A stretch of DNA of 64,000 nt from Spirochaetia bacterium (lineage in GTDB: Bacteria; Spirochaetota; Spirochaetia; CADAEX01): contig CAXXHA010000016.1 in assembly GCA_963662265.2 (NCBI GenBank), positions 21,516-85,515 of the forward strand. The letters run 5' to 3'. Both the position numbers and the translations under genes were made by a program. The notes beneath the pieces are model-generated. The model saw only the letters and a list, made by a program, of their open reading frames with translations. It was not told the origin of the DNA and made no database searches. This document shows, piece by piece, positions 1 through 64,000 of the stretch. Every line of letters starts with the position of its first letter. Within the stretch, counting starts at the first letter, position 1.

Positions 1-1
1 G

Positions 2-214
2 AACGGATCCACAGACAATGATTACAATCTTACTGGAAGAGAATTTGATGTTCTGAAGGCAATTGCTGAAGGATACAATTACAGGGAAACTGCAGATTTG
101 CTCAATATATCAAGTGCCACAGTTAAGAAACATATACTTCATATTTACAGAAAACTGAATGTTTCTTCCAGGGTTGAATTCATGAAAAAAGTTATTGGAG
201 AGAATCTTATCTGA
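2..214 (+). CDS. LuxR/NarL-family regulator, C-terminal HTH (5' truncated by window edge)
   Basis: Manual translation of frame 2: ...YNLTGREFDVLKAIAEGYNYRETADLLNISSATVKKHILHIYRKLNVSSRVEF..., a typical LuxR HTH; TGA at 212-214. Confidence 0.85.
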   Translation, partial: NGSTDNDYNLTGREFDVLKAIAEGYNYRETADLLNISSATVKKHILHIYRKLNVSSRVEFMKKVIGENLI

Positions 215-239
215 AACATACACCAAATGGTGTATGTTT
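214..239. promoter_or_regulatory. 12-bp-arm palindrome, candidate operator upstream of the DAACS transporter
   Basis: AAACATACACCA-AA-TGGTGTATGTTT directly after the LuxR gene; 2-nt spacer favours a DNA operator over a terminator. Confidence 0.5.
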
Positions 240-336
240 TCATACCTAAATCAGAAAATACACTGAAAAATAGACCATACGATGTATTTACTTCTCCTGA
301 ACACCGGATTGTAATTATAATCAGGAGGAAATCTAA

Positions 337-1623
337 ATGTCAGATGATATTAAAAAAGGTCCGCTTGATTTTTATTTTAAATCAAATCTTCTTCTAAGAA
401 TTCTTATTGGTCTTATTCTCGGTGCACTTGCCGGAATTATTTTTGGTACTTCAATAAGCTGGGTAAAACCATTCGGAAGTCTTTTCGTAAATCTTCTTAA
501 GATGATTGTTATGCCTCTTATTCTTTCATCTCTTGTTGTGGGAGCTGCAAGTATAAGTCCTGCTACTCTTGGTAAGGTAGGTGTAAAAATTATTGCTTTC
601 TACATGCTTACATCAGCATTTGCTGTTGCTATCGGTCTTCTTTTTGGTAATCTTTTCAGACCCGGTGCAGGTCTTGCTCTTGCAGGAACAGCAGAAGCAG
701 CAGGAAGAGCTCTTAAACAGCCTTCTCTCGTTGATACTCTTCTGAACATTGTTCCGAAGAACCCGTTCAGCGCTCTTTCCGGAGGACAGGTACTTCCAAT
801 AATCTTTTTTGCAATAATTTTCGGAATAGGTGTCTCATACCTCAAAGTAAGCAAGGATGCAAGGCTTAAAGACGTTGGGGAAACTATTTACAAGGTATTT
901 GACGGTGTTGCTGAAGTAATGTACATGATTGTAAGATGGGTTCTTCAGTATGCTCCTATCGGGGTTTTTGCACTCATAGCAGTTGTATTCGGTCAGCAGG
1001 GTGCCAAGGCATTCGGACCGCTGGGTGTTGTTACTCTTGCAACATATTCAGGTCTTATTGTTCATGTTGTTCTTGTTTACGGCGTACTTCTCATGCTGAA
1101 TAAGCTGAGCTTCAAGAAATTCCTTGTAGGTGCAAGAGAGCCTATGCTTACATCTTTTGTAACAAGGTCAAGTTCAGGTACACTGCCTGTCACAATGAAA
1201 GCTGTTGATGAAAACTTCGGCGTAGGTAAAAAGATCTATTCTTTTACACTGCCTCTCGGAGCAACAATCAATATGGATGGTACTGCTATATATCAGGGTG
1301 TCTGTGCCCTCTTCATAGCTTTTGCCATTGGTATGCCACTTTCTTTCGGACAGCAGCTTACTGTAATTCTTACAGCTGTTCTTGCATCTATAGGTACAGC
1401 AGGTGTTCCCGGTGCAGGTGCTATCATGCTTCTTCTTGTATTGAATTCAGTTGGTCTTCCTGTTGAAGCAGGATCTCCTGTTGCAGCAGCTTATGCAATG
1501 ATTCTCGGAATTGACGCTATTCTCGATATGGGTAGAACAAGTGTCAATGTAACAGGCGATATGACAGGAACAATTCTTGTTTCCAAGAGTGAAAAAGAAC
1601 TTAATCTGGATAAATGGAAATAA
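337..1623 (+). CDS. Dicarboxylate/amino acid:cation symporter (DAACS, GltP/GltT-like)
   Basis: Motifs [44 protein letters not shown]; RBS AGGAGG. Confidence 0.95.
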
Positions 1624-1681
1624 ACTTGCCTGATGCTTTCAGCAGGATGTATTTAAATCTGCTGCAGGTATGGTAATTATT

Positions 1682-1747
1682 AAGGTACCGGGTGTAATTA
1701 AGTGCGGGACTTTCTGCATATTATGTCAAATCCCGGTACCTTTTTTT
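1682..1747 (+). terminator. Probable rho-independent terminator
   Basis: AAGGTACCGGG...CCCGGTACCTT inverted repeat with long loop, followed by a T run. Confidence 0.55.
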
Positions 1748-1953
1748 GTAAGAAACATTTTTTCTTTTGTTTAATATGTTTTTAATTTCTTGAAAGTTAA
1801 ATCTGTTTTCAGATTGTTTTTATATGACTCTGTTATTTAGATAAAACTTGCCCTATAACCAATACTGAATTACAATTACATGACTTATCTATTATTAAAT
1901 GTCATTTTTCAAATACTCAGACACATTAAATTGCGGAGTTAATACCTGAATAC

Positions 1954-3984
1954 ATGAAGCGGAATATAGTAATTGCAGTAGTTTTAATTCTATTTCTCAA
2001 TATATTTATAGTCACTTTTTATTATTCCCTGTCATCAAATATCAATCTTGTTGATCAGATTTTAAAAAGAAACAGGATCACAAAAGAGGAAAGGGATTAT
2101 TTAAACAACAAAAAATATATAATCTACGGTTCAGACAGGAGTTCTCCCCCCTTGAGATATGTTGACCATGACAGCGGACAGTATATGGGGCTTGTTGTTG
2201 ATTATGTCAATGCTCTTTCAATAGAACTTGGTATTGAAATAAAAATGGAACCTCTTGTATGGAGCAAGGCGCTTGAAAAGCTTGAAAAGGGGGAAACTGA
2301 TTTCAGCGACATGTTCAAGTCAAAGGAAAGAGCTGAAAAATTCCTTTTTTCAACTCCGATATACAATCTCAGGGGTATAATAATTACTTCGGCAGCAGAC
2401 AATTCAATTAAAAATGTTTCAGATCTTAAAGATAAGACAGTTGCTCTTCCGGCAGGGGACTTTGCAATCGATTTTCTGAAAGCGAGAAACCCTGACCAGA
2501 AATTTATGCTGACAGGAGATAATTATTCTGCGCTTGCAATGGTTAGAGATGGTTTTGCAGATGCTGTTGTCGGAGATGAGCCTGTATTGAGCTATTACAT
2601 GAAAAAGCTTGATGGCAGGGAGATCCTTAAAATACTTCCTGAACCTGCCTATGAACAGGACTGTGTACTTGGCTTTCCCAGAACTGATAAAAATCTTGTT
2701 AATATAATAAATAAAGGGATTGCCTCTCTCAAATCAAAGGGGATGATGCTTAAAATCCAGCAGAAATGGCTTGGAGTTACAGCAAGTTTTGTTCAGGCTA
2801 AAAAAGCCGAAAGAATACTTCTCATCCTTCTTGTCTTTACAACACTAATCATTCTTGTTCTTTATATTTTTTCTCAGCTGAACAAGACATTGAAGCGGGA
2901 AATAGCGCGGCGGACAGAAGAGCTGAACTTGAGCCGAAATGAACTCAGAACAACATTTGACGGGCTTGCGCATCTTATGGCGACTTACAATGAGAAGTGT
3001 GAAATTGTTAATATTAATAAGTCTTTCAGTAGGTTTATTGGAAAATCCCCGGAAGAGATACTTCATAAACACTGCCTTTCTTTTGAAAAAAGGTTCTTTG
3101 AAGACTGCTCCTCGTGTATCGTGAAAAAGACATTCAGAAACAATAAAATATACAAAAAGGAATATTCTGACAGGGGCAGTATTTATGAGCTGAGCAGTTA
3201 TCCCATAGAACTGCATAAATCTGAAGTAAAGAAAGTTCTTCTGATGGTGAAAGATATTACCACTGAAAAGATAACTGAACAGAAATATTTTCAGGAAAAC
3301 AAGATGGCTGCAATAGGCCAGCTTGCTGCAGGGATGGCACATGAAATAAGAAACCCTCTCGGGCTGATCAGAAATTACAGCTATCTTCTCAAGCATGCGA
3401 CTGACCAGGCTGATGAGCAGATAAGTAAAAGCATAAGCCAGATTGAAATATCTGTTGAAAAAGCAGGTACAATTATTGACAATCTTTTGAATTTTTCCCG
3501 TCTTGATGATGAAGACAATGAAAAAATATTTATTTATGATTTTGTCGATGAGATTCTTCAGCTTGAAAAAAAACTGATGCTGAGCAGGAAAATAAGATAC
3601 AATATCAGCTGCAGTCCCGGTATAAGCTACAGGATCAGCCGAGAAGTTCTCAAGCATATTATTATAAACCTTACTGCCAATGCTATTGATGCAATGGAAG
3701 ATGGAGGAGCGCTTTCCGTATCAGTTGAGGAATCGGGTAATGATGTTGTCATGAAATTCAGAGATACAGGTTCAGGAATAAGCAAAGAGGATATTGAAAG
3801 TATATTTAATCCCTTTTTTACAACCAAGAAACGGGGTAAGGGAACAGGTCTGGGGCTTTATATTGTCTACAGTGATATAAAAAGGTACGGCGGTGAAATA
3901 ACTGTTCAGAGTGAAGTCGGAAAGGGTACTGAATTCACTGTAACACTTCCTGTCGACAGCGGAGAAGATTATGGGTCAGTTTAA
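1954..3984 (+). CDS. Sensor histidine kinase with periplasmic amino-acid-binding (SBP family 3) domain, PAS, HisKA and HATPase
   Basis: SPPLRY/GLVVDY binding-domain motifs, two TM helices, H-box GMAHEIRNPL, N/G boxes NAIDAM, DTGSGI, FFTTK, GTGLGL. Confidence 0.93.
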   Translation: MKRNIVIAVVLILFLNIFIVTFYYSLSSNINLVDQILKRNRITKEERDYLNNKKYIIYGSDRSSPPLRYVDHDSGQYMGLVVDYVNALSIELGIEIKMEPLVWSKALEKLEKGETDFSDMFKSKERAEKFLFSTPIYNLRGIIITSAADNSIKNVSDLKDKTVALPAGDFAIDFLKARNPDQKFMLTGDNYSALAMVRDGFADAVVGDEPVLSYYMKKLDGREILKILPEPAYEQDCVLGFPRTDKNLVNIINKGIASLKSKGMMLKIQQKWLGVTASFVQAKKAERILLILLVFTTLIILVLYIFSQLNKTLKREIARRTEELNLSRNELRTTFDGLAHLMATYNEKCEIVNINKSFSRFIGKSPEEILHKHCLSFEKRFFEDCSSCIVKKTFRNNKIYKKEYSDRGSIYELSSYPIELHKSEVKKVLLMVKDITTEKITEQKYFQENKMAAIGQLAAGMAHEIRNPLGLIRNYSYLLKHATDQADEQISKSISQIEISVEKAGTIIDNLLNFSRLDDEDNEKIFIYDFVDEILQLEKKLMLSRKIRYNISCSPGISYRISREVLKHIIINLTANAIDAMEDGGALSVSVEESGNDVVMKFRDTGSGISKEDIESIFNPFFTTKKRGKGTGLGLYIVYSDIKRYGGEITVQSEVGKGTEFTVTLPVDSGEDYGSV

Positions 3985-5335
3985 AATCCTTGTAATAGAC
4001 GATGAGATTGAATACAGGGAAGTGCTTGAAAATATATTCAGAATTAATGGATATGATGTAGTTACTGCTGGGAGCGGCGAGGCCGGATTAAAATTCCTGG
4101 AAAATAACAGCTGTGATCTTGTTGTTACCGACCTTATCATGGCAGGGATGGACGGGCTTGAATTCCTGAAGCAGTCGAAGGAAAAATATCCCGATCTTGA
4201 AGTGCTTATTGTTACAGGATACGGATCTGTGAAAAATGCTGTAGAGGCAATGAGGTTCGGAGCTTTCGGATATTTTGTCAAGAGTCATGACCCTGAAGAG
4301 CTTATAATGGAGATAAAAAAGATAGAGCGTATTGCATCACTTGAGAACAGCAATGCTGTCCTCCGTATACAGCAGATAAATTCCGGATATCTCCTTGAAA
4401 CAAAAAACCGGGCGTTCAGGAATGTAATTGATATAGCAGGCAAGGTTGCTGCCAATGATACAAATGTGCTTATTCTGGGTGAATCAGGTGTGGGGAAAGA
4501 GGTCCTTGCCCGTTATATTCACCAGTGCAGCTCAAGAAGCAGTAACCCGTTTGTTAGTATCAACTGCTCCTCATTTCCTGATTCCCTTGTCGAGGCAGAA
4601 CTCTATGGCTATGAGAAAGGTTCATTTACAGGTGCGGTTTCATCCAGAATAGGTCGTTTTGAAGCGGCAGACAGGGGTGTTCTGTTTATTGATGAAATTG
4701 GGGATATACCTCTTCAGACACAGGTGAAACTTCTGCAGAATCTTGAAAACAAGGAGATCCAGAGAATCGGCAGCAACAGGAATATTAAAATCGATTTCAA
4801 GCTGATAGCTGCAACAAACCGCGATCTCCAGGATGCGATAAACGAAGGAACATTCCGAGAGGACCTTTTCTACCGTATCAGCACAATAATAATAAGAATA
4901 CCGCCGCTGAGGGAGAGAAAAGAGGATATAGACAGCCTTTTATGGTTCTTCATTACAAAAGCGGAAAATGATCTCAACAAAAAGGTGAAAGGTCTTGAAC
5001 CCAAACTGCTTGATTTTCTGACAAATTATAATTACCCCGGAAACCTCAGGGAAATGAGAAACATTGTTGAACGGCTTGTTGTTCTTGCAGAGTCAGAAAC
5101 ACTTAAAGTAAATGATCTTCCTGAATACTGTTTCTCTTCAGACGTTACAAAAGAAAACAATGGTGTGAAAAATATTTCCCAGTTGCGGTCGTTGAAAGAG
5201 GTCAGAAAAGAATTTGAGACTGAATATATTAAAAATGCTCTTTCTCTTTGCGGGGGAAATATTTCTGAAACCTCCCGGAAGCTTGATTTAAGCAGACGGC
5301 AGCTCACAAACAAGATAAATGAATACGATTTATAG
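3971..5335 (+). CDS. Sigma54-dependent response regulator (NtrC/AtoC family)
   Basis: Receiver domain; GESGVGKE Walker A; ELYGYEKGSFTGA (GAFTGA-like); FREDLFYR; YPGNLREM; C-terminal Fis HTH. Confidence 0.95.
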   Translation: MGQFKILVIDDEIEYREVLENIFRINGYDVVTAGSGEAGLKFLENNSCDLVVTDLIMAGMDGLEFLKQSKEKYPDLEVLIVTGYGSVKNAVEAMRFGAFGYFVKSHDPEELIMEIKKIERIASLENSNAVLRIQQINSGYLLETKNRAFRNVIDIAGKVAANDTNVLILGESGVGKEVLARYIHQCSSRSSNPFVSINCSSFPDSLVEAELYGYEKGSFTGAVSSRIGRFEAADRGVLFIDEIGDIPLQTQVKLLQNLENKEIQRIGSNRNIKIDFKLIAATNRDLQDAINEGTFREDLFYRISTIIIRIPPLRERKEDIDSLLWFFITKAENDLNKKVKGLEPKLLDFLTNYNYPGNLREMRNIVERLVVLAESETLKVNDLPEYCFSSDVTKENNGVKNISQLRSLKEVRKEFETEYIKNALSLCGGNISETSRKLDLSRRQLTNKINEYDL

Positions 5336-5361
5336 ATAAGTTGTGTAATTAATTTCATATA

Positions 5362-5379
5362 TGAGCAATTTATTTCTCA
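5362..5379. promoter_or_regulatory. Candidate upstream activator site for the adjacent sigma54 activator
   Basis: Imperfect palindrome TGAGCAATTTATTTCTCA about 120 bp upstream of the -24/-12 promoter. Confidence 0.4.
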
Positions 5380-5497
5380 CATTTCCCTTTCTCTTTGCTG
5401 TATTTTGCCTGCTATAAAAAATGAAAATTAATATTATCCGGGAATAAATCTCTATGGTGTAATGAATTATTGTGAAAGACAGTCTGTTGCCCTTAAA

Positions 5498-5514
5498 TTG
5501 GCACAATTCCTGCT
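5498..5514 (+). promoter_or_regulatory. Sigma54 (-24/-12) promoter
   Basis: TTGGCACAATTCCTGCT with GG(5500-01)-N10-GC(5512-13), downstream of an NtrC-family gene. Confidence 0.85.
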
Positions 5515-5615
5515 AAATAAAAAAATGAAAAGTTATTCACTTGACTGAAGGGCAATAACAGGAAAATTGATAATTGCTTCCTTTAAAGTGAAGATGAAAT
5601 CATCAGGAGGAATTG

Positions 5616-7043
5616 ATGGAAGAGAAAAAACTTACGTTTCACGGCGGTAGACTGGTATCATTTATACCAATCTTAATGTTTGTAGCTGTAGCTATTTATA
5701 TTGCTGCTACTCAGAACGAAGTAACAATTCAGGGAATGTGGGTAGGTATACTCATCGGTATTATTGTTACTTTCTTTTTTGCAAAGGACAAGGAGCTATA
5801 CGGAGAAACCATTATCAAAGGTATGTCTGCAAGAGTTGCTCTTGTTCCGGTTGCAGCATGGATTTTTGCAGGTATTTTTGCAACAGTAATGAGATCATCA
5901 GGAATGGTTAACGGTATACTCTGGCTTGCTGTGAAAACAGGCGCGACAGGAACTCCGTTTATTGTTGTTACCTTTATTGCATGTGCTATATTTGCAACTG
6001 CAGCAGGTACAGGATTCGGAACTATTGCCGCAGGTATGGGTGTTCTCTACCCTGCAGGTGTACTTCTCGGTGCTCATCCGCTGCTTCTTGCAGGTGCAAT
6101 AATCGGGGGCGGAGCTTTCGGTGACAACCTTGCTGCTATTTCAGATACAACTATTTCATCTGCAGCCAGCCAGGGCACAGATGTAGGGGGAGTTGTAAAA
6201 TCAAGAATCAAATATGCTCTTACTGCAGCTGCTATTTCAGTTGTGATAATTATTGTGCTCGGGATCATCACAGGCGGAGAAGCTAAAGCATTACCATATG
6301 AGGCTCTTGCAGAGCATATGAACCCTATGGGGCTTGTAATGTTTATTCCTGCTGTTTTAACAATATATTTTGCAATTAAAACAGGTAATATAATATTCTC
6401 ACTCATTATAGGTATTGCAGTAAGTATTGCTTTTGCACTTGTAACAGGACTTAATACATTTGCAGGTATATTTTCCGTAACAGACGGCGCAATATTAAGC
6501 GGAGTTGCCGGCTGGATGGCGGATCTTTCAATTCTTGTAATTCTTCTTTCCGCAGGTATCTTTATAATGACAGACGGCGGCGGCGGTGAAGTTCTTGTTG
6601 AATTCGGACACAAGATTATAAAGAAATCAGTATTCGGACTTGAGCTTTCAACAGCAATTCTTGAACTTCTTTTCTCAGGTATAATGAGCCTCAATGCACC
6701 TGCTATTCTTGCAGTTGGTCTCTCATTTACAAAACCGCTTGGAGACAAGTTTAAACTTCACCCTTACAGAAGAGCGAACCTTCTTGATGCTTTCTCATGT
6801 ACAATTGTTTATACACTTCCATGGACAGCCGCGGTTCTCTTTGCAAGCGGTCTTTCAAAAGGTGCAAGCGAAGATTTTGCAGGCGTACCTTTCCTTAACC
6901 CTGTTTCTATTACACCATGGGTTATCTATTCATGGGTACTCCTTGCAGTAATGTTCTTCTCTGTATTTTCAGGATGGGGGCGAATGTATACTGCTCCTGA
7001 CGGAACACCTACAAAGGAAAAACCCAACTTCGACGAACTCTAA
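5616..7043 (+). CDS. NhaC-family Na+/H+ antiporter-like amino-acid transporter
   Basis: Polytopic membrane protein with AGTGFGTI and GAFGDNLAAISDTTI NhaC motifs; RBS AGGAGG. Confidence 0.88.
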   Translation: MEEKKLTFHGGRLVSFIPILMFVAVAIYIAATQNEVTIQGMWVGILIGIIVTFFFAKDKELYGETIIKGMSARVALVPVAAWIFAGIFATVMRSSGMVNGILWLAVKTGATGTPFIVVTFIACAIFATAAGTGFGTIAAGMGVLYPAGVLLGAHPLLLAGAIIGGGAFGDNLAAISDTTISSAASQGTDVGGVVKSRIKYALTAAAISVVIIIVLGIITGGEAKALPYEALAEHMNPMGLVMFIPAVLTIYFAIKTGNIIFSLIIGIAVSIAFALVTGLNTFAGIFSVTDGAILSGVAGWMADLSILVILLSAGIFIMTDGGGGEVLVEFGHKIIKKSVFGLELSTAILELLFSGIMSLNAPAILAVGLSFTKPLGDKFKLHPYRRANLLDAFSCTIVYTLPWTAAVLFASGLSKGASEDFAGVPFLNPVSITPWVIYSWVLLAVMFFSVFSGWGRMYTAPDGTPTKEKPNFDEL

Positions 7044-7200
7044 AACAGGACGTTTTTCACCTGCCCCGGGTCTCGGATCCGGGGGTGCAGGTCCAGCCAT
7101 GGACGGCGATAGGACCTGCCTGAACAGGATGTTTTTGTGCGGTCAGGCAGGGACATTTGTGCCGAGGTACGAGGTCTGCCAAAAAGCCCGGCCTGAACAG
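7044..7200. repeat. GC-rich REP-like cluster of hairpins and short direct repeats
   Basis: AACAGGA(C/T)GTTTTT at 7044 and 7123; GCCTGAACAG at 7118 and 7191; stems CCCCGG/CCGGGG, GCAGGTCC/GGACCTGC, CCTGCCTGA/TCAGGCAGG. Confidence 0.6.
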
Positions 7201-7398
7201 AGTTTGCATTTTATAATTGAATAATATCTGCATCCTGAAACAATTCAGTGATCCAGATAATGCTGCGCCTCGCCTTAACAGGCGTTGTGCAGCTGGTTTA
7301 TAATTTTTATGTTATATTTAAAAACAGAGATAAAACAAACAGGCTTAAAATTATCATATAATCTTAATATTACAGAGACAGAAATACTCTGCAGTTTT

Positions 7399-7633
7399 TT
7401 ACAGGAAGAATGATAAAAACTTGTTTTTATCATAAGCGACAGAGACTTTCGCTTGCGAAAGTGCTCGAAAGCGTTACAGGAAGAATGATAAAAACTTGTT
7501 TTTATCATAAGCGACAGAGACTTTCGCTTGCGAAAGTGCTCGAAAGCGTTACAGGAAGAATGATAAAAAACTTGTTTTTTATCATAAGCGACAGAGACTT
7601 TCGCTTGCGAAAGTGCTCGAAAGCGTTACAGGA
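7399..7633 (+). repeat. Tandem array of three 75-77 bp two-hairpin units ending in the ortA RBS
   Basis: Unit TTACAGGAAGA-ATGATAAAAACTTGTTTTTATCAT-AAGCGACAGAG-ACTTTCGCTTGCGAAAGT-GCTCGAAAGCG at 7399, 7474, 7549; a fourth TTACAGGA at 7626. Confidence 0.95.
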
Positions 7634-7640
7634 GCGAAAA

Positions 7641-7946
7641 ATGACAGCAAAAAAAGGCGACTGGGTCCGGATTCACAAAATTGTGATGCATGCAGGAGAA
7701 AGAGCACCTCAGGTTCCCGAGGATACAGCAAAAGTATCTTTTGAAATGTGGCAGAAAGGATTTCTTCTAAATGAGGAGGCTGAGGCCGGAAGTGTAGTAG
7801 ATATAAAAACTGTGATTGGAAGAAAGGTGAGCGGTACATTGATTGAAGTAAATCCCTATTTTACCCATTCATTCGGTAAATGTGTTCCGGAAATACAGAA
7901 AATTGATCAGCAGCTGAGAAATATCATGAAGGAGGACGCGGAATGA
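7641..7946 (+). CDS. ortA: 2-amino-4-ketopentanoate thiolase alpha subunit
   Basis: MTAKKGDWVRIH...ERAPQVPEDT...EMWQKGFL...NPYFTHSFG; ATG at 7641 after AGGAG; the longer called ORF (7410) is repeat read-through. Confidence 0.9.
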   Translation: MTAKKGDWVRIHKIVMHAGERAPQVPEDTAKVSFEMWQKGFLLNEEAEAGSVVDIKTVIGRKVSGTLIEVNPYFTHSFGKCVPEIQKIDQQLRNIMKEDAE

Positions 7947-9361
7947 ACAATGAATATACCGATTTAATGTCCCGGAAGAATGAGATAATGAAAAAATCTA
8001 TTGCTATAGATTACAGCAGATTTGAAACCGGTACAATTGCGTTTGATTATGAAGCAATGATGAAAGAGGTCGGATATGATCTTGATGAAATCAGGTCTAT
8101 TCAGGCTGAAACAGGAATAGGCAATACTCCTATATACGAACTCAGGAATCTGACTGAACTTGCCAGAAAATGCAGCGGAAAGGGAAAGGGTGCCAGAATA
8201 TTTGTAAAGGATGAGGCTGCAAATCCGTCAGGAAGTTTCAAGGCAAGGAGAGCTGCTGTATCTGTTTATCATGCCAAAAAACTCGGCTACAAAGGTGTTA
8301 TCGCGGCAACAAGCGGAAACTACGGCGCTGCTGTGGCAAGCCAGGCGGCAATGCTCGGACTTGACTGTATCATTGTTCAGGAGTGCTATGACTCAAGGGG
8401 AAAGGGACAGCCTGAAATCATTGAAAAAGCAAGGAAATGCGAGGCATTCGGCGCCGAAGTTGTTCAGCTTACTGTCGGTCCGGAGCTTTTCTTTATATTT
8501 CTGAAGCTTCTTGAAGAGACAGGCTTTTTCAATGCCTCTTTATATACACCTTTCGGAATAGCCGGTGTTGAGACTCTCGGTTATGAACTTGTCCAGCAGA
8601 TGACTTCCCTCACAGGCAGGGCTCCTGATGCTGTTGTTGCGACAAATGCAGGCGGCGGAAACCTTACAGGTACTGCAAGAGGTATGATTAAAGCAGGTGC
8701 TGATAAAACAAAGATAATAGGGGCAAGTGTCAACCTTAAAGGGCTTCATATGGCAAGTGATAAACAGTTCAACCTCAAGTCATTCACCACCGGGCATACA
8801 GGCTTCGGTATACCTTTTACCACTCTTCCCGACAGGTCTGATGTCCCCCGGTCTGCAGGTCGTCCTTTGAGATATATGGACAGGTATGTAACTGTCAGGC
8901 AGGGAGAGGTTTTCTTCATGACTGAGGCTCTTGCCCAGCTTGAAGGGCTTGAACGGGGACCTGCGGGAAGCACTTCGCTTGCAGCAGCTTTTGCCATTGC
9001 CCGGGATATGGATCAGGATCAGACAATTGTTGTTCAGGAAACTGAATATACAGGAGCAGGGAAACATATTCAGCCGCAGATGGATTTTGCAAGGGATAAC
9101 GGAATAGAAGTTAAAATAGGAAATCCTGACGATGAAATTCCGGGTGAAAACATTATTCTACCGGAACATCCTGAAATGATTTCAGTGAAGGATCTTGATC
9201 TTGATAAACTTAGAGTTTCACTTATTAAAAACAGCACTGCAGCTCTGGAAAAGGATGCTCTGGGGAAACTGACAGATACAGATATAAATTACCTTGCCGA
9301 TGAGACAGGTAGTTCAGCCGATTATGTAAAGAATGTAATCAGCAGCATCAGCGCTGATTAA
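7943..9361 (+). CDS. ortB: 2-amino-4-ketopentanoate thiolase beta subunit (PLP fold II)
   Basis: KDEAANPSGSFKARRA PLP lysine, ATSGNYGAA, RSDVPRSAGRPLRYMDR, QETEYTGAGKH; overlaps ortA stop. Confidence 0.93.
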   Translation: MNNEYTDLMSRKNEIMKKSIAIDYSRFETGTIAFDYEAMMKEVGYDLDEIRSIQAETGIGNTPIYELRNLTELARKCSGKGKGARIFVKDEAANPSGSFKARRAAVSVYHAKKLGYKGVIAATSGNYGAAVASQAAMLGLDCIIVQECYDSRGKGQPEIIEKARKCEAFGAEVVQLTVGPELFFIFLKLLEETGFFNASLYTPFGIAGVETLGYELVQQMTSLTGRAPDAVVATNAGGGNLTGTARGMIKAGADKTKIIGASVNLKGLHMASDKQFNLKSFTTGHTGFGIPFTTLPDRSDVPRSAGRPLRYMDRYVTVRQGEVFFMTEALAQLEGLERGPAGSTSLAAAFAIARDMDQDQTIVVQETEYTGAGKHIQPQMDFARDNGIEVKIGNPDDEIPGENIILPEHPEMISVKDLDLDKLRVSLIKNSTAALEKDALGKLTDTDINYLADETGSSADYVKNVISSISAD

Positions 9362-9446
9362 GGATTTGACAGATTTTTACTTAGAGATTTACAGAAATTA
9401 CGGGATTTTATATTTCGGACTGAATGTCGCCTTGCTTATATTTTCT

Positions 9447-9472
9447 GCCCCGCAGACTGCGGGGCTTCTTTT
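9447..9472 (+). terminator. Possible terminator hairpin after ortB
   Basis: GCCCCGCAG-A-CTGCGGGGC followed by TTCTTTT. Confidence 0.55.
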
Positions 9473-9496
9473 ACTCAAGGTGACTGATAAGGATAT

Positions 9497-10588
9497 ATGA
9501 TAGAAGGAGAGGGTGTATTGCTGGAGCAGAAAAGAATAAGGGATTACGGTATTAAAATCGGAGATCTTTCTCCGGGAAAAAGGAATTCAATTACAGATAT
9601 CAAAGGAGTCAGGGTCGGGCACACAACTTTATGCAGGGGAGATATTAACACAGGTGTAACAGCTATTGTTCCTGCTGCAGGTAATTTGTTCCGGGAAAAG
9701 CTGATTGCAGCTGTTCATGTTGTGAACGGTTTCGGTAAAAGTGCAGGCCTTATCCAGGTCGAGGAACTCGGGACTCTTGAAACTCCCATTCTTCTTACAA
9801 ATACATTCGGTGTCGGAACATGTCTTAACAGCCTTATAAAGCATATGCTCAGTGAAAACGGGGAAATAGGAACAACTACAGGGACAGTAAATCCTGTTGT
9901 CTTTGAGTGCAACGATTCATACCTGAATGATATAAGGGGTATGCATGTAAATGAGGATGATGCATTATCTGCCCTTGAAAACTCATCGGTAGAATTCAAA
10001 GAGGGAAGTGTAGGAGCAGGCTCCGGAATGTCATGCTACAAGCTGAAAGGGGGTATAGGTACCTCTTCCCGTCTGGTTGAAATTGACGGGAACCAGTATA
10101 CAGTGGGAATGCTTGTCCTCACAAACATGGGACTTCTTGAAGAACTTCTTGTTGCCGGAGACAGGATCGGGAAGAAGATTGAAGAATACAGGAAGTCCGG
10201 GGAAGGCAAAGCTCCTGACAGGGAATCAGACAGGGGCTCTCTTATAATGATAATAGGGACTGATATACCGATGAGTTCAAGGCAGCTTAAGAGGATTGCC
10301 CGGAGAGGAGAAAACGGAGTTGCAAGAACAGGTAATAATATAGCAACAGGAAGCGGTGAGATAGCTCTCGCCTTTTCGACTGCACAGTATCTCAGGCATG
10401 AGGATTCTACCGGGATTCTTGACCTGAAGGTTCTTAATGAGGAAAAGATTGATGCAGTTTTCAAAGCTGTAGGGGAATGCGCGGAAGAGGCTGTGCTTAA
10501 CTCGATGATAACAGCGAAAATGACTGAAGGGATTGATCAGCATGTCAGGGACAGCCTTGCTGATTATATCCACCTCAGAGGTAAATAA
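9497..10588 (+). CDS. dmpA: P1/S58-family peptidase (DmpA-like L-aminopeptidase/D-esterase)
   Basis: NSITDIKGVRVGH, NGFGKSAG, NPVVFECND, EGSVGAG, KGGIGTSSR, autoprocessing G-S site in DRGSLIM. Confidence 0.88.
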   Translation: MIEGEGVLLEQKRIRDYGIKIGDLSPGKRNSITDIKGVRVGHTTLCRGDINTGVTAIVPAAGNLFREKLIAAVHVVNGFGKSAGLIQVEELGTLETPILLTNTFGVGTCLNSLIKHMLSENGEIGTTTGTVNPVVFECNDSYLNDIRGMHVNEDDALSALENSSVEFKEGSVGAGSGMSCYKLKGGIGTSSRLVEIDGNQYTVGMLVLTNMGLLEELLVAGDRIGKKIEEYRKSGEGKAPDRESDRGSLIMIIGTDIPMSSRQLKRIARRGENGVARTGNNIATGSGEIALAFSTAQYLRHEDSTGILDLKVLNEEKIDAVFKAVGECAEEAVLNSMITAKMTEGIDQHVRDSLADYIHLRGK

Positions 10589-10730
10589 CAGCAGGGTAAA
10601 GAATCAGAAACATGTTTAAGCGAGGCTTGTCCATGTTGGAACTGAATTATGAATTGCGTTCCATAAGTCCAGAGGAAAAGATGAAAAACTCCGGGAAAAG
10701 TGTTAAAATATTTTCAGGCGGTAACTGAAT

Positions 10731-11867
10731 ATGAAAGAAATACTTATCTGCTCTTCGTGCGGAAAGGAGTTTTTACCAGGCAGGGAATTGTTCAGGTGTC
10801 CTTCATGCGGTTCTTATTTCAATCTGAAACTTGAAGGGTTTGAATTTGACCCATCAATGCTTGATGATTCTAAAGGAACAGGCATCTGGCGTTACAGATT
10901 AGTAATACCTGTAAAAGATGAGAGCATAATCAGCTATGGAGAGGAGAGGACTCCTCTTACAGAATACAGCTCAGATTCTGGTGAAATCCTGGTCAAGCTT
11001 GATTATCTCTTCCCCTCTGGTTCCTATAAAGACAGGGGAGCTGCTGTTCTTATCAGCAAGGTAAAAGAGCTTGGAATTGATTTTGTTGTCGAGGATTCAT
11101 CGGGTAATGCCGGAGCTTCTGTATCTGCCTATTGCGCAAAAGGGGGGATAGGCTGTTCTGTATATGTGCCTGCTTCAAACTCTGAGGCTAAGCTTTCCCA
11201 GATAAAGTCATACGGGGCAGATCTTGTTGCTGTTGAAGGTTCGAGAGCGGAAACTTCAAGGAGAGTGCTTGAAGCTGCGGAAAAGCATTATTATGCGAGT
11301 CATATCTGGAATCCCTATTTTTACCATGGAACAAAGACATTTGCATATGAAGTTTGCGAACAGCTCGGATGGAAGGCCCCTGATACTGTCGTGCTTCCCG
11401 CTGGGCATGGGACTCTTTTTCTAGGATCATACATAGGTTTTTCAGAGCTTTATGAATCGGGAGTGATTTCAGAAATGCCGCGGTTTATAGGCGTGCAGTC
11501 TGCCAACTGCTGTCCTGTATATGATAAATGGAAAGGAAAATCCTCGCCTGCTGTAATCGCAGAAACACTTGCTGAAGGTATTGCAATTTCAGGTCCTGTA
11601 AGGATTGATGATATGATTATTGCTGCCTCGAAAACAGGCGGGGAATTTATAACTGTTGATGAAGAAGAGATCAGGAACACACTCCTTCAACTTGTGGGGA
11701 AAGGTTTCTATACAGAACCCACATCAGCAGCTGTTATCGCAGGAGCAGAAAAATATCTTAAAAATAAGAAGAATAGGGAAGAGGATCCCGGCCTGACTGT
11801 TTCTGTACTTACAGGTTCGGGTCTTAAAGCTTCTGAAAAGATATATAAGATAATGAAAGGGTTATAG
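10731..11867 (+). CDS. Threonine synthase-like PLP-dependent enzyme with N-terminal Zn ribbon
   Basis: CxxC...CxxC N-terminus, PSGSYKDRG, DSSGNAGAS, PAGHG, EPTSA, LTGSGLK. Confidence 0.85.
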   Translation: MKEILICSSCGKEFLPGRELFRCPSCGSYFNLKLEGFEFDPSMLDDSKGTGIWRYRLVIPVKDESIISYGEERTPLTEYSSDSGEILVKLDYLFPSGSYKDRGAAVLISKVKELGIDFVVEDSSGNAGASVSAYCAKGGIGCSVYVPASNSEAKLSQIKSYGADLVAVEGSRAETSRRVLEAAEKHYYASHIWNPYFYHGTKTFAYEVCEQLGWKAPDTVVLPAGHGTLFLGSYIGFSELYESGVISEMPRFIGVQSANCCPVYDKWKGKSSPAVIAETLAEGIAISGPVRIDDMIIAASKTGGEFITVDEEEIRNTLLQLVGKGFYTEPTSAAVIAGAEKYLKNKKNREEDPGLTVSVLTGSGLKASEKIYKIMKGL

Positions 11868-11989
11868 AAAACAAGATCCTTTAAAATCTGATAATTTGAT
11901 AATTTTTGGAGCCTATTACAAAGCACTGGTGTCTGATTTTCAGGGACTCCTTTTTGTAAAAAGCGAAACAGGGCAAAGAGAGGATAAAA

Positions 11990-12754
11990 ATGAAAGGTAT
12001 AATTATCGGGGGGGGCGTGGGCCCCATGGCAGGTGTAGAACTTCACAAGAAAATCATTAACAGCACAAAGACTTCAGGGACTGATCAGGACCATCTCGAT
12101 ATAGTTCATCTCTCTTTTTCATCCAGGGTCAACGACAGGACAAAATTTCTTCTCGAAGGGAATGAATGCAATCCGGGCGGCAAGATGGCGGAATATGTTA
12201 CTGCTGCTGCCGATATACATGAGCTGAACGGGAAAGGCTCTGTTGCCGGAGTCCCGTGCAACACATTCCATGCAGAAAAAATCTTTTCAGAATATTCTGA
12301 AAAGATCCGGATGAGCGGAAAAAATATCAGGATTGTAAATATGATTGAAGAGACTGTTCTTTACCTTAAATCTGAATTTTCCAAAGGTTCCAGAATTGGG
12401 CTTCTTTCAACAACAGGTACAAGAAAAACCGCCCTTTATAAAGGGTATCTGGAAAAGGCAGGATTTGAACTTGTTCAGGTTGATGAAGAAGATCAGGATA
12501 GTGTTCATGATATTATCTACAATAAAGGCTGGGGAATAAAGGCTAAATCCCCGGTAACTTCCCTTGCTGTCAATAAATCGGAGTTCTATGCATCTATACT
12601 TACAGATAAAGGTGCCTGCTGCATAATCCTCGGCTGCACAGAATTTCCGCTCTCTCTGACCGGAGGAGAGTTTAAAGGCATACCTCTTGTTGATCCTGTA
12701 AATGTCCTTGCAAGGGCTCTTGTACGGGAAGCGGATCCTGATAAACTGATGTAA
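11990..12754 (+). CDS. Aspartate/glutamate racemase family protein
   Basis: GGVGPMAG, catalytic VPCNTFH and LGCTEFP motifs. Confidence 0.9.
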   Translation: MKGIIIGGGVGPMAGVELHKKIINSTKTSGTDQDHLDIVHLSFSSRVNDRTKFLLEGNECNPGGKMAEYVTAAADIHELNGKGSVAGVPCNTFHAEKIFSEYSEKIRMSGKNIRIVNMIEETVLYLKSEFSKGSRIGLLSTTGTRKTALYKGYLEKAGFELVQVDEEDQDSVHDIIYNKGWGIKAKSPVTSLAVNKSEFYASILTDKGACCIILGCTEFPLSLTGGEFKGIPLVDPVNVLARALVREADPDKLM

Positions 12755-13000
12755 TGATATATTGAAATATTAACTGCTCAGGATAACGCATCTTTTGGAA
12801 GTATTGCCCTGTTCTGTTTTCTGCATGGAAATATCACTCCACCTGTTTCTCTATTCACATAGCATAGGCATTTAGTAGTCCTTTATGTTTTGAAATATGG
12901 GATATTGTTCAGCAGGAAATATTCCCTTAACTTATGCTGAAAATTACTGGCGGCAAAAAATGTTATTTAATGGTCTGATTTCAAAAAAGTGGTTCAGGAT

Positions 13001-13663
13001 TTAAAATGGGGGAAGCGAAGAAAAGCTGATTCTCTCCCCTTTTTCAGGATGATTAAACTCAAGGTAGGATGCATGAAGCATCATCTGATCCCCCTCTTTT
13101 CCTGTCCCGTATAGCCTGTCCCCGATAATCGGCACTCCCAGCCCTTTCTGATGAGATGAGTGGAGCCTCAGCTGATGTGTCCTTCCTGTAAGAGGGGTAA
13201 AAAGGATTCTTGTTTTCCCGTTTTCTATCCCGATCTTTTTCCACTCCGTAATTCCCTCCTTTCCCTGAACCGGATCATAAACCTGGTACGGCCTGTTATC
13301 CGGATCAAGCCTGAATGAAAGCCTTATAACGCCGCTTTCTCCGCTTACTTCTCCATCCAGAAGCGCTGTGTAGTGCTTGAAAACTTTCTTATTCTGAAAC
13401 TGTATAGAAAGTTTTCTGTGCGCCTCTTTTGTAAGTGCAAGTACCAGAAGTCCTGATGTGAACATATCAAGCCTGTGGACAGATGGCTGCTCAATGGATC
13501 CGGGGAATAATTTTTTTAACCTGCAGGTGACTGAGTCCTTTTTATCTTCCCCCCTGCCCGGGATGGAAAGAAGGCCACCCGGTTTATTTGTCACAACTAT
13601 TGATGAGTCGCTGTAGATTATGTCCAGTTCATTATTCATATTCATATTCATATTCATATTCAT
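13001..13663 (-). CDS. RluA-family pseudouridine synthase domain (C-terminal part of a TrcP-like protein)
   Basis: NKPGGLL, VHRLDMFTSG, TGRTHQLRLH, PIIGDRLYG, MLHA. Confidence 0.92.
   Translation of the reverse strand: MNMNMNMNMNNELDIIYSDSSIVVTNKPGGLLSIPGRGEDKKDSVTCRLKKLFPGSIEQPSVHRLDMFTSGLLVLALTKEAHRKLSIQFQNKKVFKHYTALLDGEVSGESGVIRLSFRLDPDNRPYQVYDPVQGKEGITEWKKIGIENGKTRILFTPLTGRTHQLRLHSSHQKGLGVPIIGDRLYGTGKEGDQMMLHASYLEFNHPEKGERISFSSLPPF
13634..13663 (-). repeat. (ATGAAT)5 hexamer microsatellite encoding MNMNMNMNMN
   Basis: (ATTCAT)5 on the + strand. Confidence 0.9.
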
Positions 13664-13664
13664 A

Positions 13665-14783
13665 TTATTTAATCAGATGTTTATATTTTTCCTGAAGCTT
13701 TTCTGCTCCCCTGAGCATGTAAGTCAGTATTGGAGCACATTTTTCAGTACAGGGAGGATAAAAGTGCCTGTGTTTTTTAGTTCCTGATTTGTTTCCCCTG
13801 CCATAGTAAAATTCAATGAGACTCAGTGGTATGAGTCCTTCTCCGGCGGCATAGTTAAGCAGCTTTGGAGCGCAGCAGTCACCAGTTCCTGCCGGCATAC
13901 CGGATAACATCGTCGGAATTTTCCGGTATTCCGTTTCTGGAATTCCAGTTCGAATGACTTCCTCTGCATCACCCGCCTGCATAGCCTTAATTTGTGCCGG
14001 GCAAGCTTCTTCAGAACCTGAAAGTACTCTACATGATCTACCTGTCATAACAGGATTTTCGGGAGCATTTTTCGTGTGTTTTCTCGTGACAGCATCAGTT
14101 TTATGAGTTTTTCCCCTTTTATCATCAATGTTTTTTAAAAATACTTCTGCCATTGATTTTATTTCACCTTCAAAATTATGAAGGTAATAAAGAGAATGTA
14201 TCTCTTTCATCAGGTCCTGAGATATTTTTTTCCTTTTATCCTTAAGGTACAGTATTCTTTCCTGTAATTTATTCTGAGAATCCTGTATCTCTGCAGCCTC
14301 ATAATCAGAAGCTTCAGTTTTTTTAATACTGCTGCCGGCATCTGATTTTCTGTTTATTGACTCTTCTTCTTCTGCAGCAAGTTCTTCAATCTGCCTGTCG
14401 AGTTTTTTTATTTCTTTATCTTTTTCTCTTACAGCAGTATCAAAAGCATCAGGGTCAATAACAGGAGGAACCCAGCCGGGTATCAGCCACCTGCTGTTAT
14501 ACTGTCCGGAAAAAGCCTTGAGTATTATTTTTTCACCTTCAGGATTTAAACAGACAAGTATCCCGAACATCTGTCCCCGTGCTTTCGAAAAAAGATAATC
14601 GGTTGAAAGATCAGCATCTCTTGTTTCCGGAGCTGTATCCATATCAAGACATTTTTCACTGTCAAGTTTTTCTATGAGATCAATTGCATATTTTTCAGCT
14701 TCTGCTGACTGAAGGACCGGGATTTTCAGGCATTTTCTGAACCATCCTGTAAAAGATGGTTTAATGTTAAACTGTGACATCAT
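13665..14783 (-). CDS. TrcP-like N-terminal zinc cytidine-deaminase domain with long helical insert
   Basis: GQMFGILV, AFSGQ, WVPP, coiled-coil region, GTGDCCAPKLLNYA, EFYYG, FYPPCTEKCAPIL; adjacent to the RluA ORF. Confidence 0.7.
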   Translation of the reverse strand: MMSQFNIKPSFTGWFRKCLKIPVLQSAEAEKYAIDLIEKLDSEKCLDMDTAPETRDADLSTDYLFSKARGQMFGILVCLNPEGEKIILKAFSGQYNSRWLIPGWVPPVIDPDAFDTAVREKDKEIKKLDRQIEELAAEEEESINRKSDAGSSIKKTEASDYEAAEIQDSQNKLQERILYLKDKRKKISQDLMKEIHSLYYLHNFEGEIKSMAEVFLKNIDDKRGKTHKTDAVTRKHTKNAPENPVMTGRSCRVLSGSEEACPAQIKAMQAGDAEEVIRTGIPETEYRKIPTMLSGMPAGTGDCCAPKLLNYAAGEGLIPLSLIEFYYGRGNKSGTKKHRHFYPPCTEKCAPILTYMLRGAEKLQEKYKHLIK

Positions 14784-16112
14784 GGATCCATTTTCCTGAA
14801 ACCAGCCTTTTGACAGATATTAGAGATTTAAATACTTCTTCAAAATTAACACAGAGAAATACTATATATACCGGAAGCCTGAAATAGAATCCTGTCAAAA
14901 AAGCCATCGGAACACCTATAAGCCATACCGATATTATTTCGATGTAGAATGCTGTTTTCGTATCTCCTCCGCCTCTGAAAACACCTACAATATTGTGTAT
15001 GTTAAATATCTTAAACGGGAAATATACAGCGCTGATAATTATAAGACGTACAGTCCATTTCATTACTTCTTCATGCACATTGAAAATATGGGGAATAATA
15101 AAAATAACATTCAGTGACAGGAGGGCTGTCGCAATTCCTGCAGCTGCACCAATAACATGAAAGTCTCTTGCAAGCTTTCTTGTTTTTTTAAGATCTCCTT
15201 CACCTATTGATTTACCAATTACAACGACACATGCATTCGCGCTTCCCATGAAGAGGACCATCATAAGCTGCATAATAGTTTCATTGATACTTACAGCAGC
15301 AAGCGCGTTAGTTCCTATCCGGCCGTAGACAACTTTATACATTGTCATTCCTACTGCCCACAATACTTCATTGAGTATGACAGGAAGGGCAATTTTCACA
15401 TATCTGAAAATAAATTCAGCACTTACTCTCCTGATATCCTCTCTGTTGACAGCTATTTCCCGTGTATTAGAGTAAACAGTAATGACAAGTATTGCTGATT
15501 CTGTGAACCGGGCAATTGCTGTTGCAACTGCTGCCCCGATTATTCCCATTTCCGGAAATATCCAGATTCCGAATATCAGAACATAATTCAGTACAATGTT
15601 GATGAGGTTTTGAGACTGCGCTTGCAAAGAGGGGCACCTTAGCTTTTTCTATGCTCCTGAGCATCATTCCGTAAGAGAAGGTTACTGATGAGAAAAGATA
15701 GCTTACAGCAACAGTTACCAGATATCCGACTCCCGCATTTATTACAGCAGTGTCTGTTGTGAAAAGCCCCATTACTTTTTCAGGGATTGCAAATGATATT
15801 ATTATGAAAAAAAGGCTGCTTATGCTGCTTAGGGAAAGTCCTACAACAACAGTTTTTTTTACACTTTCAGGATCTTTTTTTCCCCTGAACTGCGCAATAA
15901 AGACACTTGCAGCAGAGCATATTCCGAACATCATAAGTGTAAATAGAAAAAAAGACCTGGTTTCCGATTCCAACGGCAGATATTGCAGTAGCTCCAAGCT
16001 GGCCAATCATGAGTGTATCGATGAAAGATACAGATGACATGAGAAGATTGTTGAGTGCTACCGGGACAGCTATCCTTTTAAAGCCTTGTTTTATTTCAGG
16101 GGCAAGTGTCAT
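14767..16112 (-). CDS. MATE-family efflux transporter, broken by two +1 frameshifts
   Basis: Pieces 15867..16112 (DTLMIGQLG), 15467..16006 and 14767..15627 (FRGGGDTK) join into one MATE; shifts at runs near 15950 and 15610. Confidence 0.85.
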
Positions 16113-16205
16113 GATTTAAATATGTTCTCCGTAAATATTATAAGGGAATTTCTAAAATATAGTTTTTTCTTATAGATTCCCCCCCTTCGGGGACAGCTGC
16201 CTTGT

Positions 16206-16253
16206 GGGCAAATATCCAGGGAAAAAACTCAAAAGCGAGTTTTAGAGGTGCCC
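16206..16253. mobile_element. Degenerate short palindromic (MITE-like) element
   Basis: GGGCA...AAAACTC-AAAAGC-GAGTTTT-AGAGG-TGCCC; related hairpin AAAACTCGCTTTAGCGAATTTT at 21456-21477. Confidence 0.35.
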
Positions 16254-16703
16254 GTAAAAAGTGCTGACTGAATTCATAAAAAAATCCAGCGGAAATATTA
16301 AACGTTATGCCGGAATATTGTTTTTCTTTAATATGCAGTAAATTGCAGAATTATCCAATCCCTGTTGCAGGAATCCCGGATATTTTTTGTATTTATCTTC
16401 TTAAAATATTGGGTTGATGAATTACCTTTGATATAGAGAGATTAAAAATATTTTCTTTTATTTGAATTATTTGTGTAGTTAAATAATAATAGTAGTTGTT
16501 GCTGATAAATTGCAGTATATATCCTGACATCAAAATGAAATTTTTAGGTATAATCTTATTTGCAAGATATAGTATAATGTTAGGTGCCTTTATATTTTTA
16601 TTTGAATATGCTCCTGATATTCGGTTCTTTTTCAGGTAATTATTCAAAAGAAATAAAGGAAAAATATAATTATTTATCAGCATCATTAAAAAACGGAGGA
16701 ATT

Positions 16704-17789
16704 ATGTTGTTTCAGAAGCAGTTGATGATGAGAAAGGTTGTTTATTCCCTTTTTCCGATATATCTTGCTGCAGTTTTCTTTTACGGTATCTACTTCTTTA
16801 TTGTTTCCATAGCTGTTTTTGCAGCAGGAATAATGACAGAATATCTCTTCATGAAGTACTACGGTAAAAAGATTTCTGAAGCTGTACTTGTGACATGCAT
16901 GATATATCTGCTGTCTCTACCCCCTGAAGTCCCTGTCTGGATTGCAGCAACAGGGATAGTTTTCGGAGTGCTTTTCGGGAAATGTGTTTACGGCGGTTTC
17001 GGCAGGAATATATTCAATCCTGCTATCACGGGGCGTCTTTTTATCTATATAACATTTCCGGGTAAGATGACTTCCCTGTGGACTGTTCCTTCATTTTTCG
17101 GTTTTGGAAAGATTGATGGAATTGCTTCAGCAACACCTCTCTATATGATGAGACAGGGGGAAATCCCTGAACTTCTCAACCTTTTTACAGGGCTCAGGAC
17201 CGGATCTGCAGGGGAGGGTTTTACAGTTCTCATTATTCTTGCTGCTGTCTATCTTATATACACTAAAACAGCAAACTGGAAAGCAATTGCATCTACCCTT
17301 GCTTCATTCCTGGTTTTCAGTACACTCTTTTTTCTGATTGGTGCTGAAAACAGTTTTCCACCGATTCATGCAGTCCTGTCGGGAAGTATTCTTTTTGTTG
17401 CTGTTTTCATGGTGACGGACCCTGTTTCAGCTCCTAAAAAACCGCAGGCAATTCTTGTTTACGGATTGATGGTCGGCGGAATTGCAGCTCTGGTGAGAAC
17501 ATTTTCCCTTTTTCCCGAGGGTACAAGTTTCGGAATACTTATCGGTAATACTTTTGCATCTCTCTTCGATGAATGGTTTCCAAAGCCTGCATTGAAGAAG
17601 CCTCCTGTTAAAAAGGCAGATAACCCGGGTAATGTTAAGCCAGTTGAATCCTCCGGAGCAGCTGCTGATAAGTCTGCTGGAAATGGAGGGGCAAAGAACT
17701 CTGATGCCCAAGCATCTCCCGGAGAAGCTTCTGGTCAGGCATCAGAAACGGGTGATAAGCATTCCCTGAAGGGGGGCGTCAATGAATAA
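16704..17789 (+). CDS. nqrB: NqrB/RnfD subunit
   Basis: GGFGRNIFNPA, FMN motif DGIASATPL, GSAGE, FMVTDPVSAP; start 16704 after GGAGG. Confidence 0.85.
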   Translation: MLFQKQLMMRKVVYSLFPIYLAAVFFYGIYFFIVSIAVFAAGIMTEYLFMKYYGKKISEAVLVTCMIYLLSLPPEVPVWIAATGIVFGVLFGKCVYGGFGRNIFNPAITGRLFIYITFPGKMTSLWTVPSFFGFGKIDGIASATPLYMMRQGEIPELLNLFTGLRTGSAGEGFTVLIILAAVYLIYTKTANWKAIASTLASFLVFSTLFFLIGAENSFPPIHAVLSGSILFVAVFMVTDPVSAPKKPQAILVYGLMVGGIAALVRTFSLFPEGTSFGILIGNTFASLFDEWFPKPALKKPPVKKADNPGNVKPVESSGAAADKSAGNGGAKNSDAQASPGEASGQASETGDKHSLKGGVNE

Positions 17790-18381
17790 AAACAGTCTTG
17801 TTTATACAGTGATTTTTTCATTCCTGACAGCTTTCTTCTTCGTCTTTCTCCTTTCAATGGCAGACAGCCTCACAAAGGAAAAAACAGAGGATAATGCAAG
17901 AAAAACATTTTATAAGGCTGTGCTTAAATCTGCAGGAATTGATTTTAAATCTGATGATGATTCTGTGCCTGTATTCAGGGAATATTTCAGCAGTTACAAC
18001 GATGGTGATACTGTTCTGAAAACATCTGTTGACGGAAGAAATCTTGTTCTCAAGGTTTTCCGCGGAAACGGGCTATGGGGAACAATCTCGGGAGTCATTG
18101 CTTTCTCCTCAGATCTTGAAAGAATAGCAGGCTTTGAAATTATTTCACACAATGAAACCCCAGGTCTCGGGGGACGGATAGATGAAGACTGGTTCAAGGA
18201 CCAGTTTGACTGGGAAAAGGTTTCTGCAGAAGGGATTACTGTCCGCAAGGGATCCGGTTCATATGATTCAGATACGGAAAACAGCGAAGTTGAAGGGATA
18301 ACAGGTGCTTCCCTGACAAGCAAATCAATAGAAAATATTATAAATGAAAATCTTGCACTGATGAGAAAGGAGGTTGAATAA
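17782..18381 (+). CDS. nqrC: NqrC/RnfG FMN-binding subunit
   Basis: GNGLWG, HNETPGLGG, flavinylation-like motif EGITGASLTS. Confidence 0.85.
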   Translation: MNKNSLVYTVIFSFLTAFFFVFLLSMADSLTKEKTEDNARKTFYKAVLKSAGIDFKSDDDSVPVFREYFSSYNDGDTVLKTSVDGRNLVLKVFRGNGLWGTISGVIAFSSDLERIAGFEIISHNETPGLGGRIDEDWFKDQFDWEKVSAEGITVRKGSGSYDSDTENSEVEGITGASLTSKSIENIINENLALMRKEVE

Positions 18382-19037
18382 TGGCTGATAAACCTTCACT
18401 TATACTTAAAAACAATCTCTGGAACAATAACCCTATTTTTATTCAGATTCTGGGTATCTGCTCAACTCTTGCAGTTACAAATAATCTTGTTAATACTCTG
18501 ATTATGACAGTAGGTCTTGTATTTGTAACAGGGTTTACAAATTTAAGTGTTTCTATTCTGAAAGCCCTTATTCCTGACAGGGTAAGGATGATTATCCAGA
18601 CACTGATAATTGCCTTCTATGTAATTATTGTTGATATAATCCTGAGGGCCTATCTTCCCGCTATAAGCAGATCTCTCGGCCCGTATGTAGGTCTTATTAT
18701 TACAAACTGCATTATCATGGGGAGGGCCGAAGGTTTTGCAAGGTCAAATCCTCCCTTATTATCACTGTGGGACGGAGTTACTTCTGGTATAGGATATATG
18801 TGGGTTTTAATTGTAATAGCTTTTTTCAGGGAGCTTCTAGGTTCAGGCACGCTGTTTGGAATAACCATTCTTCCTGACGGATTTACAAACTGGACAATTA
18901 TGGTCATGCCTCCGAGCGCTTTCTTTCTTCTCGGTGTTTTGATCTGGATATGTAAATCCCTGATACTCAGGAAAGAGGGAGCTCAATCCCCGCAGGGGGT
19001 ACAATCCCCCAATACCGGTTCCAAGGAGGCTAAGTAA
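18381..19037 (+). CDS. nqrD: NqrD/RnfE subunit
   Basis: NNPIFIQILGICSTLAVT, GLIITNCIIMGRAE, PPSAFF. Confidence 0.88.
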   Translation: MADKPSLILKNNLWNNNPIFIQILGICSTLAVTNNLVNTLIMTVGLVFVTGFTNLSVSILKALIPDRVRMIIQTLIIAFYVIIVDIILRAYLPAISRSLGPYVGLIITNCIIMGRAEGFARSNPPLLSLWDGVTSGIGYMWVLIVIAFFRELLGSGTLFGITILPDGFTNWTIMVMPPSAFFLLGVLIWICKSLILRKEGAQSPQGVQSPNTGSKEAK

Positions 19038-19630
19038 TGGCACCTGAAATCAATCCATTTGTAATTTTCATTGCATCAATTTTTACCAGCAATATTCTGC
19101 TTTCAAACTTCCTTGGAATGTGCTCATTCATATCTATATCGAAAGATATGAAATCTGCAAACGGCCTGGGGCTTGCAGTTACTGTAGTCCTCGGGTTTAC
19201 AGGAATAATTAACTGGTATGTTCTTCAGTACATCCTTATTCCGCTTAATCTTCTCTATCTGCGGTATATTGTTTTTATTATTGTAATAGCTGCAACTGTG
19301 CAGGTCCTTGAAATGGTTATAGACCGGCTTTCACCGGCGTTGTATATGTCTCTCGGGATTTTTCTTCCCCTCATAACAGTGAACTGTGCTATTCTCGGTG
19401 TTGCCCTGTTTGTGGAAATCAGGAAATATGACCTGCTTCAGACACTGTTCTTTTCAGTCGGATCAGGTCTAGGATGGTGGCTTGCTATTATGGCTCTTTC
19501 AGCCATCCAGAAGAAGCTTAAGACAGCTCCGGTCCCTGCAGGTCTTCAGGGCCCCGGAATCACACTGATAACAATCGGATTCATGGCTATGGCTTTTATC
19601 GGATTCTCCGGTATGGTTCCGATTCAGTAG
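19037..19630 (+). CDS. nqrE: NqrE/RnfA subunit
   Basis: NILLSNFLGMCSF, GIFLPLITVNCAILG, VPAGLQG. Confidence 0.88.
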   Translation: MAPEINPFVIFIASIFTSNILLSNFLGMCSFISISKDMKSANGLGLAVTVVLGFTGIINWYVLQYILIPLNLLYLRYIVFIIVIAATVQVLEMVIDRLSPALYMSLGIFLPLITVNCAILGVALFVEIRKYDLLQTLFFSVGSGLGWWLAIMALSAIQKKLKTAPVPAGLQGPGITLITIGFMAMAFIGFSGMVPIQ

Positions 19631-19640
19631 GGGGGGGAGT

Positions 19641-20762
19641 ATGCAGGTAATGGATTATTTAACAGCCCCTCTCATAATAGCTTTTATAACAGCAGTCCTG
19701 GCAGCGTTTATCTCAATTATTGACAGGATAGTCAATAATTACGGAGAAGTTAAGATTGATATCAATAACGGGAAAAAAGAGCTCACCGTCAAGGGGGGAG
19801 CTCCTCTTCTCCACCTTCTTTCTTCTGAAAAAATATTCCTCCCATCAGCGTGCGGAGGAAGGGGAAGCTGCGGCGCATGCAAGTGCAAGGTAACAAGCGA
19901 TGTAGGGCCTCATCTGCCGACAGAAACACCTTATCTTGAAAAAGATGAAATTGCACAGAATATCAGGTTATCCTGCCAGGTGAAGGTTAAGAAAGACATC
20001 TCCATAGAAATTCCTGAAGCTCTTTTCAATGTGAAGGAATTCAATGCCAGGGTGGAAAAGATAACAGATGTTACTCATGATATAAAGGAAGTCCTCATGG
20101 ATATAGGGGACGAAGATATTACATTTGAAGCAGGAATGTATGTCCAGCTTGTAATTCCTTCATATGGAAAAATCAGGGGGACTACACAGCGGGCATATTC
20201 AATGTCATCAAAGCCTTCTGACAATCATCATATTGAACTCCTTATAAGGCTGGTTCCCGGCGGGATTGCAACTACATATGTGCATGAACACCTGAAAGAG
20301 GGAGATGAAATAAAAGTTATCGGACCTTTCGGGGAATTCCACAGGTCAGAAACTTCTGCAGCCATGATATGTGTTGCAGGCGGATCAGGTATGGCTCCTT
20401 TCAAATCAATTCTCTATGACATGTATGAGAAGGGTGATACGCAAAGGGATGTCTGGTATTTTTTCGGGGCAAGAACAAAGAAGGATATGTTTTATCTTGA
20501 TGAACTTTTTGAACTTGACAGCAAGTGGGATAAATTTCACTTTATTCCCGCCCTGTCAGAGCCTCAGGAAGGTGAGTCCTGGAAAGGTGAGACTGGTATT
20601 ATTACAGATGTTCTTGATATTTACCTTAAGAGAAAGGTCGGAGTTGATGTTGAAAAAGAGGGGTATTTATGCGGAAGTCCAGGTATGATTAATGCGTGTA
20701 ACAATGTCATGACAGATAACGGGATCCCTCTTGAAAAGATATATTATGATAAATTTGCATAA
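19641..20762 (+). CDS. nqrF: NqrF-type NADH dehydrogenase subunit (2Fe-2S, FAD, NAD)
   Basis: N-terminal TM; SACGGRGSCGAC...RLSCQ; RAYSM; GGSGMAP; YLCGSPGM; YDKF. Confidence 0.9.
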   Translation: MQVMDYLTAPLIIAFITAVLAAFISIIDRIVNNYGEVKIDINNGKKELTVKGGAPLLHLLSSEKIFLPSACGGRGSCGACKCKVTSDVGPHLPTETPYLEKDEIAQNIRLSCQVKVKKDISIEIPEALFNVKEFNARVEKITDVTHDIKEVLMDIGDEDITFEAGMYVQLVIPSYGKIRGTTQRAYSMSSKPSDNHHIELLIRLVPGGIATTYVHEHLKEGDEIKVIGPFGEFHRSETSAAMICVAGGSGMAPFKSILYDMYEKGDTQRDVWYFFGARTKKDMFYLDELFELDSKWDKFHFIPALSEPQEGESWKGETGIITDVLDIYLKRKVGVDVEKEGYLCGSPGMINACNNVMTDNGIPLEKIYYDKFA

Positions 20763-20847
20763 AAAGGTGTGAATAATTTAAACAGAAAATACCGGTTTTG
20801 CAGAGATTATCTGCAATTTGTACAAGCAGAACTACAGGAGAGAATTT

Positions 20848-21300
20848 ATGAAAATGTCGCCTGAATATAAGAAGATACAGGAAAACATGGGAACAGGTAT
20901 TATAACTGCATCAGGTTTTCTTGGAGATGATAAACGCAGCATTACAGACATAATCGAAGAAGATGAAGAAATGATGAGGCACTACAAGCTTGATTATGAA
21001 GAGGTAACTGCGAGGCTCAGTTTTTTTATCGAAGAGGGTAAAAAAGGGCTTGGTGAGTTTATTACAGTTGAAGATAAATGGCTTGTAAGAACTGAAGAGG
21101 CAAGGGGGCATCTTCCCTGTCCGTTTGGAGATGGTCTTCAGAGAAAAATAACATGTGAAATTGTTCTTGAGGAAAAAGGTACAAGGCTTCTTTTCTCAAC
21201 ATTCTCCCTTCATCTCCTTAAGGAACACCATTTTCATCAGGGCAAGGGATCCCCTTTCCGGATTGAACCGTCAGTTCTCAGAGAAGTACTGAATTTTTAG
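20848..21300 (+). CDS. Hypothetical protein at the end of the nqr operon
   Basis: RBS AGGAG; motifs GFLG, RGHLPCPF, HHFHQGKGSPFR. Confidence 0.7.
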   Translation: MKMSPEYKKIQENMGTGIITASGFLGDDKRSITDIIEEDEEMMRHYKLDYEEVTARLSFFIEEGKKGLGEFITVEDKWLVRTEEARGHLPCPFGDGLQRKITCEIVLEEKGTRLLFSTFSLHLLKEHHFHQGKGSPFRIEPSVLREVLNF

Positions 21301-21357
21301 AATTATATTTTTCTGATTCCTCCGGTTCAGGCTTTATCAGATGGATACGGATTACAG

Positions 21358-21384
21358 GCGGGTGGAGTTTCATCCGCTTTTTTT
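21358..21384 (+). terminator. Rho-independent terminator
   Basis: GCGGGTGGA...TCATCCGC followed by T7. Confidence 0.6.
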
Positions 21385-21612
21385 GTACATGTTCCGATTG
21401 CTTTTAAAGGAGGGTGTCTAAAGTCCGAAAGCAGAACTGCATTTTGAGCAGCAATAAAACTCGCTTTAGCGAATTTTTTCCGGCAAGCTGCGGACAATTG
21501 CCCTGGATTCTATTTTATAATCATAGTTTTCACTGCCTGTTATTTTTTTGTTGGTTTTTTGTTTTAAACTGATTAAAATAATATAAACAATCTGAAGAAA
21601 CTGGTGGAATAA

Positions 21613-22407
21613 ATGAAAATACTTGTGCTTGATTTTGACGGAGTAATCTGCGACAGCGCTGATGAAACTGCAAGGGCCGGCTGGCTTGCTGGGAGCATCA
21701 TCTGGCCTGACTGGGCAAAACATGATATTACTCCCCGTTTCATCAGGGAATTCAGAAAACTCAGGCCGCTTCTCCACACAGGTTTTGAATCGATAGCTAT
21801 TCTCAAGGCTATTGAAGAAGAATACAGCATTCCATTTGTAAAATCAAACTACCACTTTCTGATGAGGCAGATATTCACATCAACCCAGTATAATTTTGAT
21901 GAACTGAAAGATATCATGGACAGGGTCCGATCTGACTGGATAAGGATAAATGAGAGAGACTGGCTTTCAAGGCACCGTTTTTTCTACGGGTTTGACAGTT
22001 TTATTCCGGCAGCATGGAAAAAATATGATGCGGTTTATATCCTTACAACAAAACACGGAAGATTTGCTAAAAAGCTTCTTGATTATGCAGGGATTGATTT
22101 CGATGAGGACTTTATAATAGGGCTTGAAAAAGGGAAGGATAAGAACGAATCGCTTAAAGAGCTTATTGAGAGATATTCAGAAGGTGATGATCCATCAGAT
22201 AAGCCTGAAGTAATTTTCCTTGATGACAGGTTTCTTACCCTTGAGAAGGTTTTAAAAGATCCTGATCTGTCCTCTATAAAGCTTTTTATGCCCTGCTGGG
22301 GATATAATTATTCTGAAGAAAGGTATGCTGCAGAGGAAGATGAGAGGATCAGTCTTATAGAGCTTGATGACCTTGATATGCTGCTTGACTTCAGAAAAAT
22401 CAGATAA
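21613..22407 (+). CDS. HAD-superfamily hydrolase
   Basis: Motif I LDFDGVICDS, motif II ILTTK, motif IV FLDDR. Confidence 0.85.
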   Translation: MKILVLDFDGVICDSADETARAGWLAGSIIWPDWAKHDITPRFIREFRKLRPLLHTGFESIAILKAIEEEYSIPFVKSNYHFLMRQIFTSTQYNFDELKDIMDRVRSDWIRINERDWLSRHRFFYGFDSFIPAAWKKYDAVYILTTKHGRFAKKLLDYAGIDFDEDFIIGLEKGKDKNESLKELIERYSEGDDPSDKPEVIFLDDRFLTLEKVLKDPDLSSIKLFMPCWGYNYSEERYAAEEDERISLIELDDLDMLLDFRKIR

Positions 22408-22553
22408 ATATCATCCCTCTGTAAAACCCGCCAGCTTCGGCTGCCGGATATTATTAAATACTGAAAATTTTCAACGTAAATTATCTATAGCTTATACAGG
22501 TGTATATCTTGATTGGAAATTTATAAGCATAAGATAATGTGCAATGCACTCGC

Positions 22554-23135
22554 TTATTTCTTCTGCCACTTATCAACATATTTAATTTCCTTGTTTAAGA
22601 CATTTTCAAGTAGTTTTTCAGGGTTTTCTTCTATTATCAGCGCTTCCCTATGCCCCTGTTTGAAGAATCCCTCGTTAACGGCCCTGTCAAACATTGAAAT
22701 GAGCGGATCATAGTATCCCTCAGTATTGAGAAGACCTACAGGCTTTAAATGGTAACCCAGCTGATTCCAGGTAATAACCTCAATAAGTTCTTCAAGTGTT
22801 CCGGTCCCCCCGGGTAATGCAATAAAAGCACCTGAAAGTGAATACATTTTTGCCTTTCTTTCATGCATTGAAGGAACTGTTATTGTCTTAACCCCGTCAA
22901 GCGGCTGAACTTTCTCAGCAATCAGCTCAGGAATTATGCCAGTTACTTGTGCCCCCCCTTCAAGAGCTGCGGATGCTGCAGCCTTCATCAGTCCTATATT
23001 TCCTCCGCCGTATACCAGTGAAAGCCTTTTCTCAGATACAGCTTTCCCCAGTTTTAAAGCTTCCTGAATGTAAATATCCCTGTTCCCGCTGCTTGATCCC
23101 GAAAATATACATACTGTTTTTATTCTGTCTGCCAT
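22554..23135 (-). CDS. LOG family nucleotide phosphoribohydrolase (TIGR00730)
   Basis: VYGGGNIGLM, MHERK, PGGTGTLEE, KPVGLLN. Confidence 0.92.
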   Translation of the reverse strand: MADRIKTVCIFSGSSSGNRDIYIQEALKLGKAVSEKRLSLVYGGGNIGLMKAAASAALEGGAQVTGIIPELIAEKVQPLDGVKTITVPSMHERKAKMYSLSGAFIALPGGTGTLEELIEVITWNQLGYHLKPVGLLNTEGYYDPLISMFDRAVNEGFFKQGHREALIIEENPEKLLENVLNKEIKYVDKWQKK

Positions 23136-23299
23136 TTTGCCCTGCTTTTCATATTTTAATCTTTTATATATAATCTAATAACTAATGAAATCAATCAAGT
23201 CACTGTCTTTATCTGCATGTGGCAGGAGAGCCTTTTATTTTTAAATCACTGAAATGTGCGGCTTTTATTCGCGTTGTGTAATTATCTTCAGGAGAAAAA

Positions 23300-24634
23300 A
23301 TGATAAATAATAAAACTCAGTCCGGAATGAAAGGAAATTTTCCGTTTGCGCCTGTTAAAATAAAATTTTTTTACGGGTGGGTAATTCTTGTAGCAGGGGC
23401 TATAGGTGTTGTAATGAGTATTCCGGGACAGACAATGGGAGTCTCGGTTTTTACAGACCGTCTTATTGAATCGCTTGATATAAGCCGTCTGAATTTGAGT
23501 CTCGCATATATGATTGGAACTCTATCGAGCAGTCTGCTGCTTTCAAGGGCGGGCAAACAGTATGATAAATACGGAGCCAGAGTAACTGCAGTTGCATCCT
23601 CTTTTCTTATGGGTGCGGTACTTATTTACATGAGCAGTCTCAAGATACTGTCAGGCAGTTTAAACAGTTTTTTCGGGATACCTTTCGGTATTGCATCTTT
23701 TATACTTTTAACTCCCGGGTTTTTTGCTCTCCGGTTTTTCGGACAGGGAGTCCTTACCATGGTTTCCAGAAATATGGTAATGAAGTGGTTTGACAGAAAA
23801 AGGGGATTTGCAGCAGCTCTTATGGGAATAATCACAGCATTCGGATTTTCATATGCTCCAAAACCATTCAACAGCCTCATAGTTTCATTCGGTTGGGAAG
23901 GGGCATGGAGAATAATAGGTTTATCCGCCCTTTTTATATTCCCGTTTTTTATCCTTGTATTTTACAGGGATAATCCAGAAATCTGCGGCCTGAATCCGGA
24001 CGGAATAAAAAAAGCTGAAGAAAAAAAGGACAGTGAATTTGTCAAGGAATCAGTCGGATCTGACATGACTCTGAAGGAAGCAAGAAAAACAGCTGTATTC
24101 TGGATAGCAATATTCACTGTTTCCATGTGGGCTCTTTACAACACAGCAGTGACATTCCATATTGTTTCGATATTCAGTCTCAAAGGGATGGGAAGCGCGG
24201 TTGCAGTATCAATTTTTCTTCCCTATTCTGTGTTTTCTGTTCTTTCAAGACTCTTTACAGGATGGATAAGCGACAGGGTAAAGCTTAAATACATAATCCT
24301 GATGCAGCTCTTCACATCAATTATAGCTCTTGTTTTTCTCGGGCTCCTGAGCAGCAGTCCTGTAATACTGTGGGGATTTATTGTTTTTCTCGGTTTTGCA
24401 AGCGGAAGCTGGGGAGTACTTAACAGTATTACCTGGATACGGCTTTTCGGAAGGAAGCATCTTGGTGAAATTACCGGTTTTGCCATGGGATGGATAGTTG
24501 CCGGCAGTGCATTCGGACCATACCTTTTCAGTATTTCAGAAAAGGTTTCCGGAGGTTACAGCCTGTCTGTAATATTATGTATTTCAGTTATAGTTCTGAT
24601 TACAATACTGACAATGCTGAAGGTTAAACGCTGA
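23300..24634 (+). CDS. MFS transporter
   Basis: FYGW start, about 12 TM helices, WFDRKRG, GWISDR, FGRKHLG. Confidence 0.9.
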   Translation: MINNKTQSGMKGNFPFAPVKIKFFYGWVILVAGAIGVVMSIPGQTMGVSVFTDRLIESLDISRLNLSLAYMIGTLSSSLLLSRAGKQYDKYGARVTAVASSFLMGAVLIYMSSLKILSGSLNSFFGIPFGIASFILLTPGFFALRFFGQGVLTMVSRNMVMKWFDRKRGFAAALMGIITAFGFSYAPKPFNSLIVSFGWEGAWRIIGLSALFIFPFFILVFYRDNPEICGLNPDGIKKAEEKKDSEFVKESVGSDMTLKEARKTAVFWIAIFTVSMWALYNTAVTFHIVSIFSLKGMGSAVAVSIFLPYSVFSVLSRLFTGWISDRVKLKYIILMQLFTSIIALVFLGLLSSSPVILWGFIVFLGFASGSWGVLNSITWIRLFGRKHLGEITGFAMGWIVAGSAFGPYLFSISEKVSGGYSLSVILCISVIVLITILTMLKVKR

Positions 24635-24711
24635 AAAAGGGCTGTAATTACAGTGAAAAAAAACTGAAAATATATTAAACAATAAATAATTGCGTGATAT
24701 TATTTATTCGC

Positions 24712-25010
24712 AGGTCGGGTCTAATACCCTGTAGCTTGCTGTGTAATTTTGAAAATAAGTAAGATTTAGATTGTATATTTTTTTAAGTCCAGGACCCGAC
24801 ATACAATCCATTCCTTACAAGGATGCATTCGAGCTCGTTCCTCGATGCTGAGCATCTGTGGTACGACTCGCTGGCGAGCAGTAACCGGAGGTTACGACCA
24901 GCCCAGAACCACATACACCGCTGCTTGTAAAAAGCCCGTACCAGCTGGAACGGGCGCCAGAGGGGGTGTTGAAAGCCCTGTGCCGAGAGACTCTGCTTAG
25001 TGGCTCAATT
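24712..25010. other. GC-rich highly structured intergenic element (candidate ncRNA or non-autonomous mobile element)
   Basis: Stems GTCGGGTC/GACCCGAC, GCATTCGAG/CTCGATGC, TGTGGT/ACCACA enclosing CTCGC/GCGAG and GTAACC/GGTTAC, GCCCGT/ACGGGC, AGGG/CCCT in AT-rich surroundings. Confidence 0.5.
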
Positions 25011-25094
25011 ATTTTATCGATACAAAATGCAGATATGAGTTATATTATCTGCAGTCAGGTACTTATTAACATAAATTAGGAAAGGGAGATTTTA

Positions 25095-25616
25095 ATGGCG
25101 AAAAATAAAATTGAATTTGCAAATCTGCGGCTTGATGCGATTAATGTCTGGCTCAACAGATGGTGCCTTCTTACATCCGGAGATAAAGATAACAGCAATT
25201 CCATGACCGTAGGCTGGGGAAGTATAGGGGGAATGTGGAGAAAACCGTTTATTCAGGTTGTTGTGCGTCCTCAGCGGTATACATATGAATTTATGGAAAA
25301 ATATGATTCTTTTACTGTTTCTGTCCTTCCTGCGCAGTACAAGGATGCTCTTTCTGTCATGGGCAGTAAGTCAGGCAGAGATATGGATAAGGTGAGTGAA
25401 GCAGGTCTTACTCTTCAGAATTCCGAATTTGTTGATGCTCCCTCTTTCAAGGAAGCCGAACTTGTCTTTGAATGCAGAAAGAACTACTGGCAGGATATGA
25501 ATCCTGATAATTTTCTTGACAGCTCAATATTTGAAAAATATCCTGATAAGGACTATCACAGAATTTATTTCGGTGAAATTGCAGGTATTTTTGGTGAGCA
25601 TTATTACAGGGCGTAA
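25095..25616 (+). CDS. Flavin reductase-like (flavoredoxin family) protein
   Basis: NSMTVGWG, VRPQRYT, GSKSGRDMDK, DYHRIYFGEI. Confidence 0.88.
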   Translation: MAKNKIEFANLRLDAINVWLNRWCLLTSGDKDNSNSMTVGWGSIGGMWRKPFIQVVVRPQRYTYEFMEKYDSFTVSVLPAQYKDALSVMGSKSGRDMDKVSEAGLTLQNSEFVDAPSFKEAELVFECRKNYWQDMNPDNFLDSSIFEKYPDKDYHRIYFGEIAGIFGEHYYRA

Positions 25617-25751
25617 TCTGCTCACCATGCACGTTTAAGGATTTTTCCTGTTTTTACAGGACTATTATAGATATAAAACTGTATTTTCCCGGGAATATTA
25701 TTAAGTTTGGTGTTCCTGATAATTGTTTCAGCCGGGAAAGAACAGTAATAA

Positions 25752-27278
<1,527 letters not shown>

Positions 27279-27430
27279 TTTTTTGTATTTATTATTCACA
27301 TGTATTCTGAAATATTCAGATTTATACTGATAAATTAAAATAATTTTAATATCCATGTATTAAGTCAATTTTATGCTTTTAAAGTTTGTAAACAGGTAAA
27401 TCAGGTTCGGATTCAGGAAAAATAATATAA

Positions 27431-27463
27431 AAAACCTGCCTGATTAACAACCAGGCCGGTTTT
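27431..27463. terminator. Probable bidirectional terminator between glpK and glutaredoxin
   Basis: AAAACCTGCCTG...CAGGCCGGTTTT. Confidence 0.5.
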
Positions 27464-27476
27464 GTGCTTTAAGGAA

Positions 27477-27540
27477 CATAATATTCTGGAGACTTTCCCT
27501 GCAACTTATTGTTGCAGGCAAACAGAAAGAGCCGGAAAAA
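27477..27540 (+). repeat. Degenerate relative of the ortA repeat unit
   Basis: CATAA..GGAGACTTTC-[CCTGCAAC/GTTGCAGG hairpin]-GAAAG-AGCCGGAAA resembles CATAAGCG..GAGACTTTC..GAAAGTGCTCGAAA. Confidence 0.4.
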
Positions 27541-27557
27541 CAGTTGTTTTCTTGCTA

Positions 27558-27788
27558 TTATCTGTGAATAGCTCTTTCTATTTCGCCCTGATTGAAACCG
27601 ACTATTATTTTGCCGTTTATATCAATTACAGGAACACCCATCTGTCCCGATTTCTGCATCATTTCTTCAGCTTTTCTCACATCTGAAGCAACGTTAAAAT
27701 CCTGGAAATTTATATTATTTTTTCTGAAGTAGTCTTTTGCAAGATTGCAGTATCCGCATGTCGGTGTGCTGTATATTGTAACGCTCAT
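27558..27788 (-). CDS. Glutaredoxin-like protein (YruB family)
   Basis: YSTPTCGYC, SGQMGVPVI, VGFNQ; RBS AGGAG. Confidence 0.92.
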   Translation of the reverse strand: MSVTIYSTPTCGYCNLAKDYFRKNNINFQDFNVASDVRKAEEMMQKSGQMGVPVIDINGKIIVGFNQGEIERAIHR

Positions 27789-28020
27789 TTCTCTCTCCTA
27801 TATATAAGAAATACTATATATAATATATGGTAAGTTCTTGTAAGAGTCAATGAAAAATAATAAAAAAATATATTATAATTGTTTGTATATCGAATAAATA
27901 TGGATGATACTTGTCGATGTCAATTGTTGAATTTTCATCTGCTGCAATATATTTAAGATGTTGCAGGTTGAAAAGCTGGTTTCTGCCGCAGTAAGAACAA
28001 GGAAGTATAAAGGGGGCTTT

Positions 28021-29125
28021 ATGGCTGATGTATTTTTAACTGATATGAGAACTGAACCGGGAAATAGTATTCTGGATAAATTTGAAAAGCTTCTGCTTAA
28101 GGGGGGGCTTGATAAAATTGATTTTAAAAATAAATTTGTGGCATTGAAGATTCATTTCGGAGAGCCCGGGAACCTGGCCTATATAAGGCCGAATTATATT
28201 CATGTGATAACTGAAATAATTAAGAAGCACGGGGGAAGGCCTTTCCTGACTGATACAAATACACTCTATACAGGAAAGAGGGCAAACGCTGTTGACCATC
28301 TTGTTTCGGCTGAAAGAAACGGTTTTACATTTTCAGTCACAGATGTTCCTGTAATTATTGCTGACGGGCTGAAAGGGACTGATTACCGGGAAATTGAAGT
28401 AAACTTGTCCCATGTAAAGAAAGCTAAAATCGGTGCAGTTGTAGCTGACAGCGATATTCTAATTTCTGTAAGTCATTTTAAGGGGCATGATATGACTGGT
28501 TTTGGAGGAACCCTCAAGAATGTCGGAATGGGAAGCGGATCGAGGGGTGGAAAACTGGAAATGCATTCTTCTTCCAAACCACATATCAGTGAAAAAAGAT
28601 GTGTTTCCTGCGGAACATGTATTAAAGAATGCAGTCAGAATGCAATTTCATTCAACAGCATGAATAAGGCGGAAATAGACTATACGCTCTGTATCGGATG
28701 CGGGCAGTGTGTTGCTGTGTGCATGTATAAGGCTGCACTTTTCAACTGGGATGAAAATATAAAAGTTGCCTGTGAAAAAATTGCAGAATATGCATATGCT
28801 GCGTTAAAAAAACAAACCGCATTTCCATATAAGTTTTATTACTGATATATCGCCTTTTTGTGATTGCCTGCCGAATAATGATATGCCTGTTGTTCCTGAT
28901 ATCGGAATTGCAGTATCTTCCGATCCGGTAGCTCTTGATAAGGCGTGTGTGGACCTTGTAAACTCATCAAAGCATATTCACGGCTCAGTTCTTGACGAGC
29001 GCGGCTACTCGGAAGGGGATGACATATTTACTAAAATACATCCTGAGACTGACTGGCGATATACTCTTGATCATGCATCACGAATAGGACTGGGCAGCGG
29101 TGATTATAAAATAATCAGAATATAA
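28021..29125 (+). CDS. DUF362 / 4Fe-4S ferredoxin-domain protein, +1 frameshift in the A run near 28810
   Basis: KIHFGEPGN, SHFKGH, two CxxCxxCxxxC motifs; C-terminal CDC and SSDPVALDKA in the next frame. Confidence 0.85.
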
Positions 29126-29177
29126 TTCAGAGAAATGCAATTTCTGCAATAAACAGGATGCTCTTTGGAGAGCATCC

Positions 29178-29999
29178 TTACCATGTATTATGTTGTACAA
29201 ACATTAGATTGTTCTTTACTTCCTCTATTCCTTCAACTGCTTTTACAGAGATTTCACACTCACTTATACGGCTTTCAACCTCTACTGTCCCTGATAGAGT
29301 TGCTTTTTTTCCAGTTACTTTTACATCTAAAAGATTTACAGGTATTTTATCTGTATAGAGTATTTTAGTCTTTATTATTTGAGAAAGATGGAGGTCAATG
29401 AGGGCAGATTTACTGCTTTTTACATCTGTATCAGCTATATAGGTTTTAACCGCAGAGGTAATTATTTCTGATACTGATTTGTTTTTGAGTTTGTCTGTAT
29501 TCAGTATCATGTCATAATAAGAGGACTCATCCCATGATTTTCCGTAGAAGAATTTGTGAAATCCGTTTCTGTCATGATCCACATGATGAATAAACTTTTC
29601 CGCCTGTTTTCTGTCAGATTTATGTATGGCAGCAATTCTGTTTATTCTTGTGTCTTCTGAAGCAATTACCCTTAACCTGAATACTCCGGGGATGTTTTCA
29701 AAAATAAAAGCCCCCCCTCTTCCGAGGATTACACAGCCCTTATTCTCAACAGCAGCATTCAGCATAAAAAGCTTCAGATAATTATGATACCTTTCATACA
29801 CATGCAGATAGGAATCAAGGAGTGAGGGTTTTTTTTCATCATATTTGTTAAAATTTTCAGCGCTGAGTCCGTAATCATCTTCAAGGGCTTTTTCTATGAT
29901 ATTTCTGTCAAAATAGGGATATTTGAAGTTGCCTGCAATTTCTGCGGCAATTTCACTATTGAAACTTCCTTCCTGTCTTGAAATAGTTATAATAGCCAT
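29178..29999 (-). CDS. Cytidylate kinase-like family protein with C-terminal BON domain
   Basis: IITISRQEGS, VILGRGG, YDMILNT; C-terminal ATLSGTV...VEGIEEVKNNL. Confidence 0.85.
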   Translation of the reverse strand: MAIITISRQEGSFNSEIAAEIAGNFKYPYFDRNIIEKALEDDYGLSAENFNKYDEKKPSLLDSYLHVYERYHNYLKLFMLNAAVENKGCVILGRGGAFIFENIPGVFRLRVIASEDTRINRIAAIHKSDRKQAEKFIHHVDHDRNGFHKFFYGKSWDESSYYDMILNTDKLKNKSVSEIITSAVKTYIADTDVKSSKSALIDLHLSQIIKTKILYTDKIPVNLLDVKVTGKKATLSGTVEVESRISECEISVKAVEGIEEVKNNLMFVQHNTW

Positions 30000-30022
30000 T
30001 TTTATCTCCTATAACACTTTTA

Positions 30023-30124
30023 TTACGCTGTCGGGCACTTCCTTTCAGGAAGTCTCCGGCGCTTATGCCAAAATACAAACAAATTGACATTTTTCGGGCA
30101 CTTTCTGAAAGAAAGCCCCTGTAA
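30023..30124 (-). repeat. Dispersed member (1.5 units) of the ortA repeat family
   Basis: Minus strand: TTACAGGGG-CTTTCT.TTC.AGAAAG-TGCCCGAAAA-ATGTCAA...TTGGCAT-AAGCGCCGGAG-ACTTCCT.GAA.AGGAAGT-GCCCGACAGCGTAA. Confidence 0.75.
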
Positions 30125-30337
30125 TTAATAATAAAAAAGCAGGTTTTATTATTCCTACTATAGGAATTCTAGTATTAAATATTTTCAAATTCAATTTTTG
30201 TTTGTGAATATTTTACAAAAGGTACTGAATTGCTTGAATGAAGCAGATATTTTACAGCAGTTGAAGTTTAATACAGGTTTCAAGCAGCTTATCCTGAAAA
30301 TATTGCCACTAGTCAGTGAGTGAGTGGCAATATCGGG

Positions 30338-30371
30338 AAAAACAGGGCTGTCTTGCTTCAAAGACAGCCCT
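30338..30371 (-). terminator. Rho-independent terminator of the lipoprotein gene
   Basis: AGGGCTGTCTT/AAGACAGCCCT stem with T run on the minus strand; second stem ATATTGCCACT/AGTGGCAATAT at 30300-30333. Confidence 0.65.
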
Positions 30372-30395
30372 TAAAGAATCAGTTAAGTAAAAAAG

Positions 30396-32752
30396 TTATT
30401 TCCCCTTTGTGTTTGTAAACTGGTAAACAGGTGATTTTCCAAGCAGGTTTCCTGATAGATAAGTTTCAAAATACCAGTAGTATTTATATGTACTGGCTGC
30501 AGGCTGGGAAGAAATATTTATTGTGTATGCAGGCGATGTTAATTTAGAAGCGATCAGGGCATAACTGCTGGCTGATGATGTTTTACAGTAAAGGGAATAC
30601 TGGACGTTGAAGGGGGACCCCGGCCATGATCCTGTCAAGGTTGTTGCGTTTGTGAAACTCTGCCCGTTATCTGGATATATACCTATTATATTAACGGGGA
30701 TATGAATATGATTTTACAGGTGACCAGTTGCCTGCAGCATCTCTTTCAGTAACATAGAATGTGTAGGAACCGTCTGGCAGGTATCCTGCGTTGTATGCAG
30801 TTGATGTTGTCTGAACATCCGGAGTTGAATCATTCATTTCTCTTTTGTATGTCCCGTTTCCGCCGCCTCCTGATGACCATGTGAAATACGGATTTGTAGT
30901 GCTGTATGGTGAAGATGTATTACAGGATATATCAGGCTGGCCTGGCGGAACAGTGTCAACAACGATTGAGTCACTCACAGGATTGGATTCATTCCCTGCC
31001 GCGTCTTTTGCCCAGACTTTTATTGTTTTGGTTCCATCGCTTGAAAAACTGAAATTCCTTGATACTGAACTTCCTGCATATGCAGTCCATGCTATGTATC
31101 CGTTGTCTGTATCCTGAAATCTCAACTGTGTGTAGCTTCCGGAAATATTGACAGTCAGACTTACTGTTCTTGATGTTGAGTATGTTGCTCCTGAATTAAT
31201 GGAGCAGTAGGTGAATCCAGGTGCTGATGTATCAAGTGTTATTGTATCTGATACCTGTATATCGTTTCCAATAGAGTCTTTGTACTGTGCGTAAACTTTC
31301 TTAGTCCCGTCACCTGAAGTAAGTGCCCATGTCGCTGGTCTTGTTGCAGAGTAATTCTCCCATGTGCTCCATGTCCCGGGGCTTCCGCTTACATCATTGC
31401 TGAACCTCATTTGCGAAACAGAACTTACACTTGAATTGAGTGTTACTGCCCTGTTTGTTGTGTATGTGTTTCCTCCGTTTATTCTGAAGTATGAGACAGA
31501 TGGCGGGGTTGTATCTATTGTAACAGAATAGTTCCCGCTGTCAGACCAATTAAGCCCGTCATATGACTGAACATAGAGTGTATGTGTGTTGTCAGATAAT
31601 GCGGAAGAGGGTGTGAAGCTGGTTACATTACCTATTTCTGTCCAGCTTGAATTATTATAGCTTCTTCTGTATTTAACTGCATCCGGAACAGCATTCCATC
31701 TCCATGTCGGTGTTGAATCGGTAGTTGTGGTGGGATACCCTGTAATATAGACAGTCGGTGCAGTTGCAGTTGGATCAATTTCTGTTTCCCAGCTTCCGCT
31801 GCCAGACCAGTTGAGCCCGTCATATGCCTGAACATATAGAGTGTAATTCCCGTCAGAAAGATTCGATGCAGGGGGTATAGCTTGTTGTGTTTCCCATAAC
31901 TGTCCAGTCAGTGCTATTGAAACTCCTTCTGTAGCTTACTGCAGAGTCAACCGCTGCCCAGCTCCAGGTAGGTGTTTTATCATTTGTTTTTATCGATCCT
32001 GAAACTGATGGGGCAGACGGCGGTTTTCTGTCTATATATACATTGACACTCTTTTCTTCAGAATTATCATTATCATTATTAAAGAAAATGACTGAAAATG
32101 TATAATTCTCCTCCTCTCCTGTATTTACTGAATGGGTATATTCAACTGGTGATTCGAAATTCCTGCCCAGTACCCCTATTGTGGTTTTTGCGATACTGTC
32201 GCTTTCAACATATACAGTCATTTTTGTGACATAAATATTTTTTCGGGTGAAATTCAGTGTAACATAACTTTCATTAGTCTCAGAGACAGCTGAAATTGTT
32301 CCGTCAGGAACAGAAGTTGATATCCCTGTCCTGAAAGTCCAGCTGTATTCGTCTATAAGAGGATTCCCTTCAGAGCTTTTTATCCCTTTTTTGATAATTA
32401 CTGTATAACTTTTTTCAGTTTCCAGCAGACTTCCGGGAGAGAATGTCAGGGTCCTTGTATGCGGATTATATGATAGCGATCCAGTGACTGTTCCCGACTC
32501 TCCTGTAACAGTTATATTTGCTGATGTAACAGTTGATTCATCTATTTCTGTATCAAATCTGACTTCGATTTTTGTATCTGTAAAAGCATCATCTTCACCC
32601 GGCAGCGGGTAGGAGGATAATATATTAATAGCTTTTGAAACTGTAATATCTTCTTCGATTTTTTCAATTAGATTGTTAGGGCAGCTTGATATCAGCAATA
32701 CAAAAAATATAATACCTGCCGGATTTATAAATCCTGTTATTCTTCGTCCCAT
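30396..32752 (-). CDS. Large surface lipoprotein with SbsA-like Ig domain and Ser/Thr-rich beta-sandwich repeats; two +1 frameshifts
   Basis: Lipobox LLISSC; removing one C at the runs near 31873 and 30697 joins ORFs 31853..32752, 30691..31410 and 30396..30638; repeats TPTWxW...YTLYVQAYDGLNWS and DAAGN. Confidence 0.75.
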
Positions 32753-33168
32753 AATGTTTTCTCCTTATTATTTACATCAGAAGCCCTTCCTATTGAATCG
32801 CTTTTGGAAACAAGGTAGGAGTATTCCCCTGCAATGGAGGGGTTTATATTTTCCACCCTGCTGAAGGCTGTCTGTACAGCATCATATTTTTCAAGTTCAT
32901 AACTTGCTTTAGCTATTCCCAGCAGAGAACTCAGATTGTCCGGTTTTCTTGAATTTGCCCTTTTAAAGTAATCAAGGGCTTCCCCGTAGTTTTCATTGAG
33001 ATAGAAGATATTTCCCATATTTACCAGAGCAGGGATATATTCAGTTTTTCCTGTAATTTTGCGGAATTCTGCTTCAGCCTTATCGTAGTACCCGTATCTT
33101 GCGTACAAAACGCCCAGTTTATTTATTTTTGACGGCGCATTTCCGCTCTTCTTTATTTCTTTCTGCAT
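32737..33168 (-). pseudogene. C-terminal TPR fragment of a larger protein (5' part missing)
   Basis: NKLGVLYARYG, ALVNMGNIFY TPR motifs; no RBS or promoter space, abuts a divergent truncated gene. Confidence 0.6.
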
Positions 33169-33678
33169 TTTGTTTCGATTACAATGCTTTTTTTTGCCGG
33201 ATTCAGGGCTGTGTTTTTTACTTTTAAAGCAGATAATGCTCTCTCCTCATCGAAAATAGCAGTTAAAATAGCCATAATAAGCATGCTGATTTATCCTGTT
33301 GTTTTTATAGGGAATATGCGCGGATGGAAATTTCCCTTTTTACAGGGCGGCATCAGTTTCTGGGTACAGGCCCATCCTGTTTATGTTATTTTTGTGAATA
33401 TTCCGGTTTTAATAATCCTGATAAGGGATAAACAGATCCCTGCCAGGTTGACCGGCCTGCCGGAAGGGGATGAAGCAGTTGAGAATCTAAGTTTTGATCT
33501 TACTGCCAGAGAAAAGGAAATCTTTCTCCTCCTTTATCAGGGGAAAAGATATTCAGAAATTGCTGAGATGCTTTTTATTTCTCTTCCAACTGTTAAAACT
33601 CATGTAAATCATATCTATAAAAAGCTTGATGTAACAAGACGTGAAGAACTGTACAGAAAGCTCCAGTCAGGTTCCTAG
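33169..33678 (+). pseudogene. C-terminal part of a membrane-anchored LuxR regulator (5' part missing)
   Basis: Begins within TM helices (FVSITMLFFAG); HTH LTAREKEIF...ISLPTVKTHVNHIYKKL. Confidence 0.65.
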
Positions 33679-33912
33679 ACTTTTTCAAGAATCTATTTGC
33701 CGGTAAAAATGTTCTGTTTTTTTTATATTTACAATAAATTCGGATAAATATGAATGAAAATGAGCATTTGTAAACTTTGAAGCAATATAAACTTGACAAT
33801 AATGAATCAGATGGTATTATAGGTACATAAATGAACTCAAAAGAACAGAAAAGAACGTTTGCTGGTGTGAAGCATGAAATGTCTTTCTCTGAATTTACAG
33901 GGAGGTTTTTTG

Positions 33913-35508
33913 GTGGAAAAATATGATGTTGTAATAGCAGGAGGAGGAATTGCAGGCTGTGCAATTGCAAGGGAGCTTTCAAAGTATTCCAATCTTTCTG
34001 TGACTCTGCTTGAAAGGGAGGATGATGTTTGTTCAGGCACAAGCAAGGCTAATAATTCCCATATTGTATGCGGTGCAGACCTTGATCCTGAATGCCCTGT
34101 CGAGCTTGATATGATAAGACGGAGCAACAGGATGTGGGAGAGTCTTACCCGTGATCTTGATGTTGAGTATGTGAGGTGCGGCTCATACAATGTTGCTGTC
34201 ACAGATGATGAATATGAAAACATGCTGCCTCTGCTGGTTAAGAAAGCTGAAAGCTGCGGTGTATATTCTACCCGAATTATTTCAAGGGAGGAGCTTCTTG
34301 AAAAGGAGCCCCATGTTAATCCTGAAGCAAGTGGCGCGCTGTTTGTTCCTGAAGACGGATCGCTTCTTTCATATTATCTTGTTCTTGCTCTTGCTGAAAA
34401 TGCTGCCATGAACGGGGTGAAATTCCGCTTTGAAAGCGAGGTTACAGGTCTTGAATTTGATGATAATAACTGTAAATGGGATGTCTGTATCAACAAATCG
34501 GAAAATATTAAAGCAGATTTTGTGATAAATGCTGCAGGTCTTTACTCTGATAAGGTCTCAAAAATGGCCGGATGGGATGATTTTGAAATAACACCCCGAA
34601 AAGGGGAATTCTGGGTTCTGGACAGGAAATATTCGGATATGGTCAATTCAATTGTCTATGGTGTACCTAAACCAGACTATAGGGGGACGACTGTTGTAAG
34701 AACAAGAGACGGGAACCTGATGGTCGGCCCTACTGCTAGAAACCTCCGGGACAGGGAGGAGAAGGGGACAACTTCTTCAGGCCTTGAAGAGGGTTTCCAT
34801 GCAGGCAAGGAAGTCTTTCCATGGCTTGATAAATCAATGACAATCCACCAGTATGCTGGCCTCCGTGCCATGTGCAAAACAAACAGGGATTATATTATTG
34901 GATGGCATCCTGACGGGAAAACTCCTTTTATAAATGCCGCAGCTATCAGGTCCACAGGTATAAGCGGGGGACCGGGAATAAGCGAATATGTAGCACAACT
35001 CCTTTCTGAAAGAATAATGCTTGAGAAAAATCCCTCCTTTAATCCTGTAAGAAAAGGTATCAGGAGATTTGAAACAGCATCCAATAAAGAGCGGGAAGAG
35101 CTTATTGCCGGGAACCCTGATTACGGTGAAGTAGTATGCAGATGCCAGACTGTAACTAAAGCTGAGATTATCCAGGCAATACACAATCCTCTCGGAGTTG
35201 TTTCTCTTGACGCAATAAAGAGAAGGACAAAAAGCCAGATGGGAAGATGCCATGGAGGATTCTGCACTCCCAGAATTGTAAATATAATTGCGGATGAAAC
35301 AGGTCTGGATCCCCTCCTGATACGGAAAAAATCATCAGGATCTGAAATCCTGGTATCCGAAACAAAAAAAAGCAGTAAGGGTTCTAAACTCTCCCCTGAT
35401 GCTGTAAAGGTTGCAGGTGCTGAACCAACTGCCCACATACCGGTTTCAGGTTCCTGTAGTACTGGTGAGTTGTCAGGAAAAAGCATTGAAAGAAGGGAAG
35501 GCAGATAA
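33913..35508 (+). CDS. FAD-dependent oxidoreductase, glycerol-3-phosphate dehydrogenase-like, with BFD-like 2Fe-2S domain
   Basis: AGGGIAG, GTSKAN, PRKGEF, GPTA, YAGLR, VCRCQTV...GRCHGGFC; GTG start after GGAGG. Confidence 0.85.
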   Translation: MEKYDVVIAGGGIAGCAIARELSKYSNLSVTLLEREDDVCSGTSKANNSHIVCGADLDPECPVELDMIRRSNRMWESLTRDLDVEYVRCGSYNVAVTDDEYENMLPLLVKKAESCGVYSTRIISREELLEKEPHVNPEASGALFVPEDGSLLSYYLVLALAENAAMNGVKFRFESEVTGLEFDDNNCKWDVCINKSENIKADFVINAAGLYSDKVSKMAGWDDFEITPRKGEFWVLDRKYSDMVNSIVYGVPKPDYRGTTVVRTRDGNLMVGPTARNLRDREEKGTTSSGLEEGFHAGKEVFPWLDKSMTIHQYAGLRAMCKTNRDYIIGWHPDGKTPFINAAAIRSTGISGGPGISEYVAQLLSERIMLEKNPSFNPVRKGIRRFETASNKEREELIAGNPDYGEVVCRCQTVTKAEIIQAIHNPLGVVSLDAIKRRTKSQMGRCHGGFCTPRIVNIIADETGLDPLLIRKKSSGSEILVSETKKSSKGSKLSPDAVKVAGAEPTAHIPVSGSCSTGELSGKSIERREGR

Positions 35509-36804
35509 ATGAACAGAAGAGATTTTGATGTAATAATAATTGGTGCAGGTCCTGCAGGCCTTGCAGCTGCGCTTGGGGCCAGGAAAGAGGGGGCAGGGAG
35601 AGTCGCTGTAATTGAGAGAGACAGGTATTCCGGCGGTATTCTTCAGCAGTGCATCCACAACGGTTTCGGCCTTCATCTATTCAATATAGACCTTACAGGC
35701 CCTGAGTATGCTGAAAGATTCATCGGACAGGTAAAGGATGCAGGCGTAGAAATTATTCTCGGGACAATGGTTTTGGAGCTTAATCCGTCAGCAGAAGCTT
35801 CCTCGCATTCTGTTCTGTGCGTCAGCAGGGAGGCGGGACTCAGTGTTTTTTCTGCACCTTCCATAGTTCTTGCAATGGGATGCAGAGAGAGAACAAGGGG
35901 AAATATTGTTCTTCCCGGGACAAGACCGGCCGGTATCTTTACAGCTGGAACAGCCCAGAGGTTTACAAATATTGAAGGCTATCTTCCCGGTAATAAAATA
36001 GTAATACTGGGTTCAGGAGATATTGGAATGATAATGGCACGGCGTCTGACTTTCGAAGGGGCTCAAGTCGAGGCTGTTGTAGAGGTGATGCCTTTTTTGG
36101 GAGGTCTCAACAGGAACAGGGTACAGTGTCTTGATGACTTTGACATACCTTTTTATCTGAACCATACAGTAAGCTATATAAAAGGAAACAAAAGGGTTGA
36201 GGGAGTTGAAATTGCGGAAATTGATGAGGAGAGAAATATTATTGAAGGTACAAGGCAGTTTATAGAATGCGATACTCTTCTTCTTTCTGTAGGACTTATT
36301 CCTGAAAATGAACTGACAGAAAAGGGCGGTATCCCGATAGACAGCCTTACCCGGGGAGCTTTTGTTGATCAGAATTTTGAAACAGAAATCGACGGAATAT
36401 TTGCCTGCGGAAATGTTGTCCATGTGTCTGATCTTGTTGATTATGTTTCAGAAGATGGTGAAAAAGCGGGTAAATATGCTGCTTACCATGCTTCCGGTAA
36501 AAGAAAGCAGATGCGTGATATGAATATCCGGCTGGAGAAGGGGAGGAATGTCAGCTACACAGTTCCCCAGATCTTAAGTCAATCTGATACCGAATTTGAG
36601 GATTTTCCTGTCTCCTTCAGGGTTAAAGAACCGCTGACTGATGTCAGAGTTGTCCTTAAAGCTGATGATGAAGTACTTATTGAATCCGCAATCAGGAAGA
36701 TAATAAGGCCGGGTGAAATGGAAAGGCTTGAGATTGATAAAGATATCTATGAAAAGATAATTTCAGGCGGCAAAAAAACACTTACAGTGGAGGTCCAGAG
36801 ATGA
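35509..36804 (+). CDS. Pyridine nucleotide-disulphide oxidoreductase (partner subunit)
   Basis: GAGPAGL, GGILQQCIHNGFG, LTGPEYA, MGCRERT, GSGDIG, FACGNV. Confidence 0.9.
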   Translation: MNRRDFDVIIIGAGPAGLAAALGARKEGAGRVAVIERDRYSGGILQQCIHNGFGLHLFNIDLTGPEYAERFIGQVKDAGVEIILGTMVLELNPSAEASSHSVLCVSREAGLSVFSAPSIVLAMGCRERTRGNIVLPGTRPAGIFTAGTAQRFTNIEGYLPGNKIVILGSGDIGMIMARRLTFEGAQVEAVVEVMPFLGGLNRNRVQCLDDFDIPFYLNHTVSYIKGNKRVEGVEIAEIDEERNIIEGTRQFIECDTLLLSVGLIPENELTEKGGIPIDSLTRGAFVDQNFETEIDGIFACGNVVHVSDLVDYVSEDGEKAGKYAAYHASGKRKQMRDMNIRLEKGRNVSYTVPQILSQSDTEFEDFPVSFRVKEPLTDVRVVLKADDEVLIESAIRKIIRPGEMERLEIDKDIYEKIISGGKKTLTVEVQR

Positions 36805-37158
36805 AAAAGAAACTGACATGCATAACCTGCCCTTCTCGGATGTGAGATAGTGGCAGATGAGAAGGGTGGAGAGTTTTTTTTCTCAGGCGCCGGTTGCAAA
36901 GCGGGTGAGAAGTACGCTGTAAAAGAGTTGACCTGTCCTGAAAGGGTAATCTGCACAAGCGTTAAAATAATAAGCAGAGAACTTCCGCTTGTTTCTGTAA
37001 GAACATCTTCTTCTGTTCCGAAGGGGGAAATCTATGATATTCTTGCAAAATTAACGGATGTTACTGTTTCAGCGCCTGTCAGACAGGGAGATGTTATTGT
37101 AAAAAGTATATCTTCCAACGGTGCGGATATTATTGCGACAAAAACAATCCTTATTTAG
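36801..37158 (+). CDS. DUF1667 small Cys-rich protein, +1 frameshift near 36833
   Basis: ATG at 36801 gives MKKKLTCITCP; removing one base gives CPLGCE, continuing into GAGCKAGEKYA...VSVRT. Confidence 0.8.
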
Positions 37159-37315
37159 AATTGTTTTTCTCTTTATTTTAAGATATTTCTGCTGATAAAG
37201 ACAATATCCGGAATATAACAGATTATTTATTTCAATAGCTGGTAACGGATATTGAGTAAAAATTTAATTTGTGGTTATTTATTAACATTTATTATATAGT
37301 AAATAACAGGGAGAA

Positions 37316-37759
37316 TTGAAAATGAAAAAAATATTATTGATATTTGCTTCAATTATTCTTTTTTCATGTGCTTCCACACCGGAAACACCAGTAGAAGAGG
37401 AGCCTGTAAAAGAGGAAGTTCAGGAAAAGGTTTCTATAACTGAAGTAAGAAACAAGGCATACAGCGCAATGGAAAAAGCACTTGGTATAAAAGCAAATGT
37501 AGCTGTAAAAGAAGATTATGCTGATGCGGAAAAGATGTTTAATGAAGCTGAATCGCTTGATGCATCTGATCCCGAATCTGCAGCAAAAGCCGCTTTAATT
37601 TATATGGATGCGGAAACAGCTTTCAATTCTGTATATGATAAAGCTTTTGAAAAGAGGGAAAATGCTCTGAAAGAGCTTGAAATGGCTAAGGAAGAAATAA
37701 AGGCTGTTGAAGAGGAAGCTGAAAAGACTGAATCCGGTCCGGAAGGGGGTGCTGAATGA
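37316..37759 (+). CDS. Lipoprotein, helical
   Basis: Lipobox ILFSCAS; paired with the LysM gene as in spirochaetes. Confidence 0.75.
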   Translation: MKMKKILLIFASIILFSCASTPETPVEEEPVKEEVQEKVSITEVRNKAYSAMEKALGIKANVAVKEDYADAEKMFNEAESLDASDPESAAKAALIYMDAETAFNSVYDKAFEKRENALKELEMAKEEIKAVEEEAEKTESGPEGGAE

Positions 37760-38427
37760 AAAAGCCGCTCTTATTAGTTGCAGTACTTGTCCTGCTTACA
37801 TCAGGCGCTGTTTTTGCACAAGCATCGCTTTATAATAATGAATATTATCAGAAATCTGTAGAGTACAGGACAATGGCAGAGGATTCGCTTGAAGCAGGTG
37901 AATATGACAAGTCATATGAATATGCAGTTAAATCAAGGGAATTTGCAGCACTTTCAAAGGCTTATATAGCTGAAATGGTAAAAGCATATAAGGCACGGTC
38001 CTCACTAGAATATGCAAAGGAGAGGATTGAGCTTGCGAGAAGGGTGAATCTTGAAAACAGGGACGCTGATCTCTATAACAGCGCTTTTTCATTTTTTCAG
38101 GATTCCAAAGCTGATTTTGATGAAAAAAAATATGAAGAAAGCCTTGAAAAATCACAGCAGGTTATTGAACTTCTCAAGGATGTGAAAGGGGGACAGGTGC
38201 TTCCTGCTTTCTATGAAGTACAGCTCAATAAAGCAAGAAGAGACTGCCTCTGGAGAATTGCCGGTTTTGATTTTGTCTACGGTGATCCGTACAAATGGAC
38301 CAAGCTTTATGAAGCAAATAAAAATGTCCTTTCCGAGCCTGATAATCCGGATCTTATTTTGCCGGGCCAGCTTCTTAGAATCCCTCCAATAAAAGGGGAA
38401 ATCAGGGAAGGAACCTACAGGAAATAG
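37756..38427 (+). CDS. Exported LysM peptidoglycan-binding protein (spirochaete type)
   Basis: Signal peptide; DCLWRIAG..VYGDPYKW..LYEANK..NPDLILPGQLLRIP. Confidence 0.88.
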   Translation: MKKPLLLVAVLVLLTSGAVFAQASLYNNEYYQKSVEYRTMAEDSLEAGEYDKSYEYAVKSREFAALSKAYIAEMVKAYKARSSLEYAKERIELARRVNLENRDADLYNSAFSFFQDSKADFDEKKYEESLEKSQQVIELLKDVKGGQVLPAFYEVQLNKARRDCLWRIAGFDFVYGDPYKWTKLYEANKNVLSEPDNPDLILPGQLLRIPPIKGEIREGTYRK

Positions 38428-38459
38428 TTTTATACAAATATTATCCGCAAGGAAGGTTT

Positions 38460-38488
38460 TCTACCCCGTTTACCGGGGTAGACTTTTT
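38460..38488 (+). terminator. Rho-independent terminator
   Basis: TCTACCCCG/CGGGGTAGA followed by CTTTTT; second stem AAACATCTGAAA/TTTCAGATGTTT at 38571. Confidence 0.65.
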
Positions 38489-38608
38489 ATCTTCTTATGT
38501 AAGCGGATGCCTGCCGTTGATATTCAGCTCATCTACTTCGTTTTGCAGGTATCTGGCGGTTTGTTGATAGAAACATCTGAAATTTTTCAGATGTTTTTTT
38601 TTGATTAC

Positions 38609-38651
38609 TTGACAGGAAATGATTTTGGTAATAATATATGCGCACACATAT
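38609..38651 (+). promoter_or_regulatory. Sigma70 promoter and candidate MarR operator
   Basis: TTGACA-N17-TAATAT followed by ATATGCGCACACAT (TGCGCA core). Confidence 0.6.
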
Positions 38652-38699
38652 AAAATTAGATAGCGCTAAGTAAGTGAGATCTTGCTAAAGAGGGGTTTT

Positions 38700-39152
38700 A
38701 TGAGTTTTGAGGAAAAACTTTTTAAGTCGTTGAGAACAGTGATAAAAAATATGAGAAAAATCCTTGATAAAGAAATTTCACAGTACGGTATATCTCATGC
38801 GGAAATGAGATTGCTGATGATTCTTTATTCATCCGAAAACTGTACACAGGAAGATCTCTGTTCAAAGATAGAAGTTGACAGGAGCAATATAGGAAGATCG
38901 CTTAATAAGCTGTTCAGGCTGGGATATGTAAATAAGATGAGAGATCCTGACGACAGGCGGATGAACCGGATCTTTTTGACTGATAAAGGGCTGCGTCTTA
39001 AGGATGAACTTGTAAGCATAAAGGCGAATCTTGAAAAAACAATTGCGAATGAGATAACAGAAGAAGAAAGGGGAGTACTCATTCATCTGCTGGATAAGAT
39101 TAACAGAGGAATAACAGAAGAAAATTATTACAAGATAAAAACAGGTATTTAA
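38700..39152 (+). CDS. MarR-family transcriptional regulator
   Basis: TQEDL...DRSNIGRSLNKL...GYV...DPDDRR...LTDKG. Confidence 0.92.
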   Translation: MSFEEKLFKSLRTVIKNMRKILDKEISQYGISHAEMRLLMILYSSENCTQEDLCSKIEVDRSNIGRSLNKLFRLGYVNKMRDPDDRRMNRIFLTDKGLRLKDELVSIKANLEKTIANEITEEERGVLIHLLDKINRGITEENYYKIKTGI

Positions 39153-39167
39153 AAAAATATATATTAA

Positions 39168-39179
39168 GCGTGCGCACGC
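39168..39179. promoter_or_regulatory. Second candidate MarR operator
   Basis: Perfect palindrome GCGTGCGCACGC just before the RBS of the activase gene; same TGCGCA core as at 38639. Confidence 0.55.
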
Positions 39180-39200
39180 AACAAAGTAAGGAGCAGATAA

Positions 39201-42200
39201 ATGTACAGTATAGGCATTGATATTGGATATACAGCAGTTAAAATTTCTATCCTTGATTCGGAATATAAACTGATATATTCGGTTTACAGAAGACATAAAG
39301 GGAATATCATAAAAACCGTACAGGACCTGGTTTCTGAAATATCAGAAACAGTTGATTTTGATTTTATATCTTACGGAGCATTTACAGGGCGGGGAGCCAT
39401 GTTTCTGGAAGCAGAAAACAGCAGTTTTTCTGAAATAAACATGATTGCGGCTCTTATTGAAGGAGTTAAATGGGAAAGAACAGATGCAGAATCAATTATC
39501 GAGATCGGAGGGCAGAGTTCAAGATATATAACAGGGATATCAGGAAGAGAATCAAATATTTCGGTTGAAAGCAATTCTGACTGTGCGGCGGGAACCGGGT
39601 CGTTTCTAGAGGAGCAAATTTCCAGATTAAATTATGATATTGAAGATTACTCATCATTAATAAAAAAACGCAAAAAATATTCCCAGAATTGCAGGAAGGT
39701 GCAGTGTTTTTGCAAAAACAGATATAACTCATAAACTTCAGGAGGGCATACCCTGCAATGATCTCCTTCTCGGACTCGCATTTTCAGTTGTACGGAATTT
39801 CTGCAACCTGGTCATGAAGAAGGCTGATATTGAAAAGCCGGTATTTCTGGCAGGCGGCGTTTCCTGTAATAACGGAATAGTTCGTGCTCTGAAAGACATA
39901 CTTAAACTTGATGATAATGAGCTTGTTGTTCCTGAAAATAAAGGGCTTCATGGCTCAATAGGAGCAGCAGTTATTGCATGCAGAGAAAAGAAAAAATGCA
40001 ATACAGAAAAATTAAACAGTATTTTAACGGGAAATCTTAACAGCATTTCCCGCAGAATCAGTATGGAAAACAGCGCCCAGAAAAAGATTTTTCCCCCTTT
40101 AAAATCTTATGGTCTTGATGATCTGGAAAGTAAACACTCAATTGACAGCAATATTGCATATCCGGAACAATGTTTTATCGGAATAGATGCAGGTTCTACA
40201 AGTGTTAATATTGCTGTAGTGGATGAAAACAGCAGGATGCTTCTAAGCAGATACTATAAATCATATGGAAAACCTGCCGAGGTTGCTGAGAAAGGGCTTG
40301 ATGAAGTAAAAGCTTTTCTTGCCGGGAAGACAGAAATAGCCGGTTTGGGTGTTACAGGATCAGGCAGATATTATATCGGAAAAAAACTGGATGCTGACTG
40401 TGTAAAAGATGAGATAACTTCACAGGCAACTGCTGCTGTTGCGATAGACAGAGATGTGGAAACAGTAATCGAGATAGGAGGGCAGGATTCAAAATATATA
40501 AGGATCAGGAATGGCCATGTTGTTGATTTTGAGATGAACAGGATCTGCGCGGCTGGAACAGGATCATTTATTGAAGAACAGTCAAAGAAATTTGATATTC
40601 CTGTTTCCAGCTTCGGAGAAACAGCTCTGAAAAGCACTGATCCTGCAAATCTGGGCGATCGCTGTACCGTATTTATCGAGTCAGCTATTGCTGAGAGTCT
40701 ATCATCAGGAACAGCCACGGAAGACATAGCAGCCGGGCTCTGTTATTCAATTTGCAAAAACTATCTTAATAAGGTTGTCGGAGGCAAGGAGATAACAGGG
40801 AAGATTTTTCTTCAGGGAGGGATCGCGTTCAATCAGGGGATTATAAATGCTTTCAGGGCCCTTACTGGTAAAGAGATTACAGTTCCCTGTTATTTCAGTG
40901 TTACAGGAGCATACGGGATTGCTGTAATCACTAAAGAAGAAGCATTAAATTCAAAAGCTGTAAGCAGAGAAGACTGCAAACAGCTGTCAGAACTGAAAAC
41001 AGAAAAAAACAACATGCTGGAAAACAGGAATGAAATTTTCAGCAGCAGAATTAATAATCTTTTTTTCAATGATTATAAAAAAACAGGTTGCTGCGATCAT
41101 AAAAAAACAGCCGGATGCCCGGTAAAAACAATAGGTATCCCGAGAACTCTTTTTTCATACAGCCAGTTTTCATTCTTCAACACATTTTTCAGGGAATTAG
41201 GTTTTGATGTGCTGCTGTCAGATGAAACATCGGAAACTACTGTTTCCTTGTCACAGGATTTATCCACAGTTGATCTCTGTTTCCCGATGAAAATAGTTAC
41301 AGGCCATATATCAGAGCTGATACAGAAAGGGTCAGATTATATTTTTTCCCCATGTATTTACAGCGTGAATACCCGGCTTGAAGAATCAAGAAAAAACTAT
41401 TCCTGCCCCTTCATGCAGATAGCGCCTTATACAGTAGGGCAGATTATAGAAAATATTACCGAAGGGAAAAGGAAGGTGGAATTATTATCAGCTCTGTTTA
41501 CTGACGGGAAAGAAAAAGAGCAGCAGTTAAAACCATTTTTTGAAATAGGTTTGAAGCTTGGCAAAAGCAGGGATGAAATTACCGGTGCAGTCAAGAGCGG
41601 GAAAAAAGCTGCCTCAAGATTTGAGGCCAGGATGGCAGAGTCTGTTTCCGGAGAAAGAACTTCAGATAAACCTGTGTTTGTAATAATTTCCAAGATCTAC
41701 GGGGTTGCTGACAATGCGCTCAACATGGGAATTCCGGACCGGCTACTCAAGCTGGGATATGATGTAATCCCGTTCTATGAAATGCCTGAGATAAGTATAA
41801 AAAACGATTATCCGAATATCTACTGGCCTTTTGCGCAGAGGATTTTGAGTACTGCTTATGCGGTAAAAGACAGGGAAAACTATTACCCCGTGTTACTGAC
41901 ACATCACGGATGCGGCCCTGACTCTGCAATACTGCATTATTTCAAGGAAATTATCGGTGATAAGCCGTATCTGAATATTGAGATAGATGAACATACTTCT
42001 GATGTCGGAATAGTTACCCGGCTTGAAGCCTTTGTTAACAGCATTTCAAATATAAAGGACTGTGATGATGATACTACTGAGGATTCCGGAGTTGCATATA
42101 TTCCAAATCTTTATCCATACTCACAGCTTTTAAAGGAGCAGCTTGGTTCCTCTTCACAGAATGTGGAAATACTGTCAGCCACAGATGATGAATCAATAGA

Positions 42201-43161
42201 TATCGGGAGACGCTATTCAGGTGACCGTGATTATTTCAGCCTGACTGCATTGACCGGCGACATAATCAGGGATCTTGAAAACAGCAGTACAGGGAAAGAT
42301 AAGATAATAATTCCCTGCAGTGAGGGAAACGATATCGGGGGGCAGTACAGCCAGCTGTTAAAGACATTTCTCACCAACGCCGGGCTTGAAAATATCAGGA
42401 TTGAGTCTCCTTTCATTGAAGATCTTATAAATAATGAATGGGGAGATCTGGAACCGTTTCTGCTGAATATCATCGCCGGTGATATCCTGCTGGCGCAGAA
42501 AAGCAACAGGCGTGAAAAATTCTTTCATGATATTCAGGCGATGAATAAAAGACGGACAATGACTGAAGCCGGTTTTCTCGAACTTGTTTCAGGTTGTAAT
42601 GAAGCAGATGATGCTGGAAGGAAAAAGATTTTAGCTGTCGGAGAGCCGGCGCTTCTTTTCAACAGGTTTTTAAACAGGTTTACTCTTGAAAATATTGAAG
42701 AGCAGGGTTTCTGCCTGTTCTGCTCTCCTTTGAGTGAAGCCTTATGGCTTTTCTGGCATGACTACTGTTTTAAGGGAAACAACCATGTGTCTGGCCTTGC
42801 AAAAGAGAATCTTGAAAGATTCGGGGATCTGATTTTCAAGACGTCAGAGATAGTATCAACCCCTTTCAATAAAAAAACAGAACAGCTGAGAGATTATGCG
42901 GATAAGTATGTTGGTTATTATGCCGGCGGTTTCGGGAGATACAGGGGGGCGAAAATACTGTCAATGCAGAATGAAATTGATTGTGTTCTGGCTCTTTCAT
43001 CCAGTAATGAGAATACCGGTATGGCCCTGAAAACAATGAGAAAAAATCACAGGAAAAAAATTACAAAACCCGTACTGGACCTGTTTTTTGACAGTAATCC
43101 GAATGCGGAAAATAAATTGAAACTTGAAACATTTTTATACTATTTAAATAAAGGAGAATGA
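39201..43161 (+). CDS. Large CoA-substrate-specific enzyme activase (tandem BadF/BadG/BcrA/BcrD ATPase domains plus DUF2229/HgdAB-like part); +1 frameshift near 39665
   Basis: GIDIG, EIGGQ, CAAGTGSF twice; AGRCSVF and GDRCTVF; CFPMK, GCGPD, EIDEH..TRLEAF. Confidence 0.88.
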
Positions 43162-43162
43162 C

Positions 43163-43762
43163 ATGAGACATGGACATCATTGCCGGTCCGGCAGGGGACC
43201 TTCCAGTTTCCGGATGCAGTCGCCAGAGTTATTGTTTAAAGAACTTGCGCTTGAGGAAGGTGAAACATTGCTTGATCTGGGCTGCAGTGTGGGGGATTAC
43301 TCTATCGAAGCTTTAAATCATATCGGTGAAAAAGGATTTATTCATGCAATAGATATAAATCCTGATTCCATAAGCGCTTTAAACGAAACTATTGTTGCAG
43401 AAAACATCACAAATATCAGGACAATTGTGAGTGATATATTGAAACCTCTCTCTCTCCCTGATAAATCGATTGACAGATGTCTGATTGCAACTGTACTGCA
43501 TACAGTGGATTTGTCAGAGATGGGAATTCAGCTTTTTACAGAAATAGACAGAGTGATGAAATACGGTTCCAGAATATCTGTCCTGGAATGTAATCCGATA
43601 AGAGACGGTTTCGGACCTCCTGAAAAATACAGGGTTTCATCCGAATATCTTGAAGAACTGATTATTCCGTTCGGATATGAAAAAATCAGCTGTTTTGATT
43701 TCGGGCACAATTATCTGATTCAATTCAGAAAAAGAGGAGGAGAATATGAAAAAAAACAGTAA
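43163..43762 (+). CDS. Class I SAM-dependent methyltransferase with His-rich N-terminus
   Basis: LLDLGCSVG, AIDI, ATVLH, FGPP; starts MRHGHHC. Confidence 0.85.
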   Translation: MRHGHHCRSGRGPSSFRMQSPELLFKELALEEGETLLDLGCSVGDYSIEALNHIGEKGFIHAIDINPDSISALNETIVAENITNIRTIVSDILKPLSLPDKSIDRCLIATVLHTVDLSEMGIQLFTEIDRVMKYGSRISVLECNPIRDGFGPPEKYRVSSEYLEELIIPFGYEKISCFDFGHNYLIQFRKRGGEYEKKQ

Positions 43763-45524
43763 AAGTTCAGTTAAAATACTTTTAAATATAGCAAAGCCGG
43801 AAAAAGCAAGGCTTTCCTTTGCAGGTTTTCTGATATTTATAAGTTCACTGTGTTCACTCGGGCCTTTTTATATTGCTTTCATGATTATTGAAAAAATAAT
43901 AAGTGGAACATATTCATACGAAGGATTATCCAGGCTTGGAATATTAGCCGCTGTTTTTATACTCGGTCAGCTTGTTTTTTCCGGTGCGGCAATGACCCAG
44001 TCGCATATTGCAGCTTACAATATCCTGTTTAAGATGAGGGTAAGGCTGTCCGGGAAATTATTAAAGCTGCCGATGGGATATTTTTCAAATACAAGTTCAG
44101 GTGTACTGAAAAAAATCATCATGGGTGATGTCGAGGCAATAGAAGAATTTCTTGCGCATAACCTTGTGGACCTGTTTTCTGTAATATTCATACCTGTACT
44201 TGTTTTCTTCTGGCTTCTGACATATAACATCCCGATGGCGCTCTTGAGTGTTGCTCCTGTATTTCTTGGAGTTGTTCTCCAGCGTCTCAGGGTTAAGTAT
44301 GATGAGGATAAATTCCGTTATTTTTTCAGATTAAAGGGGAGGATGAACAGCACAATAATTGATTTCATACGGGGCATGCCTATAATCAAGGCTTTTAATC
44401 AGAGTGTTTTTACATTTGAAAAATACAGAAACGAAGCTGAAGCTTACAGCAGTTTCTGGATAAATATGAATAAACAGGCCTCTATCTATATGGTTGTTTA
44501 TGCACTTCTGATGGACAGCGGAATACTTTTTCTGCTGCCGGTGGGCGGTTTCATGTACCTGACAGAGATGATTTCTGTTTCCTCTTTTCTGATGTTTATG
44601 TTCATAGGTATAGGCCTGACAAGGTTTATGAAGCAGCTGATGAATTTCGGCTCAAACATTAACCAGATTTCAAGGGGTGCTGAAGAAATATACAGAATAC
44701 TGGAAACAGATGAAATCCCTGATAGCGGTAAAGTGTCGGAAATTAAAAATCATGATATTGAATTCAATAATGTCTCATTCAGTTACGGCAAGACACCTGT
44801 GCTTAAAGATGCAAGCATTAAAATGAGACAGGGAGCAATAACCGCTTTTGTCGGCCCTTCAGGAGCGGGGAAGACAACAGCCGGAAGGCTAATCCCGAGG
44901 TTCTGGGATGTTGACTCCGGTGAAATAACTTTGGGCGGAATCAATATAAAAGATATAAAAAGTGAAATCCTGATGAATAATCTCAGCTTTGTATTTCAGG
45001 ACCTTTTTATGTTTAATGATACTGTTCTTGAGAATATAAGGATGTGGAACCCTGATGTATCAAGAGAAAAAGTGATTGAAATATCAAAACAGGCCCAGTG
45101 CCATGATTTCATAATGAATCTTGACAATGGTTATGATACAAGGCTCGGCGCCGGAGGCACCTTTTTGAGCGGGGGAGAGAAACAAAGGATTGCAATAGCA
45201 AGAGCTATTGTCAAAGACTCTCCTGTTATAATCCTTGATGAGGCAACTTCCTATGCAGATACAGAGAATGAAGCAAAAATACAGGCAGCTCTATCCACTC
45301 TCCTTAAAAACAAGACTGTAATAATTATCGCGCATAGATTATCAACAATAAAAAATGCTGATCAGATAGTTGTATTTGATAATGGCAGTGTCATAGAGAA
45401 GGGTACTCACGAAAGCCTTTTATCTGAAAACGGTAAATACAGGCAGATGTGGGACAATCATGTCGATGCGTCCGACTGGAGTATCGGTCCAGTGAGCAGT
45501 AACAGAGAAGGAGTTCTGGTGTGA
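43746..45524 (+). CDS. ABC transporter fused permease/ATPase (YbtP/IrtA-like subunit)
   Basis: SHIAAYNIL..LPMGYF..KKIIMGDVEAIEEFLAH; GPSGAGKT; LSGGEKQR; LDEAT. Confidence 0.9.
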   Translation: MKKNSKSSVKILLNIAKPEKARLSFAGFLIFISSLCSLGPFYIAFMIIEKIISGTYSYEGLSRLGILAAVFILGQLVFSGAAMTQSHIAAYNILFKMRVRLSGKLLKLPMGYFSNTSSGVLKKIIMGDVEAIEEFLAHNLVDLFSVIFIPVLVFFWLLTYNIPMALLSVAPVFLGVVLQRLRVKYDEDKFRYFFRLKGRMNSTIIDFIRGMPIIKAFNQSVFTFEKYRNEAEAYSSFWINMNKQASIYMVVYALLMDSGILFLLPVGGFMYLTEMISVSSFLMFMFIGIGLTRFMKQLMNFGSNINQISRGAEEIYRILETDEIPDSGKVSEIKNHDIEFNNVSFSYGKTPVLKDASIKMRQGAITAFVGPSGAGKTTAGRLIPRFWDVDSGEITLGGINIKDIKSEILMNNLSFVFQDLFMFNDTVLENIRMWNPDVSREKVIEISKQAQCHDFIMNLDNGYDTRLGAGGTFLSGGEKQRIAIARAIVKDSPVIILDEATSYADTENEAKIQAALSTLLKNKTVIIIAHRLSTIKNADQIVVFDNGSVIEKGTHESLLSENGKYRQMWDNHVDASDWSIGPVSSNREGVLV

Positions 45525-47272
45525 TAAATACTTTGAAAATGATTTCATCAAGAAACAGAATCAAGCTGGTGAAGATTTCACTTATTTCGATTATGGAGGC
45601 AGTCTTCGGATCTGTTCCATTTGTCATACTTTATTTTATTTTGTGTGATATTATTGACAGGAATTTAACTGAAGATAAATTCAGGTTATATGTAATTATG
45701 ATTGCAGCTACCGCCATGTTCAGGGTCGTATTTTCCTTTTTGAATGTCACTGTATCAAGAAACAGCGGCGCTCTGATGATCAGGGACCTTAGGATGAGGC
45801 TTGGCGAGCACATAAGGAAGCTTCCTCTCGGGTTTTTCAATAAAAACGATGTCGGGGAGCTGTCATATAAGACTCTTGATAATGTGAACCGGGTGGAAAT
45901 GATAGTAACTATGATTCTGCCGCAGATGATATCTACCAGTGTCTTGAGTCTGATAGTTGCAGCAGGTCTTTTCTTTATAAATACCAGAATGGCTGTCGCA
46001 ATGATAGTCACAATGCCTGCTGCATTTATTATTTTGATCTGGGCAAGAAAAATTATGGACAGGCAGGGATACAAGCTGCACGCCTCCTCAATGAACCTTG
46101 CCAATTCGCTGCTTGAATTTATTACCGGTATCAAACATCTTAAATCATATAATCATTCCGGCAGGAAGCATGATGAACTTGTTTCCTGCATGGATAAGTT
46201 TAAAACAGAGAGTCTGAAGACTGAAGGTACCTTAAGCCCTGTAATGGTTCTTGCAGGGATATCAATAGATTTCGGTCTTGTTATGCTGATCATGACAGGC
46301 TCCTACCTGATGACAGGGGGAGAGATCACAGGCAGGGTTTTTCTCATCTTTATTATCCTGAGCACACGGTTTTTCGAGTCACTCAAGGAGATGTCTATAA
46401 ACTATGTTAAAGTCAAATATCTCGGGATTGCAGGGGAATCAATACAGAATATTTTCAATGAAAAAATTCTTGAAAGCGATGGAAACAAATATGTCATACC
46501 TGACTGTAACATCTCATTCAAAGATGTTTCATTTTCATATGATAACAGGAAAGTGATTAAGGATATTGATCTTGATATAAGAGAAAAATCAATGACTGCA
46601 TTTGTAGGGCCTTCCGGTTCAGGTAAAACAACAATGGCAAATCTTATTGCGAGGTTTTACGATGTGGATTCAGGCAGTATTACAATCGGCGGGATAAATA
46701 TCAGAAACATGGATCCTGAGTTTCTCCTGAGTAATATGAGCATGGTTTTTCAGAATGTGATGCTGTTCCATGACACAGTAATGAACAATCTTAAAATAGG
46801 GAAAGCAGGTGCAACTCCCGAAGAAATTATTGAGGCTGCCAAAAAGGCAAATGCCCACGATTTTATCATGCAGCTGCCTGATGGGTATGATACTGTTGTG
46901 GGTGAAAACGGATCGACTCTGTCCGGAGGGGAGCTTCAGAGGATTTCAATTGCAAGGGCAATTTTAAAGGATGCTCCTGTAATTCTTCTCGATGAAGCAA
47001 CAGCATCTCTTGACCCTGAGAATGAAATATTCATACAGAATGCTATTTCCAACCTGCTTGAGGACAAGACAATTATAGTTATTGCACACAGGCTGAAAAC
47101 TATCAGGAATGCGGACAAGATTGTTGTTATGGACAGCGGTAAAATAACTGAGGAGGGGACTCATTCTGAACTTATATCAAACAGGGGATTGTATTACGAT
47201 ATGTGGAAGTCCCAGGAAAGAACAGCAGGATGGGAAATCTCAAACGCTTCTGAATACTCTTATGCTAATTAA
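45521..47272 (+). CDS. ABC transporter fused permease/ATPase (YbtQ/IrtB-like subunit)
   Basis: RMRLGEHIRKLPLGFF; GPSGSGKT; LSGGELQR; LDEATASLDPENE. Confidence 0.9.
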   Translation: MINTLKMISSRNRIKLVKISLISIMEAVFGSVPFVILYFILCDIIDRNLTEDKFRLYVIMIAATAMFRVVFSFLNVTVSRNSGALMIRDLRMRLGEHIRKLPLGFFNKNDVGELSYKTLDNVNRVEMIVTMILPQMISTSVLSLIVAAGLFFINTRMAVAMIVTMPAAFIILIWARKIMDRQGYKLHASSMNLANSLLEFITGIKHLKSYNHSGRKHDELVSCMDKFKTESLKTEGTLSPVMVLAGISIDFGLVMLIMTGSYLMTGGEITGRVFLIFIILSTRFFESLKEMSINYVKVKYLGIAGESIQNIFNEKILESDGNKYVIPDCNISFKDVSFSYDNRKVIKDIDLDIREKSMTAFVGPSGSGKTTMANLIARFYDVDSGSITIGGINIRNMDPEFLLSNMSMVFQNVMLFHDTVMNNLKIGKAGATPEEIIEAAKKANAHDFIMQLPDGYDTVVGENGSTLSGGELQRISIARAILKDAPVILLDEATASLDPENEIFIQNAISNLLEDKTIIVIAHRLKTIRNADKIVVMDSGKITEEGTHSELISNRGLYYDMWKSQERTAGWEISNASEYSYAN

Positions 47273-47527
47273 AAAAATTACATGACTTAATACCGGATGA
47301 TATAGAAATATTGAATAATATTCTGACATTTAAGTTTCCATATGTATCAGAAGGTAGCAGCTATTCTGCCGTTATGCAGATAGAAGGTTAAATGTGATAT
47401 CTCCCGGAGTAAAAATATTTTATTCCGGGAGAATTGCATAAAAGTTATGAATAGATTCGCCATCGAATATGAAGGGTGTTTTGATATTTGAAAAAAGAGC
47501 TTTACACAAAAAAGTTTAAAGGCCCTA

Positions 47528-48394
47528 TTAATTGTGAAGAACACCTCTTACTTTCTGGGCAGAGAGTTCTATTGCTTTTTTTGTCCTGTCATAATGCCTT
47601 ACTGCAACACCTGAATAGATTATATCCATGATTACTATCTGTGAAAGTCTTGAAAAAGATGATATCTGGAAATCATCAAGTTCCTCAATCCTTGTTGTAA
47701 GCTTGATATCTGCAATTTTAATAAGAGGCGATTTATTGGGGCCGGTAATTGCAATTGTTGTTGCCCCGTTGTTTTTTGCTATTTCCATGGATTTTATTAC
47801 AACTTCGGTTCCCCCTGAATAGCTTATCCCGATTGCAACATCATCAGGGCCGAGGAGTGCAGCCGATACTCCCATTTCCGCAGGGTCTGTATAAACCCTG
47901 CTGCTGATCCCTGCCCTGTAAAACCTCAGAAATGCATGTTTTGCTGCAACTCCTGAATTACCGGTACAGTAGTAGTTTATTGTTTTTGCAGATGCAATTG
48001 CATCAATTGCATGTTCTATCTCCCTGATATCAATATTATCTATTGTGTCATCTATTGTTGAAACAAATTCATTTTTAATTTTAGTTATTATTGTTTTAAG
48101 GTCGTCCTTTTTTTCTATATCACCTATTATAAGAGATTCTTTGGGTTCTTCCGCGTTTACAGCTTCGACCTGGGCAACAACCATTTTAAAGTTGTGAAAA
48201 CTGCTGAATCCGATTTTCTTAATAAACCTTGTAATTGTTGCTTCAGAAACATTACATCTTTCTGCAAGGGTTTTGATTCTCATGTATTTTAACTCTTCCT
48301 TGTTGTTGAGAATAAAGTCAGCAACATTTAGAAAAGCCTTGTTAAAAGATGGTTTCAGATTTTCAATTCTTATAAATAAATCACCGTGAATCAT
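47528..48394 (-). CDS. RpiR/MurR-family regulator (HTH + SIS)
   Basis: LAERCNVSEATITRF..IGF; IGISYSG; IAIT. Confidence 0.92.
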   Translation of the reverse strand: MIHGDLFIRIENLKPSFNKAFLNVADFILNNKEELKYMRIKTLAERCNVSEATITRFIKKIGFSSFHNFKMVVAQVEAVNAEEPKESLIIGDIEKKDDLKTIITKIKNEFVSTIDDTIDNIDIREIEHAIDAIASAKTINYYCTGNSGVAAKHAFLRFYRAGISSRVYTDPAEMGVSAALLGPDDVAIGISYSGGTEVVIKSMEIAKNNGATTIAITGPNKSPLIKIADIKLTTRIEELDDFQISSFSRLSQIVIMDIIYSGVAVRHYDRTKKAIELSAQKVRGVLHN

Positions 48395-48741
48395 AAGGAA
48401 ATTATATATTCTGCCGTGAAAAACAGCAACTTCTTTCTTTGAAAATTATTTTCTTGACACATCGGAATACAATGTTAAAATAAATGAAAAATAATTTCAC
48501 GATATACGTGAAAGATAATTTCTTGGATAAATAAGCATTCCCCGCCTCAGTAACAAACACATACATAATCAGGTGATTTATAGTGTCCCTGGTAAATATA
48601 TAAAACAAGCGGGAAAGTAGTTAGTGATTAAGTATCACTTTGATTGCATCGCAATTATTACAGGAGTTCAGCATAAATACATATTTCTATGATCTATGCA
48701 GCGTTATGAGTAATTGGAAAAATCATGCTGTTGTTGTTTAC

Positions 48742-49977
48742 ATGAGAAACCGTAAAGTATTTCTTGTTTATACAATTCTAATATTTATAACTATTTTCTA
48801 TATGATAACATTTCCCTCATACCGCTTTATGGACAAGCTTTATAAAAAAACAGATGAGCTTAACAAGCTTTATGAGAACTGGCTTCATATGAGAGCTGAA
48901 GTAACTCTGTATCTTTCTTCTGAAAAAAAAGAAAAAGATAAAAACCGGTTTATCGATTCTGTAACAGTATTTGACATATCATTTGAATATCTGATTGATG
49001 AAGATATATATCAGATAATTGAAAAAAAAGAACCTGATATGAGAGACAGCAGGATGCTTCTTGTTCAAAGCTGGCAGAATATCCAGTTTGAACTGGTTAA
49101 AATAATCCAGGAAGAGGGGAGCATAGAATCCTTTGCTGAACATGTCAGCGGATTTATGAATGATACAGAACGCTTTGAAAAGAATCTGAAAAAGATAATT
49201 CAAAAAGCAAATAATTACCGTAAAAACGGATACAGGCTCAACCTGTTCATACTGTATTTTTTCAGCATTGTTGTTCTTTTTCTGTATACAGTTACCATTA
49301 TAGAATATTTTCAGACAGAAAAAGCCAAGAGATCAGAAAAAGAGATAAGGAAACTTTCTGAAACACTGATTTCTGTGAGGGAAAACGAAAGGAAAAGAAT
49401 AGCTCTTGATATTCATGATACCCTTGTCCAGAAACTGGGAAAAATAAAAACAGACCTGGTGAAAATCAATGATTGCAGGGTGATTGAGGAAGAAATTGTA
49501 GAAACAATTGCAATAGCGAGGAGTATTTCATATAACTTAAGACCTATTGAAATAAGGGAGGAATTTTTTTCTTCTCTTGATCATTATCTGACAGATCTTT
49601 CGTTTCAGTACAATTTTAAAATCAGCAAGACAATCATAGGGTTCGGTAAAATTAAATTAAAAGAAGAGTTCCAGATAAATCTGTTCAGAATTGTTCAGGA
49701 AATTTTTCAGAATATTATTAAACATTCCGGTGCTGATAAGGTGAAATTCAAACTGATATTTTCATATCCCTATATTCTTCTGACTGTTTCTGATAATGGG
49801 GCTGGATTTGATTACTATCCTCTAAAATGGAAGAAGGATAAGTTGTCATCAGAACATATGGGCATTACCGGAATATATGAGAGGGTGAGACTCTTTGCAG
49901 GAGAAGTTAAAATCAAGAGCAATAAAGGGGAAGGCACTCTTGTAAAAATCAAATTACCATATAGAGGATTTAAGTAA
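48742..49977 (+). CDS. HisKA_3-type sensor histidine kinase
   Basis: Two TM; ENERKRIALDIHD; FRIVQE..NIIKHS; DNGAGF; HMGITGIYER. Confidence 0.9.
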   Translation: MRNRKVFLVYTILIFITIFYMITFPSYRFMDKLYKKTDELNKLYENWLHMRAEVTLYLSSEKKEKDKNRFIDSVTVFDISFEYLIDEDIYQIIEKKEPDMRDSRMLLVQSWQNIQFELVKIIQEEGSIESFAEHVSGFMNDTERFEKNLKKIIQKANNYRKNGYRLNLFILYFFSIVVLFLYTVTIIEYFQTEKAKRSEKEIRKLSETLISVRENERKRIALDIHDTLVQKLGKIKTDLVKINDCRVIEEEIVETIAIARSISYNLRPIEIREEFFSSLDHYLTDLSFQYNFKISKTIIGFGKIKLKEEFQINLFRIVQEIFQNIIKHSGADKVKFKLIFSYPYILLTVSDNGAGFDYYPLKWKKDKLSSEHMGITGIYERVRLFAGEVKIKSNKGEGTLVKIKLPYRGFK

Positions 49978-50630
49978 TGATTAACAATATCCTGCTTGTT
50001 GATGATCATCCGTCAGTCAGGGAAGGTTATAAAACAATTATCAGCAGAAACAGCCTTGCACAAAATATCCATGAAACAGGAACGTTCAATGATGGTTATC
50101 AGAAAGCTCTCTCTGTTAAACCGGAGTTGATTCTGATGGATATCTCGCTGCATGGGAAATCCGGGATAGAACTTTTAAAAAAAATTCTGAAAATACAGCC
50201 TGAAATTAAAATAATTATGGTCAGTATGTATTCAAAGACACATTATATTGTGAGTTCTCTTGAAGCAGGAGCAAAAGGGTATGTTCTAAAAGAATCCAGA
50301 CCTGAAAAAATAGTAAAATGCATAAAAAGTGTTTTAAAAAATGAAATATATGTGGATAGTCATATAAGCGGAAAAGTGATAAGCCGTCTCCTTGCTGGAA
50401 ATGACGATGATATAGTCATGGGCGAATCCTATGAATCATTGACTTTCAGGGAACAGGAGATCCTGAGACTTCTTGCAGAAGGTCTCAGCTGCAAGGAAAT
50501 TGCTGATCAGCTTTGTATCAGTGAGAAAACTGCAATTAACCACAGAACAAATATAATGACAAAACTCTCCTGCAATAACATGGTTGAATTAATCAAATAT
50601 GCGATTCACATTGGTCTGATCGAAATTTAG
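49977..50630 (+). CDS. NarL/LuxR response regulator
   Basis: LVDDH, LMDISL, GAKGYVLK, LTFREQEIL..HRTNIMTKL. Confidence 0.93.
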   Translation: MINNILLVDDHPSVREGYKTIISRNSLAQNIHETGTFNDGYQKALSVKPELILMDISLHGKSGIELLKKILKIQPEIKIIMVSMYSKTHYIVSSLEAGAKGYVLKESRPEKIVKCIKSVLKNEIYVDSHISGKVISRLLAGNDDDIVMGESYESLTFREQEILRLLAEGLSCKEIADQLCISEKTAINHRTNIMTKLSCNNMVELIKYAIHIGLIEI

Positions 50631-50741
50631 TTACACTGATAGGAATATCTCCTGAAACAGGAATGTAAATGAAAAATCTTCCCATATATTTACCACGGAT
50701 CCGGATTTACTATTAATCAAGAAAAATTTTAGGAGAGAATT

Positions 50742-51722
50742 ATGAAAAAGAAAATTTTATTAAGTTTAATGTGTCTTTTCATGTTAGGCAGCTTTTCTTT
50801 TGCAAGTGGATCAGGTGAAAAATCAGATCAATCAAAGAAATCAGAAAGGAAATTTGTTCAGATTAAGTCCTCATCAATCGGAGGATCCTGGTATGCTGCC
50901 GGGGCTGCATGGGCTAAAGTAATTTCTGATAACAGTGATTATATAGCAATGAACAGCGCATCTCCCGGATACACAAATGAAAGTGTTACACGAATGCTGG
51001 AAGGTAAAGCCCAGCTGGCATGCGCGGATGGTATAGCTGCATTCCCTGCATATAGCGGTAAAGGGAAATGGGAAAACCCTGTTGAAATACGGGCACTGTT
51101 TAATCTCTGGCCGGGTGTATATGACATGGTTGTTATGGAGGATTCTGAATTCAAGACTCTGTCAGACCTCAAGGGAAAGAAAATTGCCACATATGCCGAG
51201 GGGGAACCTACCGGTCTTGCATTCCTCGATTTAATGAAATGGGCGGGAATTACACCTGAAAATACAACAATATTCAGAGTAACTAAAAAGGATGCGACAA
51301 GAATGTTTATCGACGGAAGCGCCGATTGTCTTGTTTATGCTTTCGGACATGGACATGCAAATCTCAAGGAAATAACAAGTACAAGAGATGTCAGGTTTAT
51401 ACATGTACCTGAGGACCTTGAAAAACGGTTTATGAAGGAATATCCCTATTTCACAACAACTATATTCGGATCTGAGTTTGGTGTTGAGGATGTGAAACAG
51501 TTTTCATCTCCGTATTTTACAATTGCACTCGCGGAAATGTCTGACGAAGATGCTTATCTTTTTACAAAGCTGTGGTGGGAGAACTGGGATTTTCTCGAAG
51601 ATGCTATTCCCGCATATGTTAAATGGGTTGACAAGAAAAATGTAACTGATGGAATTCCGATACCGTTCCACCCGGGAGCAATAAAATATTATAAAGAAAT
51701 CGGTGTCTGGAAGGAGCAGTAA
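50742..51722 (+). CDS. TAXI-family TRAP solute-binding protein
   Basis: Signal peptide; SSSIGGSWY; SDLKGKK; PIPFHPGAIKYYKEIG. Confidence 0.88.
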   Translation: MKKKILLSLMCLFMLGSFSFASGSGEKSDQSKKSERKFVQIKSSSIGGSWYAAGAAWAKVISDNSDYIAMNSASPGYTNESVTRMLEGKAQLACADGIAAFPAYSGKGKWENPVEIRALFNLWPGVYDMVVMEDSEFKTLSDLKGKKIATYAEGEPTGLAFLDLMKWAGITPENTTIFRVTKKDATRMFIDGSADCLVYAFGHGHANLKEITSTRDVRFIHVPEDLEKRFMKEYPYFTTTIFGSEFGVEDVKQFSSPYFTIALAEMSDEDAYLFTKLWWENWDFLEDAIPAYVKWVDKKNVTDGIPIPFHPGAIKYYKEIGVWKEQ

Positions 51723-53669
51723 ATGTCAGTGTCTCATGATCCAGATCTTGAAAAAGAAATGGGCATTAATATATACAACGATGATGATTTTAAAGGAATC
51801 ACAGCATTCGTTAAACACAGCTGGATCAAGAAAGTATTATTTGTAATGGGACTTGTTGCTGTTGGTGTGCCAATTTTTGAAGTATTCTTCTATTCGCTGG
51901 CTCCTTCCATACAGCGGCCAATACATCTGTTTTTCATGTATTCAATAGTCTTTATTATGTATCCTTCAAATATTATAAAAAACGGAAAGATCGAGAGTCT
52001 TGCCAATATATTTCTGATTATTCTAACGTTAGCTGTTTCAATTTGGGCCTGGTTAAGATGGGTGCCGCTTTTAATTGATCCTTCTGCGGAATTCTATGAA
52101 GTTATTTTAATGTTTGTTCTCATTTTTCTCACATTTGAGGCGACAAGGCGTACTATTGGCAGCGCGATGGGAATAATTTCATTAATATTTTTAATCTATG
52201 CTTTCATTGGACCCTATATGCCCCGTTTTTTTGCACATGCCGGCTTTTCTCCCTATGAACTTGTTACACATATCGGGATTGGAACTGAAGGGATGCTTGG
52301 GGATTTACTGGCTATCGGATGTACTCAGATTGTGTTTTTCATGATGTTTGCCGCATTCCTCAAAATTTCAGATGCAACAACCCTTTTCATGGATTTGTCA
52401 AAGGCTATCGCAGGGCACAGAATTGGTGGGCCTGCTAAAGTAGCTGTTGTATCAAGCGGTTTTATGGCAATGCTTTCAGGCAGCGCCAGCGGGAATACAG
52501 CAACAACAGGCTCTGTAACAATTCCTTTGATGGTATCAATGGGGTTCAAGAAACGGATGGCTGCAGCTATTGAAGCAACTTCCTCTACTGCAGGACAGTT
52601 TATGCCCCCCATAATGGGAGCTGCTGCATTTGTAATTGCTGAATATACCGGCAATACCTACTGGGCAGTTTGTATAGCAGCGTTTCTTCCCTCATTCCTT
52701 TATTACGCTCTTATGTTCTTTACTGTCGATATAAGGAGTAAAAAGGCAGGGATGTCAGGTCTTTCGAAGGATGAATTGCCTTCACTTAAAAACTCGGTTA
52801 TAGAAGCTTTGCCTATGATCCTTCCTGTTGGTACACTTGTTATTCTTCTGTCGATGCAGTTCAGTATTCAGTATGGAATTCTGATGTCTCTCGTTGTTCT
52901 TGTTATTTCTCTTATTCCATTCAGGAAGAGGAGAATGACACCAACCAGGATATTGAAAGCAATTGCATTGACTTCTAAAATACTGATCCCTATAACTGTC
53001 TCCTGTGCAAGCGCCGGGTTGATAGTCGGGGTCATGTCTCTGACAGGATTCGGAGAAAGACTTGCTTATGGTATTCAGGCAATAGCAAACGGAAATTTAT
53101 TTATAGGATTAAGCGTTACTGCTTTTATCTGCGTAATACTCGGTATGGGACTGCCTACACTTGCAGCTTACGTAGTTCTTGCTTCTCTCGGTGTCCCTGC
53201 TCTCGTACATCTTGGAGCACCGCTGCTTGCCGCACATCTTTTTGTTTTCTATTTTGCTATTCTTTCAACACTTACTCCTCCTGTTGCCCTGTCTGCGTAT
53301 GTGGCTGCAGGCATAGCCGGGGCAAATCCGATGAAAACAGCATTTACAGCTGTTCAGATTGCTCCGTTTATCTATGCGCTGCCGTTTTTCTTTGTTTTCT
53401 TTCCCGGTCTGTTGCTTAATGCTCCTTTACTGACTGTTGTAAAGGATATTTTCGTTTTTGTACTTTTCATGCTTCCGTTTATTGTTTTATCCGGAAGATA
53501 CTGGCTGACCCGGTTAAATATTATTGAAATGTTTTTATTCGCATTGGCCCCGTTAAGCTTTTTTGTTTTCAGAGACCATTACATGGTGTCTATGGTGGTT
53601 TTCAACGGACTGGCGACAATAATTCATGCTTCAAGAAATATTAAAAATAAAAAAGAGGTTTTTAAATGA
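51723..53669 (+). CDS. TRAP transporter fused 4TM/12TM permease
   Basis: GGPAKVAVVSS, SGSASGNTATTG, AIEATSSTAGQFMPPIMGAAAF, LGMGLPT, TPPVA. Confidence 0.92.
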   Translation: MSVSHDPDLEKEMGINIYNDDDFKGITAFVKHSWIKKVLFVMGLVAVGVPIFEVFFYSLAPSIQRPIHLFFMYSIVFIMYPSNIIKNGKIESLANIFLIILTLAVSIWAWLRWVPLLIDPSAEFYEVILMFVLIFLTFEATRRTIGSAMGIISLIFLIYAFIGPYMPRFFAHAGFSPYELVTHIGIGTEGMLGDLLAIGCTQIVFFMMFAAFLKISDATTLFMDLSKAIAGHRIGGPAKVAVVSSGFMAMLSGSASGNTATTGSVTIPLMVSMGFKKRMAAAIEATSSTAGQFMPPIMGAAAFVIAEYTGNTYWAVCIAAFLPSFLYYALMFFTVDIRSKKAGMSGLSKDELPSLKNSVIEALPMILPVGTLVILLSMQFSIQYGILMSLVVLVISLIPFRKRRMTPTRILKAIALTSKILIPITVSCASAGLIVGVMSLTGFGERLAYGIQAIANGNLFIGLSVTAFICVILGMGLPTLAAYVVLASLGVPALVHLGAPLLAAHLFVFYFAILSTLTPPVALSAYVAAGIAGANPMKTAFTAVQIAPFIYALPFFFVFFPGLLLNAPLLTVVKDIFVFVLFMLPFIVLSGRYWLTRLNIIEMFLFALAPLSFFVFRDHYMVSMVVFNGLATIIHASRNIKNKKEVFK

Positions 53670-54037
53670 TAAGAAAAAATATTATGTTTTTGGTTATTCT
53701 TTTTGTATTGTTATCTGTTTCTCCATTATTTGCTGATGATGGACATATGATATCTCCAACAGTTGAATTAAAGAAAGTCTCTATTTATCAGAAAGCTGCC
53801 ACAAAAGGTGGAGGAAAACTGATAAACACATTTTTTGATATAACAATAAAAAATATATCAAACGAATCTAAACAATACAGTGTTCAGGTTGTTACTGGAA
53901 AGGATGCGATGGAAAATTTTTTCCCGGCAAAGGAAGGACAGGTTATTGAAGCTGGCGAGGAGATGACAGCTTCGCTTTCTGTTCTGAAATCCGAATTCCC
54001 TAATGACTTTATGTTAATTATTGAACCGGTGAATTAA
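53666..54037 (+). CDS. Small exported hypothetical protein
   Basis: Signal peptide ending PLFA; beta-rich; overlaps the TRAP permease stop. Confidence 0.7.
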   Translation: MIRKNIMFLVILFVLLSVSPLFADDGHMISPTVELKKVSIYQKAATKGGGKLINTFFDITIKNISNESKQYSVQVVTGKDAMENFFPAKEGQVIEAGEEMTASLSVLKSEFPNDFMLIIEPVN

Positions 54038-54055
54038 AAAAGTTTAATAAATATT

Positions 54056-54087
54056 ATTATGGCGCAGTATTTTTATTGCGTCATAAT
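54056..54087. terminator. Probable bidirectional terminator
   Basis: ATTATGGCGCAGTA/TATTGCGTCATAAT between convergent genes. Confidence 0.5.
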
Positions 54088-54205
54088 ATTTTACAGGGGT
54101 TAATCATCCTCACAGACTTGTCTGGTTTATATAACGTTGTGCAGTGGTTACTGAAAAACCAGATAAATGTATATTGATATAAATATCAAAGGTTTTGCTT
54201 TAAAT

Positions 54206-54667
54206 TTATTTCTCTGAATTGAAATGTTGAATAAGTTTATCCATGCTTTTTAGTGTGATATTGTACTCTTCTTCTGTTAAGATATTTCTGATCCTTCTGT
54301 TAAAATCATGTACAATATTCCATACCTGACTTTCTATTTCACGGGATTTTTCAGTTAAAGATATTTTTCTGATCCTTGCATCGTTTTCATCAAAATTTCT
54401 GACAACAAACCCTTTTCTGATTAGAATGTTCAGTATATTAGTAAGCGAAGATGGTTTTATATTGATAAAATCATGAATTTCCTTCTGGGTGAGTTCTCCT
54501 TTTCTCCAAAGCCAGTTTAATACCCTGAATTGAGACAGAGATATACCAATTTTTATGAATTCCGCATTGAGATAGTTTTTTTCAAGTTTCGCCAATTCGT
54601 CAATATAAAATCCCAATCTGGTTTTTGATAAATCATTACCAAGTTTTTCTCTGAATTCATCCGGCAT
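54206..54667 (-). CDS. MarR-family regulator divergent from kynU
   Basis: SQFRVL, LTQKEI, KPSSLT, DENDARIRKISLT. Confidence 0.9.
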   Translation of the reverse strand: MPDEFREKLGNDLSKTRLGFYIDELAKLEKNYLNAEFIKIGISLSQFRVLNWLWRKGELTQKEIHDFINIKPSSLTNILNILIRKGFVVRNFDENDARIRKISLTEKSREIESQVWNIVHDFNRRIRNILTEEEYNITLKSMDKLIQHFNSEK

Positions 54668-54769
54668 ATCTAAAATCTCCTGTTAATAACCTAAACAGTA
54701 TAAAACTATCAGGAAAATCATATACTTGCAGAAATTATTATGCAAGCTTAATAAAATACACAAGAAAAT

Positions 54770-54826
54770 TTGACAGATAATATTTAGCATGCTAAAGTTT
54801 AGATAGCTAAATATAAGGTACCTAAA
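54770..54826 (+). promoter_or_regulatory. kynU sigma70 promoter with three tandem palindromic operators
   Basis: TTGACA-N17-TAAAGT (with TG); boxes TTTAGCATGCTAAA 54783, TTTAGATAGCTAAA 54798, ATAAGGTACCTAAA 54813. Confidence 0.75.
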
Positions 54827-54868
54827 TAAAAGCATTTATATTTTAAGTAATAACAAGAGGTAATTGTT

Positions 54869-56152
54869 ATGGTAATCGAATATGTTGAGGATCGGAAATT
54901 TGCGATTGAGCTTGACAACATGGATAAGCTTGCAGATTTCCGGAAAAGGTTTTACCTGAATAAAGGTGAGATTTACATGGATGGAAATTCACTCGGACTG
55001 TGTTCAAAAGATGCTGAAAAATGTTTGTTCCGAGTCCTTGAAGAGTGGAAAAAATACGGTATAGGTTGCTGGACAAAACCGGAGGTTAAACTTTTTCTTT
55101 ATCAGGATTATCTTGGTGAATTACTTGCTCCGTTAATTAATGCTGATCCTGATGAAGTTACTGTGTGTACGAATACTACTGTTAATATTCATAATGCAAT
55201 CGGTACATTTTATAAACCTGACGGGAAAAGATATAAAATTCTTGTTGATGATCTTAATTTCCCTACAGACCGTTATGCTGTTGACGGGCAGATACGGCTA
55301 AAGGGGCTGGATCCTGATGTGTGTGTCAAAGTGGTAAAAAGCAGGGATGGGAAGATTATCTGTAAAGAAGATTTTGTGGAAGCTATGACTGATGATGTTT
55401 CGATAATGATCCTCCCCTCAGTTCTTTACAGAAGCGGCCAGCTTCTTGATATGGAATATCTAACCAGGGAAGCCCGGGAAAGGGGAATTATTGTCGGATG
55501 GGATCTTTGTCATTCAATAGGAGCTGTTCCTCATGATTTTAAAAAGATTGATCCTGATTTTGCTGTATGGTGTAATTACAAGTATCTTAACGGAGGGCCG
55601 GGTGCTGTGGCTGGGCTTTATATCAACAGGAAGCACTTTGACAAAGATGCAGGACTTCCCGGGTGGCACGGCAATGTAAAGGCAACCCAGTTCCAGCTTA
55701 ACCATAAACTGGAAAAAGCCAGTTATGCCGGTGGATGGCAGAATGGAACACAGTCTGTGTTCAGTATGGCGCCTCTCGAAGGATCTCTCAAGATGTATGC
55801 GGAAGCAGGTATAGAAAATCTTAGAAAAAAATCCCTCTCTCTCACTTCCTACCTGATGTATCTTGTTGATACCAAATTAACTAAATACGGATTTACAATT
55901 GGTAATCCCAGAGAAGATGAAAACAGGGGAGGCCATGTTGCTCTTGAGCATGATGATGCAATCAGAATAAATGAAGCACTAAAGGCTGAAAAAATAATTC
56001 CCGATTTCCGGTTTCCTAATGTAATAAGGCTTGCTCCTGTTCCCCTATATGTTTCACATGAAGATGTTTATGAAATGGTTGAAAGACTCATAGATATCAT
56101 GGAAAACGGAAAATATGAGAAATATGAAAACAAAATAGGGATGAATGCGTAA
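54869..56152 (+). CDS. kynU: Kynureninase
   Basis: IYMDGNSLGL, FPTDRY, WDLCHSIG, WCNYKYLNGGPG, GWHG, RGGHV, RLAPVPLY. Confidence 0.93.
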   Translation: MVIEYVEDRKFAIELDNMDKLADFRKRFYLNKGEIYMDGNSLGLCSKDAEKCLFRVLEEWKKYGIGCWTKPEVKLFLYQDYLGELLAPLINADPDEVTVCTNTTVNIHNAIGTFYKPDGKRYKILVDDLNFPTDRYAVDGQIRLKGLDPDVCVKVVKSRDGKIICKEDFVEAMTDDVSIMILPSVLYRSGQLLDMEYLTREARERGIIVGWDLCHSIGAVPHDFKKIDPDFAVWCNYKYLNGGPGAVAGLYINRKHFDKDAGLPGWHGNVKATQFQLNHKLEKASYAGGWQNGTQSVFSMAPLEGSLKMYAEAGIENLRKKSLSLTSYLMYLVDTKLTKYGFTIGNPREDENRGGHVALEHDDAIRINEALKAEKIIPDFRFPNVIRLAPVPLYVSHEDVYEMVERLIDIMENGKYEKYENKIGMNA

Positions 56153-56250
56153 AAAAGTAAAAAATATTCTTAAAAGAAATAACAAACTGCATTGAGTTAA
56201 ACAAGAAATTATAAGAACAGCTGAAAAGTGCAGATTATAAGGCGGTTTTT

Positions 56251-57624
56251 ATGAGTGAAATAGTAAATAATAATATAAGTAGTGAAGTATCTACAAAAAG
56301 TTTAAAAAAAGTCCTTGGGAGGAAAGAGCTTCTTGCAATGGCAGTCGGGCAGATTATTGGTGCCGGAATCTTTTCTATGGTTGGTCTCGGTATTGGGTGG
56401 ACAGGTAAATCCATCTGGCTTGCGTTTATTATAGCTGCTTTTTTTATAATTGTAGCAGCAATCCCTTCAATAATTATCGGCGGGACTGTCCGTTTAAGGG
56501 GGGGCGAGTATACACAGTTCGCGTTAATGGTTGGTGAAAAATTTACAGGTTTCTATATTGTTGTTTTCATTATGACCAATGTATGTATATCAGTATATGC
56601 AATTGCCTTTGCCCAGTATATTATGTCAATTGTTCCGGGAATGAATGAGAAAATTCTGGCACTTCTTGTTCTTGGTCTATTTTATGTCCTGAATCTTTTC
56701 GGTGTGAAGGGAGCAGCAAGACTTCAGAATATTATGGTATTGATAATGTCGGCAGCTCTTGCAATTTTTATTGCTTACGGACTTCCCAATGTTCAGCCAG
56801 GCGCGTTTGATTTTTCTTCTTCCGAATTCATGACCGGCGGTATGAAAGCATTTTTTACAACATCTGCTATTATGAGTTTTGCTATTTACGGCGGAATATC
56901 AATTATGAATTACAGTGCTGAATGTAAGAATCCAACAAAAGACCTTCCATTTGCAATTATTGTTGCGACAGTTCTTGTTTCTATCGTATATGTTCTGATA
57001 GCAATTGTTGCTTCAGGTGTTTTACCTGTCAGTGAAGTTTCATTTAAACCGCTGACGCTGGTTGCTGATGCTGTTTTACCGAAAGCTTTATATCTTTTCT
57101 TTATACTGGGCGGCGCAATGATTGCTTTATCTACTACCCTGAATGCAGCTCTTGGATGGGTGACAAAGCCGGTTCTTCAGGCATGTGTTGATGGATGGTT
57201 CCCAAAAGGGTTTGGTGTATTAACTGAAAAGAACAAGGTCCCGTATAAAATATTAACAGCATTTTTTGTAATAAATGCAGTGATTATTATAACAGGATGG
57301 AATATCGGGGGGATTGCAAGCAGTTCTCTTGTCCTCCTTTTTATACTCATGATAATAAGAACTATAAGACTATACAAGTTTGACAGGATTATTCCGGAAG
57401 CATGGGAAAAATCAAAATTTAAAGTTTCAAAAAACAGTTTAATTGCAATTGAAGTATTTTCAATACTGGTAATGATGCTTCAGATATATCTGATGGTTAT
57501 TGAGTGGAGCCGCAATGAGTGGCTTTACAACAGTGCTGTTATTGTTTTTGGTTTGATTTTCACTTATGCAAGACATGCTTCAGGAAAAGCTAAAGTGGAA
57601 ATAAGTTATGAGATAGACAAATAA
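56251..57624 (+). CDS. APC-family amino acid permease
   Basis: LKKVLG, GQIIGAGIF, AECKNPTKDLP; about 12 TM. Confidence 0.9.
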   Translation: MSEIVNNNISSEVSTKSLKKVLGRKELLAMAVGQIIGAGIFSMVGLGIGWTGKSIWLAFIIAAFFIIVAAIPSIIIGGTVRLRGGEYTQFALMVGEKFTGFYIVVFIMTNVCISVYAIAFAQYIMSIVPGMNEKILALLVLGLFYVLNLFGVKGAARLQNIMVLIMSAALAIFIAYGLPNVQPGAFDFSSSEFMTGGMKAFFTTSAIMSFAIYGGISIMNYSAECKNPTKDLPFAIIVATVLVSIVYVLIAIVASGVLPVSEVSFKPLTLVADAVLPKALYLFFILGGAMIALSTTLNAALGWVTKPVLQACVDGWFPKGFGVLTEKNKVPYKILTAFFVINAVIIITGWNIGGIASSSLVLLFILMIIRTIRLYKFDRIIPEAWEKSKFKVSKNSLIAIEVFSILVMMLQIYLMVIEWSRNEWLYNSAVIVFGLIFTYARHASGKAKVEISYEIDK

Positions 57625-57649
57625 AAACATTTTACCAGTTTGTTTTTAT

Positions 57650-57681
57650 GCAGTCTCCTTTTTCGGGGGACTGCTTTTTTT
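57650..57681 (+). terminator. Rho-independent terminator
   Basis: GCAGTCTCC/GGGGACTGC followed by T7. Confidence 0.75.
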
Positions 57682-57971
57682 ATTAATTTAAGCTGCAGAT
57701 TATTAAATAGTAAAACATATTACAAGAATGCATAGAGCCGTAAAAATCGAATGCCAATTAAGGATAACTCTTATAACACTGCTGGTAATGGATCCCTGAT
57801 AATTCTATATTAAGAGTTATTAATCAATAATGCTGAATTATGTGATATACTGCTGGACAAAATAGTTGTTTAGTATTTATTCATAGTAAGTTTTTAGCTT
57901 AATTTGGGAAAATATTGTCACCTTTATTAAATGGAATATATAATTTCATGTTTAATAAAACCGGAGATTGA

Positions 57972-59052
57972 ATGAAAGCTGTTCTTTATTTCTTATTGAT
58001 TATTATTTTTATCACCCACACTGCTGCCGGAGGATTGTCAGAAAAATATAAAAATACAATAAATGAGGATTCAGAAAAAAAGGATCTGGTTGTCTACAGT
58101 ACGATATTTTCAAAATATGCCGAGATGATGAAAGCGGAATTCGAAGAAAAATATCCCGGGGTAACTGTTCATGTTATAAATCCCGGCGGTACTGAAGCGA
58201 TGATAAAAAAGCTGGAATCCGAAAAAAACAATCCAAGGGCTGATGTTATTCATTCCGGTTCAACTCTCAATTACGCTTCTGCTGTTGAGCTTGACCTGAT
58301 TGAACCGTATGTTCCCCGGGCAGAAAGGTTTGAACCGGCTATAAAAATCCATGACAGTACTCTGTTGCTCAGCCACCCTGAAAATTATTATCATGTCTGG
58401 TCACTGATGTTTTCCGGAATCATGTACAATTCAGAAGTTGTAAAAAATAATAATTTTTTACTGCCGGTTTCATATAAAGATCTTACAAATCCTTCATATA
58501 AAGGCTATATAATTTCTGCAAATCCCTTAAAGTCATCTACAGCCTTTACCAATGTTATGGCTGTTTTTGATGCATATGGAAATGATGGCTGGAAAATCTG
58601 GGATAAAATTAATGATAATATTCTGTATTACTCCAATTCATCTTCAAAAATATATACACTTACAAACAAACGGGAATTTGCATTTGCAATATGTCTCTCT
58701 CGTCCTGTTTTCATATCAAAAAGAAAAGGTTATTCCGTGGATTTCATTTTTCCGTCAGAAGGAAGTATGGTTGTTGATAACGCTATTGCTCTCGTGAAAA
58801 ACGGAGAAAATCCTGAATACGGGAAAAAAATTCATTGATTTTATATTAAGTGATCATATGCAGAAACTTGGCGCTGAATTTCTTTATATCCCGGTTAAAA
58901 AGGGAGTTGTAGATCCTTCGGCCGAATATTCTCTCGAAAGCATATCGTCAAAAGTAAGCCGGATCATTCTGCCTGATAATAATATTACTCCTGAAAGGAA
59001 AAACAAACTGAAAGAGGTTTTCGGCCGATACGCATGGGATAAAACCAGATAA
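57972..59052 (+). CDS. ABC substrate-binding protein (Fe3+/polyamine/phosphonate class), +1 frameshift in the A run near 58827
   Basis: LVVYS, EKNNPRADV, SYKDLTNPSYKG, NPLKSSTA, FPSEG; tail FIDFILS..MQK in the next frame. Confidence 0.85.
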
Positions 59053-59139
59053 GAATATACTGCATTAAATATTTTAGATTACAGAAGAAAGGAGCATCTG
59101 TATTTCCGCTGATAACTCATATGCCGGATACAGTGAAAC

Positions 59140-60230
59140 ATGAAGCACATAATAATTAAAGACCTTGTGAAAAAATACAGTAACCAAACTGTTTATTGAT
59201 AATATCAATATGGAAATAAACCGCGGTGAAATGGTTTCACTGCTTGGCCCTTCAGGATGCGGAAAGACAACCCTGCTGCGGACTATTGCCGGGTTTGAAA
59301 AGATTTCATCGGGTGACATTATTTTCAATGATAAAGTAGTGAATAACATTAAACCGAATGAAAGAAACGTCAGTATTGTTTTTCAGGATTATGCAGTCTT
59401 CCCGACAATGACTGTTTTCGCAAATGTTGCCTACGGACTTAAAGTGAAAGGAACTCCGAAATCTGAAATATTTGAGAAGGTTATGTATTATCTTGAACTT
59501 GTGGGGCTTGAAGGCTATGACAATACAATGCCTTCAAAACTTTCAGGTGGACAACTACAGCGGGTGGCACTTGCAAGAGCTCTTGCAACAGATCCTGATG
59601 TTCTTCTGCTTGATGAGCCGCTTTCAAATCTTGATGCTGCCCTCAGATTGAAAATCAGGCAGGAAATACGCAAGATACAGAAGAAACTTGGAATTACCGC
59701 AATATTTGTCACACATGACCAGGAGGAAGCTCTTTCGGTTTCCGACAGAATTTATGTAATGAACCAGGGAAAGATAATGCAGGAAGGTTCTCCTTCAAGT
59801 CTCTATCAGTACCCTGAGAATGATTTTGTCGCGGGATTTATCGGAAGGTCCAACATTCTTTACGGTAAAAGTTGAAGGGCGGGATGGAGAATATATAAAT
59901 GTTTCTATCAGAGACAGGATTCTGAAAATATCAGCCGTTAAAGACTGTTTTAAAGTGGGGCAGGATTTATGGCTTTCTATACGGCCGCAGTATGTGCGAA
60001 TCGGTACTGATGATGACAGCTTGAACTGTCAATATGGTAAAGTCAGATATTTTGAATATCTGGGTCCGGTTATCAAGGGAGAGGTTGATTTGTTTGATGA
60101 TATCACACTCAATTTTGAATTATATAATACTGAACGGAATTTTCCTTCATGTATTATTGATGAAGAAATAGCCTATGCAATTAATCCCTCAGATATTTAC
60201 TGCGGAAACAATATTGTTGGAATCAGTTAA
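59140..60230 (+). CDS. ABC ATP-binding protein (PotA/FbpC type), two +1 frameshifts
   Basis: ATG 59140 MKHIIIKDLVKKY; GPSGCGKTT, LSGGQLQRVALARAL, LLDEPLSNLDA, THDQEEA; TOBE-like tail in the next frame. Confidence 0.88.
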
Positions 60231-60317
60231 GTCCTGTGTATTTATTCTGTTTCAAAGTTTTAATTTGTTTATATCTCTTACCTGTTTTGCGGGTTTTCAG
60301 GAAGTGAATAGGGAAAA

Positions 60318-62070
60318 ATGATGATTAATCTTAAAAAAACTGCTGCGAGTTCCGGATTTTCTTTACTGAATATCCTGTATGCTGCAGGAATAATATATAT
60401 AATTGTTTTTTTTCATTATTCCTGTCGGGAATCTTTTCCTGAGAGGAATAATGGTACTGGTGAATACTGAAATCCCGCTGCCTGCTACTTTTCCTGTATA
60501 TATGCTTAAAGTTACCAGGAATACACTGATGCTTGGACTGCTTACAACTTTCTGGTCACTTTTAATTGCAGTTCCAGTTTCAATATTAATTGTAAAATTC
60601 AATATCCGGTTTGTAGGTTTCTGGACAGCATTAATGACTGTGCCCATGATAACTCCGCCATTGATAACAAGCTTTGCTGTTATAATACTTCTTGGACGGA
60701 GCGGTATTATAACATTGCTTTTGCGGCGTATCGGAATTGAAATCCCTTCGATTTACGGGCTGAATGGTCTTCTGATAACGCAGATACTTCATACTGTACC
60801 GTATGCAGTATTGATACTGATTGCCGGGCTTAAAGGTATTCCGCGTCATCTGGAAGAAGCTGCTTTTTCAATGGGCTCCTCTGTGCTGAGTATCCAGTTA
60901 TCTGTAGTAATTCCATATATAATGCCGCATATTCTTATGTCAGGACTGATGGTTTTTCTCTCTTCAATAGGGGATATCGGAAGCCCTCTTTTAATTGGAG
61001 GCAACTTCAATGTCCTTTCACTTTCGATTTATTCCAATTATATCTCATTTATGGATGATGAAAGAATTCCTATTATACTTAGCCTCTGGATAATTCTTCT
61101 TTCATTTATTATCCTGAATATTGTTAACAGGGTATTTCAGATAACAAATAAAAGATACCGTATTGGATATGACACAATGGTGTATGATAACCCGTTGGTC
61201 AGGAAATGCTCTTATATTATAATTTCAATCCTGTCTGCCCTGTTCCTGCTTCCAAACTGTATTGTTCTCATACATTCATTTGCCGAGACATGGATCAACA
61301 GGCTTCTGCCTTCTGAACTGACTTTTAATAATTATGAAGCTGTTTTTATAAATAATGATTCTGTTATTAATACCCTGATTCTTTCTGCCATTGCTGTTCC
61401 TATCATGATTATTCTTGGGTTGATCCTCAGTTATATGTTCAGGAAAATAAACAGACTCAAGTGGCTTAATTATATTACTCTTGTCCCTTTTATTCTTCCG
61501 GGTGTAGTTATAGCAATAAGTCTTCTAAAGACTTTTGCAGATGTTCCTTTTCCGGGCGACAGTTTTACTTCATCGTTTACTATTCTGGTTATAGCTGTTT
61601 CTGTGAGACGGCTTCCATATGTAATTAAAACACTTGAAGCGGGTTTCTGTAAAATAGACAGGAAGCAGGAGGAAATTGCAGCTGGATTCGGAGCAGATGA
61701 TTTAAGTGTTTTTTTTACAATCCTGTTTCCCCAGATGAAGCCTTTTCTTTTTTCTGCTCTTTTCATAGCAACTGTAAAGGTTTTTACAGAACTTGCCAGT
61801 TCCCTTATCATAAATCCTCCCGGATGGAAAACTTTATCTGTTTATATTGCATATTATGTGGAAGAGGGGCATATATCCCGTGCCGCAGCCATGGGTGTTG
61901 TCCTGGTTCTGATAGTACTGTCAGGCTCTGCTTTTTCAAAGTTTTTTTCAGGAAAAAGCTCCGGCAAACTTGAGGTTTCGGGACAGACAGAAAACTGGGA
62001 AAGTGTAATCCTCGGAAAGGTTTTGAAATCAAAACCCGGTACAGAAAACAATATTTATCAGACCGGATAA
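60318..62070 (+). CDS. FbpB-type double ABC permease (probably continues into the PAS/kinase region)
   Basis: ATG 60318 with +1 shift at T8 60406-13; two EAA loops (LEEAAFSMGS, QEEIAAGFGA). Confidence 0.85.
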
Positions 62071-62102
62071 TAAAGATATACAGAGTTATAAACAGTTTTT
62101 TT

Positions 62103-63047
62103 AATATAACAATTTTCAAGAGGGCTTCAATAACAGTAAACCGGGACGGAAAAATAATTAATGCCAGTAATGATTTTCTGGATCTTATAAATGCAGTCAG
62201 TTTTGAACATCTGAAAAATGCAGCATGTCTTTATAATCTTCTTCCTGTAAAGAATGATTTAAGCAACCTTTTTTATTATAAAAAAAGCATAATGGACAAA
62301 TCCACATTTCTTTTCAATCTGCAGGGACAGAGGCTGCCTGTCAATATCTCTCTTCATCTGAGATCTGCTGAAGATGAAAAAAGACAGGTTGTTGATATTT
62401 TTATCACTCCTGAAAAAAGGAATAAGATGCAGCTGAGGGAATATGAAAGACTGAAAGCTCTTGCTGATGAAGCTGAACTTAAGGCACTTAAAGCACAGAT
62501 TAATCCCCATTTTTTCTTTAATACATTGAACAGCATTGTTGAGCTTATAGAAACAGAACCGGAAAAGGCTGTTTCTGTTACAGAAAACCTGGCAGAACTT
62601 TTCCGTTTCACTCTTATGTCAACTCAGAAAGACAGGATTTTACTATCCGAGGAAATAGATCATGTTAAAGAATATTTATCCATATACAAAGTAAGGTTCG
62701 GAGACAGGTTGAATTATGATATAAAGGTCAGCAGCAAGGCATCTGTCTGCGGTATTCCTCCCATGCTGATACAGCCTCTGGTTGAAAATGCAATATATCA
62801 CGGCAATGATGATAAGGGGAATATAGATTTATCTGTTTATGTCTGGATGGAGAGTCATGTTATCTTTATCAAAGTATCTGACAAGGGTTCCTCAGCTTTG
62901 AGGTATTCTGATCTGTTTTCAGGAAAAGGTACAGGGCTTGCAAATGTTGAAAAACGTCTTCAGGCATTGTTTAACCACGGGCTGATATTTGAAGAAAACA
63001 ACCCCTGCGGACTGTCAATTACAATTAAAATACCGGAAGGAAAATAA
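62103..63047 (+). CDS. PAS + LytS-type histidine kinase domain lacking its own start codon and TM region
   Basis: Frame open from 61974; ITVNRDGKIINASNDF (PAS-like); ALKAQINPHFFFNTLN, IQPLVENAIYHG, GTGLANV; first ATG only at 62292. Confidence 0.8.
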   Translation, partial: NITIFKRASITVNRDGKIINASNDFLDLINAVSFEHLKNAACLYNLLPVKNDLSNLFYYKKSIMDKSTFLFNLQGQRLPVNISLHLRSAEDEKRQVVDIFITPEKRNKMQLREYERLKALADEAELKALKAQINPHFFFNTLNSIVELIETEPEKAVSVTENLAELFRFTLMSTQKDRILLSEEIDHVKEYLSIYKVRFGDRLNYDIKVSSKASVCGIPPMLIQPLVENAIYHGNDDKGNIDLSVYVWMESHVIFIKVSDKGSSALRYSDLFSGKGTGLANVEKRLQALFNHGLIFEENNPCGLSITIKIPEGK

Positions 63048-63812
63048 TGGGCTTTAAAACACTTGTAATAGATGATGAAAAACTTTCAAGAAACAGAATT
63101 CTAAAACTTTTATCTGATTATGATGATATAGAAGTTCTTGGCGAAGTTGATAACGGCACTGATGCTGTTGATTCAATAGACAGTCTTCTGCCGGATCTGG
63201 TATTTCTGGATATACAGATGCCTGGTTTGACAGGGTTTCAGGTGCTTGAAAAAATAAAGCATCATCCTGTAATTGTTTTTATAACAGCATATGATGAATA
63301 TGCTGTAAAAGCTTTTGAAGTCAATGCTGTCGATTATCTACTTAAGCCGCTGTCAAGGGAAAGATTCAGCAAGGCCCTGGAGAAAGCATTGTTTCTTATT
63401 GGTGATAATGATGATTCTGAAGCAGGCCGGATTGATTCTCTGCTGGATTATCTGCACTGCAGGGAACAATATCTTGAAAGGATAACTTTCAAGGATAAAT
63501 ATCAGTATGTTGTTGCAGATGTTAATGAAATTGATTTTTTCAGAACTGAAGACAGTCTTGTTTTTCTGTATTTAAACGGCAGAAAACACATGATTGACTT
63601 CACATTGAACAGCCTTGAAGAGCAGCTTGATCCTTCACTTTTTTTTCAGGGTTCATCGTAAAGCTATTGTAAATATAAAAAAAATAAAATCCATAGTAGC
63701 CTGGGGACGAGGGTCATATACAATCAAGTTTCCTGATGGTGAAAATGTTCATATCAGCAGAACCAGGCTGAATAAATTCAAGTCTGTCATGGGATTTAAA
63801 AACCGAGAATAA
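63047..63812 (+). CDS. LytTR-family response regulator, +1 frameshift at T8 near 63643
   Basis: IDDE, FLDIQMP, FITAYDEYA, DYLLKP; FFRVHRKAIVN and ISR in the next frame. Confidence 0.9.
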
Positions 63813-63937
63813 AAACTTCTACACAAATCATGTTGGAGGATTTATTGAAATATCTGTAATAAACGGCTCACGGAAATTTGCTTTTAATCAAACCCTTTTT
63901 TAAAATAATAGTTTTGACATTTGGATAGCGTAAAATC

Positions 63938-63967
63938 ACTGTTCAGCCCCTGTATTCCGCAGTTCAT
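63938..63967 (+). promoter_or_regulatory. LytTR-type direct-repeat binding site
   Basis: ACTGTTCAG-N12-GCAGTTCAT (21-bp period) directly downstream of the LytTR gene. Confidence 0.65.
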
Positions 63968-64000
63968 TAAAATCTTTATTGATTGCAGATTTTTAATACT

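Follow-up and report, generated by a model that had tools for sequence, protein, structure and literature searches.

A spirochaete ABC importer permease fused to a PAS/LytS-type histidine kinase, a candidate receptor derived from the importer it would induce

In Pst-Pho co-sensing (PstSCAB-PhoU-PhoR) the state of an ABC transporter controls a histidine kinase, with the working transporter as the sensor and the partners on separate polypeptides, and how importers signal to kinases is still argued for PstSCAB-PhoR and the Bce modules, where the partners are separate and their association is transient. In the Uhp system, UhpC is a homologue of UhpT. Permease and kinase are separate in the Dickeya Vfm paper, and the accessible part of a review of kinases stimulated by solute-binding proteins (SBPs) does not contain the word 'fused' (PMC8050422). 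The SLC5-STAC fusions CbrA and CrbS, as described in the accessible parts of the sources, carry a transporter membrane domain, a PAS domain and a histidine kinase on a single polypeptide that controls nutrient use (PMC13022988, PMC9100948, PMC5715377), an arrangement resembling that of the locus described here. A search conducted largely without subscription papers and supplements found no description of a kinase fused to the permease of an ABC importer.

We analyzed a stretch of 64,000 nucleotides (the window) from the genome assembly of a Spirochaetia bacterium (G000), in which an ABC permease fused to a PAS/LytS-type kinase had been predicted beside a LytTR regulator gene. The hybrid is supported by independent contigs, by an intact 908-aa copy (P0383) encoded in an independent assembly and by 22 further full-length homologues. 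As predicted, SBP, ATPase and LytTR genes flank the fused gene, each of them frameshifted in the window. The features are as follows.

57915..57944, + strand: sigma-70-like promoter of the operon, TTGTCA-18-TATAAT (11/12 matches, the best site in the region; the total site count is that expected by chance)
57972..59052, + strand: SBP, 359 aa, AfuA/P5PA-like (extra base near 58825; the intact copy P0432 is identical to the read-through)
59091..59162, + strand: possible, weak scar, a remnant of the 3' end of an unfused permease gene lost by deletion; it overlaps the start of the ATPase gene
59140..60230, + strand: ABC ATPase with TOBE tail, 362 aa (extra bases near 59193 and 59868; intact copy P0435)
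60321..63047, + strand: fused gene, 908 aa: ABC permease, linker, PAS, coiled coil and LytS-type kinase (extra base near 60407, missing base at 62014-62015; P0383)
60363..61959, + strand: permease domain (aa 15-546) with two BPD_transp_1 repeats and both EAA coupling loops, from profile matches and a structure model
61960..62117, + strand: cytoplasmic linker (aa 547-599), holding the assembly error
62118..62414, + strand: PAS domain (aa 600-698), assigned by fold, without a Pfam PAS match
62418..63044, + strand: coiled coil, His_kinase and ATP-binding domain with N, G1 and G2 boxes (His730 at 62508-62510, P-H-F box)
63047..63812, + strand: REC-LytTR response regulator, 254 aa, Asp55 (extra base near 63640; intact copy P0437)
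63917..63968, + strand: three direct repeats 21 bp apart (two good, one weak), a putative regulator binding site (score 17.7, 0/500 shuffles)

In the window the permease frame (ORF 60403-62070) ends at a TAA at 62068-62070, while the kinase frame, which carries PF06580 and no membrane domain of its own, is open from 61974 with no ATG, GTG or TTG until 62292, all as originally read. The predicted fusion of about 908 aa was borne out by the contigs of three sequencing runs and by P0383. The contigs answered the call for accurate reads across 62020-62110 by restoring the frame and removing the TAA stop, but they did so in another way than proposed. The original repair, removal of one base near 62033 and one at 62096-62102, was rejected, as no run contig omits a base at either place and the resulting reading differs from P0383 at 26 alignment columns (568-595). 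The junction error is a single missing base at 62014-62015: contigs of runs X2, X4 and X5, from two studies, all insert one G behind 62013, and the contig-guided reading equals P0383 apart from the choice of start Met. The proposed +1 homopolymer error thus holds for the five other indels in the window (58824, 59192, 59867, 60406 and 63639, run contigs versus window) and fails at the junction, where the error is of the opposite kind. X2 contigs have zero substitutions against the window, and X2 may be the source of its DNA. X4 and X5 carry six, one of which is also present in the intact ATPase P0435; the 854-kb assembly with the intact copies is therefore not a re-call of the window's assembly. 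Run X1 covers just three short pieces of the stretch at near identity, which are no evidence of habitat.

The permease-domain model aligned with FbpB (9j4r_A) at Z 30.0 and rmsd 3.5 over 475 residues, and this fold in a single chain with two BPD_transp_1 repeats, together with both EAA loops, a cognate SBP and an ATPase with intact Walker A, Q-loop, signature, Walker B, D-loop and H-loop, fits a type I ABC importer of the FbpB/AfuB kind. The PAS model matched 3olo_B (Z 13.6, rmsd 1.8, 93 aligned) and the kinase model the GanS kinase 6swj (Z 17.1, rmsd 4.5, 179 aligned). PF06580 with its P-H-F box, the N, G1 and G2 boxes and the adjacent LytTR regulator are those of a LytS/BtsS-type kinase; Pfam HATPase_c had no match in the window's protein and reached its cut-off in the homologue P0021. 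Neither 5TMR_LYT (PF07694) nor GAF gave a profile match in the fusion, in which the input is an ABC permease plus PAS. The fusions are labeled iron(III) permeases in databases, and the family is easily missed because of this.

Among 439 fetched proteins, 36 scored on both the permease and the kinase profiles, leaving 30 fusions after removal of cluster mates, 23 of them full length and non-redundant, and all 23 keep the H-box and N-box. Hosts, where named, are spirochaetes. Group C fusions (P0032, P0239, P0240, P0422, P0423) lack the PAS domain yet retain cassette and repeat. The family was found in 7 of 400 other genomes sampled from the class; it was not found in the 19 same-family genomes examined, two congeners included, nor in 400 genomes sampled across the phylum, and these are samples rather than proof of absence. 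The reading in which permease and soluble PAS-kinase are separate genes, the fusion being an artefact, could draw on the window's own stop and on an extra T behind 62095 in X5, which would break the frame. That base occurs only in X5, at depth 2.5, and is missing from X4 (the same sample), X2 and P0383, whereas three runs restore the frame with one base. No separate soluble PAS-kinase homologue was seen among the 12 short matches examined, those closest to the fusions having their first residue within the permease or at the coiled coil, as expected of pieces cut off at a contig edge, and in all three split loci (L020, L053, L060) other genes are disrupted as well. We consider an artefact extremely improbable.

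In relatives the cassette consists of SBP, unfused permease, ATPase, fused permease-kinase and LytTR regulator (18/48 loci). Across 66 pairs of 12 cassettes, median identity was 59.7% for the unfused permease, 59.6% for the SBP and 60.3% for the ATPase, and 34.1% for the fused permease domain, which was lower in 65 of the pairs. The fused copy has diverged at about 2.6 times the rate of the unfused one (root-to-tip 1.89 versus 0.72), and 47 of 138 columns that are near-invariant in unfused copies remain so in fused ones; the two copies give mirrored trees (all trees reported are quick trees). Judged from codon and residue patterns, the whole fused permease domain is under purifying selection (dN/dS 0.048, 0.126 and 0.158 in three of five pairs, the other two being saturated) and its ATPase-coupling loops are kept. 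The trees do not establish a single origin of the fusion, with support of 58 and 7 in permease trees in which long branches meet and three changes needed in the kinase tree (AU p 0.40). The fused copy of the relatives is probably a dedicated receptor rather than the bulk transporter, because their importer has its own unfused permease and the fused protein is a faster-evolving second copy. The original proposal of a complete importer wired to a kinase applies at best to the window's organism. No unfused permease was found in the window, and G000 has no family member other than the fused one; P0383 is likewise the sole member among 112 matches that carry the length of its contig. The candidate scar matches the three nearest relatives at 18-19 of 46 bases (p 0.02-0.03 before correction; over 31 bases the match loses significance, and over 61 bases p is 0.07-0.23). 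The window's fused permease is among the slowest-evolving (0.97), and as the sole copy present it may itself be the transporter here.

The triple 21-bp-spaced repeat lies upstream of the SBP gene in 16 of 16 kinase-bearing loci and in none of eight kinase-less loci, one of which (L045) nests among the kinase-bearing ones. In a leave-group-out test 15 of the 16 loci had at most 5/200 shuffles scoring as high, a test that leaks, as repeat sites were chosen with the full model. AgrA, as described in the accessible part of the source, binds two direct repeats upstream of its own promoters (PMC4227749), and direct repeats just upstream of the target promoter, as seen here, would likewise fit a LytTR regulon. 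In the window, whose repeat was not in the training set, the operon promoter region has no such repeat nearby (score -18.5, 473/500 shuffles as high) and is probably constitutive. The window's repeat instead lies 3' of the regulator gene, close to the contig end, which comes 188 bases after that gene. A TTGATT hexamer follows the repeat at 63979; the target gene and the remainder of the promoter are on DNA beyond this end. Because the SBP-ATPase-fusion operon of the window is not under the control of this repeat, a separate target is implied. In a two-site scan, at least 25 places in G000 reach the score of this site. A contig of X2 continues for about 7.5 kb past 63900. No other G000 contig overlaps the end, and synteny with G001, G002 and G009 gave nothing useful for the DNA beyond it. 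A one-mismatch regulon search in five genomes gave 13-19 matches per genome, most of them coding-like, and was discarded as noise.

A small phosphorylated compound is the probable ligand. The nearest solved chains to the SBP include 8x1a, 6wce, 4r72 and 6lkg, and by alignment the AfuA phosphate-site hydroxyls Ser37, Thr60, Ser148 and Thr150 correspond to Thr, Ser, Ser and Thr; the Gly38 position is an invariant Glu in these SBPs, with no obvious fit to a doubly anionic ligand. A hexose-6-phosphate importer was ruled out because the sugar-ring residues His205, Asp206 and Glu229 are replaced by Arg (22/22), Pro (20/22) and a small or hydrophobic residue. The best lead, still a doubtful one, is 6-phosphogluconate or a similar phosphorylated acid: gnd or a remnant lies directly 3' of the cassette in L054, L060 and L018. 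Most loci lack gnd, and no conserved catabolic neighbor was seen among the loci examined. The best NCBIfam matches of all three importer parts are putative 2-aminoethylphosphonate models (PhnS2/U2/T2), each below its equivalog cut-off (164/393, 161/593 and 376/458 bits for the L019 proteins; 124/593 for P0001).

We propose, with a probability of roughly 60% for the mechanism as a whole, a receptor derived from an ABC importer that induces its own importer genes. An AfuB/FbpB-type permease gene would have been duplicated and one copy have gained a PAS-LytS-kinase tail, the step for which architecture, paralogy and mirrored trees speak directly. The fused copy would assemble with the cassette's only SBP and ATPase, as the kept EAA loops and the presence of one of each per cassette suggest. 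Docking of the ligand-loaded SBP and the ATP-driven conformational cycle would then shift the final membrane helix, and the movement would reach His730 by way of the linker, the PAS domain and the coiled coil. The kinase would phosphorylate the LytTR regulator, which is predicted to bind the triple repeat, located immediately 5' of the -35 region, and to induce the operon, including the unfused permease for bulk uptake. In the window's organism the operon lacks the unfused copy, expression of the sensing module appears to be constitutive, and the gene driven from the repeat would lie beyond the contig end.

An alternative is that the fused permease is a full working importer subunit whose kinase reads transport flux, the relatives' unfused copy adding capacity. 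The window's only permease does stand beside an intact SBP and a motif-complete ATPase and keeps 114 of the 138 columns, including polar membrane residues changed in group A fusions, and the transporter domain of CbrA is reported, in the accessible part of the source, to be competent for uptake (PMC13022988). However, relatives keep a separate, slower-evolving permease while their fused copies have lost many of these conserved residues, the window's repeat outside its own operon implies a separate target, and a second importer could be missing from the 90.6%-complete G000. We regard this reading as unlikely, if the most serious competitor.

Two others concern what the kinase senses. The same complex might work with the opposite sign, as in PstSCAB-PhoR, ligand keeping the kinase off and starvation, for example of phosphorus, turning the importer on. 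The 2-aminoethylphosphonate matches and the phosphate-type SBP site fit this, and the sign cannot be read from sequence; but all three scores miss their cut-offs, the characterized LytS/LytTR pair BtsS/BtsR responds to the presence of its ligand by inducing a carbon-source transporter (PMC10653868, accessible part), and one kinase-less locus is under an RpiR/HexR-type regulator beside gnd, all of which makes this reading improbable. Slightly more improbable still is a cytoplasmic signal, in which the PAS would bind a metabolite or the compound brought in, the permease domain serving mainly as an anchor or as a local source. Spirochaete membrane kinases of about 680 aa, which have an input domain of their own, are the proteins that the PAS-kinase tail resembles most, and the CbrA PAS has been suggested to bind histidine (PMC13022988, accessible part), whereas the PAS-less group C fusions and purifying selection over the whole permease domain argue against it.

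If the importer-derived receptor is correct, it may represent an undescribed class, a wider claim that we hold tentatively and at a little under even odds: a whole type I ABC importer (SBP, permease and two ATPases) would be the kinase input through covalent fusion, ATP would be spent on sensing, the kinase dimer would join two transporter complexes, and the assembly would mostly be a non-transporting twin of the induced importer, the window's twin being a stand-alone constitutive sensor with another target. ABC importer permeases would then join the few kinds of transporter-kinase fusion known from bacteria, and the design could serve as a scaffold for sensors built from importers. Binding and flux sensing become directly testable in this covalent version, owing to the matched unfused paralogue as control, the existence of forms with and without PAS, and a defined promoter repeat from which a reporter can be made.

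Among known systems, as far as the accessible parts of the cited papers describe them, CbrA takes its input from a secondary SLC5 symporter working alone, whereas here an ABC permease needs an SBP and two ATPases; the fusion also differs from CbrA/CrbS in its PF06580 kinase, LytTR regulator and usually adjoining unfused paralogue. Its membrane part is BPD_transp_1 x2 with the FbpB fold, without an SLC5 symporter domain, and the linker 547-599, in the place of the STAC bundle, is modeled at low confidence as one long helix. Single-chain two-repeat permeases with related phosphate-site SBPs occur in AfuABC, the P5PA importers and FbpBC 9j4r (PMC4546632, PMC8427247); these, unlike the present cassette, come without a kinase. 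UhpABC-UhpT of E. coli shares a transporter-like sensor, two-component induction of a transporter and a phosphorylated ligand (PMC4546632), but has an MFS fold on separate polypeptides without SBP or ATPase. BtsS/BtsR and other LytS/LytTR pairs share PF06580 with the P-H-F box, LytTR and nutrient-transporter induction, but BtsS senses through 5TMR_LYT and GAF, both missing here (PMC10653868). HptA-HptS-HptR of Staphylococcus aureus likewise brings a phosphorylated ligand to a kinase with an SBP of the same structural group, HptS receiving HptA on a dCache-like domain where here the docking surface would be the permease (PMC8050422). Finally, in BceAB-BceS, as proposed here, the state of an ABC transporter controls a kinase (PMC11109136, PMC9306890), but there, as in Pst-Pho, a working transporter senses through separate polypeptides, whereas here the link is covalent and the sensor mostly a second copy.

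On its + strand the window carries genes for a solute-binding protein (SBP), an ABC ATPase, a two-repeat permease, a PF06580 kinase and a REC-LytTR regulator, all of them frameshifted. The original prediction was that permease and kinase form one 908-aa protein whose frame is restored by removing two bases, near 62033 and at 62096-62102. As it stated, the permease frame ends at a stop at 62068-62070, and a sequence check confirmed that the kinase frame, open from 61974, has its first common start codon at 62292. We examined the junction in contigs from three sequencing runs of two studies: X2, and the pair X4 and X5, which share a sample. All three omit a single base at 58824, 59192, 59867, 60406 and 63639, and all have an extra G behind 62013 that brings permease and kinase into one frame; X5 alone (depth 2.5) has an additional, frame-breaking T behind 62095, which X4, X2 and P0383 lack. 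P0383, an intact 908-aa fusion encoded on an 854,449-bp contig of an independent assembly, was found among the members of the 90% cluster to which the two half-proteins of the window belong and equals the contig-guided reading except for the start Met. The single continuous frame was upheld by the inserted G common to the three contigs and by P0383, whereas the two-deletion repair was not: its product differs from P0383 and the contig-guided reading at 26 columns and was rejected. Likewise, the surplus-base error proposed throughout the region applies to the five insertions but not to the junction, where one base is missing. That permease and kinase are separate genes is, with these sequences in hand, barely conceivable.

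Positions 57900-63900 thus hold six single-base errors in 6 kb (five insertions, one deletion) that break all five genes, and frameshifts in this assembly should be treated as errors pending a check. The intact SBP (P0432), ATPase (P0435) and regulator (P0437) likewise come from an 854,449-bp contig. X2 may be the origin of the window's own DNA; because X4, X5 and P0435 share a variant that the window lacks, support for the fusion is more than mere re-assembly.

P0383 was modelled with AlphaFold2 (mean pLDDT 82.5, pTM 0.61; mutual domain placement not confidently predicted), which gave the following architecture.

Domains of the fused protein P0383, with structural matches of the model
aa 15-546: membrane domain, matching FbpB (9j4r_A; Z 30.0, rmsd 3.5, 475 aligned)
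aa 547-599: linker, low model confidence
aa 600-698: PAS domain, matching 3olo_B (Z 13.6, rmsd 1.8, 93 aligned)
C-terminal to PAS: coiled coil into kinase, resembling GanS (6swj; Z 17.1)

Both EAA loops are present in the permease domain, the ATPase keeps all catalytic motifs, and His730 lies within the P-H-F box described for BtsS (PMC10653868).

A search for further permease-kinase fusions, as the original prediction had suggested, found 36 of 439 fetched proteins scoring on both profiles (30 without cluster mates); the 23 that are full length all have the H-box and N-box. Group A fusions have a PAS domain and a QITPH box, group C fusions lack PAS, and group B (the window, P0001, P0021 and P0408) is a grade, not a clade. 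Named fusion records are labelled Spirochaetales, Spirochaetia or Spirochaetaceae; labels of unfused relatives also include Kosmotoga, Treponema, Rectinema and Limnochordales. Distribution is patchy: the family occurs in 8 of the 401 genomes sampled from the class, the window's own (G000) counted, in none of 19 same-family genomes searched, and in G000 only across a phylum sample of 401 genomes. L016, a 3-kb contig whose title reads Candidatus Shapirobacteria, also carries a member of the family; it resembles L026 and spirochaete copies and is possibly mis-binned. Fused kinase domains cluster with ~680-aa spirochaete membrane kinases bearing HAMP and PAS (SH-aLRT 95), the likely donor of the kinase tail; nearest are P0002, P0004, P0015 and relatives, with membrane helices, HAMP, PAS and PF06580. 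Figures for a single fusion origin (support 58 and 7, AU p 0.40) neither establish nor reject it. Three ~820-aa proteins (P0003, P0008, P0011; one labelled Salinibacter ruber) have two tandem membrane-His_kinase-HATPase units.

The fused permease-kinase (F) is generally accompanied by an unfused permease paralogue (U). The order U-ATPase-F-regulator, with SBP first where the contig extends that far, was found in 18 of 48 loci (15 without near-duplicates); three error-rich loci are arranged likewise, six short ones are compatible, L017 is permuted (F, regulator, SBP), and about nine have SBP-U-ATPase with no adjoining kinase. The window's order, SBP-ATPase-F-regulator, occurs in none of the 48. 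Pairwise identity in 12 cassettes (66 pairs) is ~60% for U, SBP and ATPase and 34% for the F permease domain, which falls below the others in 65 pairs. The F tree is a mirror of the U tree, which argues for one duplication followed by co-inheritance, and F branches are 2.6 times longer. With a permease-domain dN/dS of 0.048-0.158 (three unsaturated of five pairs), F is not decaying. Only 47 of 138 near-invariant U columns remain so in F, the losses including polar membrane residues, a pattern that would be expected of a copy released from bulk transport yet still folding and docking. ATPases of kinase-bearing cassettes share a C-terminal G-x-x-I-x-G/R-x-D/E tail, missing from four kinase-less ATPases (alignment A7), which may reflect either common descent or a site of contact.

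A triple repeat (consensus CCCGTTCAGC, spacing 20-22 bp, mostly 21) lies 60-135 bases 5' of the SBP start in 16/16 kinase-bearing loci and precedes SBP in 0/8 kinase-less loci (17-190 of 200 shuffles as high), among them L045, a locus nested in group C with no adjoining kinase. In a leave-group-out test, somewhat leaky since sites were chosen with the full model, at most 5 of 200 shuffles scored as high in 15 of the 16 (L039, 38). The repeat ends immediately 5' of a T-rich -35 region, the placement of a LytTR activator (PMC4227749). No repeat precedes the window's SBP gene, which has a sigma-70 promoter (11/12 matches); the window's repeat, closely resembling the L017 site, lies at 63917-63968, 3' of the regulator gene, with 0/500 shuffles as high and a score not unique within G000, and the promoter behind it is truncated by the contig end.

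The nearest solved relatives of SBP include AfuA, P5PA and HptA. Phosphate-site hydroxyls are retained, AfuA sugar-ring residues are not, and the AfuA His205 position is an invariant Arg (22/22 SBPs). A 6-phosphogluconate dehydrogenase lies 3' of the cassette in L054 and L060, with a remnant in L018 (3/48 loci), where a truncated gene start (2800-2890) directly follows the ATPase; L054 has an RpiR/HexR-type regulator upstream, and L035 and L052 have a 3' ribulose-phosphate epimerase. A 6-phosphogluconate-related ligand is thus a lead rather than a finding. At L019:13304-15588, a 510-aa protein combines a regulator portion resembling GntR/NanR with a TAXI solute-binding portion, an odd union of a DNA-binding with a normally periplasmic domain, and a glycerophosphodiester phosphodiesterase follows.

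We favour, at a probability of roughly 0.6, a model in which F, SBP and ATPase would assemble as a receptor whose conformational state would control kinase activity, the regulator then switching on the importer genes. A ligand that instead turns the kinase off, as in Pst-Pho, seems improbable. Sensing by PAS inside the cell is a still fainter prospect, as group C fusions lack that domain. That F is a working transporter whose flux the kinase reads is unlikely, given the divergence of F from U in relatives; its case is strongest in the window's organism. There, U was found neither in G000 (best paralogue 28%, one family match; assembly 90.6% complete) nor among 112 database hits, cluster representatives only, for the intact copy's contig; the spacer between the SBP and ATPase genes bears a weak resemblance to the end of U. 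The window's F is also among the most transporter-like (114/138 columns kept; branch 0.97). Together these suggest that here F also transports, or is a stand-alone sensor for an unseen downstream gene.

Upstream, a LuxR-type regulator, a TAXI-like binding protein, a 648-aa TRAP-type permease and a small secreted protein (49977-54037, named from translations) form a block with a counterpart in genome G009 at 65-66% DNA identity. The block at 54206-57624, in which a MarR regulator gene diverges from those for kynureninase and an amino-acid permease, is unrelated to the cassette; a terminator at 57650-57674 closes it.

The fusion family is real and conserved, and apparently undescribed so far: our literature search, thin for subscription journals, found no description of an ABC importer permease-kinase fusion. 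The available text of an S-component paper cites non-covalent ABC-kinase pairs only (PMC11109136). A 2026 preprint (PMC13022988), in whose available text the word ABC does not appear, describes CbrA as a rare transceptor. The family is a variety of transporter-kinase transceptors, resembling UhpC-UhpT in its working, as a transporter's sensor twin, and CbrA in its build, with transporter, PAS and kinase on one chain, while being a member of neither.
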